Of a DNA stretch of 57,203 bases, positions 1-57,203 are shown in pieces. Each line of letters opens with the position of its first letter. Position 1 is the first letter of the stretch. The notes under the pieces were generated by a model. That model saw nothing but the letters and a program-made list of their open reading frames with translations. It ran no database searches and was not told the DNA's origin. This stretch comes from Planctomycetota bacterium (GTDB taxonomy: Bacteria > Planctomycetota > UBA11346): NCBI GenBank assembly GCA_031426335.1, contig JANPLC010000169.1, positions 1 to 57,203 on the forward strand, given 5' to 3'. Both the position numbers and the translations under genes were made by a program.

Positions 1-155
1 CCCCGTCGGTCAGCCGCAAGGCGCGGAAAGTGAAGGGCTAGCAGCGCTAGCTCGAACTTTTCGCAACGCCGCGGATGGCCGGCGCGGCCAAGGCAGGTGC
101 AGTGAATTTCTCGGACGGGACACTAGGCGAGCTAGGGCTCGCCTCTCCCAGGCGG

Positions 156-1304
156 TTACTTCCAGTGCTTGTCGGCAAAGTCGGCGAAGCGCATCCAATC
201 GTACTCGGTCAAATCGTGTTTGCCGGTGCGCAGGTGGTAGCCGATCTGCCCGTCGTGCAGCGGTGATTCCGGCGCAGGGAAAGTGGTAACTGGGAATCCA
301 CGCTGCTCGAACAACGCCCACACCGGCGCGGCCTCGACGCAGGCGCGGAACTCAGCCTTGGGATCCGCCCAGGCATCCTCGGTCGCACTGGCGACGTAGA
401 CCAGCCGCGGCGCGATGCTGGCGAGCAACTGGTGCTGATCGAACGGCATGTCGTTCTCGCGCTCGTTCCACTGCTTGTAGGTGGTGGTGAACCAATGCGG
501 AAAAGAGGCATTGATCTTGGCCACTCGTTCTCCCTGTTTGCCACGTGAAATCGCCGCGCCCGTGCAGCCGGAATTATTACTGATGGTCAGCGCCACGCGT
601 TCGTCCTGCGCGCCGCACCACAGCGCGGTTTTGCCGCCACGGCTGTGGCCGACCACGGCGATGCGTTTGGCATCGATGCCCGGCTGCTCGATCAGCGCAT
701 CGATCGCGCGACTCGCACCCCAGGCCCAGGCAGCGATGGTGGCCCACGCATCATCCGCGCGTGGTTTTCCCAGCGCATCGAACACCCCGTGCACGCCGTT
801 CTTGAAGTCGTCGTGTTTGTCCGGATCGATCTCGGCGTTGTCGAACGCGGCGATGGCGTAGCCGCGCGCGATCACTTGCTCTACCGGCCAGAAGGGCGAC
901 TTCTTCTCCCGCGTCGGATCGATGTTCTCTGCTGGTCGATTGCAAATCAGCAGGAAGCAGCCGACCGGTTTCTCGCGTTTGGTCGGCACGAACACCACGA
1001 CGTTCATGCCACCCACGCCACCTGGACCTTTCCAGCTGAGACGCAGTTGCCGGCGATCCGCCGTTCCACCCATCACGCCCGAGGCCGCTTCAGTTACGGT
1101 GATGGTCATGCCATCAGGATGGCCGACCGGCGCACGGCCATAGACATGATGCGCGAACAACTCGACCAGTTCAGCACGACGTGCGGGCCATTCGGCGGCG
1201 GTGGTGACCCGATTGCCGGCGCTGGTCACCAGCGGATCGGGTAGAGCAGACTCGCCAGCGAGGACGAAGCCGATGGCGGCAGACAACAGGAAGACGGTGC
1301 GCAT
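156..1304 (-). CDS. Secreted CE15-like (glucuronoyl/acetyl-xylan esterase) alpha/beta hydrolase
   Basis: G-H-S-R-G-G-K nucleophile motif, AWAWGASRAID and PFDQHQLLASIAPR motifs, late GKHD His. Signal peptide MRTVFLLSAAIGFVLA. ATG at 1304 has an AGGAG RBS, so the ORF-track start at 1334 is probably too long. Confidence 0.85.
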   Translation of the reverse strand: MRTVFLLSAAIGFVLAGESALPDPLVTSAGNRVTTAAEWPARRAELVELFAHHVYGRAPVGHPDGMTITVTEAASGVMGGTADRRQLRLSWKGPGGVGGMNVVVFVPTKREKPVGCFLLICNRPAENIDPTREKKSPFWPVEQVIARGYAIAAFDNAEIDPDKHDDFKNGVHGVFDALGKPRADDAWATIAAWAWGASRAIDALIEQPGIDAKRIAVVGHSRGGKTALWCGAQDERVALTISNNSGCTGAAISRGKQGERVAKINASFPHWFTTTYKQWNERENDMPFDQHQLLASIAPRLVYVASATEDAWADPKAEFRACVEAAPVWALFEQRGFPVTTFPAPESPLHDGQIGYHLRTGKHDLTEYDWMRFADFADKHWK

Positions 1305-1616
1305 CACGGGCTTCTCCTCAGAAATGGACGCCAACCAAGGACAATCGATACGGCGCCGTCACGCGCACGTCGCACGACACTTCGAAGCGTTGGCCAGGTA
1401 CCAGCCGATGACACACGTCACCGCATCCAATCGCTGCCGGCCACCGTCACCTGATGCGCGTTCGACCCATCAGGGCCCGCAACGCAACGTCGCGTAACGT
1501 TGCGTGTGCGCGACACCCGGGTGGTTCGGCAAGCGCGAGCAGCAGGAATCTGTAACCTGTGGGGTCTCTCCCGGATGGTTCTGTGTCTTCACATCGTCAC
1601 CGCCAGGAACCTGCCC

Positions 1617-3524
1617 ATGTCCAGCTTTCCGCTTCAGCTCGTCCTGTTAGCGCTGTGCACCCTCCCAGGACTACACGCCGCCGTCGGCGACGGCTTTTGG
1701 CGCACCGACGGCAACCAGATCAAGGACGCCGCCGGGAACGTCGTGCGTTTCAGCGGCGTGAACTGGCATGGTATGGACAGCGAGAACCTCATTCCGCACG
1801 GTTTGTGGGGCCAGGCGAATCCGGCGCGGGTGCATTCGATCGAGGACCACCTCGACGAGATGAAGACGTGCGGCTTCAACCTCATTCGGCTGGCATTCAG
1901 TTCCGAGATCTTCATCCCAGGGCAGAAACCCCGACAGACCGCGATCGATCCGACCAAGAACGCCGACCTGCTGAACAAGACCTGCCTGGAGATCCTCGAC
2001 CGCATCGTCGCTTCGGCCGGGGCGCGCGGCATCCGCATCATCCTCGACTACCATCGCCTGACTGGTGGTGGTGCGGCCGAGGACGGCCACTGGTACGACG
2101 GCGCGCATCCCGAGACCCAGTGGATCGCCAACTGGAAGGCGCTCGCCACGCGTTACAAAAACGATCCGACGGTGGTCGGCGCCGATCTGTTCAACGAAGT
2201 GCACGGCCCGGTGACGTGGAAAGCCGACAACGTCGACGTCGCCAACAACTGGCGGTGGGCGGCGAAACGCTGCGCCAACGAGATCCTCGCCATCCATCCG
2301 AACCTGCTGATCTGCGTCCAAGGCCTGCATTCGTACAATGGACAAGGCGGCTGGTGGGGCGCCGTACACCTGGGCCTGAAGGACCACCCGCTCACGCTAA
2401 ACGTCGCCAACCGCTTGGTTTACCAGGTGCATGACTACGGCCCGGTGGTGTGGGATCAGCCCTTCCATCAGGTCGCCAACGGTTTTCCCAACAGCCTGAC
2501 CGCACATTGGGACACCCAGTGGGGGTTTATCCACAACGACAACCTCGGCCCGATCTGGGTTGGCGAGTGGGGCAGCTTTTTGAATCAGGCCCAGATCGAT
2601 CATCTGGAAAACGAACAAGGCGGTGATCAGAACTACGACGATCGCGGTCAGCGGGAGATCAACGGCTGGTTCCCCAAACTGCGCGACTACATCGACGCCA
2701 AGAACCTGTCGTGGACGTGGTGGACCTGGACACCGGAATCACGCGACACCGGTGGCATCCTCAACAACGACTACAGCGTCAACACGGCCAAGGCGAATCT
2801 CCTGAATGCGGTGAAATACCCAGCCTTCGCGCCGTCGGGACCGGGTGTCGTGCCGCCGACCAACAGCGCACCGACGGCGGTGATCAACGGCACACCCGCG
2901 AGCGGCACCGCGCCGGTGACGGTCAGCTTCAATGCCAACGGTTCGAGCGATCCCGATGGCGACACCCTGACCTATGCCTGGACGTTTGGTGATGGGGGAA
3001 CAGCCACCGGACAATCGCCTTCACACACCTACACGACGAACGGTGTCTACACCGCTACCGTGACCGTGAGCGATGGTCATGCGCACCACGTGAGCGCGAC
3101 CAAAACCATCACCGTGTCTTCAACTCCGCCACCGAACAGCGCACCGACGGCGTTGATCAGCGCTACGCCAGCGATTGGAACCACACCGCTGGCGGTTGCT
3201 TTCAGCGCTGCCGGTTCCAGCGATCCCGATGGCGACACCCTGACGTACGCCTGGACCTTTGGTGATGGTGGGACCGCCACCGGCGTGGCCCCCAGCCACA
3301 CCTACGTGACGGTCGGTTCCTTCACCGTCACGCTCGTCATCAACGATGGTCACAGCCATACCGCCAATGCGACCAAGGTCATTGTGACGAACGCCAGCGG
3401 TGGCGCTCCCAGCACCGGCACACCCGCAGAAAGCGGCGGGAAATGCGGCATGGGTGGTGGAATCGCGGCGATGCTGCTGACGCTGGTTCTGTCGTTGCGC
3501 CTACGGCGGCGTTCGCTGGTATGA
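1617..3524 (+). CDS. Secreted GH5 endoglucanase-like enzyme with two PKD domains and a C-terminal membrane anchor
   Basis: GVNWHG, DLFNEVH (acid/base Glu), HDYG and WVGEWG (nucleophile Glu) motifs. Two SSDPDGDTLTYAWTFGDG PKD repeats. C-terminus GGKCGMGGG, hydrophobic helix, RLRRR. Start chosen at the signal peptide MSSFPLQLVLLALC. Confidence 0.88.
   Translation: MSSFPLQLVLLALCTLPGLHAAVGDGFWRTDGNQIKDAAGNVVRFSGVNWHGMDSENLIPHGLWGQANPARVHSIEDHLDEMKTCGFNLIRLAFSSEIFIPGQKPRQTAIDPTKNADLLNKTCLEILDRIVASAGARGIRIILDYHRLTGGGAAEDGHWYDGAHPETQWIANWKALATRYKNDPTVVGADLFNEVHGPVTWKADNVDVANNWRWAAKRCANEILAIHPNLLICVQGLHSYNGQGGWWGAVHLGLKDHPLTLNVANRLVYQVHDYGPVVWDQPFHQVANGFPNSLTAHWDTQWGFIHNDNLGPIWVGEWGSFLNQAQIDHLENEQGGDQNYDDRGQREINGWFPKLRDYIDAKNLSWTWWTWTPESRDTGGILNNDYSVNTAKANLLNAVKYPAFAPSGPGVVPPTNSAPTAVINGTPASGTAPVTVSFNANGSSDPDGDTLTYAWTFGDGGTATGQSPSHTYTTNGVYTATVTVSDGHAHHVSATKTITVSSTPPPNSAPTALISATPAIGTTPLAVAFSAAGSSDPDGDTLTYAWTFGDGGTATGVAPSHTYVTVGSFTVTLVINDGHSHTANATKVIVTNASGGAPSTGTPAESGGKCGMGGGIAAMLLTLVLSLRLRRRSLV
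2861..3390 (+). repeat. Internal duplication encoding the two PKD domains (about 2861-3120 and 3134-3390)
   Basis: Shared blocks aacagcgcaccgacggcg and agcgatcccgatggcgacaccctgac recur about 273 nt apart. Confidence 0.8.
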
Positions 3525-3544
3525 ATGACGTGGCGGGCTGAACC

Positions 3545-4075
3545 ATGGATGCAGCGCTTTTCGAACAGGAATGTCAGCGGCACCGACAGTCGCTGCTGGC
3601 GTACGCCTACACCTGTTCGCGCGACCTGCATCTGGCGGAAGACATTGTCCAAGAGGCGCTGCTGATCGCGCTGCGTAAACGTGAGCACTACTTTCCCGAT
3701 GCCGACTTCGGTGCGTGGCTGATCGCCATCGCGCGCAACGTGTGGTTCCGCGAGCGTGAACGGCGGAACATCCGCGAGCGGGCCAATCGTTACCTGCACG
3801 ATCACGCCACTGAACTCTTCGAAGCAACGGCCTATGAGCCGAGCGCGTGGGAGCAGGAACGCAGCGCGCTGCGCCGTTGCCTGAACAAGCTCGGCGAAGG
3901 CGACCGCGGCCTGATCACCGCGCACTTCACCACGGGCGATTCCTACCAGACCATCGCCGATCGCCTCAGCCGTACCTTGTCGTGGGTCAAGGTGCGGATG
4001 TTCCGCGTGCGTGCGGCGTTGCTCCACTGCGTCAAGGACAACCTCGCGCTCACCCACACAGACGGTGCGCCATGA
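3545..4075 (+). CDS. ECF sigma-70 factor
   Basis: Region 2 (AEDIVQEALL...WLIAIARN) and region 4 (SYQTIA...VKVRMFRVRAAL). TGA overlaps the ATG of the next gene (ATGA 4072-4075). Confidence 0.92.
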   Translation: MDAALFEQECQRHRQSLLAYAYTCSRDLHLAEDIVQEALLIALRKREHYFPDADFGAWLIAIARNVWFRERERRNIRERANRYLHDHATELFEATAYEPSAWEQERSALRRCLNKLGEGDRGLITAHFTTGDSYQTIADRLSRTLSWVKVRMFRVRAALLHCVKDNLALTHTDGAP

Positions 4076-6624
4076 TGCGCGACGATCTGGTGGCCTGGCT
4101 CGATGGCGAATGCGACGACGCCCAGGCCACGGTTATTGAACAGGCCTTGGAAGAAGATGCCGGACTGCGTGCGCACCTCGCCACGTTGGTGCGCCAACGC
4201 GTGCTGTTGGCCGAGGTGTGCGATCAGCGAGACGGCACTGGCCGCCTCGCCAATCGTCGGCCTGTCAGCAAGCAGGTCCGTGCCACCGTGCGGCTGCCAC
4301 GTCGATCGCCAGCACGCTGGTGGATTGCCGCTGCCGCCGGCATCCTGGTGGTCGTCGGTGTGCTGCTGATGCCATTCTCGCCGACCGGCTCACCACCTGG
4401 CATTGCCGTACTCACCACCAGTGGCGAGGGTGTCGTGCGGCTGGTGCGCAGCGGACGCGAGCCACTGCGGACCGGTGCTGCACTCCACGCGGGTGATCGC
4501 CTGGAAATCCCCGCGCTGACCTTCGCCGACCTGCGGCTGCGCGATGGCAGCACCATCACCATTGCCGGCGACAGCACGGTGGTGTTGCAGCCGGATCTGA
4601 GCGAACGTCTGCACCTCGAACGTGGGGCGCTCACCGCCACGGTAACGGCGCAGCCGAACGGGACGGTCTTCGCCATCGGCACCGCGCATGGACGCGCGAC
4701 GGTGCTGGGCACCCGTTTCACCCTGGCGGTGACACGCAGCGCCACGCACCTGCACGTCGACCACGGAAGCGTACGGCTGGCGGCGCATGGGCACGACGGT
4801 GTGGTGATCGCCGCGGGCGACCGCGCGAAACTTGACGGCGATGGCGTGGTCGCGCGTCTGCCAGCACCTGAACCGACACCCCTGGTCATTCCACCGCAAC
4901 GACCAACCACCCCAGCGGCAGCCAGTGTCTCCTTGTTACCAGCCGATCCCTGGGCCGGCGCCAACGTTGGTACCGACGATGGGCGCGGTGTGCCGCGTGA
5001 GATCTTCACCCTCAGCGGCCAACCGTTCGCCCAGGCGCTGCGCATCACCACGCCCAGCGACCTGATCGCCGATCCACGCCACACCGGCGAGTACGCCCTA
5101 CGCGTCCGCCTGTCGCTGACCGCACCGATCCGCAAGGGCGACGCGGTCCTGGCGCGGATGTGGCTGCGCAGTGGTGATGGCCGACCGGCGCAGACCCGGC
5201 TGGTGATTGAGGATCCCGCCAGCCACGTGCAGTCGCTCAGCGCTGCGCTGCTGGCACAGCCACAGTGGCGGCAGGTCGAACTACCGTTCCATGTGCTCGC
5301 CGATGGTGACGCCGGCACGGTGGAGGCGCAGCTGTGGCTCGGACGCCTCGGTCAGACCATCGAGGTCGGCGGACTGACGTTGACCAACCACGGCAGCACC
5401 ACGCTGCGTGCGCTGGTACCGCAGGCCACCTACGATGGCCGTGCCGCCGACGCACCATGGCGCAGCGCAGCAAACCAGCGCATCGTCCAGCATCGCCTCA
5501 GCCAACTCGAGGTGGTGATCGAGGACGCCCTGGGCCGCCCAGTTCCCGCTGCAACGGTCCAGGTGCGTGTTCGGGCACCGGCGTTGCGCTTCGGCACGGC
5601 GGTGGTCGCCGAACGGTTGCTCGGCAGCGAGCCCGACGATGCGCGCTACCGCGATGAACTGCTGGCGCGTTTCACCATCGCCGTCCCGGAGAACGCGCTC
5701 AAGTGGCCGGAGCGGGAACGAGATCCCACGTTCAGCGAACGCGCCACCACCTGGCTGAACGGACAGGGTCTGCCGGTACGCGGCCACACGCTGGTGTGGC
5801 TGCAACGCGAACATCTGCCGGCGGATCTGCGAGCCCAAGCGGATGATCCCGTGGTGATCAACAAACGGCTGGACCGCCACCTGCGTGCGACGGTGCAGGC
5901 ATTGCGTGGAAAGCTCAGCGCGTGGGATGTGGTCAACGATCCGTACAGCGCGGACCTGCTGCTGAGTGGCGATGGCCGTGAACACCTCCAGCGCTGGTTT
6001 GCCGCGGTGCAGGAACTCGATCCGGCGACGCCACGTTTCCTCAACCTCTTCGGCGTGCTCGATGACGGCGGTGCGGACCTCAGGCGTCAGGAGTTCTATG
6101 AACAGCTGATCACGGCACTGCTCGCCGCTGGCGTGCCGCTCGACGGCCTTGGCCTGCAGTGCCATCAGGATCGCAACCTCACGTCGCCGGAGCGCCTCAA
6201 CACGTTGATCGAACGTTTTGCGCGCTTCGGCCTGCCGATCCACCTCACCGAATTCGAGGTCGATATCGACGACGACGCACTGCAAGCCGACTACACCCGC
6301 GACGCGCTGACGGTATTCGCCAGCCAACCCGCTGTGCGCACGGTGCTCGCCTGGGGCTTCTGGGCCGGCGATCACCACCGTCCACAGGCGGCAATGCTGC
6401 GCCCCGATTGGTCGCTCAAAGCCAACGGCCAAGTGTGGGATGACTTGGTCCTCGGACGCTGGTCGGGCATCGCCGAGGGCCGAAGCGATCGCGAGGGCCG
6501 TTGCCGGCTGAGTACGGCGCGCGGCGAGTTGGAAGTCACCGTCACGCACAACGGCCGCCGCCTCATCCACACGCTGCGCGCCGACGCCGCCGAGGTGCCG
6601 CTGCGCCTGCGCCTGGAGCCCTGA
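4072..6624 (+). CDS. Anti-sigma factor: N-terminal anti-sigma segment, TM helix, FecR domain, CBM-like domain and GH10 domain with altered catalytic site
   Basis: LVAWLDGE N-terminus; TM WWIAAAAGILVVVGVLL; FecR motifs LRDGSTITI, LERG, TAHGRATVLGTRF, VDHGSV; GH10 motifs PENALKW, VRGHTLVW, WDVVND, GLGLQCH, HLTEF, WGF. Translationally coupled to the ECF gene. Confidence 0.85.
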   Translation: MMRDDLVAWLDGECDDAQATVIEQALEEDAGLRAHLATLVRQRVLLAEVCDQRDGTGRLANRRPVSKQVRATVRLPRRSPARWWIAAAAGILVVVGVLLMPFSPTGSPPGIAVLTTSGEGVVRLVRSGREPLRTGAALHAGDRLEIPALTFADLRLRDGSTITIAGDSTVVLQPDLSERLHLERGALTATVTAQPNGTVFAIGTAHGRATVLGTRFTLAVTRSATHLHVDHGSVRLAAHGHDGVVIAAGDRAKLDGDGVVARLPAPEPTPLVIPPQRPTTPAAASVSLLPADPWAGANVGTDDGRGVPREIFTLSGQPFAQALRITTPSDLIADPRHTGEYALRVRLSLTAPIRKGDAVLARMWLRSGDGRPAQTRLVIEDPASHVQSLSAALLAQPQWRQVELPFHVLADGDAGTVEAQLWLGRLGQTIEVGGLTLTNHGSTTLRALVPQATYDGRAADAPWRSAANQRIVQHRLSQLEVVIEDALGRPVPAATVQVRVRAPALRFGTAVVAERLLGSEPDDARYRDELLARFTIAVPENALKWPERERDPTFSERATTWLNGQGLPVRGHTLVWLQREHLPADLRAQADDPVVINKRLDRHLRATVQALRGKLSAWDVVNDPYSADLLLSGDGREHLQRWFAAVQELDPATPRFLNLFGVLDDGGADLRRQEFYEQLITALLAAGVPLDGLGLQCHQDRNLTSPERLNTLIERFARFGLPIHLTEFEVDIDDDALQADYTRDALTVFASQPAVRTVLAWGFWAGDHHRPQAAMLRPDWSLKANGQVWDDLVLGRWSGIAEGRSDREGRCRLSTARGELEVTVTHNGRRLIHTLRADAAEVPLRLRLEP

Positions 6625-6742
6625 TCCGCACCACGGTTGCTGATTGGCCGGCGCCGACGCAGCCCTTCCCGCGTCCTTGACCCGGTATTGATCCGTGGTG
6701 AATCCCGCAGGCAGACTGGCCTCCACCACCCGCGGAATTTCC

Positions 6743-7924
6743 ATGACCATCCTGGTACTCAATGCCGGCAGTTCGTCGCTCAAACTCGCGGTGCTCGATC
6801 CCGTCAGCGGGGTACGGCGATTGACCGCACTGGCGGAGCGTCTGGGTACGCCACAGGCCAGTGTGCGCGTCAATCGAGAGGACGCCGTCGCTCTGGACGA
6901 TCCGTCGTTCGCTGGGGCGTTGACGTTTCTGCAACCGCGCCTGCAGGAGCGCGACTTGCGCATCCACGGCATCGGCCACCGAGTAGTGCATGGCGGTGAA
7001 CAGTTCACCGCCGCGACGTTGATCGACGACGCGGTCTGTCGCGCGATCGATACCTGCAGCCGTTTGGCGCCACTGCACAATCCGGCGAACCTCGCCGGCA
7101 TCACCGCCACGCGCACGTTGTTCCCGGACTTGCCCCAGGTGGCGGTGTTCGACACCGCCTTTCATCAGACCATGCCGCCCCAGGCGTGGCGTTACGCCGT
7201 GCCGGAAGCGTGGTACCGTGAGCACGGCGTGCGGCGCTATGGCTTTCACGGCACCAGCCACCGCTACGTCGCTGCGCGTGCGGCGGAAATGATTGGTCGG
7301 CCATTGGCGGAACTGGCGCTGATCACCGCTCACCTCGGCAACGGTTGTAGCGCTGCGGCGATCAGCGGCGGACGTTCACTCGACACCACCATGGGGCTGA
7401 CACCGCTCGAAGGTCTGGTGATGGGCACGCGCAGTGGTGATGTGGACCCAGGGATCATCGCCCACCTGGTGCAGGCCACTGGCCAGGACGCCGTCGCCAT
7501 CACGCGCCAGCTCAACAGCGCCAGTGGTCTGCTGGGTCTGTCCGGCCTGAGCAACGACATGCGCACCATCACCACCGCGGCCGCCGACGGCCATCCCGGT
7601 GCGAATCTGGCGCTGACGGTGTTCTGCTATCGTTTGGCCAAACATATCGCCGCGTTGACGGTCGCTCTCGGGCGGCTCGATGCCTTGGTGTTCACCGGTG
7701 GCATCGGTGAACACAGTGCCGTGGTGCGCGCCCGCACGCTGGCCCTGCTCGGCTTCCTGGGACTACGTGAAGACCCCGTCGCCAACGCTAGCGATGGCGA
7801 TGCGAACGGACGTATCACCCTGCCCGGCGGCACCCAGGCGCTGGTGGTGCCGACCGACGAAGAACGTCTGATCGCGCAGGACACCGCCGACCTGATTGCC
7901 CGCCGTCGTGAAAGCACCCGCTGA
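6743..7924 (+). CDS. ackA: Acetate kinase
   Basis: ILVLNAGSSSLK, GHRVVHGG, LAPLHNP, FDTAFH, RRYGFHGTSH, HLGNG and FTGGIGE motifs. Confidence 0.97.
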   Translation: MTILVLNAGSSSLKLAVLDPVSGVRRLTALAERLGTPQASVRVNREDAVALDDPSFAGALTFLQPRLQERDLRIHGIGHRVVHGGEQFTAATLIDDAVCRAIDTCSRLAPLHNPANLAGITATRTLFPDLPQVAVFDTAFHQTMPPQAWRYAVPEAWYREHGVRRYGFHGTSHRYVAARAAEMIGRPLAELALITAHLGNGCSAAAISGGRSLDTTMGLTPLEGLVMGTRSGDVDPGIIAHLVQATGQDAVAITRQLNSASGLLGLSGLSNDMRTITTAAADGHPGANLALTVFCYRLAKHIAALTVALGRLDALVFTGGIGEHSAVVRARTLALLGFLGLREDPVANASDGDANGRITLPGGTQALVVPTDEERLIAQDTADLIARRRESTR

Positions 7925-7940
7925 AAGGGTTGAGACCACC

Positions 7941-9989
7941 ATGCCCCATACGCTGCTGATCGTTCCTACCGGCCACGGCGTCGGCCTGACCACCGCGTGT
8001 CTGGCGCTGATCCGCGCCTGCGAACGCCAAGGCGTGCCGGTGGGGTTCTGCAAACCGATCACCCAACGCAGCGATCCCACGAAAGAACGCTCGACCGCGC
8101 TAGTGCGGCTGGCCACCACCATCACTCCGCCGGAACCGATCGCCCGCGATCGCGCCGAAGCGTTGCTCAGTACCGCCGAGGATCAGCGTCTACTCGAAGA
8201 AGTCGTCGCTCGACTCGAACCAGCACTGCGTGGCGTCGAGGTGATGATCGTCGAAGGTCTCGCCGGCGGCGATGCCAGCCTGCCCGCGGAACGCATCAAC
8301 CAGGCGCTGGCGAGTTCACTCGATGCCGACGTGGTGCTGGTCGGCGATCTGCACGGCACTGGTGAGCAGGAGACCGCTGAAGCCCTGGCCATCGCCGCGC
8401 GGCCCTACGACAACGACGACAACCACCGGGTGATCGGCTGCATCCTCAACCGCGTGGCACCAGAACAGGTGGCGGGGTGCCGCCGTGCGCTTGCTGCGCG
8501 CCAGTTATCGTTGATCGGTGCACTGCCGGTGGTGCCAGAGCTCAGCCAACCGCGCATCATCGATCTGGTCCGCCGCCTGAAGCTGCACGTGCTGGTGGCC
8601 GGCGAAGACCACCGCCGCATAGCGCAGACTATCGTGCTGGCGCAGTCGCTCCCAGGAGCGCTCGCGTCGTTCAAACCCGACAGCCTGCTGATCACTCCTG
8701 GGGATCGCCACGACATCATCGTCTCGGTGGCACTCGCCGCGCACGGTGGCACGCGTTTCGCCGGGCTGCTGCTGAGCGCCAACCTGCGGCCCGATCCGGC
8801 AGTGATGGCCCTGGTGACGCCCGCTACGGGCATCCGCCTGCCGGTGTTGTTGTCCGCCAACAACACCTACGACACCGCCACCGCCGTCCACCAGATGGAC
8901 CGCGAGGTCGCCTCGGACGACCGCGAACGGGCCGAGCTGGCGATGGGTTTGGCTGATCACCTGGATCCCGCCTGGGTGACCACGTTGGTCGCCTCCACCC
9001 GCGAGCACCGCCTGAGTCCGCCGGCCTTCCGCCACCGCCTGATGGAACGCGCGCGTCTCGCCAACCGCCGCATCGTCCTGCCCGAAGGCGAGGAACCGCG
9101 CACCATCCGCGCCGCCATCCAGTGCCAGGAACGCGGCATCGCACGCTGCGTGCTGCTGGCCCGTCCCGAGGTCTTGTCGGCGCAGGTGCGCCAACTCGGC
9201 GTGACGCTGCCGCCCGGGTTGGAAGTCATCGATCCGACGACCATCGCCGAACGCTACGTCGCGCCGCTGGTCGAGCTGCGCAAGGCCAAGGGCATGACCG
9301 AGCCGCGCGCGCGCGAGGAACTCTCCGACAGCATCGTGGTCGGCACCATGATGCTCAAACTCGGTGAGGTCGACGGACTGGTCAGCGGCGCGGTGCACAC
9401 CACCGCGCACACCATCCGCCCGGCGTTGCAGCTGATCAAGACCGCCGAGGGCTCGTCGCTGGTGTCATCGATCTTCTTCATGTGCTTGCCGGAGCAGGTG
9501 GTGGTCTATGGCGATTGCGCGGTGAATCCCGACCCCACCGCCGAACAACTGGCCGACATCGCCCTGCAGAGCGCCGACAGCGCGCGCGCCTTCGGCATCG
9601 AACCGCGCGTGGCGATGATCAGCTATTCCACCGGCGCGAGCGGCAGCGGCAGCGATGTCGACAAAGTGCGCGAAGCCACGCGTCTAGCGCGTGAACGCCG
9701 CCCTGGGCTCGCCATCGATGGCCCGCTGCAATACGACGCCGCGGCCATCGCCAGCGTCGCGCGCACCAAGCTGCCCGATAGCACGGTCGCCGGCCACGCC
9801 AACGTCTTTATCTTTCCCGACCTCAACACCGGCAACACCACCTACAAAGCCGTGCAACGCAGCGCGCAGGTGGTGAGCATCGGCCCGATGCTGCAAGGGT
9901 TGGCCAAACCGGTAAACGACCTCAGCCGCGGCGCCCTGGTGGAGGACATCGTCTACACCATCGCACTGACGGCGATCCAGGCGGGGTGA
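7941..9989 (+). CDS. pta: Phosphate acetyltransferase, long form (BioD-like, DRTGG and PTA domains)
   Basis: GVGLT N-terminal motif, ITPGDR, IVLPEGEEPRT, GLVSGAVHTTA, DCAVNP, GPLQYDAA, FPDLNTGNTTYKAVQR, PVNDLSRG. Follows ackA. Confidence 0.97.
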   Translation: MPHTLLIVPTGHGVGLTTACLALIRACERQGVPVGFCKPITQRSDPTKERSTALVRLATTITPPEPIARDRAEALLSTAEDQRLLEEVVARLEPALRGVEVMIVEGLAGGDASLPAERINQALASSLDADVVLVGDLHGTGEQETAEALAIAARPYDNDDNHRVIGCILNRVAPEQVAGCRRALAARQLSLIGALPVVPELSQPRIIDLVRRLKLHVLVAGEDHRRIAQTIVLAQSLPGALASFKPDSLLITPGDRHDIIVSVALAAHGGTRFAGLLLSANLRPDPAVMALVTPATGIRLPVLLSANNTYDTATAVHQMDREVASDDRERAELAMGLADHLDPAWVTTLVASTREHRLSPPAFRHRLMERARLANRRIVLPEGEEPRTIRAAIQCQERGIARCVLLARPEVLSAQVRQLGVTLPPGLEVIDPTTIAERYVAPLVELRKAKGMTEPRAREELSDSIVVGTMMLKLGEVDGLVSGAVHTTAHTIRPALQLIKTAEGSSLVSSIFFMCLPEQVVVYGDCAVNPDPTAEQLADIALQSADSARAFGIEPRVAMISYSTGASGSGSDVDKVREATRLARERRPGLAIDGPLQYDAAAIASVARTKLPDSTVAGHANVFIFPDLNTGNTTYKAVQRSAQVVSIGPMLQGLAKPVNDLSRGALVEDIVYTIALTAIQAG

Positions 9990-10004
9990 CGCTGCCTCGG
10001 CGAC

Positions 10005-11117
10005 TCAGGTCGCGGCATTGGCGGCGGATTCCGGAACCTGCGTACGGGGGTAGATCTGGAAGTCGACGAAACCGAAATAAACCGCGTCACCGGTCTTGAA
10101 CTCCAGTTCCTGTTGGCGTGAACGCGCGATGTGGGCTTCGATGCGCTCGTGTTTGTCCTCGCCCTTTTCGCCACGAACGTCGCGGCGTTCGAGCTCGATG
10201 CGTACCAACGGGCCGACCGCGTTGATCGCGGTAATCACCGCCGGCGAATGGCAGACCGCGTTCTGCACGCGGCTGACCTCGACGTCATGCGGACGCACGT
10301 AGGCGACCGCCTGCTCGCCATGGTTCCATTCGCCGATCGGCAGCGAGACGCCGGCGAGCTTCGCTTGGCCTTCATCTACACGACCGTGGAAGATGTTCAC
10401 TAGGCCAAGGAAGTGGTGCACGAAGGGCGTCAGCGGACGGTGGTAGACCTCCTCCGGTGAACCTTCCTGCTCGACTTTGCCTTGATTGATCACCACCACG
10501 CGGTCGCTGACTTCGAGAGCTTCCTCCTGGTCATGCGTGACGAACACGCTGGTGATGCCGGTATCATCGTGCAGGCGGCGCAACCAACGACGCAGTTCCG
10601 CGCGCACCTTTGCATCGAGCGCACCGAAAGGTTCGTCGAGCAGCAGGACTTGCGGCTCCACCGCGAGAGCACGCGCAAGCGCGATGCGCTGACGTTGACC
10701 ACCGGAGAGCTGATGCGGATAACGTCCGGCGCACCATTCGAGCTGCACCATCTTCAGCAGTTTTTCGACGCGTTCACGGATCTCCGTCTTCGAAGGACGA
10801 TCGGCCGCCGGGCGCACGGTCAGACCGAAAGCGATGTTCTCGAAGATGGTCATGTGGCGGAATAACGCGTAGTGCTGGAAGACGAAACCGACCTTGCGCT
10901 TGGCCACATTGGTCGCGGTCTGGTCCTTGCCGTGAAACAACACCGAGCCGCTGTCGGGTTGTTCTAGACCAGCGATGATGCGCAGTAGCGTAGTTTTTCC
11001 CGAGCCGGATGGTCCCAGCAGACCGACGAGCTGCCCGTTGGGAATCTCAAGGCTGACATTGTCCAGCGCGGTGAAATTCTTGAAGCGTTTGGAAACGTTC
11101 TGAATGACGATGCTCAT
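10005..11117 (-). CDS. cysA: Sulfate/thiosulfate ABC transporter ATP-binding subunit
   Basis: [43 protein letters not shown] and a TOBE-like C-terminus. Start MSIVIQ at 11117; the longer ORF-track start runs through a repeat. Confidence 0.95.
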
Positions 11118-11178
11118 GGGCTGTCCTGGTGGAGTCGCTGGATGGCAGATGGGGCGGATCGCTGGTTTGTGGAACGGT

Positions 11179-11308
11179 AACCGGAGAGACGCAGAGGCAC
11201 GAAGAGGGCCGCAGAGAAGAAAGATGATAAATTGGGATCGGCACACGCTGGTCGAGCAAGCCTGATCAACCTCTGCGGCCCTCCTCCCACCTCTGCGTCT
11301 CTGCGGTT
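11179..11308. repeat. REP-like long inverted repeat, family A, copy 1 (cysW-cysA spacer)
   Basis: aaccggagagacgcagag...gagggccgcagag (11179-11216) pairs with ctctgcggccctc...ctctgcgtctctgcggtt (11271-11308). A near-identical element lies at 35796-35899. Confidence 0.8.
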
Positions 11309-11325
11309 GGTTGTCATGGTCTTCG

Positions 11326-12189
11326 TCATTCCTTGCTCGTGCTCTGCGCGGCGCGCTCCATGGTCTGTTGGATGCGCCATTCGACGATGCTCTTGGCCAC
11401 CAGCGTCACGAGGGCGAGCAGAGTGAGGACCGACGCGCAAGCGAAGGCGGCGACGAACTGGTATTCGTTGTAGGCGATTTCGATGTGGAGCGGCAGGGTG
11501 TTGGTCTGGCCACGGATGTGCCCGCTGACCACCGACACAGCGCCGAACTCGCCCATGGCGCGGGCGCTGCACAGGATCACGCCGTAGAGCAGGCCCCATT
11601 TCACGTTCGGCAGGGTGACGTGCCAGAAGGTCTTCCAACCGCTGGCGCCAAGCACGCGAGCAGCTTCTTCCTCTTCCGTGCCTTGCGACTGCATGATCGG
11701 GATCAGCTCGCGGGCGACGAAGGGAAAGGTGATGAACATCGTCGCGAGGACGATGCCGGGAACGTTGAAGATGATTGCCGGCAGGTTGTTGTCCGACATC
11801 CATTCACCGAGCAGGCCCTGCATGCCGAACAGCAGGACGAAGATCAGACCGGAAATCACCGGCGACACCGCGAACGGCAGGTCGATCAGGGTGAGCACGA
11901 TGCTCTTGCCCCAGAAGTCGAACTTGGTCAGCGCCCACGCGGCAAGCAGGCCGAAGATGCTATTCGCTACCACGGCAATGACGGTGACGATCAACGTCAG
12001 CTTGATCGCATGCCAGGCATCAGCGTTGTTGAACGATTCGAAGTAGGCACCGAGGCCTTTCGCGAACGCCTCGACGAACACCGCCACCAGCGGCAGCACC
12101 AGGAACAACGCCAAGAATGCCAAGGCGATGGAGGTCAACGTCCAGCGCACCCACGTCGGCTCGGTCATGGAACGGGAGGGCGAACTCAT
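11326..12189 (-). CDS. cysW: Sulfate ABC transporter permease CysW
   Basis: [27 protein letters not shown]...[18 protein letters not shown]. Confidence 0.95.
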
Positions 12190-12244
12190 GGCAGATTCCC
12201 GTCGCTGATGGAGCGATAGATGGAGAGGGAGATGAGGAGGTTGT

Positions 12245-13153
12245 TCACAGCTCGGCCCTCTGCGAGGTCCAGCGTTGCAGCAGGTTGATCAGCAGCAGCA
12301 GCGCGAAGGACGCCACCAGCATGACCACGGCGATGGCGGTGGCCTCGGCGTACTGGTACTGCTCCAGCTTGGTGATGATCAGCAGCGGCGTGATCTCGGT
12401 CTTCATCGGGATGTTGCCGGAGATGAACACCACCGAGCCGTATTCACCCACCGCACGGGCGAAGGCGAGCGCGAAACCCGTGAGCAGTGCGGGCATCAGC
12501 TCAGGCAGGATGATGCGGGTGAAGATCTGCCAGCGTGTGGCGCCCAGACTCGACGCGGCCTCCTCCACCTCCTTGCCCAGGTCCTCCAGCACCGGTTGCA
12601 CCGTGCGCACGACAAACGGCAGGCCGATGAAGATCAGCGCGATGGTCACGCCGAGTGGCGTGTAGGCGAGTTTGATGCCCCCCTCTGGCGACACCGGCGT
12701 GTAGAGGTGCGTCGCCGCCCAGCCGGTGCCTGGGAAGAACTGCCCAATGAATCCCGTGTGATTGAACTGCGAGCCGATCCAACCGTTGGGCGCGTAGAGC
12801 GCACAGAGCGCGATGCCCGCCACCGCGGTTGGCAAAGCGAAGGGCAGATCGACCAGAGCGTCGACGATGCGACGTCCGGGGAAACGGTAGCGCACCAGTA
12901 CCCAAGCGACCAGCAGGCCGAAAACCACGTTCACCAGCGCGGCGACAAACGAGGCACCAAAGCTGAGTTTGTACGACGCCACCACCTGCGGGCTCGACAC
13001 CGCTTTCCAGAAGGTCGCCCAGTCGAGTTCCAGAGTTTTGATCACCAGCGCTGAAAGCGGGATCAGCACCAACAGACTGAGGTAGGTGAGCGTGAGTCCG
13101 AGGGTGAGCCCGAAACCGGGTATGACCGAACGTTGAGCAGCAAGGGTGCGCAT
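12245..13153 (-). CDS. cysT: Sulfate ABC transporter permease CysT/CysU
   Basis: [53 protein letters not shown]. Confidence 0.95.
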
Positions 13154-13168
13154 GGGTTCCTTTGATGA

Positions 13169-13275
13169 GTCCGGAGGTCCGGAAGTCCGGAAGTCCGGAA
13201 GTCTTTTAGTCGGAAGTCACCGCGGCGATCGACGCACACGGGACTTCCGGACCTCCGGACCTCCGGACCCCGGAC
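13169..13275. repeat. Octamer tandem array (GTCCGGAR)x4 with an inverted array, forming a long hairpin in the sbp-cysT spacer
   Basis: 13169-13203 gtccggag gtccggaa gtccggaa gtccggaa gtc; 13242-13275 gac ttccggac ctccggac ctccggac cccggac. Confidence 0.85.
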
Positions 13276-13287
13276 AGGGGCAATCGG

Positions 13288-14292
13288 TTATTTCGGCTGA
13301 TAAATCTGATCGAACGTGCCGCCATCTTCGAAGTGGGTCTTCTGGGCCTTCTGCCAGCCGCCGAACACCTCATCGATGGTGATCAGGTCGAGCTTGGGGA
13401 ACTGCTTCTCGAACTTGGCGGCAACCGCTGCCAGACGCGGACGGTAGTAGTGCTTAGCCGCGATCTCTTGGCCCTGCTCGGTGTAGAGGAACTCCAGGTA
13501 GGCCTTGGCCACCTCGGTGGTGCCTTTTTTGGCCGCGACTTTCTCCACCAGCGCCACGGTCGGCTCGGCGAGGATGGAGAGCGACGGCACGATGATTTCG
13601 AACTGGCCCTGGCCAACATCATTGGTTACCAGGAAGGCCTCGTTTTCCCACGAGATGAACACATCGCCGATACCACGCTGGATAAAGGTGGTGGTCGAGC
13701 CACGCGCACCCGAGTCGAGCACGGGGACGTTCTTGAAGATGTCGGCGACGAACTGTTTGGCCTTGGCCTCATCGTTGCCGTTGTTCTTCAGCGCGTAGCC
13801 CCACGCCGCCAAATAATTCCAGCGCGCGCCACCAGAGGTCTTGGGATTGGGCGTGATCACGCCGATGCCAGGCTTGGCCAGGTCGTTCCAGTCCTTGATA
13901 CCCTTCGGGTTTCCTTTGCGCACCAGGAAGACGATGGTCGAGGTGTACGGTGCGCTGTTGTTGGGCAGCTTGCTCTGCCAGTCCTTGGGCAGGACCTTGG
14001 CCTTCTCGGCGATGGCATCGATGTCGTAGGCGAGCGCGAGCGTCACCACGTCGGCTTGCAGGCCGTCGATCACCGCGCGTGCCTGTTTGGCCGCACCGCC
14101 ATGTGATTGGCTGACGCTGACCTGCTGGCCAGTCTTGGTTTTCCAAAAGGCGGCGAAGACCTCATTGAAGTCTTTGTAGAGCTCGCGCGTCGGATCGTAC
14201 GACACGTTGAGCAAGGTGATGGGATCGGCGGCGACGGTGGTGCCGACGGTCAGGGCGGCGAGCGCCAACAGAGAGAGCAGTGGATTTTTCAT
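13288..14292 (-). CDS. sbp: Periplasmic sulfate-binding protein
   Basis: [65 protein letters not shown]; signal peptide. Confidence 0.96.
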
Positions 14293-14330
14293 GGGAGTGG
14301 TCCTTGAGGTGCTGGTTGGTGGATGAGTGG

Positions 14331-14513
14331 TCAGGGCTGGCGGGAATCTGGTCGCAGCTTCTCGGTGCGTTCGATCTGCACGATGCGGGCATCGTGGATC
14401 TGCACGGTGATCTGGCCGAAGCGGACGGAGCGCAGCTGTCGGAGAAGTTCCGCTTCGCTCAGTGACAACGTGGAGCGTGCTGCAGCTGGTTCCGTGTAGG
14501 TGCTGGTGGTCAT
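14331..14513 (-). CDS. Small DUF2292/YezD (OscA-like) protein, copy 1
   Basis: [26 protein letters not shown] matches the DUF2292 pattern; AAGGAG RBS; directly upstream of sbp. Confidence 0.85.
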
Positions 14514-14523
14514 GGTGTGCTCC

Positions 14524-14895
14524 TTAGGCCGCCGTCAGGTCGGCGACGGGCGATTCGTCTCTTACAGTGACCACGGAGCCGACGCCGTGCAGCCAGGCGG
14601 AGGGGATCCAGCCCTGGCGGCCGCGTTCGGCACCGTCGATGACCCGCACGTGAACCGCGGTGAGTGCGTGGTCGATGACCTCGACTCGATCGAACGGCGA
14701 AACCGGCACGATCTCGCGGGTGAGGATTAGGTCGATCAGGCGCTCGAACTCATCACTGGCGTGGGCCGCTGCGACCTCGTCGAGGTGATCGAGGTCGGTG
14801 GCAATCGGTGCCTGCGAGAAGTGCGGCGACTGGATGGTATAGACTTGGGTGGTGGTTGAGGGGTGGGGTTGAGGAATATTTTTTCGGGTGTTCAT
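14524..14895 (-). CDS. Hypothetical 123-aa protein with a possible SH3-like C-terminal half
   Basis: Same strand as the operon; its stop abuts the RBS of the DUF2292 gene; VEVID...VHVRV.DG..RGRQGWIP pattern; no internal Met or Cys. Confidence 0.6.
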   Translation of the reverse strand: MNTRKNIPQPHPSTTTQVYTIQSPHFSQAPIATDLDHLDEVAAAHASDEFERLIDLILTREIVPVSPFDRVEVIDHALTAVHVRVIDGAERGRQGWIPSAWLHGVGSVVTVRDESPVADLTAA

Positions 14896-15022
14896 GGCAG
14901 ACTCGTGCGTGAAAGAGGTATGGAGATTCCCTGTCGTCGAGCGGCGCTCGGCGTGGCGGTGATCTCCGGATGGTGGGGAAGCTGACTACGATCGCGACCA
15001 ACTGGTCAGCGAGCGAGACGGT

Positions 15023-15094
15023 TCAGCGTCGACAACAATCCCGCATTCGGTCCCGGTTCTGAGACGTGGCGTGTCGTTTCACAAAGTCGGGCAT
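15023..15094 (-). CDS. Candidate 23-aa leader peptide MPDFVKRHATSQNRDRMRDCCRR
   Basis: AGGAGG (15100-15105) lies 5 nt upstream of the ATG; tandem TGT-TGT Cys codons near the end; sits in the presumed leader of the sulfate uptake genes. Confidence 0.45.
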   Translation of the reverse strand: MPDFVKRHATSQNRDRMRDCCRR

Positions 15095-15107
15095 GCTGCC
15101 CTCCTGT

Positions 15108-15330
15108 GGATCCGCCTGATGGCGGATCGCGGTAAGCGATCGTACTCCCTTACGGGTGCGAGATCGCGGTTCCGGCCAGGTTGGGCTTGGTGGGCAGCGC
15201 AACCCACGGTGAAAACCGTGCTGTTGGACTGCCCGCCCACCTTTAGTCCGAGAAATTTTTAACGCGCCCCCGGCAAGTAGCGGCCTAAATCCGGCGCGGT
15301 CAGCGGTACTGCAGTGCAGTGCCCGCTGAC
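15108..15330. ncRNA. Candidate structured RNA/ssDNA element: about seven adjacent hairpins with a possible loop-loop pairing
   Basis: Hairpins at 15109-15128, 15136-15167, 15179-15204, 15205-15220, 15224-15251, 15263-15298 and 15299-15330. Loop GGTGGGC (15189-15195) is complementary to loop GCCCACC (15235-15241). No known family recognised. Confidence 0.4.
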
Positions 15331-15338
15331 GAGAGTAG

Positions 15339-15373
15339 TCAATACACATCAATCCCCCATCAGTCAAATAGGA
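15339..15373 (-). promoter_or_regulatory. Putative sigma70 promoter (TTGACT-17-TATTGA) overlapped by a candidate Rrf2 operator
   Basis: Minus strand TCCTATTTGACTGATGGG (15356-15373) is 17/18 identical to the site at 17180-17197. Confidence 0.6.
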
Positions 15374-15410
15374 GTTTGTCGGCGTCGTGGAAGGTTGCTG
15401 CCAACAGTGA

Positions 15411-16835
15411 TCAGAACACCAGCTGCAGACGCGAGCGGATGACCTGCTCATCCTCCTTGTCCACCGGATTGGCGTTGGAGCCGCCGCCACCCGCTTCGAA
15501 GGTGGTGTGGTCGTAGTTGAGCGCGATGCGCACGTTGCGGTTGAGCCACCAGTTGAGTCCGACACCCAGATTGAGCGCGCTCTCCGCCGAGGTCGCACGC
15601 GACGACAGGCCGTTGTCGAAAATGTCCTGATCTACCGTCAATTCGCTCACGCGCAGGACCACCTGCAGCGCTCCCCATCCGGTCGCTCCAACACCACCAC
15701 CTGCTGGCGAAACCCCACGGAAGCTGGCGTTTTCACCCGTGAGCACATAGCCCGATTCGAGCTGCCATGCGGTGTTGGTGACCTTGCGAGGATCGCTCAG
15801 GTTGACGTTGGTGGCAAAAGTAGCCGTACGCACCTCCTGGCTGGAGCTGACGTATTCGGCCAGCACGTCCCACGCGCCCCACGTGTAGTAGAGCTGCGGC
15901 GAGAAGCGCGCCCGTTCGCCCGCCGCGATGGCCGTTCCTGCATAACCGAAAAACTGCGTGCCGCCTGGCGACACAAAGGTCGGTAAGCTGCTGGCCGTGA
16001 TGGCGGTGTTGGTGGCGTTGCGCACCGGATCATCCTGACCATAGGAACCCGCGATTCCGATGTTCAATCCTTCGAGGGCTTCAATGCCGCTGTCCTTGAA
16101 CGGAGTCGCATAGAGCCGGGCGATCCCTTCTTTGTCGTCGGAACTGTCGGTATCGCGATCAGTGCGATCCGTCGGCCCGTTGAAGATGCCCAGCTGATAC
16201 GCCAGACGACTGGAGAATACTTCACCCAGCACCTGCACACCGGCATCGCGTCCGGGCGCCAACTGCGTCGGAAAACCGCGCTCGATGAAGGCGGTGACCG
16301 GATCGCTCTGGAGGTATTCCAGGCCAAACGGCGTCTTGAAGCGACCCGCCTGGATCTTGAATTCGGGGATGATGTTGGCGGTTACGTTGGCATCGAGCAC
16401 CGTGCCGGTTCCACCACCGGCGAAGTCGAGCACCAGGTTGTAGTCGAAATACTTGGCAACGGTGCCTTGCAGGTACGGCCGTATGCGCCGGACGAAGAAG
16501 GTGTTGTTCTTGGGAACGTCATCATCACCGAGGAAGTAGACGCCTTCGAGCTGAGCCGAACCACCGAACTTGAGCTTGTAGGCACCATCCGCCGACGAGA
16601 GCGAGAAACCATCCTTCGCGTTGGCCGTGAACTTCGGTGCGTCCTTGGCAGTAACGGCTTTGGCCGCCGCTTCTTCAGCAGCGATCTCGCCTTTGCGTTT
16701 GAGGATCTTCACTTCCTGATCGAGCGCCTGGAGTCGCTGCTCAAGGGTTGGAACCTCGTCGGCGGCATGGATGGAGGAGACGCCGACCGCGAGGGTAGCG
16801 ATGGTGAACAAAGTCGGCGAACGGAAACGAAGCAT
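15411..16835 (-). CDS. OprO/OprP-family anion-selective porin, probably for sulfate
   Basis: Signal peptide, N-terminal coiled segment, FFVRRIRP, GRFKTPFGLE, PGRDAG, GYVLTGE, GLNWWLN and a terminal Phe; embedded in the sulfate uptake cluster. Confidence 0.85.
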   Translation of the reverse strand: MLRFRSPTLFTIATLAVGVSSIHAADEVPTLEQRLQALDQEVKILKRKGEIAAEEAAAKAVTAKDAPKFTANAKDGFSLSSADGAYKLKFGGSAQLEGVYFLGDDDVPKNNTFFVRRIRPYLQGTVAKYFDYNLVLDFAGGGTGTVLDANVTANIIPEFKIQAGRFKTPFGLEYLQSDPVTAFIERGFPTQLAPGRDAGVQVLGEVFSSRLAYQLGIFNGPTDRTDRDTDSSDDKEGIARLYATPFKDSGIEALEGLNIGIAGSYGQDDPVRNATNTAITASSLPTFVSPGGTQFFGYAGTAIAAGERARFSPQLYYTWGAWDVLAEYVSSSQEVRTATFATNVNLSDPRKVTNTAWQLESGYVLTGENASFRGVSPAGGGVGATGWGALQVVLRVSELTVDQDIFDNGLSSRATSAESALNLGVGLNWWLNRNVRIALNYDHTTFEAGGGGSNANPVDKEDEQVIRSRLQLVF

Positions 16836-16859
16836 GGGGATGACCTCATGGCTTGGCTT

Positions 16860-16920
16860 CCGGTGGTCCGGTCAGCGGCGGCGTAAACTTTTTTTGGTAG
16901 TCCGCCGGTGGTCCGGTCAG
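16860..16920 (-). repeat. Exact 16-bp direct repeat CTGACCGGACCACCGG (x2) between DUF2292 copy 2 and the porin
   Basis: Plus strand ccggtggtccggtcag at 16860-16875 and 16905-16920. Confidence 0.85.
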
Positions 16921-16944
16921 ACGCGTCAGATGACGCGGAAAAAT

Positions 16945-17139
16945 CTAGGGGCTGCGCGTTGGCTCGCGGGTATCAGTGCGATAGCGCTCGGTGCGCTCGA
17001 TCTGGACTAGGCGACCGTCATGCACCTGCACCACCACTTGGCCAAAACGAACTCCGCGCAGGAGGCGGAGGAGCTCCACCTCTTGCGTGGAGGGCTGAGA
17101 GTTGGGCGGAAGTGGTGCGGCTGGCGTGGGGTCTGGCAT
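16945..17139 (-). CDS. Small DUF2292/YezD (OscA-like) protein, copy 2
   Basis: LRGVRFGQVVVQVHDGRLVQIERTER; paralogous to 14331-14513. Start 17139 chosen because the upstream starts fall inside the putative promoter. Confidence 0.82.
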   Translation of the reverse strand: MPDPTPAAPLPPNSQPSTQEVELLRLLRGVRFGQVVVQVHDGRLVQIERTERYRTDTREPTRSP

Positions 17140-17163
17140 GGGTGGTGGCGCGTGAGGATCGCA

Positions 17164-17198
17164 TGAATACATCCTTACTCCCATCTGTCAAATAGGAT
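17164..17198 (-). promoter_or_regulatory. Putative sigma70 promoter (TTGACA-16-TATTCA) overlapped by a candidate Rrf2 operator TCCTAT-N7-ATGGGA
   Basis: Perfect TTGACA at 17186-17191; quasi-palindrome shared with 15356-15373 and 18192-18210. Confidence 0.62.
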
Positions 17199-17308
17199 TT
17201 AAACGGCGGGTAAAATCAGCACATCGAACGTGGTCCGGACTAGAGTCCTTGCGAGTTCACAGTTTGACTTGGCGAGTTACGTTTTCCGCCGATCACGGTA
17301 GCAGCGAG

Positions 17309-17711
17309 TGCGGGTCCAGGGCCGGCGAGGCCTTGGCGGGTGTAGCGGGCATCCCTTCGCTTCGGCTCCTGCCTTCGCTACGGGCGGCGGATGCCACCGG
17401 CATCCGGCTGCGCCGCGCTCCTGCGCTGCTCGCCCCGCGAACAACAATCCCCCGAGTGCGCCTGCGCGCGCGATGGGCGAAGGCCGGCCAGCGAAGCTGG
17501 CAGCAGGCGGAGCCTGCGGTAGGCCGAAGCGCGAGCGCAGCCCCGCAGCGCCGAAGGCGCGAGGAGCAAGCGAGATGGAGACCGGCTTGATCCCGCGAGC
17601 GGGATGCCCTGGCGCGGCCGGGGTCGCAACAGACTGATCACCGCGAAGCGGTGACATGCGCAGCATGCGAGCCGCGCAGCGGCGAAGTCGGGCTGGGGCC
17701 AAGCCCCGCTA
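17309..17711. repeat. Composite REP/MITE-like element, family B, copy 1 (immediately 3' of the Rrf2 gene)
   Basis: Shares with 40032-40257 an exact 36-bp block (17434-17469 = 40079-40114), tgcgggtccaggg...tggcggg.gtagcgggca, ccagcgaagctggc and terminal gtcgggctgggg. Confidence 0.75.
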
Positions 17712-18146
17712 GGACTTGCGGGTTCCGGATGTTTTGACGCGGACAGCATCGGCCAGCGTCATCGAGGACATGCTCTCGATCGCGGCGTCGTGCACGGTCT
17801 TGAATAGACGACGAGTGCCACAGGTCTTCTCATCGTCGCAATCATCGCAGCGCTGATAAGCCGTGTGGCTCAGGCACGGCAAGGGTGCCACCGGCCCGTC
17901 GATGACGCGCACCACCATCAACAAAGTGATCTCTTCCGGTTCCTTCACCATTTCATGGCCGCCGCCCTTACCGACCTTGCTGCGGATGATGCCATGATTG
18001 CGCAGCTGGAGCAGGATCAGCTCCAAGAACTTCAGTGGGATGTGCTCAGCTTCCGCAATGACACTAGCGCCAACCGGGCCTTCCCCGCGTTTGCGGGCGA
18101 GGTGCAGGAGAGCTTTGATCGCGTACTTGGCGCGGTTGGTGAGCAT
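17709..18146 (-). CDS. Rrf2-family transcriptional regulator (CymR/IscR-like) with four Cys
   Basis: KYAIKALLHLA, IPLKFLELIL, GKGGG and VIDGPVAP motifs; C-x8-C-x2-C-x5-C. Confidence 0.93.
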   Translation of the reverse strand: MLTNRAKYAIKALLHLARKRGEGPVGASVIAEAEHIPLKFLELILLQLRNHGIIRSKVGKGGGHEMVKEPEEITLLMVVRVIDGPVAPLPCLSHTAYQRCDDCDDEKTCGTRRLFKTVHDAAIESMSSMTLADAVRVKTSGTRKS

Positions 18147-18191
18147 GGGACCGTTCGGGCTGGCGTCCCCCGGGGCGGCGACGCGATTGAA

Positions 18192-18210
18192 GCCTACTTC
18201 CTTGATGGGA
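18192..18210. promoter_or_regulatory. Candidate Rrf2 autoregulatory operator GCCTAC-N7-ATGGGA in the divergent Rrf2/ECF spacer
   Basis: Matches the TCCTAT-N7-ATGGG(A/G) pattern of the two sulfate-gene sites; flanked by attga...tcaat. Confidence 0.5.
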
Positions 18211-18275
18211 AAGCGTCAATCAGAGCGGGCGTCCTGGGGTTGAACCCTCGCCCGTATCCGCAGGGTGGAGCGCAC

Positions 18276-18983
18276 ATGCCCGTCGATTTCCCCGCTACTC
18301 GTTGGAGTTTGATCGCCCGTCTGCCGGACCAGCCGCAGCAAGCAGCGGCGTTGATCGGGCTCTATGCCGACGCGGTGGGTGAATATCTACGCCGACGGTT
18401 GGCCGGCGAACGCCGCGAACGGGTCGACGATGTGATCCAGGATGTGCTGCTCGACTTGATGCGTAAGCCGGAGCTGCTGTCACGGGCGGCACCCGGCAGT
18501 GGATCGCGCTTCCGTTATTACCTGATGAACCTTGCGTGGCTGGCGGCGCTCAACGCCATCCGCCACGAGCGCCGGCGTGACCACGCCAGTATCGATGCCG
18601 CCGGAGAGGACGACTCGCCGATGGTCGATCGATTGGCCGGCGATGTGCCGGCACCGGATCAACGTCAGGCGATGGACCGCGCCTGGGCGCTCAGCGTGCT
18701 GCAGCAGGCGCTTGATGACCTGCAACGCTGGGCCGGCGACGGCACGCTGGAGCCCGAGGCCTATGCGGTGCTCAAAGCCAATCTGATCGAGGGCAAGACG
18801 CTGCGCGATGTGGCGCTGGAACTCGACATCCCCCTCACCTCGTGTCATCGCAGACTGGCCAAGGCGCGGATGTTGTTGCAGCAGGCGATCGTCGAGCGGT
18901 TGCGTTTAGCGGGCGAACTCGGCGCGGAAGAAGATCCGGCGCGCGCGGCGCAGGTGTTGATGGAGCTGGTCACCAACGGGTGA
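18276..18983 (+). CDS. ECF-type sigma factor (FPATRWS N-terminal type)
   Basis: DFPATRWSLI, DDVIQDV, GSRFRYYL, DRAWA and region 4 (LRDVALEL...RRLAKAR); GGAG RBS before ATG 18276. Confidence 0.78.
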   Translation: MPVDFPATRWSLIARLPDQPQQAAALIGLYADAVGEYLRRRLAGERRERVDDVIQDVLLDLMRKPELLSRAAPGSGSRFRYYLMNLAWLAALNAIRHERRRDHASIDAAGEDDSPMVDRLAGDVPAPDQRQAMDRAWALSVLQQALDDLQRWAGDGTLEPEAYAVLKANLIEGKTLRDVALELDIPLTSCHRRLAKARMLLQQAIVERLRLAGELGAEEDPARAAQVLMELVTNG

Positions 18984-19116
18984 AATCATTCTGGTCCTGA
19001 GGCCGAACGCCGTGTGCTGGCGACCAAACCCGTGATTTCGTGCCCTCCCATTGCTCCCAGGGCATCCGCCACACACTGCGCCGCTTCCCTCAGATTCCCC
19101 GCATTGGAGCCGTCGT

Positions 19117-20817
19117 ATGGACACCGCCTTCACCCTGATTTCATTCTTCATCGTCACCAGCCTCGTGGGCCTGGGGACGTGGCTGATCGTGCGGCGGCAG
19201 AAACAGGACACTTCGACCGGCTATTTCCTGGCTGGTCGCTCGCTCGGAGCGGTGTACATCGCCTTCTCATTGCTGCTGACGAATTTGTCGACGGAGCAGC
19301 TCGTTGGCCTGAACGGTGCGGCCTTCAGCGACGGCCTGAGCGTGATGGCGTGGGAAGTGGTGTCGGTGCTGTCGCTGGTGCTGATGGCGTTGTTCTTCCT
19401 GCCGAAGTTCCTGCGCAGCGGCATCAGCACCGTGCCGCAATTCCTGGAACTGCGATTCGATCACACCACGCAGGTGATCTGCAACCTGATCTTCCTGATC
19501 GCCTACACCGTCATCCTGCTGCCGATCGTGCTCTACACCGGTGCGCTGGGACTTAATACCATCGTCGACGTCAAAGGCCTGTTCGGATTTTCCAGCGACA
19601 CGGCGGCGATGTGGTTCTCAGTGTGGCTGGTCGGCATCATCGGCTCGCTCTACGCCATCTTCGGTGGCATGCGCGGCATCGCGGTGTCGGACACCTTCAA
19701 TGGCGTGCTGCTGCTGATCGGCGGTTTCCTCATCGTGTGGTTTGGTCTCGACGCCGCCGGCAAGGGTTCGGGCATCGTCGCTGGCATCAACAACATCACC
19801 ACCGCCCATCCGGAGAAATTCAACTCGCTCGGCGGACCGAAACAGTCGGTGCCGTTCTTCTCGTTGTTCACCGGCGTCATCCTGCTGACGACGTTCTACT
19901 GGTGCACCAACCAACAGATCATCCAACGCACCTTCGCCGCCAGCAGCCGAGCAGCGGGCGAGAAGGGCGTGCTGCTGACTGGTGCGCTGAAGCTGCTCGG
20001 GCCGCTGTACTTGGTGCTGCCGGGCATCATCGCCTTCTACCTCTTCGCCGGCTCGCATCCGGATCTCAAACCCGACCAAGCCTACGGCCTGCTGGTGAAA
20101 ACCGTGCTTCCGCCGTGGCTGACCGGCTTCTTCCTCGCCGCCATGGCCGGCGCGGTGCTCAGTTCGTTCTGCGGTGCGCTCAACAGCACTTCGACGCTGT
20201 TCTCGCTTGGCATCTACCACGGTCTGGTGAACAAGAACGCCAGCGAGCTGCAAGTGGTCAAGGCGGGCAAGAACTTCAGCACCGTCGTGGCGATCGTCTC
20301 GATGCTGGTCGCACCCTTACTGGTCGGCCAGGACAGCATCTTCGGCTACCTGCAGAAGATGAACGGCCTCTACTTCATCCCGATCTTCTCGGTGGTGCTG
20401 ATGGGCCTGCTGCTGCGCCGCATGCCGGCGTCTGCCGCCAAAGTCGGATTGTCGCTCGGCGTGATCATTATCGCCGCGGGTTACTTCATCCCAGCGTTCG
20501 ACGAACAGGTCAACAAATTCGGCGGCTTCCACTTCCTAGGCGTCGTGTTCCTGCTGTTGTGTACCATCATGGTGGTAATGACGCTCGTCTCGCCGCACGC
20601 CGAAGCCTGGGTCCACGAACATTCCGGCGACGTCGAGATGACCTCGTGGCGCTGGACCAAGCCAGTGGCCGCGGCGCTGGTGGTGACCGTGCTGGCGATC
20701 TACGCGTGGTTCGCGGATTTCTCGGTGGTGTTCGAGAAGCCTGCAGCGGTACCAACCGCCGCGGCGACACCAGCGATAGTGGCGCCAACGCCGACCCCAG
20801 AAGCCGGCACGCGCTGA
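19117..20817 (+). CDS. Solute:sodium symporter (SSS) family, YidK-like sugar/polyol transporter
   Basis: GYFLAGRSL, SLLLTNLSTEQLVGLNG, FYWCTNQQIIQR motifs; many TM helices; GGAG RBS. Confidence 0.92.
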   Translation: MDTAFTLISFFIVTSLVGLGTWLIVRRQKQDTSTGYFLAGRSLGAVYIAFSLLLTNLSTEQLVGLNGAAFSDGLSVMAWEVVSVLSLVLMALFFLPKFLRSGISTVPQFLELRFDHTTQVICNLIFLIAYTVILLPIVLYTGALGLNTIVDVKGLFGFSSDTAAMWFSVWLVGIIGSLYAIFGGMRGIAVSDTFNGVLLLIGGFLIVWFGLDAAGKGSGIVAGINNITTAHPEKFNSLGGPKQSVPFFSLFTGVILLTTFYWCTNQQIIQRTFAASSRAAGEKGVLLTGALKLLGPLYLVLPGIIAFYLFAGSHPDLKPDQAYGLLVKTVLPPWLTGFFLAAMAGAVLSSFCGALNSTSTLFSLGIYHGLVNKNASELQVVKAGKNFSTVVAIVSMLVAPLLVGQDSIFGYLQKMNGLYFIPIFSVVLMGLLLRRMPASAAKVGLSLGVIIIAAGYFIPAFDEQVNKFGGFHFLGVVFLLLCTIMVVMTLVSPHAEAWVHEHSGDVEMTSWRWTKPVAAALVVTVLAIYAWFADFSVVFEKPAAVPTAAATPAIVAPTPTPEAGTR

Positions 20818-21144
20818 GCCCCGGAACGGGGCGCCCCCAGCACGTGAGTGCTGCCATTACCCATAAGTTAAAAGGTGGTCGTAAGCGAAGCAGAACCGAC
20901 CGCCGGGAGCGCGGCCGCCCCCGGCCGCATTCCGCACAAACCAGAAATAATCAGCGAGTCCCTGAAAACGGGGCACCACCTCGTACCATGTCGCAACCCA
21001 TCCGATGTGCTTCGTCGTAAAGGAATGCGGCCGAGGGCGGCCGCGCTCCCGGCGGTTTTTCTCGCGGTTTCGCTTTGTTTGCCGACGTATGGGTCACGGC
21101 CAGCACGTGAGTGCTGGGCAACAGGCGCCTCACAAAGAACCGGA

Positions 21145-21477
21145 CTAGTGGTCTGACACGTCGTTCCTGATCGACCCGTCGTTGTTCCACTCGCGCCAGT
21201 CCTTGGTCTGGTCCCACGAACCGCTGACGTAGGTCTTGCGCCATTGCTGCGGTGAACCGTCCTGGTCGAAGTATTCCTTCCACTCGCCGATGCGCGTGGT
21301 GGTGCCAGGCTCGTACTGGCCGACCGCCATGATGCGGCCGCTGGGGTAAGTCAGGGTGACGGTGCCGCTCGATCCACTGTCTCCTCCGCCGCCACCGCCG
21401 CCACAGGCGGTGAGCAGCACGGCGAACACCACGGTGGCAGTCAGCAGGGTGAGGTAACGTGCGGGATGATGGTGCAT
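21145..21477 (-). CDS. Small lipoprotein with a poly-Gly tether and MORN-variant-like beta repeats
   Basis: Lipobox LTAC, GGGGGGG, YPSGR...GQY, GEWKEYFDQDG, WREWNNDG; AAGGAGG RBS; 13 bp downstream of the large dehydrogenase gene. Confidence 0.75.
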   Translation of the reverse strand: MHHHPARYLTLLTATVVFAVLLTACGGGGGGGDSGSSGTVTLTYPSGRIMAVGQYEPGTTTRIGEWKEYFDQDGSPQQWRKTYVSGSWDQTKDWREWNNDGSIRNDVSDH

Positions 21478-21490
21478 GACTTTGCCCTCC

Positions 21491-24400
21491 TTACTGGATC
21501 GCGACCGGGACTTGGACGACTTCGACGGAGTTCAGCTTGTTGTTCGCCGCGCCGCTGCCGCTGCGCAGCGTCAGTCTGCCATCAGTGACGATCACCGTCG
21601 CACCACCGGCGACGGTCTCGACGAAGCGACTGCCCGTGGTCGGAGTGCCGTTGATGATCAGCGTGCCCTCGGCCGTGGTGCGGAACACTGAATCGAAGTG
21701 CCCAGGATCACCGCTGACCGCGACCACTTGATACGTGCCATTGGGGACGGCGAGTTCCCACACCGCATCGGGCACGATGGGTTTCTGGAAGTGCACCAAG
21801 GTGTCGCGGGTCTGATCACTGAGCAGATTGCGGTCGCGCAGGGTATCCGCGACGTCGGCGTTCCAGCCATAGGTCAGGCCGCTACTGCGCGCGCCATACA
21901 CCAGCCCGGCATCGACCTGCCAGCCCGCTACCGTCGGTGCGGTGGCCGGCTGGAAGTTGATCTTCGCCGCGAAGGCCGCCGTCACTGTCACTGGCGAGGT
22001 GTCGGTGTGCGTCGTGCCACTGACGCTGGCCGAACCGGTCACGGTGTAGGGCCCGCCGACGGTGGTCGGGGTGAAGGTGCCGTCCGCGGCGATGCTGCCA
22101 CCGCCGCTCACCGTCCAGGTGATGGTCGGCTGCGTGCTGAGCGGTGCGCCACCACTGTCACGGGCTTCCGCACGGAAACGTACCGATCCACCGTTCACCA
22201 CGGTCGCGGTCGCGGGTGTCACCACCAAGCTGGCGAAGGTCTGGCCGCCGCTCGCGGCCGGGAACAGGCGGTACATCGGCACAATCGCCTTGGGCGTCGA
22301 GGCACTCGACCATCGCAGGTGCGCTTCGGCTCCGCCGGTGTTCTCGAAGTACTCCATCTTCACGTCGTACTGCTGTCCGGCCGTGAGCGCGATGGTGCCG
22401 CTGCGTTCGGTCGGCCCTTGGTCGACCCACTGGTCGACCAGCAGCTGGTTGTTCACCCACAGACGCACACCGTCATCCGTCGTGGCGAAGAAGGTGTAGG
22501 TCTCGCTCACCGCCGGCTGGACCTTGCCGGTCCAACGGGTGGTGAAGGTGTCTGACGACACGCCGGTGGCCGGCGCGGCGCCCCACACGAAGTCGACGGT
22601 CGGATCCGTGCGCGTAACCGTCGCCGCACCGGTGAAGGTCTTGTCCTGGGCGGTCCAGTACTCGCCCTTCAGCCCGCTGCCGTTGGGCAAGGATGCGATC
22701 CACTGCGCCACCTGCGTCACCGCTTCGCTGTGCACCACGTTGCGCCCCACCGGCGGCATCTGCCGCACCGGATCGGTGCTCTGCATGCGGAAATGCAGGA
22801 TCGACTTGGCGAGGTCCTGCGGCACCACGACCTTCGCTCCGGCGATACCCAGCGCATCACGCAAATCACCATGGATGAGGCCCTGGCTGTCCAGGTGCGT
22901 GTCGAAACGCGCGTCCATCGCCGCACCGGTGCCGCCTGGGCGGTGGCAGCCCGCACAGTTGGCGTCGAGGTACGAACGCACGCGCGTCTCCAGCGACGCG
23001 ACGGTATCCGTCAGCGGCACGGTCTTGCGCAGCCCGCCGATCGCTGCTTCGTCGATGCGGGTGGTGAACATCTGGAGGTAGTTCCAGGTGCGCAGCTGGT
23101 TGTCGTTGCGGCTGGTCGACGGGTAGGTGTACGTCCCGTTGAGCTGGCGCGTTTTCGGCCCCAGCACGAAACCCGCGTTCGCGGTGTGGCATTGCAGGCA
23201 CTGGTCGCGTGAGGGGTAATGCCAGGTCTGGCCGCCAGTGACGTCGCTGAGGACCTCATCGGCACCGCCCGCGACCACCAGATCGGCGTCGCTGTTGTCA
23301 GCGCGCCACTTATAGGTCACGCCGTAGCCGTTGGTGCCGGCGGCATCGAGCACCAGCAAACGAGTTTCCAAGCGTCGCGTGCCGCCAGCCGCTTTGGCGA
23401 TCTCGAAATGTTTCACCAGTACGGTGCCACCCGGCCAGGTGAACTCGCCGGTGGCGTTGAAGCCGATCTTGCCGGAACCAGGCAGCGCGACCCAACGCAG
23501 CTTGCTGGCATTGTCCGACCACAAGGGACTGTTGACGGTGTAGGGCACGATGCCGGCATTTACCGTCATGGAACTGGTGGTGCTGAACACACCGGTGGCA
23601 GACAGCGTCGCCGGCAACCCGCCAGTCACTGCAGCGGGCATGACGATGCCGGTGACCGGCGGCCGCGTATCCATGCCATACGCGGTGGAGCCACTGACGA
23701 TGATGGTGGCAGAAGCGACGGCGCTATCGGTAAATCCGCTGCGTGTGGCGAACGCGCGCACCGTGGTGGTCGCCGTGCGCTGGAACGGCGCGCTGTAGGC
23801 CGTCGAGGAACCGGTCGGGGTCGAACCATCCGTGGTGTAACGGATGGTGGTGCCAGTGGTCGCGGTGGTAATCTGCACCCACACCGGGCCGGAGTAGCTG
23901 CCGCCGTCGGGCGTGATCACCGGCGTGGCCACCTGCGCCTGGACGTTGAAGGTGTTGCTGGTGGCGCCGGTCAAACCAGAGGACGACGCCGTCAGGGTAT
24001 AACCAGTGCCCACATTGTTCAGGCTGAGGTTGCTGAAGGTCGCCACGCCACTGACCGCCGCCACCGAGGTGGTGCCGCCGAGCGTCGCGCCGCTGGGATT
24101 GGTTCCGATGGCCAGGGTCACGGTCGCCGTTGATGAGGGCACCGTATTACCCGAGGAATCCTGCACGGTTACGCGCACCGCCGGGGTGATGGTCGCTCCG
24201 GCATTCACCGTGGTCGGCTGCTGGGTGAAGGCGACGCGATTCGCCTGACCGCCGCCGGTCCAGCGCATGCGCCACAACGAGCCGTCGCTCGATGACTTGT
24301 TGTCCTCATTCGATCCGCCGCCGATGCCGGCCCGGGCGATGTACCACAACGCACCGTCGGGAGCGATCTCGACATCGATCGGGCGCGCGGCGCTGGTGGC

Positions 24401-25450
24401 GAAATCCGTGCGCGTGCCGGTGCCGGTATCAAGGTATTTGATCCAGCCGGCGTAGTCGCAGAAGAAGTACTTGCCGGTGTAGGTCCCTGGGAAGGCATCG
24501 ACGCCTGGGCTGGCCGGATTGTAGAAGTCGCCGCCACAGATCGCACTCTTGTTGGTGTTGTAGGCATGCACCGGATTGAGGTAGCCGGTCGGCGGAGTCT
24601 GGCCACCGATGGGGCCATCTATGTTGTCCCAGCCGAAATTGCGATGCACGGGCGCGAGGTTGGTGTCGTAGCGGTTGATCTCTTCATATCCGGCGCCGAC
24701 ATCGTTGACGTAGAGCAGGCCCGTGACCGGCTGCACGGCGAGGGTGAAGGCGTTGCGCAAGCCGAGCGCAACGATCGCGCGGTTGTTACCGCTGTAGCTA
24801 CCGTAGTTGGGATTGTCGGTTGGGATGCTGCCGTCCTTGTTGATGCGCAGCAGTTTACCCAACTGGTTGCCGGTATTCTGCGCGTTGCCGCCGTTGGCGT
24901 TCTCGCCGGTCGAGATGTAGAGCTTGCCGTCCTGACCAAAGCGTAAGCCGCCGCCGTTGTGATTGCCGGCACCACCGAGATCGCTCAGGTCGATGATGAC
25001 GGTCTCGCCGCCGCTGGCGACGTCGCCGTTGGCGGTGTAGCGCCCGACGCGGTGGAAGCGGCGCGTGCCCTCTTTGCGCGTGTAGTAGACGTAGACGTAG
25101 CCATTGCTGCTGAACGATGGATCAAAACACACACTCATGAATCCGCGTTCATTCTCGTTGTCGACCACGCTGCTGAAGTCGACGAACGGTGTGCCCAGCA
25201 TGGCACCGTTCTTCACCACGCGGACGCGCCCAGGTTTTTCGCAGAGGAACAGCCGGCCATCCGGCGCGAAGGTCATGGTGGTGGGATCCAGGCCGGTGGC
25301 GATCTGGGTCTCGGCGAATCCGGCGGGGATGCTGGCGGCATGGGCTTTTCCCGGCAGCAGGCCGAGCAGGAGCACCATCAGCAGCACCAGTCCAACTGCG
25401 TGCCGACCAACAGCACCCACATGACCCGACAGTTCGTACGCAGTAGCCAT
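21491..25450 (-). CDS. Large secreted modular protein: glucose/sorbosone (PQQ-type) dehydrogenase propeller, Ig-like, FN3/chitobiase-like, diheme cytochrome c region, PA14, Ig-like and C-terminal carbohydrate-binding-like domain
   Basis: FAPDGRLF, ERG, NHNGGGLRFG, GKLLRIN.DGSIPTDNP and GLRN (GSDH); PLWSDNASKLRW...PGGTVLVKHF...RRLETRLL followed by CLQCH (23186-23200) and CAGCH (22943-22957); PA14 motifs FTTRWTG, DDGVRLWVN, MEYFE. GGAGG RBS before ATG 25450. Confidence 0.85.
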   Translation of the reverse strand: MATAYELSGHVGAVGRHAVGLVLLMVLLLGLLPGKAHAASIPAGFAETQIATGLDPTTMTFAPDGRLFLCEKPGRVRVVKNGAMLGTPFVDFSSVVDNENERGFMSVCFDPSFSSNGYVYVYYTRKEGTRRFHRVGRYTANGDVASGGETVIIDLSDLGGAGNHNGGGLRFGQDGKLYISTGENANGGNAQNTGNQLGKLLRINKDGSIPTDNPNYGSYSGNNRAIVALGLRNAFTLAVQPVTGLLYVNDVGAGYEEINRYDTNLAPVHRNFGWDNIDGPIGGQTPPTGYLNPVHAYNTNKSAICGGDFYNPASPGVDAFPGTYTGKYFFCDYAGWIKYLDTGTGTRTDFATSAARPIDVEIAPDGALWYIARAGIGGGSNEDNKSSSDGSLWRMRWTGGGQANRVAFTQQPTTVNAGATITPAVRVTVQDSSGNTVPSSTATVTLAIGTNPSGATLGGTTSVAAVSGVATFSNLSLNNVGTGYTLTASSSGLTGATSNTFNVQAQVATPVITPDGGSYSGPVWVQITTATTGTTIRYTTDGSTPTGSSTAYSAPFQRTATTTVRAFATRSGFTDSAVASATIIVSGSTAYGMDTRPPVTGIVMPAAVTGGLPATLSATGVFSTTSSMTVNAGIVPYTVNSPLWSDNASKLRWVALPGSGKIGFNATGEFTWPGGTVLVKHFEIAKAAGGTRRLETRLLVLDAAGTNGYGVTYKWRADNSDADLVVAGGADEVLSDVTGGQTWHYPSRDQCLQCHTANAGFVLGPKTRQLNGTYTYPSTSRNDNQLRTWNYLQMFTTRIDEAAIGGLRKTVPLTDTVASLETRVRSYLDANCAGCHRPGGTGAAMDARFDTHLDSQGLIHGDLRDALGIAGAKVVVPQDLAKSILHFRMQSTDPVRQMPPVGRNVVHSEAVTQVAQWIASLPNGSGLKGEYWTAQDKTFTGAATVTRTDPTVDFVWGAAPATGVSSDTFTTRWTGKVQPAVSETYTFFATTDDGVRLWVNNQLLVDQWVDQGPTERSGTIALTAGQQYDVKMEYFENTGGAEAHLRWSSASTPKAIVPMYRLFPAASGGQTFASLVVTPATATVVNGGSVRFRAEARDSGGAPLSTQPTITWTVSGGGSIAADGTFTPTTVGGPYTVTGSASVSGTTHTDTSPVTVTAAFAAKINFQPATAPTVAGWQVDAGLVYGARSSGLTYGWNADVADTLRDRNLLSDQTRDTLVHFQKPIVPDAVWELAVPNGTYQVVAVSGDPGHFDSVFRTTAEGTLIINGTPTTGSRFVETVAGGATVIVTDGRLTLRSGSGAANNKLNSVEVVQVPVAIQ

Positions 25451-25578
25451 AGATCCTCCGCTATTCGGGTTGAGACGAGGAATACGAGTGACCCGGACAC
25501 CGGAACCGGGGTCGCAAGCCTGGAGCGATTGATGCACGTTTTCCATGATTCCTCGAGTGAAGTTTACCATCTGCATGT

Positions 25579-27045
25579 TCACCAACTGGTCAGCGGAAAG
25601 CGGTTGGCACTAGCGAGGGCACGCACGCGCGCTGCGAGCGCCGCATCATCAAGCACGCCGGCGTGCAGTTCGATCGCGATGATGTCGCCTTCCAACGCCC
25701 GCCCGCTGGGCGAGCCACCAAAAGTCAGTTGTGGTGCGCTGATGCCGGTCGGCACCGCCGCCGCCACGCGTTTACCCGCGCCAGCTCCGGTGTTGAGCAC
25801 CACGCCACCGTCGGCCTGCCAACGACAGGCGACCGACCAATATTTCCCTTCCGGCACCTCGACCCGCACGCGTTCGCTGCCATCAACCAGCGCGGCGATG
25901 GCACCTGGGCTGAGGTCGTGGCGCACCAACGCCACGCGTTCGCGGCCGCCATCGTTCAAGGCCACCACCCGCTGATCCCGCCCAGGATTGATCGGGATAA
26001 CCAGCGCGATGAGAGTCAGCCCATGCTGGGCAGCGAAGGTCTGGACTGACGTCGCCAAGCGCTGATCACGCCCGTTGAAACACAGGCCATACCCTTTGCC
26101 CAGGGGACGCAGGATCGGTTGCTGACTGCCGCTGGGTGGTTGCGCCAGCAGGTTGCCATTGCCGGCCCAGCCATTGAGCGGTTGTCCATCGGAGGTGGTG
26201 CCAACAGCCGATGACGCGCTGAAGCTGGCGATCAGCGTGGCCGGCGGCGGGGCGACCTCGACGCGCGCGTGGCTGCCGGCAGTGACCAGGCGCTCGCCGT
26301 CCTTGCTCACCAGTCTGACCGTACCGCTACTGACCGTCAGTTCGCTGCCGCTGCTGTCGTGCGCGACGCGGAAGGCGGTGCCGACCACCACCGATTCGGC
26401 GAGTGGTGTCTGCACTGCGAGCGGTGCCGTCGGATCCTGCGGTTTGGCCGACACGCCGACCGCGCCGTCGTCGAGGCGAAGCAACACGCCGGCACCTCCA
26501 CCAGCACGGAGCGTCGCGTTGCTGGTCAAGCTCAGGCGGCTGTCGGCGTCGAGCCACAACCGCGTGCCGTCGGCAAGGCGCACCTGCGCTGGTCCGCCGC
26601 GCAATTCAGCACCAGAAACCAACGTCGCTCCCACTCTCAGCGCTTGGCCATCAGCGGACGACAACGCTGTGGCGCTCTCGACGGTGGCGAAGGCCGTGGT
26701 GCTGGACGATGGTCCCATGACCCCGGCGACCACCGCCACCAGTAACAACGCCGCCGCACCGGCGATCCACGGCGTGAACGACACACGCCGCACGCGGCGA
26801 CGACGCACGGTGGTGCGGCGGAGAGTGGAGGTCGATGAACCACGGCGTTCTGGCGCCCGTTGCGGTGCGGCCTGGGTCGCCGCGGTGTGCAGCAGGCGTT
26901 CGCAGCGGATGACCTGCTCGACCACCGCACGACACCCAGGACAGCCCGGCAGGTGCGCGATGAACGCGCCGGCCTCTGCCGCTGGCACCTCGGGATCGAG
27001 CATGCCGCCGACGCGCTCGCGCCAGGTGACGCACGGTTCGCTCAT
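25579..27045 (-). CDS. Anti-sigma factor: zinc-binding HxxxCxxC, TM helix, FecR domain and C-terminal LamG/ConA-like domain
   Basis: HLPGCPGC; TM WIAGAAALLLVAVVAGVM; LADGTRLWL, TPLAESVVVGTAF, VSSGTV; C-terminal FNG and GDIIAIELHAGVLDD. ATGA overlap with the ECF gene. Confidence 0.83.
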   Translation of the reverse strand: MSEPCVTWRERVGGMLDPEVPAAEAGAFIAHLPGCPGCRAVVEQVIRCERLLHTAATQAAPQRAPERRGSSTSTLRRTTVRRRRVRRVSFTPWIAGAAALLLVAVVAGVMGPSSSTTAFATVESATALSSADGQALRVGATLVSGAELRGGPAQVRLADGTRLWLDADSRLSLTSNATLRAGGGAGVLLRLDDGAVGVSAKPQDPTAPLAVQTPLAESVVVGTAFRVAHDSSGSELTVSSGTVRLVSKDGERLVTAGSHARVEVAPPPATLIASFSASSAVGTTSDGQPLNGWAGNGNLLAQPPSGSQQPILRPLGKGYGLCFNGRDQRLATSVQTFAAQHGLTLIALVIPINPGRDQRVVALNDGGRERVALVRHDLSPGAIAALVDGSERVRVEVPEGKYWSVACRWQADGGVVLNTGAGAGKRVAAAVPTGISAPQLTFGGSPSGRALEGDIIAIELHAGVLDDAALAARVRALASANRFPLTSW

Positions 27046-27575
27046 GGCGCACGCTCCGCATCCTGGGTCGCCAAGCGGCCACCCAGGCAACGGGCCAGCG
27101 CGTTGCGGCCTCGCATCAACGCCATCCGCACCCCATCCGCGGACATACTCAGACGTTCACCGATTTGACTGGCGTTGAGGCCCTCCTGGTAGCGCAGGTC
27201 GAGCATCTGCCGCAACCGCTCGCCCAGGCCAGCCATGCAGGCTTTGAGTGCGGCCTGTTCTTGCGCGTGATCCTCCGGCTCGACCTGGTCCCAACTCAAA
27301 GCGACGTATTCCTCCACCGCCTGATGCCGCGGGTAACGGCGGCGATGACGGCTGGCCAGATGGCGCGCGATGCCACGCAGGTAGGCGCCGGGATTGTCAC
27401 CGCGCAGCAACACGCCTGGGCTGCGTAGGACCTCCAGGCACACATCCTGCGCCACGTCGTCGGCATCCGCCGGCGGCAGCAGGTGACGCAGAAAGGCACG
27501 CAGCCGCGGCAGCTCCGCGTCGAGGGCGGCGCGGACCAGGGTGATGTCGTCACGATCGAAAGACGCCGTGGCCAT
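27042..27575 (-). CDS. ECF sigma-70 factor
   Basis: ADDVAQDV...YLRGIARH (region 2); LDLRYQEGL...IGERL...VRMALMRGR (region 4). Confidence 0.9.
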   Translation of the reverse strand: MATASFDRDDITLVRAALDAELPRLRAFLRHLLPPADADDVAQDVCLEVLRSPGVLLRGDNPGAYLRGIARHLASRHRRRYPRHQAVEEYVALSWDQVEPEDHAQEQAALKACMAGLGERLRQMLDLRYQEGLNASQIGERLSMSADGVRMALMRGRNALARCLGGRLATQDAERAP

Positions 27576-27926
27576 GTGCGGCTATGTGTCAGCCTCCGGC
27601 CTGGGTGTAACGGGAGAAACCACTCCCCTGCACAGCCCTGCATCCTGCACGCCAGCCCGTGGTAGATGAATTGCGCCATTCTGGACAGCGAGTGCGACGA
27701 ACTGACGCGGCGCCGCGTGCCTCTGCGCGGTGCGTGAGTGCGTCAGTCAGCGAGTCCGCCTGAAGCCGGCCATGGATCGAACACAGAACACCAGACCCGC
27801 GTCGGCTTCCGGATGGCGAAACAACCTGCGCGGATCCACCACTGCAACGCCAAACCCGCTGGGTTGGTTCGACAACGGGGGCGACAACACTGGTGTATCT
27901 GCTGCATCCTTCTCAACAGGACTCCC

Positions 27927-29846
27927 ATGCTCCGACCGTTGCTCGCCTTGCTGGTTTGTTCCTCGCTTGCCACGACCGCTGAAGGCTGGCCGAGCATCGC
28001 GCGCAAACTGCCGCCGGTGGGCAAGGAGATCCCCGCTGCCGACCTGACGCGCCTACGCAGCGCGGTGGATGAGCTGAACGCGGCCTTGGCGAATCAGAAC
28101 GCCCCCCTCACGCCCGACGTGGCGCTCTTCACCAAGGCGGTGGATCTCGCGCTGCGGCACCGTGAGTTCTATGATCTCGCGAAGGACCTGCCGAAAGCCG
28201 ACTGGGCGCTGACGCAAGCGCGGGAACGTCTCGACAAACTGAAGAGTGCACCGTGGACCACCCAGCGTGGTGCGGTGGTACGCGGCTATATGTCGTCGAT
28301 CGACGATTCGGTGCAGCCCTACGGTCTGATCATCCCCGACAAACTCGACGCTGGCAAACCGTGCCCGCTCTATGTCTGGCTGCACGGCCGCGGCGACAAC
28401 GACACCGATCTGCATTTCATCAAGGGCCGCGCCGGCGGTGGCAGCGAGATCAAACCTGCGGACGGCATCGTGTTACACGTCTTCGGTCGCCAATGCGTCG
28501 GCTTCAAGAGTGCCGGTGAGATCGATGTGCTGGAGGCGATCACCCACGTGCAATCGCAATACAAGATCGATCCGGATCGCGTGGCGCTGATGGGATTTTC
28601 GATGGGCGGCGCTGGCGCGAAACACCTGGGTGCGCACTACGCCGACTACTGGGCGGTGATGCATGCTGGCGCGGGTTTCGCGGAGACGCGGCGTTACCTC
28701 AACCTCAAGATCGAAGAGACCCCGACGTGGGAGGCGACGCTGTGGGGCCTCTACGATTCGCCGGACTACGTGCGCAATCTCTTCAATATCCCGGTGATCG
28801 CCTACAGCGGTGACGAAGATACGCAGATGAAGGCCGGCATCATCCTAGGCGAAGCCTACGAGGCCCACGGCAAGAAGCTGGAACACCTCATCGCGCCGAA
28901 GACGGGGCACAAATACCATCCCGACTACCTCAAGCAGGTGATGGCCTTCACCACCGCGGCCCTGGCCAAAGGTCGCAACACCATGCCGGAGCAGGTCTAC
29001 TTCCAGACCAAGACCTTGCGCTACGCCAGGCAGTATTGGGTCGAAGCGCTTGGCCTCGGCGAACACTGGAAAGATGCGTGCGTCGACGCCCAGGCGGATG
29101 CCAAGGGCGTCACCGCCACCACCAGCAACATCACGCGTCTGCGCCTGACGTGGCCCAAGTTGAAGAGCGGCAGCAGCGTGACCCTTGATGGCCAAGCGCT
29201 AAAGGTCGGTGCCAGTAAAGGCGGCGCAGTGTTCGAACGCAGTGGCGAGACCTGGGCGTTGGCCAAGGACGAAACGCCCACCGGCCTGCACAAAACACCG
29301 GGATTACAGGGCCCGATCGACGACGCCTTCATGAGCCGGTTCCTGATCGTCCTGCCGTCCAAACCCTGCGCCGATGCCGCAGTCGACAGCTGGGTGAAAA
29401 ACGAAAGCGCGCACCAACGCACGCGCTGGTCAGCGCTGATGCGCGGTGAAGCGCGCGTAAAACAGGACAGCGAGGTCACTGCCGAAGACATCGCCTCCTC
29501 CAACTTGATCCTGTGGGGCGATGCGACGGCCAACAGCGTGACCGCCAAAGTGCTGGGTAAATTGCCGGTGCAGTGGGATGGCGCATCGGTCACGGTAGGC
29601 ACGAAGAAATTCGACGGCGCTCATAATGTGCCCGCGTGCATCTATCCGAATCCGCTCAACCCGACGAAATACGTCTTGCTCAACAGCGGGCTGACGTTCC
29701 GTGAAGCGCACGACAAGACCAACTCGCAGCAGAATCCCAAACTACCGGATTGGGCCGTCATCGACATCCGTACGCCAGCGAGCGACACGGCACCGGGCAA
29801 GATTGTGGACGCAGGGTTCTTTGATGAGCGGTGGGCGGTGAAGTGA
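27927..29846 (+). CDS. Secreted alpha/beta hydrolase (S9/esterase-like)
   Basis: Signal peptide MLRPLLALL, DDSVQPYGL, WLHGRG, GFSMGG nucleophile elbow, TGHKY; AGGA RBS. Confidence 0.8.
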   Translation: MLRPLLALLVCSSLATTAEGWPSIARKLPPVGKEIPAADLTRLRSAVDELNAALANQNAPLTPDVALFTKAVDLALRHREFYDLAKDLPKADWALTQARERLDKLKSAPWTTQRGAVVRGYMSSIDDSVQPYGLIIPDKLDAGKPCPLYVWLHGRGDNDTDLHFIKGRAGGGSEIKPADGIVLHVFGRQCVGFKSAGEIDVLEAITHVQSQYKIDPDRVALMGFSMGGAGAKHLGAHYADYWAVMHAGAGFAETRRYLNLKIEETPTWEATLWGLYDSPDYVRNLFNIPVIAYSGDEDTQMKAGIILGEAYEAHGKKLEHLIAPKTGHKYHPDYLKQVMAFTTAALAKGRNTMPEQVYFQTKTLRYARQYWVEALGLGEHWKDACVDAQADAKGVTATTSNITRLRLTWPKLKSGSSVTLDGQALKVGASKGGAVFERSGETWALAKDETPTGLHKTPGLQGPIDDAFMSRFLIVLPSKPCADAAVDSWVKNESAHQRTRWSALMRGEARVKQDSEVTAEDIASSNLILWGDATANSVTAKVLGKLPVQWDGASVTVGTKKFDGAHNVPACIYPNPLNPTKYVLLNSGLTFREAHDKTNSQQNPKLPDWAVIDIRTPASDTAPGKIVDAGFFDERWAVK

Positions 29847-29873
29847 GGTCGAGCCGCGCAGCGGCGCGGCCCG

Positions 29874-30296
29874 TCACTTCGCGCGGCGGATCTCCAGCCG
29901 GATGGTCACCTCGTTGCGACCGTTCATCTCCATGATCTCCGGGCGTACAAACACGTCATCCCGGTGTCCGATCTCGAAGGCCGCATCGGCAATGACGCGG
30001 GTGCGAATGTCTTGGCACAACTCGTTGATCGACTTCACCCAGTCGGTGGCGTTCCAATCGACACTTGTCCTGCCGGTCGTGCATATCCGGCTCAAACGGA
30101 CATCGATGTTGATCTGATGCTCGATCTGCCGGCTGATCGCTTCCAGGATGGTCACAAACGGCAAGTCTTTCATATGAATGCGTAAACGTGAGGCATTTTC
30201 CCCATAGTTTCCCGGTTCGACGGCGACCAGGCAGGAGCATCCCGCCAGCAGCACGATGATTGGGAATTGCGTGATGGACGTTGGTCGCATGGTCAT
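29874..30296 (-). CDS. Small exported protein with an STN/secretin-N0-like pattern
   Basis: Hydrophobic N-terminus with LAGC; IHMKDLPFVTILEAISRQIEHQINID...W pattern; ATGA overlap with the upstream gene. Confidence 0.55.
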   Translation of the reverse strand: MTMRPTSITQFPIIVLLAGCSCLVAVEPGNYGENASRLRIHMKDLPFVTILEAISRQIEHQINIDVRLSRICTTGRTSVDWNATDWVKSINELCQDIRTRVIADAAFEIGHRDDVFVRPEIMEMNGRNEVTIRLEIRRAK

Positions 30297-30652
30297 TTCG
30301 CCTTTTTCACTGCGCGCCGCGCCAGGAGCACGCGCTTGCCCGCGTTCTCAATGATTTCGTAGGCAACCACCACTTGGTCACCGGAATCGAGGGCGATGGA
30401 TTCGCGTTTGGTCACCAACCGGCCGATCTCGGCACAGACACCGGACCACAGTTCATCGTAGGTTATTGCCTTTCCCTGCAGGGTCAGGCGCAAACCGGCA
30501 ACGGATTCCGCCAGGGCGGGATCAAGGTAGAGTTCCACGCCCATCTGCCGGGCGGTGCCCTCCAGGGCAACCATCGCATTGGCATCCTGGTAATGGTACT
30601 CGACCGCGGACAACGGAGCGATGAACGCCAACAGTGGAATGAGCAACCGCAT
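30293..30652 (-). CDS. Small exported protein with an STN/secretin-N0-like pattern
   Basis: Signal peptide MRLLIPLLAFIAPLSA; YQDANAMVALEGTARQMGVELYLDP...LTLQ; GGAGG RBS before 30652. Confidence 0.6.
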   Translation of the reverse strand: MRLLIPLLAFIAPLSAVEYHYQDANAMVALEGTARQMGVELYLDPALAESVAGLRLTLQGKAITYDELWSGVCAEIGRLVTKRESIALDSGDQVVVAYEIIENAGKRVLLARRAVKKAK

Positions 30653-30769
30653 GGATCCTCCTGGCTTTGTCGGGCACCATGCCCCCGAACAACCGCGGAC
30701 ACAATCAGCGAACCCCTCCACCGTGGAGACCGTTTGGCTTCCGTCGCACGCGCCGAACAATACGCCACC

Positions 30770-31285
30770 ATGACCACCCCCCTGCGCGACATCCGCGGCA
30801 CGCTCATCCTCGCCGATCAGGTGTATCGCACCGACACGGGTAAATGGATCATCGCGGGAACCTATACCCATTGGCAGACGCCGAACGACGAACTGGTGCT
30901 GCATTCCATCCAGGCCTATATCCGGCTGCAGGTCGAGCAGCCGGGGACCTATCCGATGAAGTTGACGATGATGGATCGCGGTGCGGCTCCGAATGCGCGG
31001 CCGATGTTGGAAGCCCAGGCCGAGATCGTCATCAATGAAACTCAAGTGCCGGTGTTCGAGATGGCCCTGCATCTGCCGGAACTGCGCATCCCAGCGCCGA
31101 TCCCGGCGAAGGATCGTCAGGTGGGTTCGGTGCTGGCGATCCGCACGCTGTTGTGGTTGACGGTCAGCGGCATCGACGTGGCGTCCTGCCACTTGGATTT
31201 TCATTTCACCAAACCGCCGGCTACACCAGGGCCGCACGCAGCCGGACCCCAACCGTTTCAGCCGCCGGGACCTCAGCCGTCGTAG
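30770..31285 (+). CDS. Hypothetical protein, DUF6941-like
   Basis: LILADQVYRTDTGKWIIAGTY N-terminal pattern; beta-rich; Pro-rich tail. Confidence 0.6.
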   Translation: MTTPLRDIRGTLILADQVYRTDTGKWIIAGTYTHWQTPNDELVLHSIQAYIRLQVEQPGTYPMKLTMMDRGAAPNARPMLEAQAEIVINETQVPVFEMALHLPELRIPAPIPAKDRQVGSVLAIRTLLWLTVSGIDVASCHLDFHFTKPPATPGPHAAGPQPFQPPGPQPS

Positions 31286-31587
31286 GTGATGGTGACGAAG
31301 CGGTCGAGGTAGAATTGTTTCAGCTGACTGACGACGAATGAATTGGCCCGGCGGATCACCAGACTCGACAGGCGACCGGCCTGGACGAGGTGGAAGAGCC
31401 AGGCGACCAGCAGCGAGTTGACCGAGTTCAGCTGGGCGAAGTCGAGTTCGACCGTGCCCTTCATATCCTGGATCCAGGTGTAGCTCTGCTGCGTGATCAG
31501 GCCCTCATGCTGACCCGCATCCCGATGGATGGTGATCAACACGCGGTCGCCATGACGGATGATGGTAAAGGGCAGTTCTGGTGACAT
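31273..31587 (-). CDS. Stand-alone STAS-like domain protein
   Basis: VELDFAQLNSVNSLLVAWL...RANSFVVSQLKQFYLDRFVTI fits the STAS pattern; about 104 aa; start uncertain. Confidence 0.65.
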   Translation of the reverse strand: MSPELPFTIIRHGDRVLITIHRDAGQHEGLITQQSYTWIQDMKGTVELDFAQLNSVNSLLVAWLFHLVQAGRLSSLVIRRANSFVVSQLKQFYLDRFVTITYDG

Positions 31588-31741
31588 GGCCGGGAAGGCT
31601 ACCATGGAAGCGCCGCCACCGCCACCGGGTACCGGTCGGGGAGACGAAACATCTGAGGCGAGTCTTCTGGTAGTGGCGCAAAGCGGCCGAGGGCGGGCGG
31701 GCTCCCGGCGGACGCATCAGCGATTAACTCCACTGGAAACG

Positions 31742-31771
31742 CCAGACGCCGACCTTGCGGCCGGCGTCTGG
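31742..31771 (-). terminator. Hairpin downstream of rpoD
   Basis: ccagacgccg...cggcgtctgg 10-bp stem about 26 nt after the rpoD stop; weak U tract. Confidence 0.55.
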
Positions 31772-31797
31772 TGACAGCCATCATCTGACGACTGCGC

Positions 31798-33552
<1,755 letters not shown>

Positions 33553-33781
33553 GGGATCTCTCAGGGTCACCATCCAGCCAAGGGCCGGACGGGGGTTTCA
33601 ACGGGGGAGGCGGAGTCTAGTAGCAGAACCGGGCTGACAATGACCGGCCTGCCCCAGGTCTCTGCTGCTGGTTTACGCAACCAAGGCAGGGTCCGGGGCG
33701 GAACGGACCTCGTCAGAAAGGTTCGTCAGCACAAGAACGGGGTCGATCCGGGACGATGACAACCCCCTCTATATTAACACG

Positions 33782-35014
33782 TCAATTGGGGCCCTGGCGG
33801 AGTTGCCAAGGCACCCCGGCTTCCACAGCCCAGTCGACCACCACGAGGCGGCCATCCAGGCGCAGGGTTCCGTCATCGGGCAGGACGGGCAGGGACAAGC
33901 CCATAACTTTGGCCTCGTCCAGTGTCGTTGGCCAGTGGCCCTGTTTTTGCGCCAATTCGAGCAAACTGACGTTCACTCGCCCCAGGCGTCGCTCATAGGA
34001 CGCATGCACCTGGCCGGAGCTGACCACCCGACCGTGCCGCAAGCGCCACGGACGGCCGTACGGATCGCTGCGGAGGGTGAGCTTACCGTCAACGACGGTG
34101 AGTGGCCCGTAGGTCGGCAAGCCGTTGGGGTACCGCCGGCGCACCAGGCGGGGGTCAAGCAGGTCACCCAGCGATGCCAGGTCGGGGCCCTCTTCGACCA
34201 CCAGCTGCAGCGGGTTGAGCAAGGCCAGGTTCTCCACCAGTTCGGCCCGGTCCCGTGGCACCCCCCCTCGGGAGATGCGCCAGCTCGCTGCCAAGGCGTT
34301 CAGCTCGTGAGTGCCGAAACGCGCCAGCAGATCGCGGATGGTGCCTTCGACGTAGTCGCCATTCGGGGTTCCCGCCGAAGTGACGCGCAACTGGTCGAGC
34401 CAGTAGGGCAACTGCTCCAGGCCAGTGAAGGCGCGCGAGCCGAAGCCGCGCTTCCAGTCCCACACCATGCGCTTGGCTTCGGGCAGATCCTCCGCCGCTT
34501 CCCATTGGGCAAGGAAAGCATCGAACAGCAGGGGCTGTTTGGTGTCCCAGTGAAAGAATATCTTAAGGGTGGTGGCGACGTTGCGCCACAGCTCACGCGA
34601 CTGCGGCAGTTCCTGCGTCCCGCGCAGCAGGAAGGCCAAGGCGACGCCGTGCTGATCCAACACCCCCGAAATGTTCATCGCCGCATGTTCATAGAACGGC
34701 TGGAATTTCGGGTCGAGCTCGATGAGGGTCTCGTAGAGCCGTTTGAAACCCGTGCCGCCGCCCGCCACCGTGTCGTCTTTACGGTCGAGCTGGTACTGGA
34801 AGTAGGCAAACGAGTCCACCCAGCGCAGCTTGGCCAGGGTGTTGGTATGGCCGAGCGCCAACACGCGCGCGGTCTCTGGCGCTGGCAAGAAGTCGAGATC
34901 CTTTGCACGGATCACTGGCTTGGCGGTGAGAAAGCGGCTGCTGTTCCAGCCGATCAACGCAACGGCGCCAACGAGCATCACCAGTGCGAGCCCGTAACCA
35001 CGCCAAGCGCTCAC
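33782..35014 (-). CDS. Membrane-anchored protein resembling pilus-associated ABC accessory proteins (Myxococcus PilG / Geobacter XapA type)
   Basis: N-terminal TM; FLP.P...LALGH...AKLRW...Y, LYETLIELDPKF..FY and AFLLRG patterns; late DPYG; GTGA overlap with the permease stop. Confidence 0.55.
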   Translation of the reverse strand: MSAWRGYGLALVMLVGAVALIGWNSSRFLTAKPVIRAKDLDFLPAPETARVLALGHTNTLAKLRWVDSFAYFQYQLDRKDDTVAGGGTGFKRLYETLIELDPKFQPFYEHAAMNISGVLDQHGVALAFLLRGTQELPQSRELWRNVATTLKIFFHWDTKQPLLFDAFLAQWEAAEDLPEAKRMVWDWKRGFGSRAFTGLEQLPYWLDQLRVTSAGTPNGDYVEGTIRDLLARFGTHELNALAASWRISRGGVPRDRAELVENLALLNPLQLVVEEGPDLASLGDLLDPRLVRRRYPNGLPTYGPLTVVDGKLTLRSDPYGRPWRLRHGRVVSSGQVHASYERRLGRVNVSLLELAQKQGHWPTTLDEAKVMGLSLPVLPDDGTLRLDGRLVVVDWAVEAGVPWQLRQGPN

Positions 35015-35766
35015 AGCTGTTTCCGCCTGATCACCGCCACCGTGATCACCACCAGCAACGCACACCACAGACCACCGTAAGCCAAACGCATCAGCAGATC
35101 ATCCAGCGTGATTGGCGTCCGGTAGACTGCCTCATTGCGGTAAGCGAATTGCCCGAGGTCTGGCACCAAGCTGGCCAGCACGATGGCGATGGTCTGCTGC
35201 GTACCCTTGAGGTGATGCACCAGCCCAGGCAGGGAATGCACCGCATGTCCGAGCGCGTAGGTCGCCAAACCTAGGACTGCGGCCAACAGGGGCGATGACA
35301 ACGCGGTCCAGCACAAGCTGACCGCTGCCATCACCAGCACCTCGACGATGGTCAGCAGGCCGGCGATCAGCAACCAATGGTGCACCGGCGCGCCGGTCGC
35401 GGCGAGGTAGATCAACCCGATGATCAGCATCGCCATCTGACCTGCCGCCAGGGCGAGGCAGAGGCCAAGGTACTTGCCGAGCACGAACTGCCAACGTGGC
35501 AAGGGGCGTGACAGCACGGTATACAGCGTCTTTTGCTGAATCTCGACATGGACGAGCGCAGTGCCGGTCGCCACCGCCACCAGCACACCCATGATCGATT
35601 GCAGGCTGAACACCACATCGGTGGTGATGACGTTACCGTCGGTAGCACTGATCCAGCCGACGATGCGCGACAGCAACACGCCAAGCAGATAGACCGCCAA
35701 CAGGAGCAGGAACGTCCGCGAGCGCACCGCTTCGCGGCACGTCGCCCAGGCGATGACAGCGATCAT
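35011..35766 (-). CDS. ABC-2 type permease (PilI-like)
   Basis: IAWATCREAVRSR, EIQQKTLYTVLSRPLPRWQFVLGKYLG, six hydrophobic segments; start at 35766 lies downstream of the repeat. Confidence 0.88.
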   Translation of the reverse strand: MIAVIAWATCREAVRSRTFLLLLAVYLLGVLLSRIVGWISATDGNVITTDVVFSLQSIMGVLVAVATGTALVHVEIQQKTLYTVLSRPLPRWQFVLGKYLGLCLALAAGQMAMLIIGLIYLAATGAPVHHWLLIAGLLTIVEVLVMAAVSLCWTALSSPLLAAVLGLATYALGHAVHSLPGLVHHLKGTQQTIAIVLASLVPDLGQFAYRNEAVYRTPITLDDLLMRLAYGGLWCALLVVITVAVIRRKQL

Positions 35767-35795
35767 AGTACCACTCCAACGGACAACCGACAGCC

Positions 35796-35899
35796 AACCG
35801 CAGAGACGCAGAGGTAAGCGGAGGGCCGCAGAGCCAAACCAGATTGCCGGAACCACGATGTTCTCTGCGGCCCTCTGCGGAGCTCTGCGTCTCTGCGGT
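35796..35899. repeat. REP-like long inverted repeat, family A, copy 2 (ABC ATPase-permease spacer)
   Basis: aaccgcagagacgcagag...gagggccgcagag pairs with ctctgcggccctc...ctctgcgtctctgcggt; homologous to 11179-11308. Confidence 0.8.
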
Positions 35900-35914
35900 A
35901 AACCGAACTCCCCC

Positions 35915-36844
35915 TCATGCCGCCCCCGTACCATCAAGGCGTTTACCGGCCGCATGGAACGCCTTCACCCGCGCGACGAAGTAGTCCTCCAGGCCGATGC
36001 GGTTGCGCTCCAAGCGCAGGATCTGCGCGCCAGCGGGTAGCGCGGCGAGGTTCTTTTCGCGCTCGGCCTCAGGGAACTGCCAGCGCCAGGTGCCGTCGTG
36101 GTTGCCCATCGCCGCGGCTGGCATCGTCCCGCTGCCGGTCAGCACCAACGGCGCCTGCTTCACCAGATCTTCCAGACGGCCCTGCTCCAACACCACGCCG
36201 TGATCGATCACGCCGTAATGGTCGCAGAGGTCTTCAACATCCGACAGGATATGGGTACTGAAGCAGAGCGTCGCACCACGTTTGCGTTCGAGCGCCATGA
36301 CCTCTCGGAAGCGCGCGCGCCACAGCGGATCGAGGCCAGAGAACGGTTCATCGAGCACGAGCAGATCCGGCTGATGGATGATCGCCTGGGCTAGACCAAA
36401 GCGTTGGCGCATGCCCTTGGAAAAACTCCCGAGCATGCGTTTTTTCAGGTCCGCCAAATCGAGCAACTGGCAGACCCGGTCGATGGCTGCCGGGATCGCC
36501 GCCGGCGCCAAGCCGGACAAACGCGCCATGTAGGCAAGGTACTCGCCCACCGCGAGGTTGTCATAGAAGTACGGATGCTCCGGCAGGTACCCGATGCTGG
36601 CGCGCAGACGGTGATCACCGAGCGGCTGGCCAAACAGGCGGATGTCGCCCTGATGGCCGTGCAACAAGCCCATCACCAGCTTGATGCTGGTCGACTTGCC
36701 AGCGCCGTTCGCACCCAAAAAGCCAAAGGCCGAGCCCCGCGGCACCGTGAGGTCAACCTGTTTCAGCGCGTGCACCCGTTGCAGCCAATCGCCACGGTAG
36801 GTGAACGAAACGTTGGAGAAACTGAGGATCGCGTCGGCGCTCAT
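35915..36844 (-). CDS. ABC transporter ATP-binding protein (PilH-like)
   Basis: GANGAGKST, GYLPEHPYFY, FSKGMRQRFGLAQA, LDEPFSGLDP, STHILSDVE. Confidence 0.93.
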   Translation of the reverse strand: MSADAILSFSNVSFTYRGDWLQRVHALKQVDLTVPRGSAFGFLGANGAGKSTSIKLVMGLLHGHQGDIRLFGQPLGDHRLRASIGYLPEHPYFYDNLAVGEYLAYMARLSGLAPAAIPAAIDRVCQLLDLADLKKRMLGSFSKGMRQRFGLAQAIIHQPDLLVLDEPFSGLDPLWRARFREVMALERKRGATLCFSTHILSDVEDLCDHYGVIDHGVVLEQGRLEDLVKQAPLVLTGSGTMPAAAMGNHDGTWRWQFPEAEREKNLAALPAGAQILRLERNRIGLEDYFVARVKAFHAAGKRLDGTGAA

Positions 36845-36940
36845 AGGCGTTCGATCTGTCCTGCGGGGGACGAGGTTTGAGGCCGAACCTTGCCTGCCAC
36901 CCAGGCGCTGTCCAGCACGCCGCCGATCGGCAACCCAGGT

Positions 36941-37642
36941 TCAGCGACCGTCGGCGCGTCCGGTATCGACGTTGTTCGCCGCCTGACGACGCATGCGCCG
37001 CCAGCGTAACCCCCCACCGATGACCATCGGCAGGATCGAGATGATGATGACTCCCAGGACGATGGTCTCCAGGTTACGCTGCACGAACGGGATCTGCCCC
37101 ATCCAATAGCCCACCGCCATCAGCACGGGTACCCACAACAGCGCGCCAATGACATTCCACAGGGTGTATACCGCAAAGCGCATCCGCGATACACCTGCGA
37201 CAAACGGCACGAAGGTGCGGGCGATCGGCACATAGCGCGTCAGCACCAGCGATACGGCGCCCCACTTCTCATAGAAGGCGTGCGCCTCTTCCAGGTAGCG
37301 GCGTTTGATGAACCGGCCATCCGGACGATCCCAGACCGTCTGCCCAGCCCAACGTCCCAACCAGTAGTTGACCGTGTTGCCGAGGATCGCTGCCACCACC
37401 AGACAGACGGTCGTGAGGAAGAAATCGAGTGGCGGCGGCGTGGCGGGATCCAGCAGGTTCACCGAACACAGGGCTCCGGCGAGGAACAGCAGGCTGTCAC
37501 CCGGCAGGAAGAATCCGACCAGCAAGCCGGTTTCGGAGAACACGATGGCCATCAACAATACGACGCCGCCCGAGACGATGAGGTGCTTGAGCGCCTCGGG
37601 ATCGTGGAGTTGACTCAGCCAAGCCATGATGCTTTCGAACAT
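36941..37642 (-). CDS. dedA: DedA family membrane protein
   Basis: FSETGLLVGFFLPGDSLLF, GNTVNYWLGR, RYVPIARTFVPFVAG. Confidence 0.93.
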   Translation of the reverse strand: MFESIMAWLSQLHDPEALKHLIVSGGVVLLMAIVFSETGLLVGFFLPGDSLLFLAGALCSVNLLDPATPPPLDFFLTTVCLVVAAILGNTVNYWLGRWAGQTVWDRPDGRFIKRRYLEEAHAFYEKWGAVSLVLTRYVPIARTFVPFVAGVSRMRFAVYTLWNVIGALLWVPVLMAVGYWMGQIPFVQRNLETIVLGVIIISILPMVIGGGLRWRRMRRQAANNVDTGRADGR

Positions 37643-37844
37643 GCGGCGAAGGGCTTACGCCACTGACTGCGTGGCACCAGTGCGAATCCGTTGAACATCT
37701 GCGGGAGGCTGCGAGTTCGCTGCGCTCACGACGGCGAGCTGCGCGCGAGAAGAGATCGCATGAAGATTCCTGGGGCTTTGCGCAAAGCTCGTAGCCGCGC
37801 GGCCGTCAGACCAAGCTCGCAGCGCGAAGCTTGTCGCGCAAAGC

Positions 37845-38627
37845 TCAACGCCCAATCCGCTCCGCGAGATGTTCCTTGATGTACTGATAACTCGCACGGA
37901 TCGAGTCGAACGGATCACCTGGGCAAATGTCCTGCTCGACGATGAACCATTCGCAGCCTGATTTTTCCGCGGCTGGGATGATTGCCTGCCAGTTGAGGTT
38001 GCCGGCGCCGACTTCCATCATGACGCCGGTCTTGTTGTCCTTGCTGACACCAAAGTCTTTCATGTGGATCATGGGAAGACGGCGTTTGAGTTTGCGGCAC
38101 CACTCCGCCGGATCGCCGCCGCCGGCCTGAATCCAGTAGGTGTCGATGGTGGCCTGGAGGTTCTGTTTGTTGGTGTGCTCGAAAAACAGGTCGAGCATGG
38201 TCTTGCCATCAAACTTCCGCAGTTCGATCGCGTGGTTGTGGTAGGTCAGCACCTGACCGGCCTTGCGCAGCGCCTTGCCCGCTTTGTCCAAATCAGCCGC
38301 CAGGGCGAGCACTTCTTCGACGGTGGTGAGCGGCACGTGGGGATGCGGATAAGCCGTATAGGTCGCGCCGAGCCGTCCCAAACGATCAATGATCTTTTGC
38401 GTCTCTTCGACGATGACTTTGCCGCTCTCGTGCGTGGCGCAGATGCGCAAGCCTTCGCCGCGACAGATGCTCACCAGTTCACGATCCTCGATCGGACCAA
38501 CGCCACTGACCTGCACGGCCTCGTATCCGGCAGCGCGGATCTTGCGCGCCGTGACCGCGAAGTCGGACGGCGTCTTGGTGAAGTCACGCAGGGTGTAGAG
38601 TTGGAGCGCGACTTGGTGCAGTTTCAT
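37845..38627 (-). CDS. Sugar phosphate isomerase/epimerase (xylose-isomerase-like TIM barrel)
   Basis: LQLYTLR, YHNH, DTYW, IHMKD, EVGAGNLNW and IVEQD motifs. Confidence 0.9.
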   Translation of the reverse strand: MKLHQVALQLYTLRDFTKTPSDFAVTARKIRAAGYEAVQVSGVGPIEDRELVSICRGEGLRICATHESGKVIVEETQKIIDRLGRLGATYTAYPHPHVPLTTVEEVLALAADLDKAGKALRKAGQVLTYHNHAIELRKFDGKTMLDLFFEHTNKQNLQATIDTYWIQAGGGDPAEWCRKLKRRLPMIHMKDFGVSKDNKTGVMMEVGAGNLNWQAIIPAAEKSGCEWFIVEQDICPGDPFDSIRASYQYIKEHLAERIGR

Positions 38628-38707
38628 GGGTGGTGGTGTACTCCGACGCGGCGGTACTCAACCGATGGGTCGTCTGCCCCAGGTGGACCGTGCGGCGTGC
38701 GATCCCA

Positions 38708-39886
38708 TCAGCGCGTGTGCGACTTGGCGAAGTCATCCGCGCTGGCAGCTTTGGTGCTGACCTTCTTCTCGAAACGCGACTCGGCGATGAGTTTCTGCAG
38801 GGCTTTTTCGTAGGCCACGCCGTCGAGCGGCAGTTTCACCGTCGCGTCGGTCAGAGTCGAATAGATGCAGGCGTTGGCCAGCTCCACGGAATGAACGCCT
38901 TCGATTGCCGGGGCGATCAGGGCTTTGCCGTCGAGCACCGCGTCGACGAAGTTCTGCAAGATGGCGATGTGCTGGCCGCCGCTGCCCTCGACCGGGATCT
39001 CGACGTTCCACACGTCGGGACGGCCGAAGCTCTGGTCGGTGGTCTTGCTAAATTCCGTCATCGCCTGGACGTTGCGCGTCCACTGGATCTTGCCGTTCTC
39101 AACGACGATACGGCCGCGTTCGGCGGCGATCTCCAGGCGGTTGGTCCCTGGGGCTTCGCCGGTGGTGGTGACGAACACGCCGGTCGCGCCGTTGGCGAAC
39201 TCCAGGTACGCGGTGACCGCGTCCTCGGTCTCGATGTTGTGCCACTTGCCGAACTGGCAGAACGCGCGCACGGCGGTGGGCATGCCGCACAGCCACACCA
39301 ACAGATCGAGGTTATGCGGGCATTGGTTGACCAACACGCCGCCGCCTTCGCCCTTCCAAGTCGCACGCCAGCCGCCGCTGGCGTAATACGCTTCGGTGCG
39401 GAACCAATCAGTGACGATCCAGTTGACGCGACGGATCTCGCCGAGTTCGCCATTCACGATCAACTCACGCACCTTGGCGTAGTGCGGATCGGTGCGCTGA
39501 TTGAACATCGCGCCGAAGACTTGCTCCTGCTTGGGGCGCGCATGATAAGCGGCGATCAGGCGGTCGCAGTCAGCCTTGTGCACCGAAAGCGGTTTTTCCA
39601 CCAGCACGTGCAGACCAGTGGCGAGCGCGGCGCTGCCGAGCGTGGTGTGATCGAAGTGCGGCGTAGCGATGACCACCGCGTCGACTTCGCCAGAGGCGAT
39701 GAGTTCTTTGCCGGTCTTGAAAGCCTTGGCCTTCGGGAAGCGACCAGTGCGTGCCGCGTCGCCGTCCGCAACTGCGGTGACCGTGGCGCGGGTGACCTTC
39801 CCGTCAGTAATCGCGGTCACATGACCGGATCCCATGTTGCCGATACCGACGACACCGATGCGCAGGTTCTTATCGGGAGTGGTCAT
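38708..39886 (-). CDS. Gfo/Idh/MocA family NAD(P)-dependent oxidoreductase
   Basis: GVVGIGNMG, IATPHFDH, HVLVEKP, WRATWKGEGGGVLVNQCPHNLD. Confidence 0.93.
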   Translation of the reverse strand: MTTPDKNLRIGVVGIGNMGSGHVTAITDGKVTRATVTAVADGDAARTGRFPKAKAFKTGKELIASGEVDAVVIATPHFDHTTLGSAALATGLHVLVEKPLSVHKADCDRLIAAYHARPKQEQVFGAMFNQRTDPHYAKVRELIVNGELGEIRRVNWIVTDWFRTEAYYASGGWRATWKGEGGGVLVNQCPHNLDLLVWLCGMPTAVRAFCQFGKWHNIETEDAVTAYLEFANGATGVFVTTTGEAPGTNRLEIAAERGRIVVENGKIQWTRNVQAMTEFSKTTDQSFGRPDVWNVEIPVEGSGGQHIAILQNFVDAVLDGKALIAPAIEGVHSVELANACIYSTLTDATVKLPLDGVAYEKALQKLIAESRFEKKVSTKAASADDFAKSHTR

Positions 39887-40031
39887 AGTCGGATTCCTTC
39901 GCGAGAAACTGGGGCGGACGGACGAGCCAGCCTACCATCTGGGGGCCTGCGATGCTAGCCGGGGACGATCCGATAGGTTCGCATTCCGATCGCAAGGATG
40001 CGAGAAAGACTGCGATTCTCGCCAGGATCGT

Positions 40032-40257
40032 TGCGGGTCCAGGGGCGGCAGAGCCCCTGGCGGGCGTAGCGGGCAGCGCCCGCGAACAACAATCCCCCGA
40101 GTGCGCCTGCGCGCACGAGCGGGGACAAGGCTTGGTTTAGCGTAGCGAAACACCCGGCGTAGCCGGGTCGCACCAGAACGATCGCCACGAAGTGGCGACC
40201 AGCGAAGCTGGCGAGCGGCACAGCCGCGATGTCGGGCTGGGGCGCAAGCCGCAGCTA
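40032..40257. repeat. Composite REP/MITE-like element, family B, copy 2 (immediately 3' of the AraC gene)
   Basis: Homologous blocks to 17309-17711, including the exact 36-bp core 40079-40114. Confidence 0.75.
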
Positions 40258-41067
40258 CGCCCAGGACTGGCCGCCGGAGCGGCGGTAGTCGGACGGAGCG
40301 ACACCGACCGCGCGTTTGAAGATGCGGGTAAAGTGGCTGAACGAGCTGAGGCCGACTTCGCCGGCAATCTGCGTCACCGACAAGGTGCTCTCCAGCAACA
40401 GCGATTTCGCCTGGACGATGCGCATGTCGGTGAGCCGCTGCAGCACGGTCTTGTTGGTGGCGGCACGGAACAAGCGCGCAAGGTGTGGCTCGCTGACGCC
40501 GACCGCCGAGGCGATCTCTTGGCGCAGCAACTGGCGATGGAGGTTCTTCTGCATGAAGACCTCCGCCTGATCGACCAATTCTTGATGGCGGATGGCATTG
40601 AGCGACGACAATGATGACGCTGGTTGTGGGATGCCGGTGGCGATGGCGCGCAGGTGACCGATCAGCAGGCGCACCGTCAGCGCACTGGTGAGGAATGGCG
40701 AATCATCACCGCGTGGTTGGCGCAATTCGCCGACCAGCGCTTGGATGTCGCCACGCATCTCACTGGGCAGCTTGAGCACGCGGCCCTCAAGTGGAGTCAT
40801 GTCGAGACGCGAGGACTCGAAAATGCACACCAGGTAGCCGGGAGCTTTCTGCCGGCACCAGGTCTCACGACTGGCCTTGGGCGGAATGACGATCGATTCT
40901 TCCGGGTGGAGTTCGAAGAAGCTGCCATTGATCGACACCGTCATGCCACCGTGCATGCAGTAGATCCATTGGTGGACCCGATGCTCATGCGCGCCGGTGT
41001 GGTAGGCGAGACTAGCCTCACGGTAGAACAGGCTGTCGATACGGATGGGGAAGGCGTTGGCAGTCAT
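40255..41067 (-). CDS. AraC family transcriptional regulator (cupin plus two HTH)
   Basis: HEH cupin motif; IASAVGVSEPHLARLF; AKSLL...SVTQIAGEVG.SSFSHFTRIFKR..GVAPSDYR. Confidence 0.93.
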   Translation of the reverse strand: MTANAFPIRIDSLFYREASLAYHTGAHEHRVHQWIYCMHGGMTVSINGSFFELHPEESIVIPPKASRETWCRQKAPGYLVCIFESSRLDMTPLEGRVLKLPSEMRGDIQALVGELRQPRGDDSPFLTSALTVRLLIGHLRAIATGIPQPASSLSSLNAIRHQELVDQAEVFMQKNLHRQLLRQEIASAVGVSEPHLARLFRAATNKTVLQRLTDMRIVQAKSLLLESTLSVTQIAGEVGLSSFSHFTRIFKRAVGVAPSDYRRSGGQSWA

Positions 41068-41170
41068 GGATGCGCTGTGATGTTCCGGGGGCCGGCGGTC
41101 AGTTCCAGCACCAGTGTACTGGTATTCACGCCCGCTGTTTTAGGACGCCTGCTCATGATGAGAGACCTGC

Positions 41171-42142
41171 TCATGACAGCTGCTGGCGCAAACGCGCGAG
41201 GATCTCGCGCTGGGCGGCTGCCAAGTTACCGATGAAGGTGCAGCCGGCCGCTTGGCGATGGCCACCGCCACCAAGGGCCTGGGCGACCGGGCCGACCTCA
41301 AAGGGCGGATTGGAGCGCATCGAACAACGCACGGTCTTGCGATCCTTGGCCTCACGCAGCAGGTAGGCCACTTGATTGCCGGCCAAACTGCGAGGGATCT
41401 CCACCATATCGCCCCAGTCTTCGGGCTCACCGACCGCACTGATGGCGGCAGCGCTCAGCACGATGCCGGCCAGGCGCGGCTCCTGGACATCGACCTGGAG
41501 GTTTTCGATGCCCATCTTCTGGATCAGCAGGTCGTGGGGCTTTTTGGTGTAGGCCAACGAGCGGTTGATCGCCGAAGCATCGATGCCGGTGTCGAGCAGC
41601 TTGGCCGTCCAGCGGAAGGTGTGCGCCGTGGTGTTGCTGTGCATGAAGCGACCGGTGTCGAACACGATGGTGGTGTAGAGACACTCTCCCAGTGTGCGGT
41701 CGAGCGGCACTTTCATGCGCCGCAGCAGCTTCTCCACCACCACGCCCGTGCTCTCCGCGTCGACATCGATGACGTTGATGTCACCGAAGCGCGTGTTGGT
41801 GACGTGGTGGTCAAGGTTGATCAGCGTGGTGCGTTTGACCTTGGACACTTCGCCGAGGCGTTCCAGATCGCCCGCGTCGCAGCTGATGATCAGATCTGCA
41901 CGTTTGGTCTTCGCCGCAGCAGCCTCGTCCTCAACCGCAGTGATGCGCTCAAAGCCCGGCAAGAAGGCATACATCGACACGACCTTGCTTGGGCAGCAGA
42001 AGCGCACCTGTTTGCCCATACCTTTAAGTGCGTGCACCAACGCGAGCCCCGCACCGACACCATCACCATCCGGATTGATGTGCGTGGTGATGATGATCGA
42101 CTTGGCGTTGGCGATGGCCTTGGCGGCGGCGGCGTAGGACAC
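41171..42142 (-). CDS. nrnA: DHH/DHHA1 phosphoesterase (bifunctional oligoribonuclease / pAp phosphatase NrnA-like)
   Basis: HINPDGD, LDHH, DTGRF, SMRS and GGGGH motifs; GTG start. Confidence 0.88.
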   Translation of the reverse strand: MSYAAAAKAIANAKSIIITTHINPDGDGVGAGLALVHALKGMGKQVRFCCPSKVVSMYAFLPGFERITAVEDEAAAAKTKRADLIISCDAGDLERLGEVSKVKRTTLINLDHHVTNTRFGDINVIDVDAESTGVVVEKLLRRMKVPLDRTLGECLYTTIVFDTGRFMHSNTTAHTFRWTAKLLDTGIDASAINRSLAYTKKPHDLLIQKMGIENLQVDVQEPRLAGIVLSAAAISAVGEPEDWGDMVEIPRSLAGNQVAYLLREAKDRKTVRCSMRSNPPFEVGPVAQALGGGGHRQAAGCTFIGNLAAAQREILARLRQQLS

Positions 42143-42359
42143 GGAAACTCCCCTGCAGGTTTCACCCGAACCATCCGTTCGGGCGGCAGGGCACTATCGA
42201 CGCCACTGTGTCGTGTCCAGGTACACCGGGGTGGAAGTCAATGTTGTCGCGCAAAGCAGAAATCTGGGACATGTTCATCAAGCCGGAGGTGGCATCCTGC
42301 CATCAACGCTACAGGTCTGACCAGTTTGCCCCGCGTCCCCCCCTCCTAGGCTCCCGCGC

Positions 42360-43847
42360 ATGCCCATCGACACCCGCGTCTTCACTGCCGGTACCTCCGG
42401 AAACTCCACCGTGACCCATCAACTGACCAAACGTACGCGCAAGCGTACCAAAATCGTCGCCACACTCGGCCCAGCGTCGAACAACGAAGAGGTGATTCGC
42501 GCCTTGTTCCAAGCGGGCATCAACCTCGCCCGCCTGAACATGAGCCACGGCGACCACAGCGACCACCTCGCGCGCCTGCAAATGATCCGGCGTATCAGCA
42601 AGGAATTGGAGCGCCCAGTCGCCATCTTGGCCGACTTGCAGGGGCCCAAAATCCGCACCGGTCGTCTGAAGGACAACCAGCCGGTGGAATGGAAGGTTGG
42701 CGATCAGGTGGTGATCACCGTCGCCGATTGCCCGGAAGGCACCGCTAAGCGTGTCGGCACCACCTACAGCGGCCTCGCCCGTGATGTGGTCAAGGGCAAC
42801 GTCATGCTCATCGATGACGGTCGCATGCGCGTCGAAGTCGACCACGTCGACGGTGACGACATCCACGGCACGGTGTTGGTGGGCGGCTGGCTCAAGAGCA
42901 ACAAGGGCATCAACCTGCCTGGGGTGAAGGTCTCGACGCCCTCGATCAGTGAGAAGGATAAAGCCGATCTCGCCTGGGCCATCGCCAACGATGTCGACTA
43001 CATCGCGCTCAGCTTCGTGCGCACCGCGCGCGATGTGCGCAACCTCAAGAACCGCATCGCTGAATCTGGTCGCGACATCCCGGTGATCTCCAAGATCGAA
43101 AAACCCGAGGCGGTCGAGCACATCGACGAGATTCTCCAGGAAACCGATGGCATCATGGTCGCGCGTGGCGATCTCGGCATCGAGATCAGCACGCAGCGCC
43201 TGCCGGTGGTGCAAAAGGACCTGATCACCAAGGCCAACCGCATGGGCAAGCTGGTGATCACCGCGACACAAATGCTGGAGTCGATGATCGAAAGCCCGAT
43301 CCCGACGCGTGCTGAATCCAGCGACGTGGCCAACGCCATCTTCGACGGCAGCGATGCGGTGATGCTCTCGGGCGAAACCGCCTCAGGCAAATATCCGGTC
43401 GAAGCCGTGGCCGAGATGACACGCATCGCCGCCGAGGCCGAGAAAAGCCCGTATATGCCGACGATGAAGCTCGATCGTAGCAGTTCGTCAGTCAATCCGT
43501 TCTCCTTCGCCTTCACCGGCGCGGCGGACTACCTCTCGCGCGAGATCAATGCCAACGGCGTGATGATCCTCAGCAACGGCACGGAAAAAGCCCTGCTGCT
43601 ATCGAAACGCCGCGGCAACATTCCGATGGTCGCGCTGTGTTACGACGAACGCACGTGGCGTCAGATGAGCCTGTTCTGGGGCGTGATCCCATTGCTCATC
43701 CCGTACATGGACAACCTCCACGACCTGCTGGAGAAGGCGACCGAGGAGTGCCTGCGCTTCGAAATCTTCAAAGAAGGCGACACCGTCGTGGTCATCAGCG
43801 GGTTGTCGTCAACTGGCGCTAATACCATCAAGGTGCATCAGATCTGA
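42360..43847 (+). CDS. pyk: Pyruvate kinase
   Basis: RTKIVATLGPAS, RLNMSHG, DLQGPKIRTG, SKIEK, IMVARGDLG, ATQMLESM, PTRAE.SDVANA, MLSGETASG. The start may instead be GTG at 42411. Confidence 0.96.
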   Translation: MPIDTRVFTAGTSGNSTVTHQLTKRTRKRTKIVATLGPASNNEEVIRALFQAGINLARLNMSHGDHSDHLARLQMIRRISKELERPVAILADLQGPKIRTGRLKDNQPVEWKVGDQVVITVADCPEGTAKRVGTTYSGLARDVVKGNVMLIDDGRMRVEVDHVDGDDIHGTVLVGGWLKSNKGINLPGVKVSTPSISEKDKADLAWAIANDVDYIALSFVRTARDVRNLKNRIAESGRDIPVISKIEKPEAVEHIDEILQETDGIMVARGDLGIEISTQRLPVVQKDLITKANRMGKLVITATQMLESMIESPIPTRAESSDVANAIFDGSDAVMLSGETASGKYPVEAVAEMTRIAAEAEKSPYMPTMKLDRSSSSVNPFSFAFTGAADYLSREINANGVMILSNGTEKALLLSKRRGNIPMVALCYDERTWRQMSLFWGVIPLLIPYMDNLHDLLEKATEECLRFEIFKEGDTVVVISGLSSTGANTIKVHQI

Positions 43848-43867
43848 CGCTCGGCTGAGATCTGTTC

Positions 43868-43913
43868 CACAACGCACAAACCCCTGGCAAATGCCAGGGG
43901 TTTGTGCGTTGTG
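43868..43913. terminator. Perfect 22-bp inverted repeat between convergent genes (probable bidirectional terminator)
   Basis: cacaacgcacaaacccctggca AA tgccaggggtttgtgcgttgtg. Confidence 0.8.
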
Positions 43914-43958
43914 TGGGAGGCTGACGTTGCTGGGAACCGGATGGTACTCCGCCCAGAA

Positions 43959-45458
43959 TCACTTCTCCGTCTTGGCTTCCGCGGCGGCACCTTTTTTGGG
44001 TGGCGCTTTTTCGGCTTTTTCACCCTCGGCGGCCGGCTTCGGCAACGGCGCACGTTTCACGACGCTGGCGCCCGTGAGCGGATCGCCCGGCTTGTCGCCG
44101 AAGACGCGGAAAGCGATGATGTGGCCGGTCGCGTCCGCGGTGTACAGCGAACGGTTCTGATCGCGGCTGTCCTGGTACTGGGCGACGAACACCGCTTGAC
44201 GCGCATCGGGACGACCGCGCACGTCGAGGTAGGCTTGGTGCATCTCATTGGTGTCCCAGCTCCACATCACCTTGCCGGTGGCGCGGTGCAGGGCATGGAT
44301 GACCGTGCTGTCACCCTTGCTGACGAACAGGTGTTCCGGCGTCGAGCCAACCAAGCGGTCGAAATGCGGCACGAACCACTCGACTCCCAGGCGTTCCACT
44401 TCGAGCGGATGTTTGGTCGGCTCGGCAAAGGGAACGGTGTCGGACTGGGTCTTGATCGCGTAGAGTCCAGCCGGCTTCTCGGTGCTGGCCTCGACCCACA
44501 GGTAGATCCGCCCAGGTTCGCCGTCGAAAGCGAAGGGCGCACGTTTGATCGCGCCGTTCATGTACAACGCGCCGACCCGTTCGCCCGACAGGCGATTCAA
44601 TGCATACAGCGTGTTGTTGTCGTTGCCGACGTAGAGCACCCGTCCGCGCGTCAGCACCGAGCCGTAGACTGCGGCGCCGCTATCGAACGACCACACCAGA
44701 TCGCGATCGAGCTTGAAGCAATGCACTTTGCCCGAGTGATCGCCAACGTAGATCTGCCCCTCATAGGCCACTGGTTCAGCGCTCAGCGGTTGGTGCAGAT
44801 TCCACTGCCACAGTGTGTAGGGGAAGTTCTTCTCGGGATGGTTGGTGACCACGCGCAGGCGGCCTTCCCAATCACCGAGGAACACCCGCTGGGTGGCATC
44901 GGCGCCGACCACTACTGGGCTGGTCGAGGGCGAGAACGGCAGTGCCCAACGCCAGACAATCTGGCCAAAGGTCGCGTCGAAGCTGAACAGCGTGTCGTCG
45001 GCGATGACCCACAGGCGATCGTCGGTGGCCGACTCGCCCTGGCGATTGATAGCCGTGGAACGGCTGGCACCAGGCAGCAGGCGCGCCGGCTTATCGAAAG
45101 CGGGGGTGACCCAACGGGTATTACCGCTGTAGGCATCAACGGCGTAGATCTCGTAAGTATCGACCACCTGGAAGAAGATGATGTCCGGCAATTCAGGGCT
45201 GATCCAGGCATTGCGGATGCGCTTGGGCAGTTGCAGGTCCCACGAATGTTCGAAGGAGGTATCCTTGAGCTTGCGTACCTGCTCAGCGCCATCGGCCTTG
45301 GCCGTGCTCGCGGGAGCGGGCGACGAAGTTTTGGTGGCCTTGGGCGCCGGCGCGTCGTCACGGTCACTGCCACAACCGCCAAGCGCGAGCGTCGCTGCGA
45401 CCAGGGTGGCAACCAGGGACACCGAGGTGCCCGTACGGAGAAGGGTCGAGGTCGACAT
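43959..45458 (-). CDS. Lipoprotein with PQQ-like beta-propeller repeats (BamB-like)
   Basis: Lipobox LGGC; repeats AVDAYSGNTRW, SFDATFGQIVW, ALNRLSGE, ALHRATGKVMW. Confidence 0.8.
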   Translation of the reverse strand: MSTSTLLRTGTSVSLVATLVAATLALGGCGSDRDDAPAPKATKTSSPAPASTAKADGAEQVRKLKDTSFEHSWDLQLPKRIRNAWISPELPDIIFFQVVDTYEIYAVDAYSGNTRWVTPAFDKPARLLPGASRSTAINRQGESATDDRLWVIADDTLFSFDATFGQIVWRWALPFSPSTSPVVVGADATQRVFLGDWEGRLRVVTNHPEKNFPYTLWQWNLHQPLSAEPVAYEGQIYVGDHSGKVHCFKLDRDLVWSFDSGAAVYGSVLTRGRVLYVGNDNNTLYALNRLSGERVGALYMNGAIKRAPFAFDGEPGRIYLWVEASTEKPAGLYAIKTQSDTVPFAEPTKHPLEVERLGVEWFVPHFDRLVGSTPEHLFVSKGDSTVIHALHRATGKVMWSWDTNEMHQAYLDVRGRPDARQAVFVAQYQDSRDQNRSLYTADATGHIIAFRVFGDKPGDPLTGASVVKRAPLPKPAAEGEKAEKAPPKKGAAAEAKTEK

Positions 45459-45474
45459 CAGTGGAGATCCTTTT

Positions 45475-45780
45475 TCACGTCCTGTTTGCGTCGTTCTGGG
45501 CTACGGCAGTGAATCGCTCGCCGCGTGCCTGTTCGTAAGCCTTGAACTGCGCCAGCCAGCCAGGCGCATCTTCGAGTTCGATCTTCAAGCGGTAGAGGTA
45601 GGGTTGTCCGACATCACGGCGGCGCAGATCCTCGGCGCAGTCATCCCAGTTGCCGCCGTACAACGAATGGACCACCACCACCAAGCGCTGCAGCTCCACG
45701 TCGAGGGCAGCGAACACCGCTGCTGGCGACTGGCTGACATCGAGCGGACTGCTCACGGGTGGATGTTCCTTGGTCGCCAC
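45475..45780 (-). CDS. Hypothetical protein (101 aa)
   Basis: Fills the gap between two same-strand genes with 16-20 bp spacing; GTG start; LYGGNWD...EDL..R..GQPYLYRL...LE.D core. Confidence 0.6.
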   Translation of the reverse strand: MATKEHPPVSSPLDVSQSPAAVFAALDVELQRLVVVVHSLYGGNWDDCAEDLRRRDVGQPYLYRLKIELEDAPGWLAQFKAYEQARGERFTAVAQNDANRT

Positions 45781-45800
45781 GGGTATCAGTCAGCGGCGGA

Positions 45801-46997
45801 TTACTCCGTGCGCTCCTTGAGGGTGGCCTTGAGATCCGGCAGTTTCTCGGCCGCCGCCGGCTTAGCGGCGCGCACCGCGTCATAGTACTCCCACAGCTCT
45901 TCTTCGACCTTGGGCTGGCGCACATTCTTGGCGTCGGTGATGTTGCCGAGGAAATACTTGGCATAGGCTACCGACTTGCGCTGGTGCAGGCGCTGGAAGG
46001 TGTTGACCCATTCCCAACCGCCCTTGACCAGTTCGTATTCATCCAAGTGACGGAAGTGTTCGTCACCTGGGCGCACATAACGCAGGGTGTAAACGCGGCG
46101 CATGAAGCGGGCGGCGACGTAGTTGCCGACCTCTTCGGGCTTGGATTCCGGAGCACGGATGCGGAACTTGTTCGACATGCCGCGCACTTCGACGGTGATC
46201 TTGTCACCGTAGACGCTCAGGCGATTGAACAACACCACGCCGAAGGCCTCGCCCTCGGCAACGCCTTCCTCATCACGTTTGCCCGCATCGTAGGGCGGCA
46301 GTTCCTTGGTGCGCAGTTCATCGACGGTCAGCAGGCGGCGCTGGGCGACCTCCTCGACCTCTTCGCGTACGCGCTTGAGCACGGTGTCGCGCGACAACTC
46401 GCCGTAATCGGGAAAATTGAAGGTGTTCTGCGAGCCACTGCCGACCGGCTCGTCGAGCAGTTGGATGCGCGTGCCATGTTCATTGTAGGCAACGACGGTG
46501 ATGTTGACCTTGCGCGTCCGCGGCTTGAGGTCTTCGCGATCAACAATCACCCCATCAGCGCCCGCCACGCCGTCGACTGCCAGCTTGGCGCCATCGGCCT
46601 TGGCGAATTGGTACTGCTCGGTGATGGATTTGAGAATCTCGTTGTAGCGGCTGGGCTTGGCGATGGTCGGCTTGGTCGCGTCTTTGATCTCGTTGCGCAG
46701 ACGGAAGGTCAGGTAGGTGTAGACGTGCAGGTTGCCCGTCTTGTCCTTGAGCGAGACCTCATCCATCATCAGCGGCTCGAAATTGAGCTCGTAGAGATCG
46801 GTGTCGCGCGATTGGACGAGCTTCTCCAGCTCGGCCTTCTGTTCCAAATATTCCTGGTTCGGAGTGCCGAACTCGGCCACTTCTGCGCCATGAAGCTGCG
46901 GTGCAACTCCGGTCAGGGCAAAGCTCGCCGTGGCTGCGACGGTCATGGCACTCGCGCGCACGGCCTGGGTGATCGAGCTAATGCGCAGATGGCGCAT
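45801..46997 (-). CDS. Hypothetical exported protein (about 398 aa)
   Basis: Long ORF with natural composition; GAGGAG RBS before MRHLRIS; hydrophobic leader; no family recognised. Confidence 0.75.
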   Translation of the reverse strand: MRHLRISSITQAVRASAMTVAATASFALTGVAPQLHGAEVAEFGTPNQEYLEQKAELEKLVQSRDTDLYELNFEPLMMDEVSLKDKTGNLHVYTYLTFRLRNEIKDATKPTIAKPSRYNEILKSITEQYQFAKADGAKLAVDGVAGADGVIVDREDLKPRTRKVNITVVAYNEHGTRIQLLDEPVGSGSQNTFNFPDYGELSRDTVLKRVREEVEEVAQRRLLTVDELRTKELPPYDAGKRDEEGVAEGEAFGVVLFNRLSVYGDKITVEVRGMSNKFRIRAPESKPEEVGNYVAARFMRRVYTLRYVRPGDEHFRHLDEYELVKGGWEWVNTFQRLHQRKSVAYAKYFLGNITDAKNVRQPKVEEELWEYYDAVRAAKPAAAEKLPDLKATLKERTE

Positions 46998-47230
46998 AGC
47001 GGCTCCTCTCAGAATGGTCGCAGCCGTGAACCCGACAACGGGCCTGCGGGCTGCCACTGGGAGTGGCGACACTAGATGGGAGGGGGGTGGCGACAAGGCA
47101 GCCGAACAACGGCTGTAGCCGCAGTGCATCAGACGGTGACTGGGGTTAAGGCCAGTGCCGAACGCGGATTGCAGAGGCCGTGCGAAACGCCTGAAGTCCC
47201 CGCCAGCTGTGGGTGGAAGCTGCCCGAGGC

Positions 47231-47767
47231 TCAGGGCTTGGGGGTCGCCGGAGCCGGCGGCGGCAGGGCGCGGTCGTCTTTTTGCTTCTCGATCGACAAC
47301 GATGGCGTGGCCACATCACCGGTCTTGGCGTCGGCGAGCGTCAGATCGATCTGGTAACGTTTGACCGGCAGGTCGCCAGTGGTGCCGTCGTTGGCCCCGA
47401 CCGCCCCTTTGAGCAGGAAGTCGGCACCGTCGGTGGTGTCCAGCACCTGGACCACGCCGCCGACGGCCAGAGCACGGGCCAGTTCGCTGCGGTGCAGGGC
47501 AAGGTCGACCTCACCCTTCGCCCGATCGCTGAAGTCGCCGAGAGCGACTTTGGGCACGCGACCGGTGCGGGTCTTGAATTCGCCGACCCAGGGACGTTTG
47601 AGCATCTCGCCCACCAGTTCGTCGGCGACCTTGGCGCTGTCGGCCTGGACCCACGCGCTGGCTGGCGGGGGCGGCGGGGCCTGGACGGTGGTCTCCTCCG
47701 CACGGCGGCTGCATCCGGCGAGGATGGTCACGGACAGCAACGCGGTGCAGAACACGGATGTGCGCAT
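47231..47767 (-). CDS. Lipoprotein, LpoB/CsgG-like fold
   Basis: Lipobox LAGC, Pro-rich linker, ADELVGEML..PW, GADFLLKG, YQIDLTLADAKTG. Confidence 0.65.
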   Translation of the reverse strand: MRTSVFCTALLSVTILAGCSRRAEETTVQAPPPPPASAWVQADSAKVADELVGEMLKRPWVGEFKTRTGRVPKVALGDFSDRAKGEVDLALHRSELARALAVGGVVQVLDTTDGADFLLKGAVGANDGTTGDLPVKRYQIDLTLADAKTGDVATPSLSIEKQKDDRALPPPAPATPKP

Positions 47768-47842
47768 GGATCCCCCAGGACAAGTCGTCGCGGCGCATCC
47801 TGTGTTGCGAGCGCCTGGGCGCAACTCTGCCATCGGGCATTC

Positions 47843-47870
47843 AGGTGCGAGGTGCGAGGCGCGAGGTGCG
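47843..47870. repeat. Heptamer tandem repeat (AGGTGCG)x4, one variant unit
   Basis: aggtgcg aggtgcg aggcgcg aggtgcg, with a decayed inverted partner at about 47885-47910. Confidence 0.7.
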
Positions 47871-47928
47871 CTTTCTCAACCCTGCGCAGCGCGACCCCCA
47901 CGTCGCACATGCCCTTACCACAAACCGC

Positions 47929-48477
47929 TCACGAGCGACGCAGGTCGGTACTCTCGACCCGCAAGCGCACGCCATCACCACCGTCAGGATAATATGCCGC
48001 CAGCGTTTCCTGTACGGCGAAACCCAAGCGTTCGTAAAGAGCGCGGGCGGCGGCGTTATCGTGACGGACTTCCAGGGACAACGCGGTGATGGTCGCTGGC
48101 AGGCGCTCGGCCAGCTGACGGATCAACAGCCCACCAATGCCGCGACCACGTTCCTGCGGATCGACCGCCAGGGAATACAGCCGCGCGGTGTATCCCCCTT
48201 TCCGCAACAGAGCATTGAGCGCGCCGACCACCCGGCCGTTGCTCAGCGCCACCACCGTCAGCGAACTACCGCGGGTCTTCGCCGGCCCCAGTAGATGGCG
48301 CCAAGTCGAGCGCGCGAAGCGGTCAGACGGGATGAAGCTGCGCGCTTCCAAATCGATGATCGCCTGGAGATGTGTTGGCCCAGCTACGTCGACACGCAAC
48401 GCGGCGGGATCCTGCGGCGCTGGCTTCTTCGCCTCACCCGGCTCGTCCGGCGCCACGGGCACCGCGCGCGAGTTCAC
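47929..48477 (-). CDS. GNAT acetyltransferase (RimI-like)
   Basis: ARLYSLAVDPQERGRGIG, LEVRHDNAAARALYERLGF, YYPDGGDG; GTGA overlap with the ATP-grasp gene. Confidence 0.88.
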   Translation of the reverse strand: MNSRAVPVAPDEPGEAKKPAPQDPAALRVDVAGPTHLQAIIDLEARSFIPSDRFARSTWRHLLGPAKTRGSSLTVVALSNGRVVGALNALLRKGGYTARLYSLAVDPQERGRGIGGLLIRQLAERLPATITALSLEVRHDNAAARALYERLGFAVQETLAAYYPDGGDGVRLRVESTDLRRS

Positions 48478-49394
48478 GCGCTGGCGCCGCTCTTGAGTTC
48501 GTACCAGCCTTCCCACGGCTCGCCGGCCAAGTGGCGGACGACGTTGCGGTAGACCTCGGGACTATTGATGTCCTCGACCCCCGCATCGATGTTGGGGTTG
48601 TCGTTGACCTCGATGACGATGAAGCCGCCGTCGATCTCTTTGATGTCAACTCCATAGAGGCTGCGACCAATGGAGCCACCAGCCTTGAGGGCGACCTCAA
48701 TCAGGCGCGGGTCAATCTGGCTCCTCTCCACTCCCACCACTTCACAAATGTTCGGGCGGCCTTCGTTATCACGGTCGTGGGCCTTCCACGCTCCCTGCGC
48801 CATCACGTATTTGACTGCGAACAGCACCTTGCCGTCGAGAATGGTGACGCGCCAGTCGAACGACGAGGGCAGGTATTGCTGCACCACCAAACGATCAGCG
48901 CGGCGCAGAAAACGTTTGCCGACCTTCACGAAGGACGCCTCGTCGTGGACCTTTTCCACATAGGCGCTGAAGGACGAGTTCGGCGCTTTGAGCACCAGCG
49001 GCCGACCGTAGCTCTCGAACAGTTCTTTGGCCTGTTCGACCGTCACTTCATCTTCGGTCAGGAAGCAGGTGTCGGGGATCGGCACGTCCGCACGCATCAG
49101 GTGCTGGTACATGTTGACCTTGTCGCAGCACACCATGATCGAATCCGGCTCATCGATCACGCGTAGGCCATGCACTTCCGCGAGGCGCGCCGCGACGTAG
49201 CTGGTATTGAGCGGATCGGTGAGCGCGCGGATGAGCAGCCCATCGTAACGCGGGATGTTCATGATCTCCGAGCGAAACAAAAAGTCGCAGTCATGACCGA
49301 GTTTCGCCGCAGCAATGCGGAAGTTGGTCAGCGCCGTCAGTTCGACGGCGCGGCGGATGGTGTAACGTTCAGTGAAGATCGCGAGACGGGCCAT
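48474..49394 (-). CDS. RimK-like ATP-grasp ligase
   Basis: CDKVNM, PLVLKAPNSSFS..VEKV, QQYLPSSFDWRV, LYGVDIKE, IEVNDNP. Confidence 0.9.
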   Translation of the reverse strand: MARLAIFTERYTIRRAVELTALTNFRIAAAKLGHDCDFLFRSEIMNIPRYDGLLIRALTDPLNTSYVAARLAEVHGLRVIDEPDSIMVCCDKVNMYQHLMRADVPIPDTCFLTEDEVTVEQAKELFESYGRPLVLKAPNSSFSAYVEKVHDEASFVKVGKRFLRRADRLVVQQYLPSSFDWRVTILDGKVLFAVKYVMAQGAWKAHDRDNEGRPNICEVVGVERSQIDPRLIEVALKAGGSIGRSLYGVDIKEIDGGFIVIEVNDNPNIDAGVEDINSPEVYRNVVRHLAGEPWEGWYELKSGASA

Positions 49395-49402
49395 GTCTTA
49401 TC

Positions 49403-49482
49403 GTCCGATGTCCGATGTCCGATGTCCGATGTCTCGTCCGTGCACCGTGCTGTCCTGACATCGGACATCGGACATCGGACAT
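49403..49482. repeat. Heptamer tandem array (GTCCGAT)x4 with inverted (ATCGGAC)x3, a hairpin in the RLAN/ATP-grasp spacer
   Basis: Read directly at 49403-49433 and 49457-49482. Confidence 0.88.
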
Positions 49483-49492
49483 GCGACGGCTG

Positions 49493-50257
49493 TCATGCTC
49501 TCCACAGTCCCGCCTCTTTGATGATCGCTTTCTCATTCTGCGTCAGCTCTTCCTTCTTCAGCGGCTGGATAGCGCTGAAGAAGTACTGCTTCTCGGTGAC
49601 GATGACCTTCACTCGCGCGAGTGGGATGTGGAATGTGCGCCACAGCTTGTCGGCAAGGTCGGCGTATTCCGGCTTGAGGCATTTACCGAGCACCAAGCGC
49701 AAGGTGTCGATGCGCGCATCGGCCTGCATCGCCTGGCACACCACCGCATATTTGTTCGACATGGTCAGCGACTTGAAGGCTTCGGTCAGGCTGGCGTGAT
49801 CGGCGATGAGGATGCCTTCATCCTGGAACGGATTGATGGGATACGCGATCAGCGGCGGCGCGAGATTGACCGTCTGATCGTTGGCGATCTCCCACTCGGG
49901 AATGGGAATGCCGGCCGCCTGCGCTTTGGACAACGCGAGCGGCACGACGTACGCGTCGATCGCCGCCTGCGGGCTGGGGAAGGCAAGCATGCCTTCGTGC
50001 TCAGCTTCCATGCTGCGGTAGTAGCCGTCGCCTAGGTAGGTGTAGTCCCCCTCCAGATTGACGAACACGCCCTGCGCACGCAGGTCGTCCGGTAAAGCCG
50101 GCATGGGGAAATTCGCTTGGGTCATTGGTCGTGGTCGCGATGTCGCGCTGTTGGCGCTGTTCGCGCCATTGGCAGACAAGCCATCAGTGGAGCGACGATC
50201 GCGCGCGGGCGTCGGGCTGGCAGGAGGAGCGGTCGAGGGTTCGGTTTTTTGCGCCAT
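49493..50257 (-). CDS. RLAN (RimK-like ATP-grasp N-terminal) domain protein
   Basis: FVNLEGDYTYLGDGYYRSMEAE...PS matches the RLAN pattern NL...Y.Y...GYY.S..AE. The start could be the Met at 50125. Confidence 0.72.
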   Translation of the reverse strand: MAQKTEPSTAPPASPTPARDRRSTDGLSANGANSANSATSRPRPMTQANFPMPALPDDLRAQGVFVNLEGDYTYLGDGYYRSMEAEHEGMLAFPSPQAAIDAYVVPLALSKAQAAGIPIPEWEIANDQTVNLAPPLIAYPINPFQDEGILIADHASLTEAFKSLTMSNKYAVVCQAMQADARIDTLRLVLGKCLKPEYADLADKLWRTFHIPLARVKVIVTEKQYFFSAIQPLKKEELTQNEKAIIKEAGLWRA

Positions 50258-50369
50258 GGTATCGTCGGCCGCGAAGGCGAACGGACGATCGGCGGGATGC
50301 TAAGAGGGCTGTGATCAAGGAAAGGGCTTTGTCTCTCCGGCGCGTCGGCGCTCCTGACACCAGCGTAGT

Positions 50370-50879
50370 TCACCGGGCGACGACGTGGGCGGCCAGGGCG
50401 GCGAACTCGGCGGCCTGGAGCTGCATGAGCTGTTCGCGTGGTGCTGCTGCGCTGCTCAGCGCCGCGGCGCAGGCATCGACCATCGCTGCCGGACGCCACC
50501 GTCCATGGTCCACCAACGCCGGCAGTCCCAGCCTGAGCGCGGCCGCAGCCACCGTGGCAGAGATCGGATGTTCACCGACCTCGCGAAACCAGTACTTGGC
50601 GTTGCCGAAGTCGCCTTCGCGCCGGTGCAGCAAGGCGTGGACATAGTCACAATCGGCGTGGCCTTCGTGGGCTTGGCACAACTCATGGGCGGCGGCGAGG
50701 TCATCGTGCCACAACAAGGCCGTGGCCAGACCGGCGGCGATACGCTCCTTGGGCAATCCCGCCAGTGCCGCCGCCAAGTCATACATAAGGGCCTGGGCCG
50801 GCGCGACGCCCGCACGTGGACCGCGGTCCAACGCGGCGAGCCCCGCAGTGTCGATCAAGGTCCAGACATCAGCGGTCAT
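50370..50879 (-). CDS. Conserved hypothetical protein
   Basis: LWHDDL..AHELCQ...YVHALLHRREGDFGNAKYWF..VGEHP motif of a widespread uncharacterised family. Confidence 0.75.
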   Translation of the reverse strand: MTADVWTLIDTAGLAALDRGPRAGVAPAQALMYDLAAALAGLPKERIAAGLATALLWHDDLAAAHELCQAHEGHADCDYVHALLHRREGDFGNAKYWFREVGEHPISATVAAAALRLGLPALVDHGRWRPAAMVDACAAALSSAAAPREQLMQLQAAEFAALAAHVVAR

Positions 50880-50909
50880 GCTGGCAGCGTGCGCTCAGCC
50901 GTGGCGACA

Positions 50910-50979
50910 CAAGGTGGGCTACTCAAGGTGGGCTACTCATGCGCCCTACTCATGTGCCCTACTTATGGTGTGCCCCTAC
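50910..50979. repeat. Five degenerate 13-16-bp tandem units ending in CTACT
   Basis: caaggtgggctact x2, catgcgccctact, catgtgccctact, tatggtgtgccctact; the last unit contains the stop codon of 50976-52418. Confidence 0.8.
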
Positions 50980-52418
50980 TGCTTCTTGGTCGAAACCCAT
51001 TTGAGCGACAGGCCGTTGAATGCTTTCACCCCGGCAGCGGTGAAGTTCACCGCCACGCCGTCGTCGCCCATCACCAGCTTGCCGGGTTTCAGGGTGATCA
51101 CGGTGCCGTCCTTGCCGCCGTTCGGCAGGGTAAACGAGACCACCAAGCCGTCGAGGTCGGCGTCGCGTTTGTTGCGCAGCACGCCGCTGACGGCCAAACC
51201 GTCCTTGTCCGGACGCGTTGAGGTCACGGTGAATTCCAGGCCATCGACCAGCAATGCCGGAGTCGTCGGGCTCTTGGGCACATTCGCGGTGGCGCCACCT
51301 TGGGGCGGCGGCTCGGCGCTCTTCCACCCGACTTCGTAGCCGCTCCAGCTGCCGACCGTGCTGATGTCAGTGCTCAGGTCGCGTTCTTCGCCGGCCTTCA
51401 GGTCACCAACCGGTAGGCTGAGTGATTTCACTGCCTTGCCGTTGCTGTCGGTCAAGGTGACCTGGACCACCACACCATGCAGCGCGGATTTGTAGCCGTT
51501 GCGCACCTTCGCTTTGAGCACCTTGCCTTCGGCACGGACCTGGGCGATCTCGACATCCTCGGCGCCGGTGAAGCTGCCAGGGTCGAGCGTGCTGATGTCG
51601 GTCATCTTGGTGGCGATGGCGAGATTGGCGAAGGGCGGGACCTTCGCCACGCTCAGCTTGACCTCGCCGACGTAGCCACCCGCCAGTTCATTCTTGTCGT
51701 TTTTCCCAGGCTTGAGTTCGTGGCTGTGCACGGTCTTGCCAGCGCCGTCCTTGAACAACAACGTCTGGACCACGTCCTTGGCCGGTTTGCCGCCGATGTT
51801 CCACAGCATGTAGCTGACCGCAGCGACCTTCTTGGCCTCGTCGTGTTCGAAATTCTGGTTCAGGCTGATGAGGTAGGGCACGTTGGCGACTTCGCTGAGC
51901 GACACTGGCAGCATCGCCACCTTGTCCCACGCCAGGTAGATTTCCTGCGCGTCCTTGCCGCCGTCCTTCCAGGCGATTTCGACTTGGAAGGCCTGGAACG
52001 TCGGGCAGTTCAGCTTGTAGCTGAGATCCCGCGTCTCGCCGGGTGACCACTTGCCCAGGGTAATCCACGGCCCGCTGGTCTGTGCCTTGCGCGCCGGATC
52101 AAGCGTGACCACGCGGTACTTCGCAGTTTCGACGGCCTTGGCCGGGCCGCGCACGCGCAGCTCAAACATGAAGAATGGTTTGTAATTGTCGTCCGCGCGA
52201 CCGCTCCACAGGTATTCGCCGACGATGGTCGGCCACGCCGCGGGTTTGGGCGCGGTGGCCGCCTGTTTGGCGAACGAGGCCTTTGCATCGGCCTTGCCAG
52301 CTTCCATCCACGCCGGGGCGGTGGCGGGTTTGTCGGCCGCGCTCAGCGTCTGGGAAAGCGTCAGGGACGTGACGGCGAGCAGCAGAAACAGGGCGGCAGA
52401 TGGCAGCAGACGGGGCAT
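50976..52418 (-). CDS. Hypothetical secreted protein with several Ig-like (FxLYD/CARDB-like) beta domains
   Basis: Signal peptide; repeated patterns V.N...GVVVQVTL.D.NGK...VGDLKAGEER and LGKWSPGETR; GAGG RBS. Confidence 0.7.
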   Translation of the reverse strand: MPRLLPSAALFLLLAVTSLTLSQTLSAADKPATAPAWMEAGKADAKASFAKQAATAPKPAAWPTIVGEYLWSGRADDNYKPFFMFELRVRGPAKAVETAKYRVVTLDPARKAQTSGPWITLGKWSPGETRDLSYKLNCPTFQAFQVEIAWKDGGKDAQEIYLAWDKVAMLPVSLSEVANVPYLISLNQNFEHDEAKKVAAVSYMLWNIGGKPAKDVVQTLLFKDGAGKTVHSHELKPGKNDKNELAGGYVGEVKLSVAKVPPFANLAIATKMTDISTLDPGSFTGAEDVEIAQVRAEGKVLKAKVRNGYKSALHGVVVQVTLTDSNGKAVKSLSLPVGDLKAGEERDLSTDISTVGSWSGYEVGWKSAEPPPQGGATANVPKSPTTPALLVDGLEFTVTSTRPDKDGLAVSGVLRNKRDADLDGLVVSFTLPNGGKDGTVITLKPGKLVMGDDGVAVNFTAAGVKAFNGLSLKWVSTKKQ

Positions 52419-52528
52419 TGGGACCTCAGGGAACTAAACGACACCCATGAATGCGGGTTCGGGTCAGCCTATGTCAGGTTGTACGCTGTCACCTGGGAGT
52501 TCCACGTAGCCCTCAGCGGGCAGACCGC

Positions 52529-52945
52529 TTATGGCTGCTTACCGGTGAAGCGGTGGACGATCGGGGTCTTGCCCGGCTTGGACCAGGTGCGCTGGCCCTG
52601 GATGGTCTGGCCCTGAATGGTGCCTTCAAAACGCAGCTCGCCGTGTTCCGCGCTCGCCATGGAGAAGTGGAACTGCAACTCGCCGGTAGCCTTGGTTTTG
52701 CTGCCCTTCCCCGCGACCACAGCGACCACGGTATAGACGCCCTTGGCGTAGCCGTACTTCTTGCCGGCGGCTTGGCACTCGGCGAAACCCTCGGTGAACA
52801 CCAGCGTGTCCTGGCCCTGGGCTTTGCCGCTGTCGGCCTCGACCAGTCCGATGGCGTAGGTGCGGCCATCCAGGGTTGGCGCTGACGCCGCACAGAGCGA
52901 AGGCGAAAACCACGCCAGCAGGGCGAGGAGCAGGAACAGGCGCAT
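52529..52945 (-). CDS. Hypothetical secreted protein (138 aa)
   Basis: GGAGG RBS before MRLFLLLALLAW; beta-rich mature part. Confidence 0.7.
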   Translation of the reverse strand: MRLFLLLALLAWFSPSLCAASAPTLDGRTYAIGLVEADSGKAQGQDTLVFTEGFAECQAAGKKYGYAKGVYTVVAVVAGKGSKTKATGELQFHFSMASAEHGELRFEGTIQGQTIQGQRTWSKPGKTPIVHRFTGKQP

Positions 52946-53214
52946 AGGACCTCCAGTGGATGCGCCTGACCAGCATCGCACGTGCCGGCCACCTGGGGAC
53001 TTTGGACGCGTTGTTGGCGAACACCTCGACATCCCCCTGCCGGCATGTCCGGGTTGGCAACAGACGCCCCGGTCGTCATGGGTCGTTACAGACCAGTCGC
53101 GCGGATGGGCATCGGGAATGAGTGGCACAGTCCCCCCGCTGGTCCAGATCATCACCCATGCCAGACAGGCGACGTAGGCCATAGTCCCCGACCGGCACTG
53201 GTCCGGCCGTTAAA

Positions 53215-53259
53215 CAGCGGCACACGGCAGCGGCACACGGCAGCGGCACACGACAGCGG
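53215..53259 (+). repeat. 13-bp tandem repeat CAGCGGCACACGG x3.5, directly upstream of the GspE/PilB start
   Basis: Units at 53215-53227, 53228-53240, 53241-53253 and a partial at 53254-53259. Confidence 0.85.
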
Positions 53260-53267
53260 AGACGAGC

Positions 53268-54947
53268 ATGCGCAAGTTCCTTGGCGAGATCCTGATGGAA
53301 ATGGAGGCCGTGACCGACGCGCAGGTCAAGGCGGCCCTGAAAAAGCAGAACGCCGGCGACAAGCACATGGTCGGACAATTGCTGGTCGAGGCCGAGGCGT
53401 GCTCGCCAGAAGACATCGCGCGGGCGCTCGCTGAGCAATTTGACATGCGCTTCTACGACCTCGAGTCGATGGACGTGCCACGCAAGATCATCGACATCGT
53501 GCCGCAAGAACTGGCGCGCGAAAAACTGGTGTTCCCGGTGGGCATGAACGGCCGCACGTTGGCGGTGGCGATGGCCAATCCACTCGACCTCGAAGTGGTC
53601 GACACCTTGCGTTTCTCGACCTCCTACGCGATCGAAGTCGCGGTGGCGAGCGAACGCCAGATCAAAGGTGCGATCGAAAAGGCCTGGGGTCTGACCGAGA
53701 ACAAGCTCGACCAAATGCTCGGCGAGATGTCGCAGGACATCAGCTACCGCGCGCAGGGCGAAGAAGGCGGCGGTGAAGACGACGCGCTGATCGTCAAGTT
53801 CGTGCAGCAAATCATCACCAACGCGTTGACCAACCGCGCCTCGGACATCCACATCGAGCCGATGAGCGAAAACCTGCGCATCCGCTACCGCATCGACGGC
53901 GTCTGCTTCACCATGGATCCGGCGCCAAAACGCCTCCAGGGTCCGGTGATCCAGCGCCTGAAGATCATGGCCGGCATGATGATCGAAGAAAAACGCAAAC
54001 CGCAGGACGGCCGCATCAAGGTCAAGATCGGTGAAAAGCCGCTCGATCTGCGTGTCTCCTGCCTGCCGTCGGTGCACGGCGAATCGATCGTTATGCGTCT
54101 GCTCGACAGCGACAGCCTCAAGCTGTCACTCGACGACATGGGCATGGATCCGACCGACCTCAAGGTCTTCCACGGCCTGATCAAACGTCCGAACGGCATC
54201 ATCCTGGTGACCGGTCCTACGGGTTCGGGCAAGACTACCACGCTGTACGCTACGCTGCACACGCTCAACACCATTGACCGTAAGATCATCACCGCCGAAG
54301 ACCCGGTCGAATACCACCTCAACGGCATCAACCAATGCCAGGTGAACCACAAGATCGGCATGAACTTCCCGCGCATCCTGCGCGCAATGCTGCGCCAAGC
54401 GCCCAACGTCATCCTGGTCGGTGAAATCCGTGACGCCGAAACCGCGCAGATCGCCATTCAGGCATCGCTCACCGGTCACTTGGTGTTCAGCACGCTGCAC
54501 ACCAACGACGCACCGAGTGCGCTCACCCGTTTGATCGACATGGGCGTGCCGCCGTTCCTGGTCGCGACCTCGATCCAGGCGGTGCTGGCGCAGCGCCTGA
54601 TTCGCACCAACTGTCCGAAGTGCCTGGAGCCGTTCATGCCCGACGCGCGCCAGCTCGAACTGCTCAAGCTGCGCCCCGAACAGCTCGCCAATCAACAGTT
54701 CAAACGCGGCAAGGGCTGCGACAACTGCAAGGGCAGCGGCTACCGCGGCCGGCGTGGCATCTTCGAGATGATGACCATGAACCGTTCGATCCGCGACCTC
54801 GCCTTCAACAAGGCCTCGACCAGCGAAGTGCGCAAGGCAGCGGTCGCCAACGGCATGAACACCTTGTCGATGGACGGTGCGCGCAAGGCGCTGCAAGGCA
54901 TCACCACACCAGATGAAGTCATTCGCATGGCGAAGACTGACGACTAG
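53268..54947 (+). CDS. GspE/PilB family assembly ATPase with MshEN-like N-terminus
   Basis: ASDIHIEP, RYRIDG, PQDGRI, GPTGSGKTTTLY, EDPVEY, VGEIRD, TGHLVFSTLHTND, CPKC...CDNC. Confidence 0.94.
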   Translation: MRKFLGEILMEMEAVTDAQVKAALKKQNAGDKHMVGQLLVEAEACSPEDIARALAEQFDMRFYDLESMDVPRKIIDIVPQELAREKLVFPVGMNGRTLAVAMANPLDLEVVDTLRFSTSYAIEVAVASERQIKGAIEKAWGLTENKLDQMLGEMSQDISYRAQGEEGGGEDDALIVKFVQQIITNALTNRASDIHIEPMSENLRIRYRIDGVCFTMDPAPKRLQGPVIQRLKIMAGMMIEEKRKPQDGRIKVKIGEKPLDLRVSCLPSVHGESIVMRLLDSDSLKLSLDDMGMDPTDLKVFHGLIKRPNGIILVTGPTGSGKTTTLYATLHTLNTIDRKIITAEDPVEYHLNGINQCQVNHKIGMNFPRILRAMLRQAPNVILVGEIRDAETAQIAIQASLTGHLVFSTLHTNDAPSALTRLIDMGVPPFLVATSIQAVLAQRLIRTNCPKCLEPFMPDARQLELLKLRPEQLANQQFKRGKGCDNCKGSGYRGRRGIFEMMTMNRSIRDLAFNKASTSEVRKAAVANGMNTLSMDGARKALQGITTPDEVIRMAKTDD

Positions 54948-55096
54948 TTGTTTCGAGGGCTTCGCCCTCGCGCTCCCACGGACTTTGTCGGGATTAGATT
55001 TTCTGCTCCGCAGAAAATCTTGGGCGGATGGCCTGCGGCCATTGTATCCGCCCACCACCCCTCGGCGTCCGAGGCGCCTCCTGTGTTCGCATCACC

Positions 55097-55564
55097 TCAC
55101 TTCGGCGGCGCAGCCTTCAACGTTACCACCACGCGGACTTTTTGATCGGCTGACGGTGTGACTCCGACGATCGCGATGGCGCCTGGGCGCTGAGCGACTA
55201 ACTCCAAGGCTTCGGTGGCACCAGAGGTGCTGATCGGCATCGCGCCATTACCGGAGAACAGAATCCGTTTCCAGCCCCGCAACAGTCGATCGAGATCACG
55301 GCCGGTGAGTTCTTCGATCGCCGCGCGACTGCCCGGATCCGCCGAAAGGATCAGCACAATCTGCGACCCATCCGCCCAGGTGGTGACGCGACCAAGCAGG
55401 ATGTTGCGCAGCAGATCGCGATCGACGGCATCAGCTCGCTCCGCCTTGACGATCGCCACCTGCGCCCACGCCGAAGTGGTCAACAGCAACAGCAGCGCGA
55501 CGGAAACCGTGGTCGAGACCACCTTTGCTGCTGCCGAACCCAAGAAGGTGAGTGGGCGACGCAT
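55097..55564 (-). CDS. Small exported protein with a truncated periplasmic-binding-protein-like pattern
   Basis: LRNILLGRVTTWADGS...WKRILFSGNG..P...LVAQRPGAI pattern typical of small partners of the upstream barrel family; TGATG overlap. Confidence 0.7.
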   Translation of the reverse strand: MRRPLTFLGSAAAKVVSTTVSVALLLLLTTSAWAQVAIVKAERADAVDRDLLRNILLGRVTTWADGSQIVLILSADPGSRAAIEELTGRDLDRLLRGWKRILFSGNGAMPISTSGATEALELVAQRPGAIAIVGVTPSADQKVRVVVTLKAAPPK

Positions 55565-56778
55565 CAGAAATCGACCGTGGTCTTGAGGGCGAACAGATGC
55601 CAATACGAATTGATGCCCTGCGGATTATCCGAGCTCAGCACACTGTTGGTGCCGTCCTGGAACTGGTATTCCGCTTTCAACGTCCAATTGCGCAGCGGCA
55701 TGAGGTTGACTGCGCCCACCCAGCTCCAGCTGTAGGTGGTCGGGCGATTCAGCAGTTCGCTGCGGCGGTATTCCGCAGCCGCATATAATTCCAGCCAGCG
55801 GCTGGTGTGCCACGTGGCGCTGGCGTAGCCGCCGTTGTAATCAAATTCGTAGGGCCTGACGGTAGCGCCAGACGTGCTTTCGCCCTCGGTAGCAATGTTG
55901 AGGTATTCGAGTGCAAAGGTCCAGTCGTGTGGCTCCCATTCCAGGGATGCGACCATGCTGCGGCTGTCGCTGACAAAATGGACGTCGAGCGGCGGTCCCG
56001 CCGTGGCTGGACCATCCACCTCGATGTCATTGCTCTGATAATAGGTCAGCCGCATGCGGAAGTCAGGCAGTGGGGTCTCCCATTGCAGCATGCCACCGAA
56101 CACCGCACCGACCGAGATGTCGGTCACTGCGATGCGGGCGGTTTCCCCCACATAGGTGGCGTAGGCGCCATCGTTGTCGAAGTGCTTGGTCCCGGCGAAG
56201 ACCGTGTAGGCAAGCGCGCCAGCAGCGTCCAACTCGGCACGTCCTGAAACTTTGCCACCATCGACCGACACCAGCAGTTCGCGCAAACGCGTGGGATAAA
56301 CCGCTTGCGGCAGGAACACCTCGGTGCGGGCCGCGTCGATATCCTGGATCTCATTGTAGAACCCGAGCGGGATCTTCACCCGCCCGACCTGGATATCGCA
56401 CAAAGGATGCGCCTGGACGTCAACGTAAGCCCAGTCGAGTTCGACGCGGCCGTTGTCGTAGCGCCCAAAATCGCGCACAAAGAGCTGGGCGCCCAGGCGG
56501 ACCCGGTCCCATGGCCGCGCAATCGCATTCATCGCCGCTTCGTAGAACTCCGTCGTGCCGTCAGTGGAGTCGGCGGCGTAGACGTTGTTTTCCCAGGTGC
56601 GCAAGTAGCCGAAGCTGACGAAGCCGTGGGCTTCGAGGTTCAGCGAATCCAGGGTCGAGGTCTCGGCCGCCCACAGTCCCGCATCCGGCCTGCACGCCAG
56701 CAACGCGCCTACGAGGCCAACAACCAAGACAGGTTGGTGACTACGAACCAGCAGCGGAGATAACACTTGGTGCTTCAT
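55564..56778 (-). CDS. Outer-membrane beta-barrel (porin-like) protein
   Basis: HGFVSFGY, ELDWAY, GRVKIPLGFYNE..D motifs; amphipathic strands; C-terminal TTVDF. Confidence 0.8.
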   Translation of the reverse strand: MKHQVLSPLLVRSHQPVLVVGLVGALLACRPDAGLWAAETSTLDSLNLEAHGFVSFGYLRTWENNVYAADSTDGTTEFYEAAMNAIARPWDRVRLGAQLFVRDFGRYDNGRVELDWAYVDVQAHPLCDIQVGRVKIPLGFYNEIQDIDAARTEVFLPQAVYPTRLRELLVSVDGGKVSGRAELDAAGALAYTVFAGTKHFDNDGAYATYVGETARIAVTDISVGAVFGGMLQWETPLPDFRMRLTYYQSNDIEVDGPATAGPPLDVHFVSDSRSMVASLEWEPHDWTFALEYLNIATEGESTSGATVRPYEFDYNGGYASATWHTSRWLELYAAAEYRRSELLNRPTTYSWSWVGAVNLMPLRNWTLKAEYQFQDGTNSVLSSDNPQGINSYWHLFALKTTVDF

Positions 56779-56896
56779 GGTCGGAAGGGGTTCTTTCCTA
56801 ACATACCATCGCTGCGTGGCCACCGCTCAGTTTCCATGGGTTGGCCGATCCCCGATCTGGTGTCCGCAAACCGTACGATCGTCGCACTATAATGCA

Positions 56897-57203
56897 TCAG
56901 AAGTCCACGGTCGTCTTGAACGCCAGCACTTGCCAGCTGTTCGATACGCCCTGTGGGTTATCCGAGCCCAGGATGCCGATGCGGCCGTCGTGGATCTGGT
57001 ATTCGGCCTTAAGCGACCAATTCGACAGCGGCATCAGATTGAACGCCGCGATGTAGGCCCAGCCCTCACTGACGGTGCCGGACTGCACCGACTGTTGGTA
57101 CTCCACCGCGGCATACGCGTCGAACCACGTGGTCGCGTGCCAGGTCGCACTGAGGTAACCGGCATGGTAGTCGCGTTCGACCGCGATGGGCGTCGGCGCC
57201 GAG
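56897..57203 (-). CDS. 3' end of a paralogous beta-barrel gene (truncated by the window edge)
   Basis: NLMPLSNWSLKAEYQ...SDNPQG...WQVLAFKTTVDF closely matches the C-terminus of 55564-56778. Confidence 0.82.
   Translation of the reverse strand, partial: SAPTPIAVERDYHAGYLSATWHATTWFDAYAAVEYQQSVQSGTVSEGWAYIAAFNLMPLSNWSLKAEYQIHDGRIGILGSDNPQGVSNSWQVLAFKTTVDF

Follow-up and report, generated by a model that had tools for sequence, protein, structure and literature searches.

In the polysaccharide utilization loci of Bacteroidota, FecR-type anti-sigma factors control glycan-degrading genes, and the signal reaches them from an outer-membrane SusC-like TonB-dependent transducer. In the FecR/FecI/FecA and PupR/PupI/PupB systems, where the signal is an iron carrier, the anti-sigma factor, usually of about 325 residues, acts on an ECF sigma factor, and the cognate TonB-dependent transducer, a barrel with an N-terminal signaling domain, is usually encoded nearby. 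According to extracts of the two reports, FecR cleaves itself at Gly181-Thr182 (PMC8144685), and PupR requires both its STN/FecR_C subdomain and its juxtamembrane (CJM) subdomain to bind the signaling domain of the transducer (PMC7186176). A different arrangement is found in SigI6/RsgI6 of Clostridium thermocellum, whose GH10 module, as described in extracts of two papers, has very low activity and binds both xylan and cellulose (Avicel) (PMC4711584, PMC10328401).

The locus analyzed here comes from a Planctomycetota bacterium (UBA11346; assembly GCA_031426335.1, contig JANPLC010000169.1; genome completeness 85%), and the window is the whole stretch of 57,203 nucleotides. Judged from the DNA sequence, an ECF sigma factor and a membrane anti-sigma factor probably form a two-gene signaling pair inside a predicted three-gene operon whose first gene encodes a GH5 cellulase. 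The reading that we prefer, with a probability of roughly 0.65, is that the anti-sigma factor is a periplasmic glycan sensor, in which a GH10 module with little turnover responds to plant-wall glycan by switching on the neighboring GH5 cellulase. The features are as follows.

156..1334 (-), divergent gene for a CE15-type glucuronoyl esterase; start codon uncertain; conserved neighbor of the module
1551..1577 (+), candidate ECF-type promoter, TGTAACCT-N14-CGGATG, about 40 nt 5' of the GH5 start codon
1617..3524 (+), GH5 endoglucanase-like gene; signal peptide, two PKD domains, C-terminal sorting/anchor tail
3545..4075 (+), ECF sigma factor, 176 residues (Sigma70_r2 and Sigma70_r4_2)
4072..6624 (+), single-pass anti-sigma factor, 850 residues, start ATG 4072
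4072..4230 (+), its cytoplasmic anti-sigma domain, residues 1-53, three helices (zf-HC2 and model)
4315..4371 (+), single transmembrane helix, residues 82-100 (sequence; AlphaFold helix 82-98), RLPRRSPAR just before it
4399..4863 (+), periplasmic FecR domain, residues 110-264, equivalent to the CJM subdomain of PupR
4924..5421 (+), CBM4/CBM22-like beta-sandwich, residues 285-450 (domain model and Foldseek)
5584..6411 (+), GH10 (beta/alpha)8 barrel, residues 505-780 (Pfam and Foldseek)
6412..6624 (+), small C-terminal beta-sandwich, residues 781-850, and stop codon (alignment and model)

Operon and Candidate Promoter

The GH5 gene, which is likely the first gene and the regulated output of the operon, starts at an ATG (1617) that is kept in four loci and ends only 20 nt before the sigma factor gene. 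Its product matches Pfam Cellulase (E 1.4e-39) and PKD_4 (E 5.9e-44), and its best PDB matches are CelE2 (8fc0, E 8e-83) and the endocellulase E1 (1ece, E 1.6e-79). The divergent esterase (Pfam GCE_fung, E 2.2e-35) has orthologues of 76-88% identity at the same position in loci L001, L002, and L045, and the order of CE15, on the opposite strand, followed by GH5, sigma factor, and anti-sigma factor is found in 4/4 orthologous loci; at 81 enzyme-type loci that were checked, no CE15, GH5, sigma factor, or anti-sigma factor neighbor was found.

The site at 1551-1577 is a putative promoter, a role suggested by its conserved footprint, which is unchanged in 4/4 orthologous loci while the flanks diverge. 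The window has a single match to the motif (0.01 expected), and this is the only site with such spacing in the organism's own genome and in two further genomes (G001 and G002). Since the strict motif gave no other site in these three genomes, the promoter has no wider regulon to support it.

Sigma Factor and Its Probable Pairing with the Anti-sigma Factor

The sigma factor has regions 2 and 4 only, a length inside the span of about 170-200 residues, and a co-encoded anti-sigma factor, as is characteristic of the ECF group. It matches Sigma70_r2 (E 2.6e-12) and, slightly below the cut-off (25.5 against 25.7 bits), Sigma70_r4_2; it exceeds the cut-off for TIGR02937 (61.8 against 42.9 bits), and the nearest NCBIfam model is TIGR02989, a Rhodopirellula/Verrucomicrobium family (109 bits, under the cut-off). 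Identity to three orthologues is 82-88%. Its stop codon overlaps the start codon of the anti-sigma factor in the sequence ATGA, and ATG 4072 is almost certainly the true start of the latter, because 10 database homologues start at the corresponding M-M/R-x-D-D-L. The start of the long open reading frame, GTG 3847, was rejected in its favor.

A complex of the two proteins was predicted with a score of 0.60 (best control, 0.01), which supports the pairing weakly: the mark is passed by 58 of 80 solved complexes and by 2 of 110 mismatched pairs, but passes at scores of 0.60 or below comprise only 7 of the 80 solved complexes together with both of the mismatches. At least 87% of the contacts were shared between runs, and the pLDDT of the partners was at least 78. 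The pass may stem in part from likeness to solved sigma/anti-sigma complexes.

Domain Structure of the Anti-sigma Factor

The domains follow one another from the anti-sigma helices to the C-terminal sandwich in the order listed, with a linker, disordered in the AlphaFold model (residues 266-282), between the FecR domain and the CBM-like sandwich. The helices of the cytoplasmic domain are visible in the model; the zf-HC2 match here is below the cut-off (21.5 against 22.2 bits) but above it in a distant homologue, P0061 (23.4 bits). The Pfam scan listed only GH10, FecR, and zf-HC2 in this protein, with no match to RsgI_N. The CBM-like domain, modeled with a pLDDT of 92.8, has its best Foldseek match in a CBM4 structure (3p6b, E 1.5e-8, TM 0.70), further matches being 1k42 (CBM4-2), 4xuo (CBM22-1), and 2w5f, whereas nothing in Pfam matched it at E values up to 10. 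Thus the original prediction of an ECF sigma factor followed by an anti-sigma factor with a transmembrane helix, a FecR domain, a CBM-like domain, and a GH10 barrel is upheld by Pfam and the models together; of the three profiles that it named, FecR and Glyco_hydro_10 are matched, whereas CBM_4_9 is not, and the assignment of that domain is one of fold, the beta-jelly-roll of the CBM4/CBM22 modules.

The N-terminal part resembles FecR and PupR in its predicted anti-sigma domain, single transmembrane helix, and periplasmic FecR domain (PF04773, E 1.4e-13), in its ECF partner, and in the availability of an RseP-type protease. The sole PDB sequence match of the FecR part is PupR (6ovk_R, E 8.8e-6), which is aligned over chain residues 21-134 and ends at residue 134 of 219. 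Gly213-Thr214 (4708-4713) lies inside this domain at about the position of the self-cleavage site of FecR, near profile position 176-181 of NF007296 as gauged from where the match starts and stops, and is a possible self-cleavage site; both residues are invariant in 11/11 fusions, that is, anti-sigma factors carrying the GH10 barrel, and the matching columns are invariant in 28/28 other FecR proteins of the genome.

Differences from FecR and PupR lie in the length of 850 residues, in a signal that is probably a glycan rather than an iron carrier, and in the absence of an STN/FecR_C subdomain (PF07660, PF16344; no Pfam match) and of a detected TonB-dependent transducer. STN/FecR_C is likewise not found in the 28 other FecR proteins. 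The genome has 36 FecR matches against 8 TonB-receptor barrels (PF00593), and its two STN matches belong to a secretin and a TPR protein; no barrel with an N-terminal signaling domain turned up in the genome, which is 85% complete. None of the 8 barrels is on this contig (C169), which bears out the earlier statement that the window holds no TonB-dependent receptor gene, and the view that the protein takes no input from such a transducer is strengthened by the missing docking subdomain and by the search of the genome. The extra domains of the other FecR proteins are Laminin_G_3 (5), PA14 (5), CBM96 (2), 3-keto-disaccharide hydrolase (2), beta-helix (1), and GH5 (1, on contig C241). A gene for an RseP-like M50 protease is present.

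GH10 Barrel and Its Active Site

The barrel matches Glyco_hydro_10 (PF00331, E 2.7e-32), and the closest solved GH10 is XynA of Bacillus sp. KW1 (7D88, 7D89, 9RHV). Foldseek gave E values of 6e-25 and 4.4e-26 for 7d88 and 7d89 (TM on target 0.86-0.87) and matched many further GH10 structures with a probability of 1.00. The likeness to XynA spans residues 459-846 (E 4e-39) and takes in the barrel together with an extension on its N-terminal side and a C-terminal sandwich; the sandwich, with model strands at 801-847, aligns with the C-terminal part of 7d88. XynA, however, is active as a free enzyme and has Glu182 for its acid/base, whereas the fusion is tethered to an anti-sigma factor and has a CBM4-like domain.

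The motifs ENALKW (5689-5706), RGHTLVW (5779-5799), WDVVND (5923-5940), NLF (6043-6051), GLQCH (6151-6165), and TEF (6247-6255) are all where the original prediction had placed them. In the alignment, Asp623 (GAT, 5938-5940) stands opposite the acid/base Glu182 of XynA, the final residue of WDVNNE, and Glu727 (GAA, 6250-6252) opposite Glu280 in TEY, which is named as the nucleophile in an extract of PMC13444322; 7d89 differs from 7d88 at exactly these two residues and is entitled "inactivated double mutant (E182AE280A)". The GH10 barrel and the nucleophile Glu of strand 7 (T-E-x motif) are therefore present, and the acid/base Glu of the N-E motif on strand 4 is not. Two further residues of the cleft are changed: Leu659 (6046-6048) replaces the acidic residue of the N-D/E-Y motif (NDY to NLF), and His769 (6376-6378) replaces the Trp eight residues past the WG motif. 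The ligand contacts of XynA in 9RHV (Glu96, Asn97, Lys100, and Trp314) have counterparts that are largely kept in the fusions (E540 in 12/13, N541 in 11/13, and K544 and W761 in 13/13). Apart from this barrel, the genome (85% complete) gave no GH10 match. A lone GH10 would suit an enzymatic role.

Residue frequencies were surveyed in 170 aligned rows, 13 from the fusion clade and 157 from other homologues. Position 623 is Asp in 13/13 fusions, down to 36% identity, and Glu in 155 of the 157 others, none of which has Asp; a private mutation or sequencing error is thereby ruled out as the source of the E-to-D change. The change of NDY to NLF noted earlier is also clade-wide, with Leu or Cys at 659 in 13/13 fusions as against Asp or Glu in 156/157 others. 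At 769, His, Glu, or Asp is found in 13/13 fusions, His being confined to them, and Trp in 132/157 others, while Glu727 is kept in 13/13 and 157/157. The codon of Asp623 is GAT in all 4 DNA copies and, having no synonymous variation, cannot show selection at the codon.

In a tree of 169 rows the fusions form one clade with an SH-like support of 99, indicating that the fusion arose once. Among nine core-clade homologues of less than 90% identity (P0008-P0015), identity is 75-86% in the GH10 barrel, 64-83% in the CBM-like domain, and 54-77% in FecR, so that conservation within the anti-sigma factor is highest in its GH10 and CBM-like domains, which we read as selection. In the two most distant fusions, P0017 and P0061, drift has affected several of the canonical binding residues, namely N541, N658, Q696 or H698, and T726; P0061 has both H698R and T726G.

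Proposed Mechanism and Alternatives

In the preferred reading, the transducer-docking end of a FecR protein has been exchanged for an entire module of a secreted enzyme, consisting of the CBM4-like domain, GH10 barrel, and C-terminal sandwich. In the periplasm the module would bind a plant-wall glycan with beta-1,4 linkages and turn over little of it, slow but real hydrolysis being possible because Asp is a carboxylate and the nucleophile is intact. The ligand may be xylan or xylo-oligosaccharides, possibly cello-oligosaccharides; xylan is not secured, because the conserved output gene encodes an E1-like GH5 endoglucanase. Occupancy would destabilize or expose the FecR domain, perhaps at the Gly-Thr site, a site-1 step and then the RseP-type protease would remove the anti-sigma factor, and the freed sigma factor would transcribe the GH5, sigma factor, and anti-sigma factor genes from the candidate promoter. 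Direct release of the sigma factor, as proposed originally, is less likely than regulated proteolysis, given the conserved Gly-Thr in FecR and the RseP-like protease gene.

It should be considered whether the barrel is instead a working, membrane-tethered periplasmic xylanase, in which the Asp variant is tuned, with a lower rate or another pH optimum, the fusion to the anti-sigma factor adds regulation to catalysis, and product formation, not binding as such, is the signal. The fusions keep both Glu727 (13/13) and a carboxylate at 623 (13/13), where Ala, Gln, or Ser would do for a pure binder, no part of the protein is better conserved than the barrel, no other GH10 was found in the genome, and RsgI6-GH10, in the extract of PMC4711584, also retains very low activity. 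We nevertheless judge this rather unlikely, as Glu occupies the position in 155/157 relatives and Asp in none, two further cleft positions change alongside, and distant fusions such as P0061 lose more residues of the catalytic center. Moreover, an acid/base residue that is one methylene shorter is costly to a retaining xylanase; in the case described by Lawson et al. in 1997, the E172D variant of Bacillus circulans xylanase reportedly lost orders of magnitude on natural substrates. An extension of the preferred reading, in which we place little confidence, is that Asp623 is kept for a mechanism-based trap: Glu727 would attack the glycan, the shortened acid/base would fail in deglycosylation, and a long-lived or covalent tether would result, so that the tether, or the pull exerted by the polymer, parts the halves of a FecR domain self-cleaved at Gly213-Thr214 and exposes the stub to RseP. 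Such a parting of self-cleaved halves has been proposed for RsgI and adhesion GPCRs. A broader form, in which the 36 FecR proteins are transducer-free modular periplasmic glycan sensors and altered glycosidases (GH10, and GH5 on C241) are one class of input, is similarly speculative.

A tentative alternative of some weight retains the mechanism but has a glucan (cello-oligosaccharides, cellulose chains, mixed-linkage glucan, or xyloglucan) as ligand, the cleft changes having re-tuned the -1/+1 region. Position 769, where Trp is changed to His in fusions only, may correspond, judged from motif spacing, to Trp281 of Cellulomonas fimi Cex, a residue that hinders the C5 hydroxymethyl of glucosides. 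The promoter-driven gene encodes an E1/CelE2-like GH5 endoglucanase, and RsgI6-GH10 binds Avicel besides xylan, according to the same extracts (PMC4711584, PMC10328401). On the other hand, the family GH10 is one of xylanases, the residues with which XynA grips the xylobiosyl and arabinofuranosyl groups are kept, and the conserved divergent neighbor is a CE15 glucuronoyl esterase, an enzyme related to glucuronoxylan. It is far less probable that the GH10 domain is a bulky, stable cap that shields FecR from periplasmic proteases, with envelope stress or a protein partner as the signal. The periplasmic domain of PupR is unstable without its partner, in the extract of PMC7186176, and the sugar role of the module is itself reached by inference, but the CBM-fold domain and the ligand-contact residues are strongly constrained, plant-wall enzymes are neighbors in 4/4 loci, and sister anti-sigma factors of the genome carry other carbohydrate-binding modules.

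Comparison with RsgI6 and Implications

By analogy, the anti-sigma factor is best read as working like RsgI6-GH10 through convergence and not as a member of the RsgI family. The two share a single-pass anti-sigma factor with an outer GH10 module for glycan recognition, a role that is predicted here, a juxtamembrane domain, placed between transmembrane helix and sensor, that has or may have a self-cleavage site, and an autoregulated operon with plant-wall enzymes as output, which is suggested here by the promoter footprint. However, the protein families are unrelated, the sigma factor here being of the ECF type with regions 2 and 4 only and not SigI; the juxtamembrane domain is FecR/CJM with Gly-Thr, whereas RsgI has Asn-Pro in its periplasmic domain; the sensor lies in the periplasm, since the cell is diderm; and the anti-sigma factor has an additional CBM4-like domain and a clade-wide Asp at the acid/base position. 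It differs from the Bacteroidota systems in that the anti-sigma factor itself holds the carbohydrate-recognition module.

To our knowledge, the experimentally studied glycan-sensing anti-sigma factors with enzyme-derived sensors are so far limited to the RsgI proteins of cellulosome-forming Firmicutes. The present locus would represent an independent arrival at this solution in diderm bacteria, with FecR as the scaffold, and offers a concrete, testable case of a cell-surface-signaling regulator turned into a direct sensor. It would also outline a route from enzyme to receptor, with one fusion event after which the change of Glu to Asp and two changes in the cleft were fixed. Public databases label the fusion proteins "endo-1,4-beta-xylanase", and such labels would over-count xylanases in the genomes of Planctomycetota, a phylum known for polysaccharide degradation, and hide a regulator. 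The approximately 35 further FecR-type proteins of this genome, many with carbohydrate-binding ends, may be a large unstudied sensory repertoire.

Organization of the Sigma Factor and Anti-sigma Genes

The sigma factor and anti-sigma genes overlap on the + strand, in that order, and are preceded closely by a glycoside hydrolase gene.

1617-3524, + strand: GH5 gene, encoding a protein with a signal peptide and two PKD domains, 20 nt upstream of the sigma gene
3545-4075, + strand: ECF sigma factor, 176 amino acids, in which Pfam recognizes Sigma70_r2 and r4_2 only
4072-6624, + strand: anti-sigma factor, 850 amino acids, with ATG 4072 in an ATGA overlap with the sigma stop codon

The closest NCBIfam model to the sigma factor is TIGR02989 (Rhodopirellula/Verrucomicrobium family), with a score below the cut-off; a classification of its group, and of the types of anti-sigma factor belonging to it, may be contained in the group tables for ECF factors of PMC7826278. 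The anti-sigma reading frame can also be read from GTG 3847, but this start was rejected because 10 database homologues begin at residues encoded from ATG 4072. The layout of the protein, taken from an AlphaFold model (21 sequences, mean pLDDT 83.6) and Pfam, is as follows.

Residues 1-53: cytoplasmic part of three helices (zf-HC2 at 21.5 bits against a cut-off of 22.2)
Between these helices and the membrane: a stretch that is disordered in the model
Residues 82-98: single transmembrane helix, with RLPRRSPAR just before it
Residues ~110-264: all-beta FecR domain, with a proline-rich linker after it
Residues 285-450: beta-sandwich (CBM-like), then a helix plus a hairpin
Residues 505-780: GH10 barrel, in the model and by Pfam
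C-terminal end: small sandwich beyond the barrel, in the model

The transmembrane helix, FecR domain, CBM-like domain, and GH10 barrel of the original prediction are all found in this layout, and every motif that it named lies where it was placed. Pfam recognizes the FecR and GH10 domains but gives no match to the CBM-like domain even at E ≤ 10, and the identity of the latter was therefore settled by its fold. Modeled separately from 64 sequences (pLDDT 92.8), it matches the CBM4 of CelK (3p6b; E 1.5e-8, TM 0.70), with further matches to Rhodothermus CBM4-2 and CBM22-1 of Xyn10C.

The predicted complex of the sigma and anti-sigma factors scores 0.60, as compared with 0.01 for the best control, with run-to-run contact agreement of at least 87% and partner pLDDT of at least 78. 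Of 80 solved complexes, 58 pass the mark used, as do 2 of 110 mismatches; passing scores of 0.60 or less come from only 7 of those 80 and from both of the mismatches. The prediction gives weak support to a contact between the two proteins, and a pass may in part stem from resemblance to complexes already solved.

The GH10 Barrel and Its Altered Acid/Base Residue

The closest solved structure to the GH10 part is the Bacillus sp. KW1 xylanase XynA (7d88; E 4e-39, residues 459-846). In the HMMER alignment, Asp623 (GAT 5938-5940) pairs with the Glu of WDVNNE in 7d88, and Glu727 (GAA 6250-6252) pairs with that of TEY; entry 7d89, titled "inactivated double mutant (E182AE280A)," differs from 7d88 at exactly those two Glu residues. 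Glu280 of XynA is described as the nucleophile, labeled by a cyclophellitol probe, and Glu96, Asn97, Lys100, and Trp314 as ligand contacts (PMC13444322); counted along the 7d88 alignment, these contacts correspond to Glu540, Asn541, Lys544, and Trp761 of the anti-sigma factor.

A word-indexed search returned ten full-length FecR+GH10 proteins (44-93% identity), from Planctomycetota where named, and 1.84 billion representatives, searched exhaustively with HMMER, yielded in addition a full-length fusion at 36% identity (P0061, in which Pfam recognizes FecR, GH10, and zf-HC2) and a 371-residue fragment (P0031). The part homologous to residues 283-850 was aligned for 170 proteins, consisting of the query and all matches from both searches that cover it; P0016, which has no GH10 part, was omitted. 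The acid/base position is Asp in all 13 rows of the fusion set, which includes P0031, a fragment whose N terminus is unseen, and Glu in 155 of the 157 other rows, the exceptions being P0040, which has His, and P0028, which aligns poorly. The Glu to Asp change reported in the original prediction is therefore conserved throughout the fusion set, and its dismissal as a private mutation or a sequencing error was rejected, the codon being GAT in all four DNA copies. Two further positions separate the groups: the Asp/Glu of the N-D/E-Y motif is Leu or Cys in 13/13 fusions but is kept in 156/157 others, and the Trp eight residues past the WG motif is His, Glu, or Asp in 13/13 fusions as opposed to Trp in 132/157 others. 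The nucleophile Glu is invariant (170/170). A pattern count over 85 loci (ND in 3 full-length fusions, NE in 76, the motif missed or mis-hit in 6) is superseded by the aligned count as regards the acid/base state.

In a FastTree phylogeny of 169 rows (P0028 dropped; 585 columns, including the three trait columns), the 13 fusion rows group together as a single clade (SH-like support 99), which means a single fusion event, the Asp having been held ever since. Within this clade, conservation is highest in the CBM-like domain and the GH10 barrel, and several other canonical residues have drifted in its two most distant members, which points to a constraint different from that of ordinary catalysis. 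The order was surveyed in 48 species-representative genomes (one family; assemblies 61-96% complete): the full-length fusion is present in 3 of the 11 from the genus of this organism and in none of the 37 outside it, which have enzyme-type relatives only or none. A literature search on the xylanase substitution E172D found nothing on the kinetic cost of a Glu to Asp change. One enzyme-type relative, P0034 (1117 residues), has its GH10 domain fused to a domain of BcsG, the cellulose biosynthesis phosphoethanolamine transferase (PF11658, E 2.8e-119).

The FecR Domain and Its Paralogues

The only PDB sequence match to residues 100-270 is PupR (6ovk_R, E 8.8e-6, residues 21-134 of the 219-residue chain). 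The periplasmic domain of PupR is described as divided into two subdomains, CJM (110-238) next to the membrane and STN (250-324), both needed to bind the signaling domain of its transducer, PupB (PMC7186176). The anti-sigma factor has only the CJM-like part of these, and its Pfam scan contains neither STN nor FecR_C. The absence of a TonB-dependent receptor gene, pointed out originally for the window, holds for its contig, which has none of the 8 receptor barrel matches in the genome (5.68-Mb assembly, 494 contigs, 85% complete). Of the 2 STN matches in the genome, one is a secretin and the other a TPR protein. There are 36 FecR matches in this 85% complete assembly, and 28 other FecR proteins were scanned, leaving out 1 cut by a contig end and 6 matches without loci. 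None of the 28 has FecR_C or STN; their C-terminal ends include Laminin_G_3 (5), PA14 (5), CBM96 (2), 3-keto-disaccharide hydrolase (2), beta-helix (1), and GH5 (1), so that the FecR scaffold is a general carrier of carbohydrate-type modules in this organism. The GH10 anti-sigma factor is the longest of the set. Two other members may be described here.

25582-27090, - strand of the window: second FecR-type anti-sigma factor, 503 amino acids (FecR E 1.1e-13, zf-HC2 21.6 bits), with no recognized C-terminal domain
C241 ~2225-4273 (L009:859-2907, +): the second glycosidase-ended anti-sigma factor of the genome, 683 amino acids, with FecR and an incomplete GH5 match (positions 21-194 of the 272 in the Cellulase profile), and with no match in a PDB sequence search

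The dipeptide Gly213-Thr214, within VLGTRF, is invariant in 11 fusions and the 28 paralogues and, judging from where the NCBIfam FecR match begins and ends, corresponds approximately in position to Gly181-Thr182 of Escherichia coli FecR, described as a self-cleavage site (PMC8144685). PupR has no Gly-Thr at the aligned place. The genome also encodes an RseP-like M50 protease.

Gene Neighborhood and Candidate Promoter

A gene for a CE15-type glucuronoyl esterase adjoins the GH5 gene in divergent orientation. All four available orthologous loci (the window, L001, L002, and L045) have the order CE15, GH5, sigma, anti-sigma; of the 81 loci that code only the secreted enzyme form, none has these neighbors. 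Downstream of the anti-sigma gene the loci differ, with ackA-pta in the window and other genes elsewhere; the window genes, on the + strand at 6695-9989, encode an acetate kinase (Pfam E 1.2e-136) and, after it, a phosphate acetyltransferase that is long (AAA_26 + DRTGG + PTA_PTB), with reading frames overlapping at 7896-7924. The best PDB matches of the GH5 protein are the endoglucanases CelE2 and E1. Its C-terminal tail (window ~3400-3524, +) consists of a Cys-Gly-rich GGKCGMGGG, a hydrophobic stretch, and a basic RLRRRSLV; a tail of the same kind is present in the L001 and L002 orthologues, and NCBIfam aligns it with the C terminus of myxosortase- and rhombosortase-dependent proteases, which suggests that it serves as a signal for sorting or anchoring. 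The L001 and L002 orthologues (L001:4808-7432 and L002:5241-7439) have one PKD domain and a PA14, whereas the window protein has two PKD domains and lacks PA14.

The otherwise divergent CE15-GH5 spacer contains, in 4/4 loci, an invariant block of TGTAACCT, 14 nt, and CGGATG, some 40 nt ahead of the GH5 start codon. The window has a single occurrence (0.01 expected), and with this spacing the block is unique in its genome and in those of two relatives (G001 and G002). It is a candidate promoter of the ECF pattern, which, as for Bacillus SigX and SigW, has an AAC-containing -35 and a CG-containing -10 about 16 nt apart. A search of these three genomes for a wider regulon gave none, the strict motif being found only at the GH5 promoter; the other matches differ in spacing and do not outnumber those of a reversed-pattern control, and one in the unrelated locus L063, inside apparent coding sequence, was taken as chance. 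Across the genome TGTAACC occurs 168 times, as compared with ~407 predicted by base composition; this heptamer is not enriched and so cannot serve alone as a promoter mark. Positions 1200 to 6900 yielded no sigma-70-type promoter and no terminator on the + strand, which is loosely consistent with a single transcription unit. Conserved gene order, the footprint, and the lack of internal promoters and terminators together lead us to the reading that the GH5, sigma, and anti-sigma genes form a single putative autoregulated operon.

The spacer has other features. A near-perfect inverted repeat, CGCAACGTCGCGTAACGTTGCG (window 1483-1504, +), ~50 nt upstream of the footprint, is a possible operator for a different regulator. 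In L001 (~5030-5200) the spacer contains a long run of CCGAACG/CCGAATG-type short tandem repeats, absent from the window and L002. Elsewhere in the genome, a near-identical element, TCTGTAACCTGTGGCCTGTAG, which shares the word TGTAACCT with the footprint, occurs at C83:8796(+), C341:2169(-), and C405:3338(-); C83 and C405 also bear FecR genes.

Discussion

In the mechanism proposed, a module derived from a secreted CBM-GH10 enzyme would recognize, in the periplasm, a plant-wall glycan with beta-1,4 linkages while turning over little of it, and binding would put the FecR domain in a different state. The anti-sigma factor would then be destroyed by a site-1 step, which self-cleavage at Gly-Thr may assist, and by RseP, and the freed sigma factor would transcribe the operon that encodes it, with the surface GH5 among its genes. 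The nearest functional precedent for a GH10-ended anti-sigma factor is RsgI6 of Clostridium thermocellum, whose GH10 end is described as having very low activity yet binding xylan and Avicel, with signaling through juxtamembrane autocleavage and then RseP (PMC4711584, PMC10328401). The two systems have no homologous regulatory part in common, in agreement with the original view of RsgI and FecR as unrelated, so that the likeness is one of convergence.

The identity of the ligand and the mode of action of the barrel allow other readings. The retained XynA-type ligand contacts notwithstanding, a glucan in place of xylan is a serious alternative, as the output gene is endoglucanase-like and the barrel has a Trp to His change. 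Retention of the carboxylate pair, Asp623 and Glu727, in 13/13 fusions, which a pure lectin would not need, leaves room for a slow enzyme or a covalent trap.

No description of a FecR-glycosidase fusion was found in a literature search that did not extend to most subscription journals and is not proof of absence, and the papers naming both FecR and GH10, judged by title and abstract start, include none on a fusion. What is well supported is that this organism has an anti-sigma factor built on a FecR scaffold with a GH10-derived putative sensor, catalytically altered throughout its clade, in a conserved plant-wall operon.
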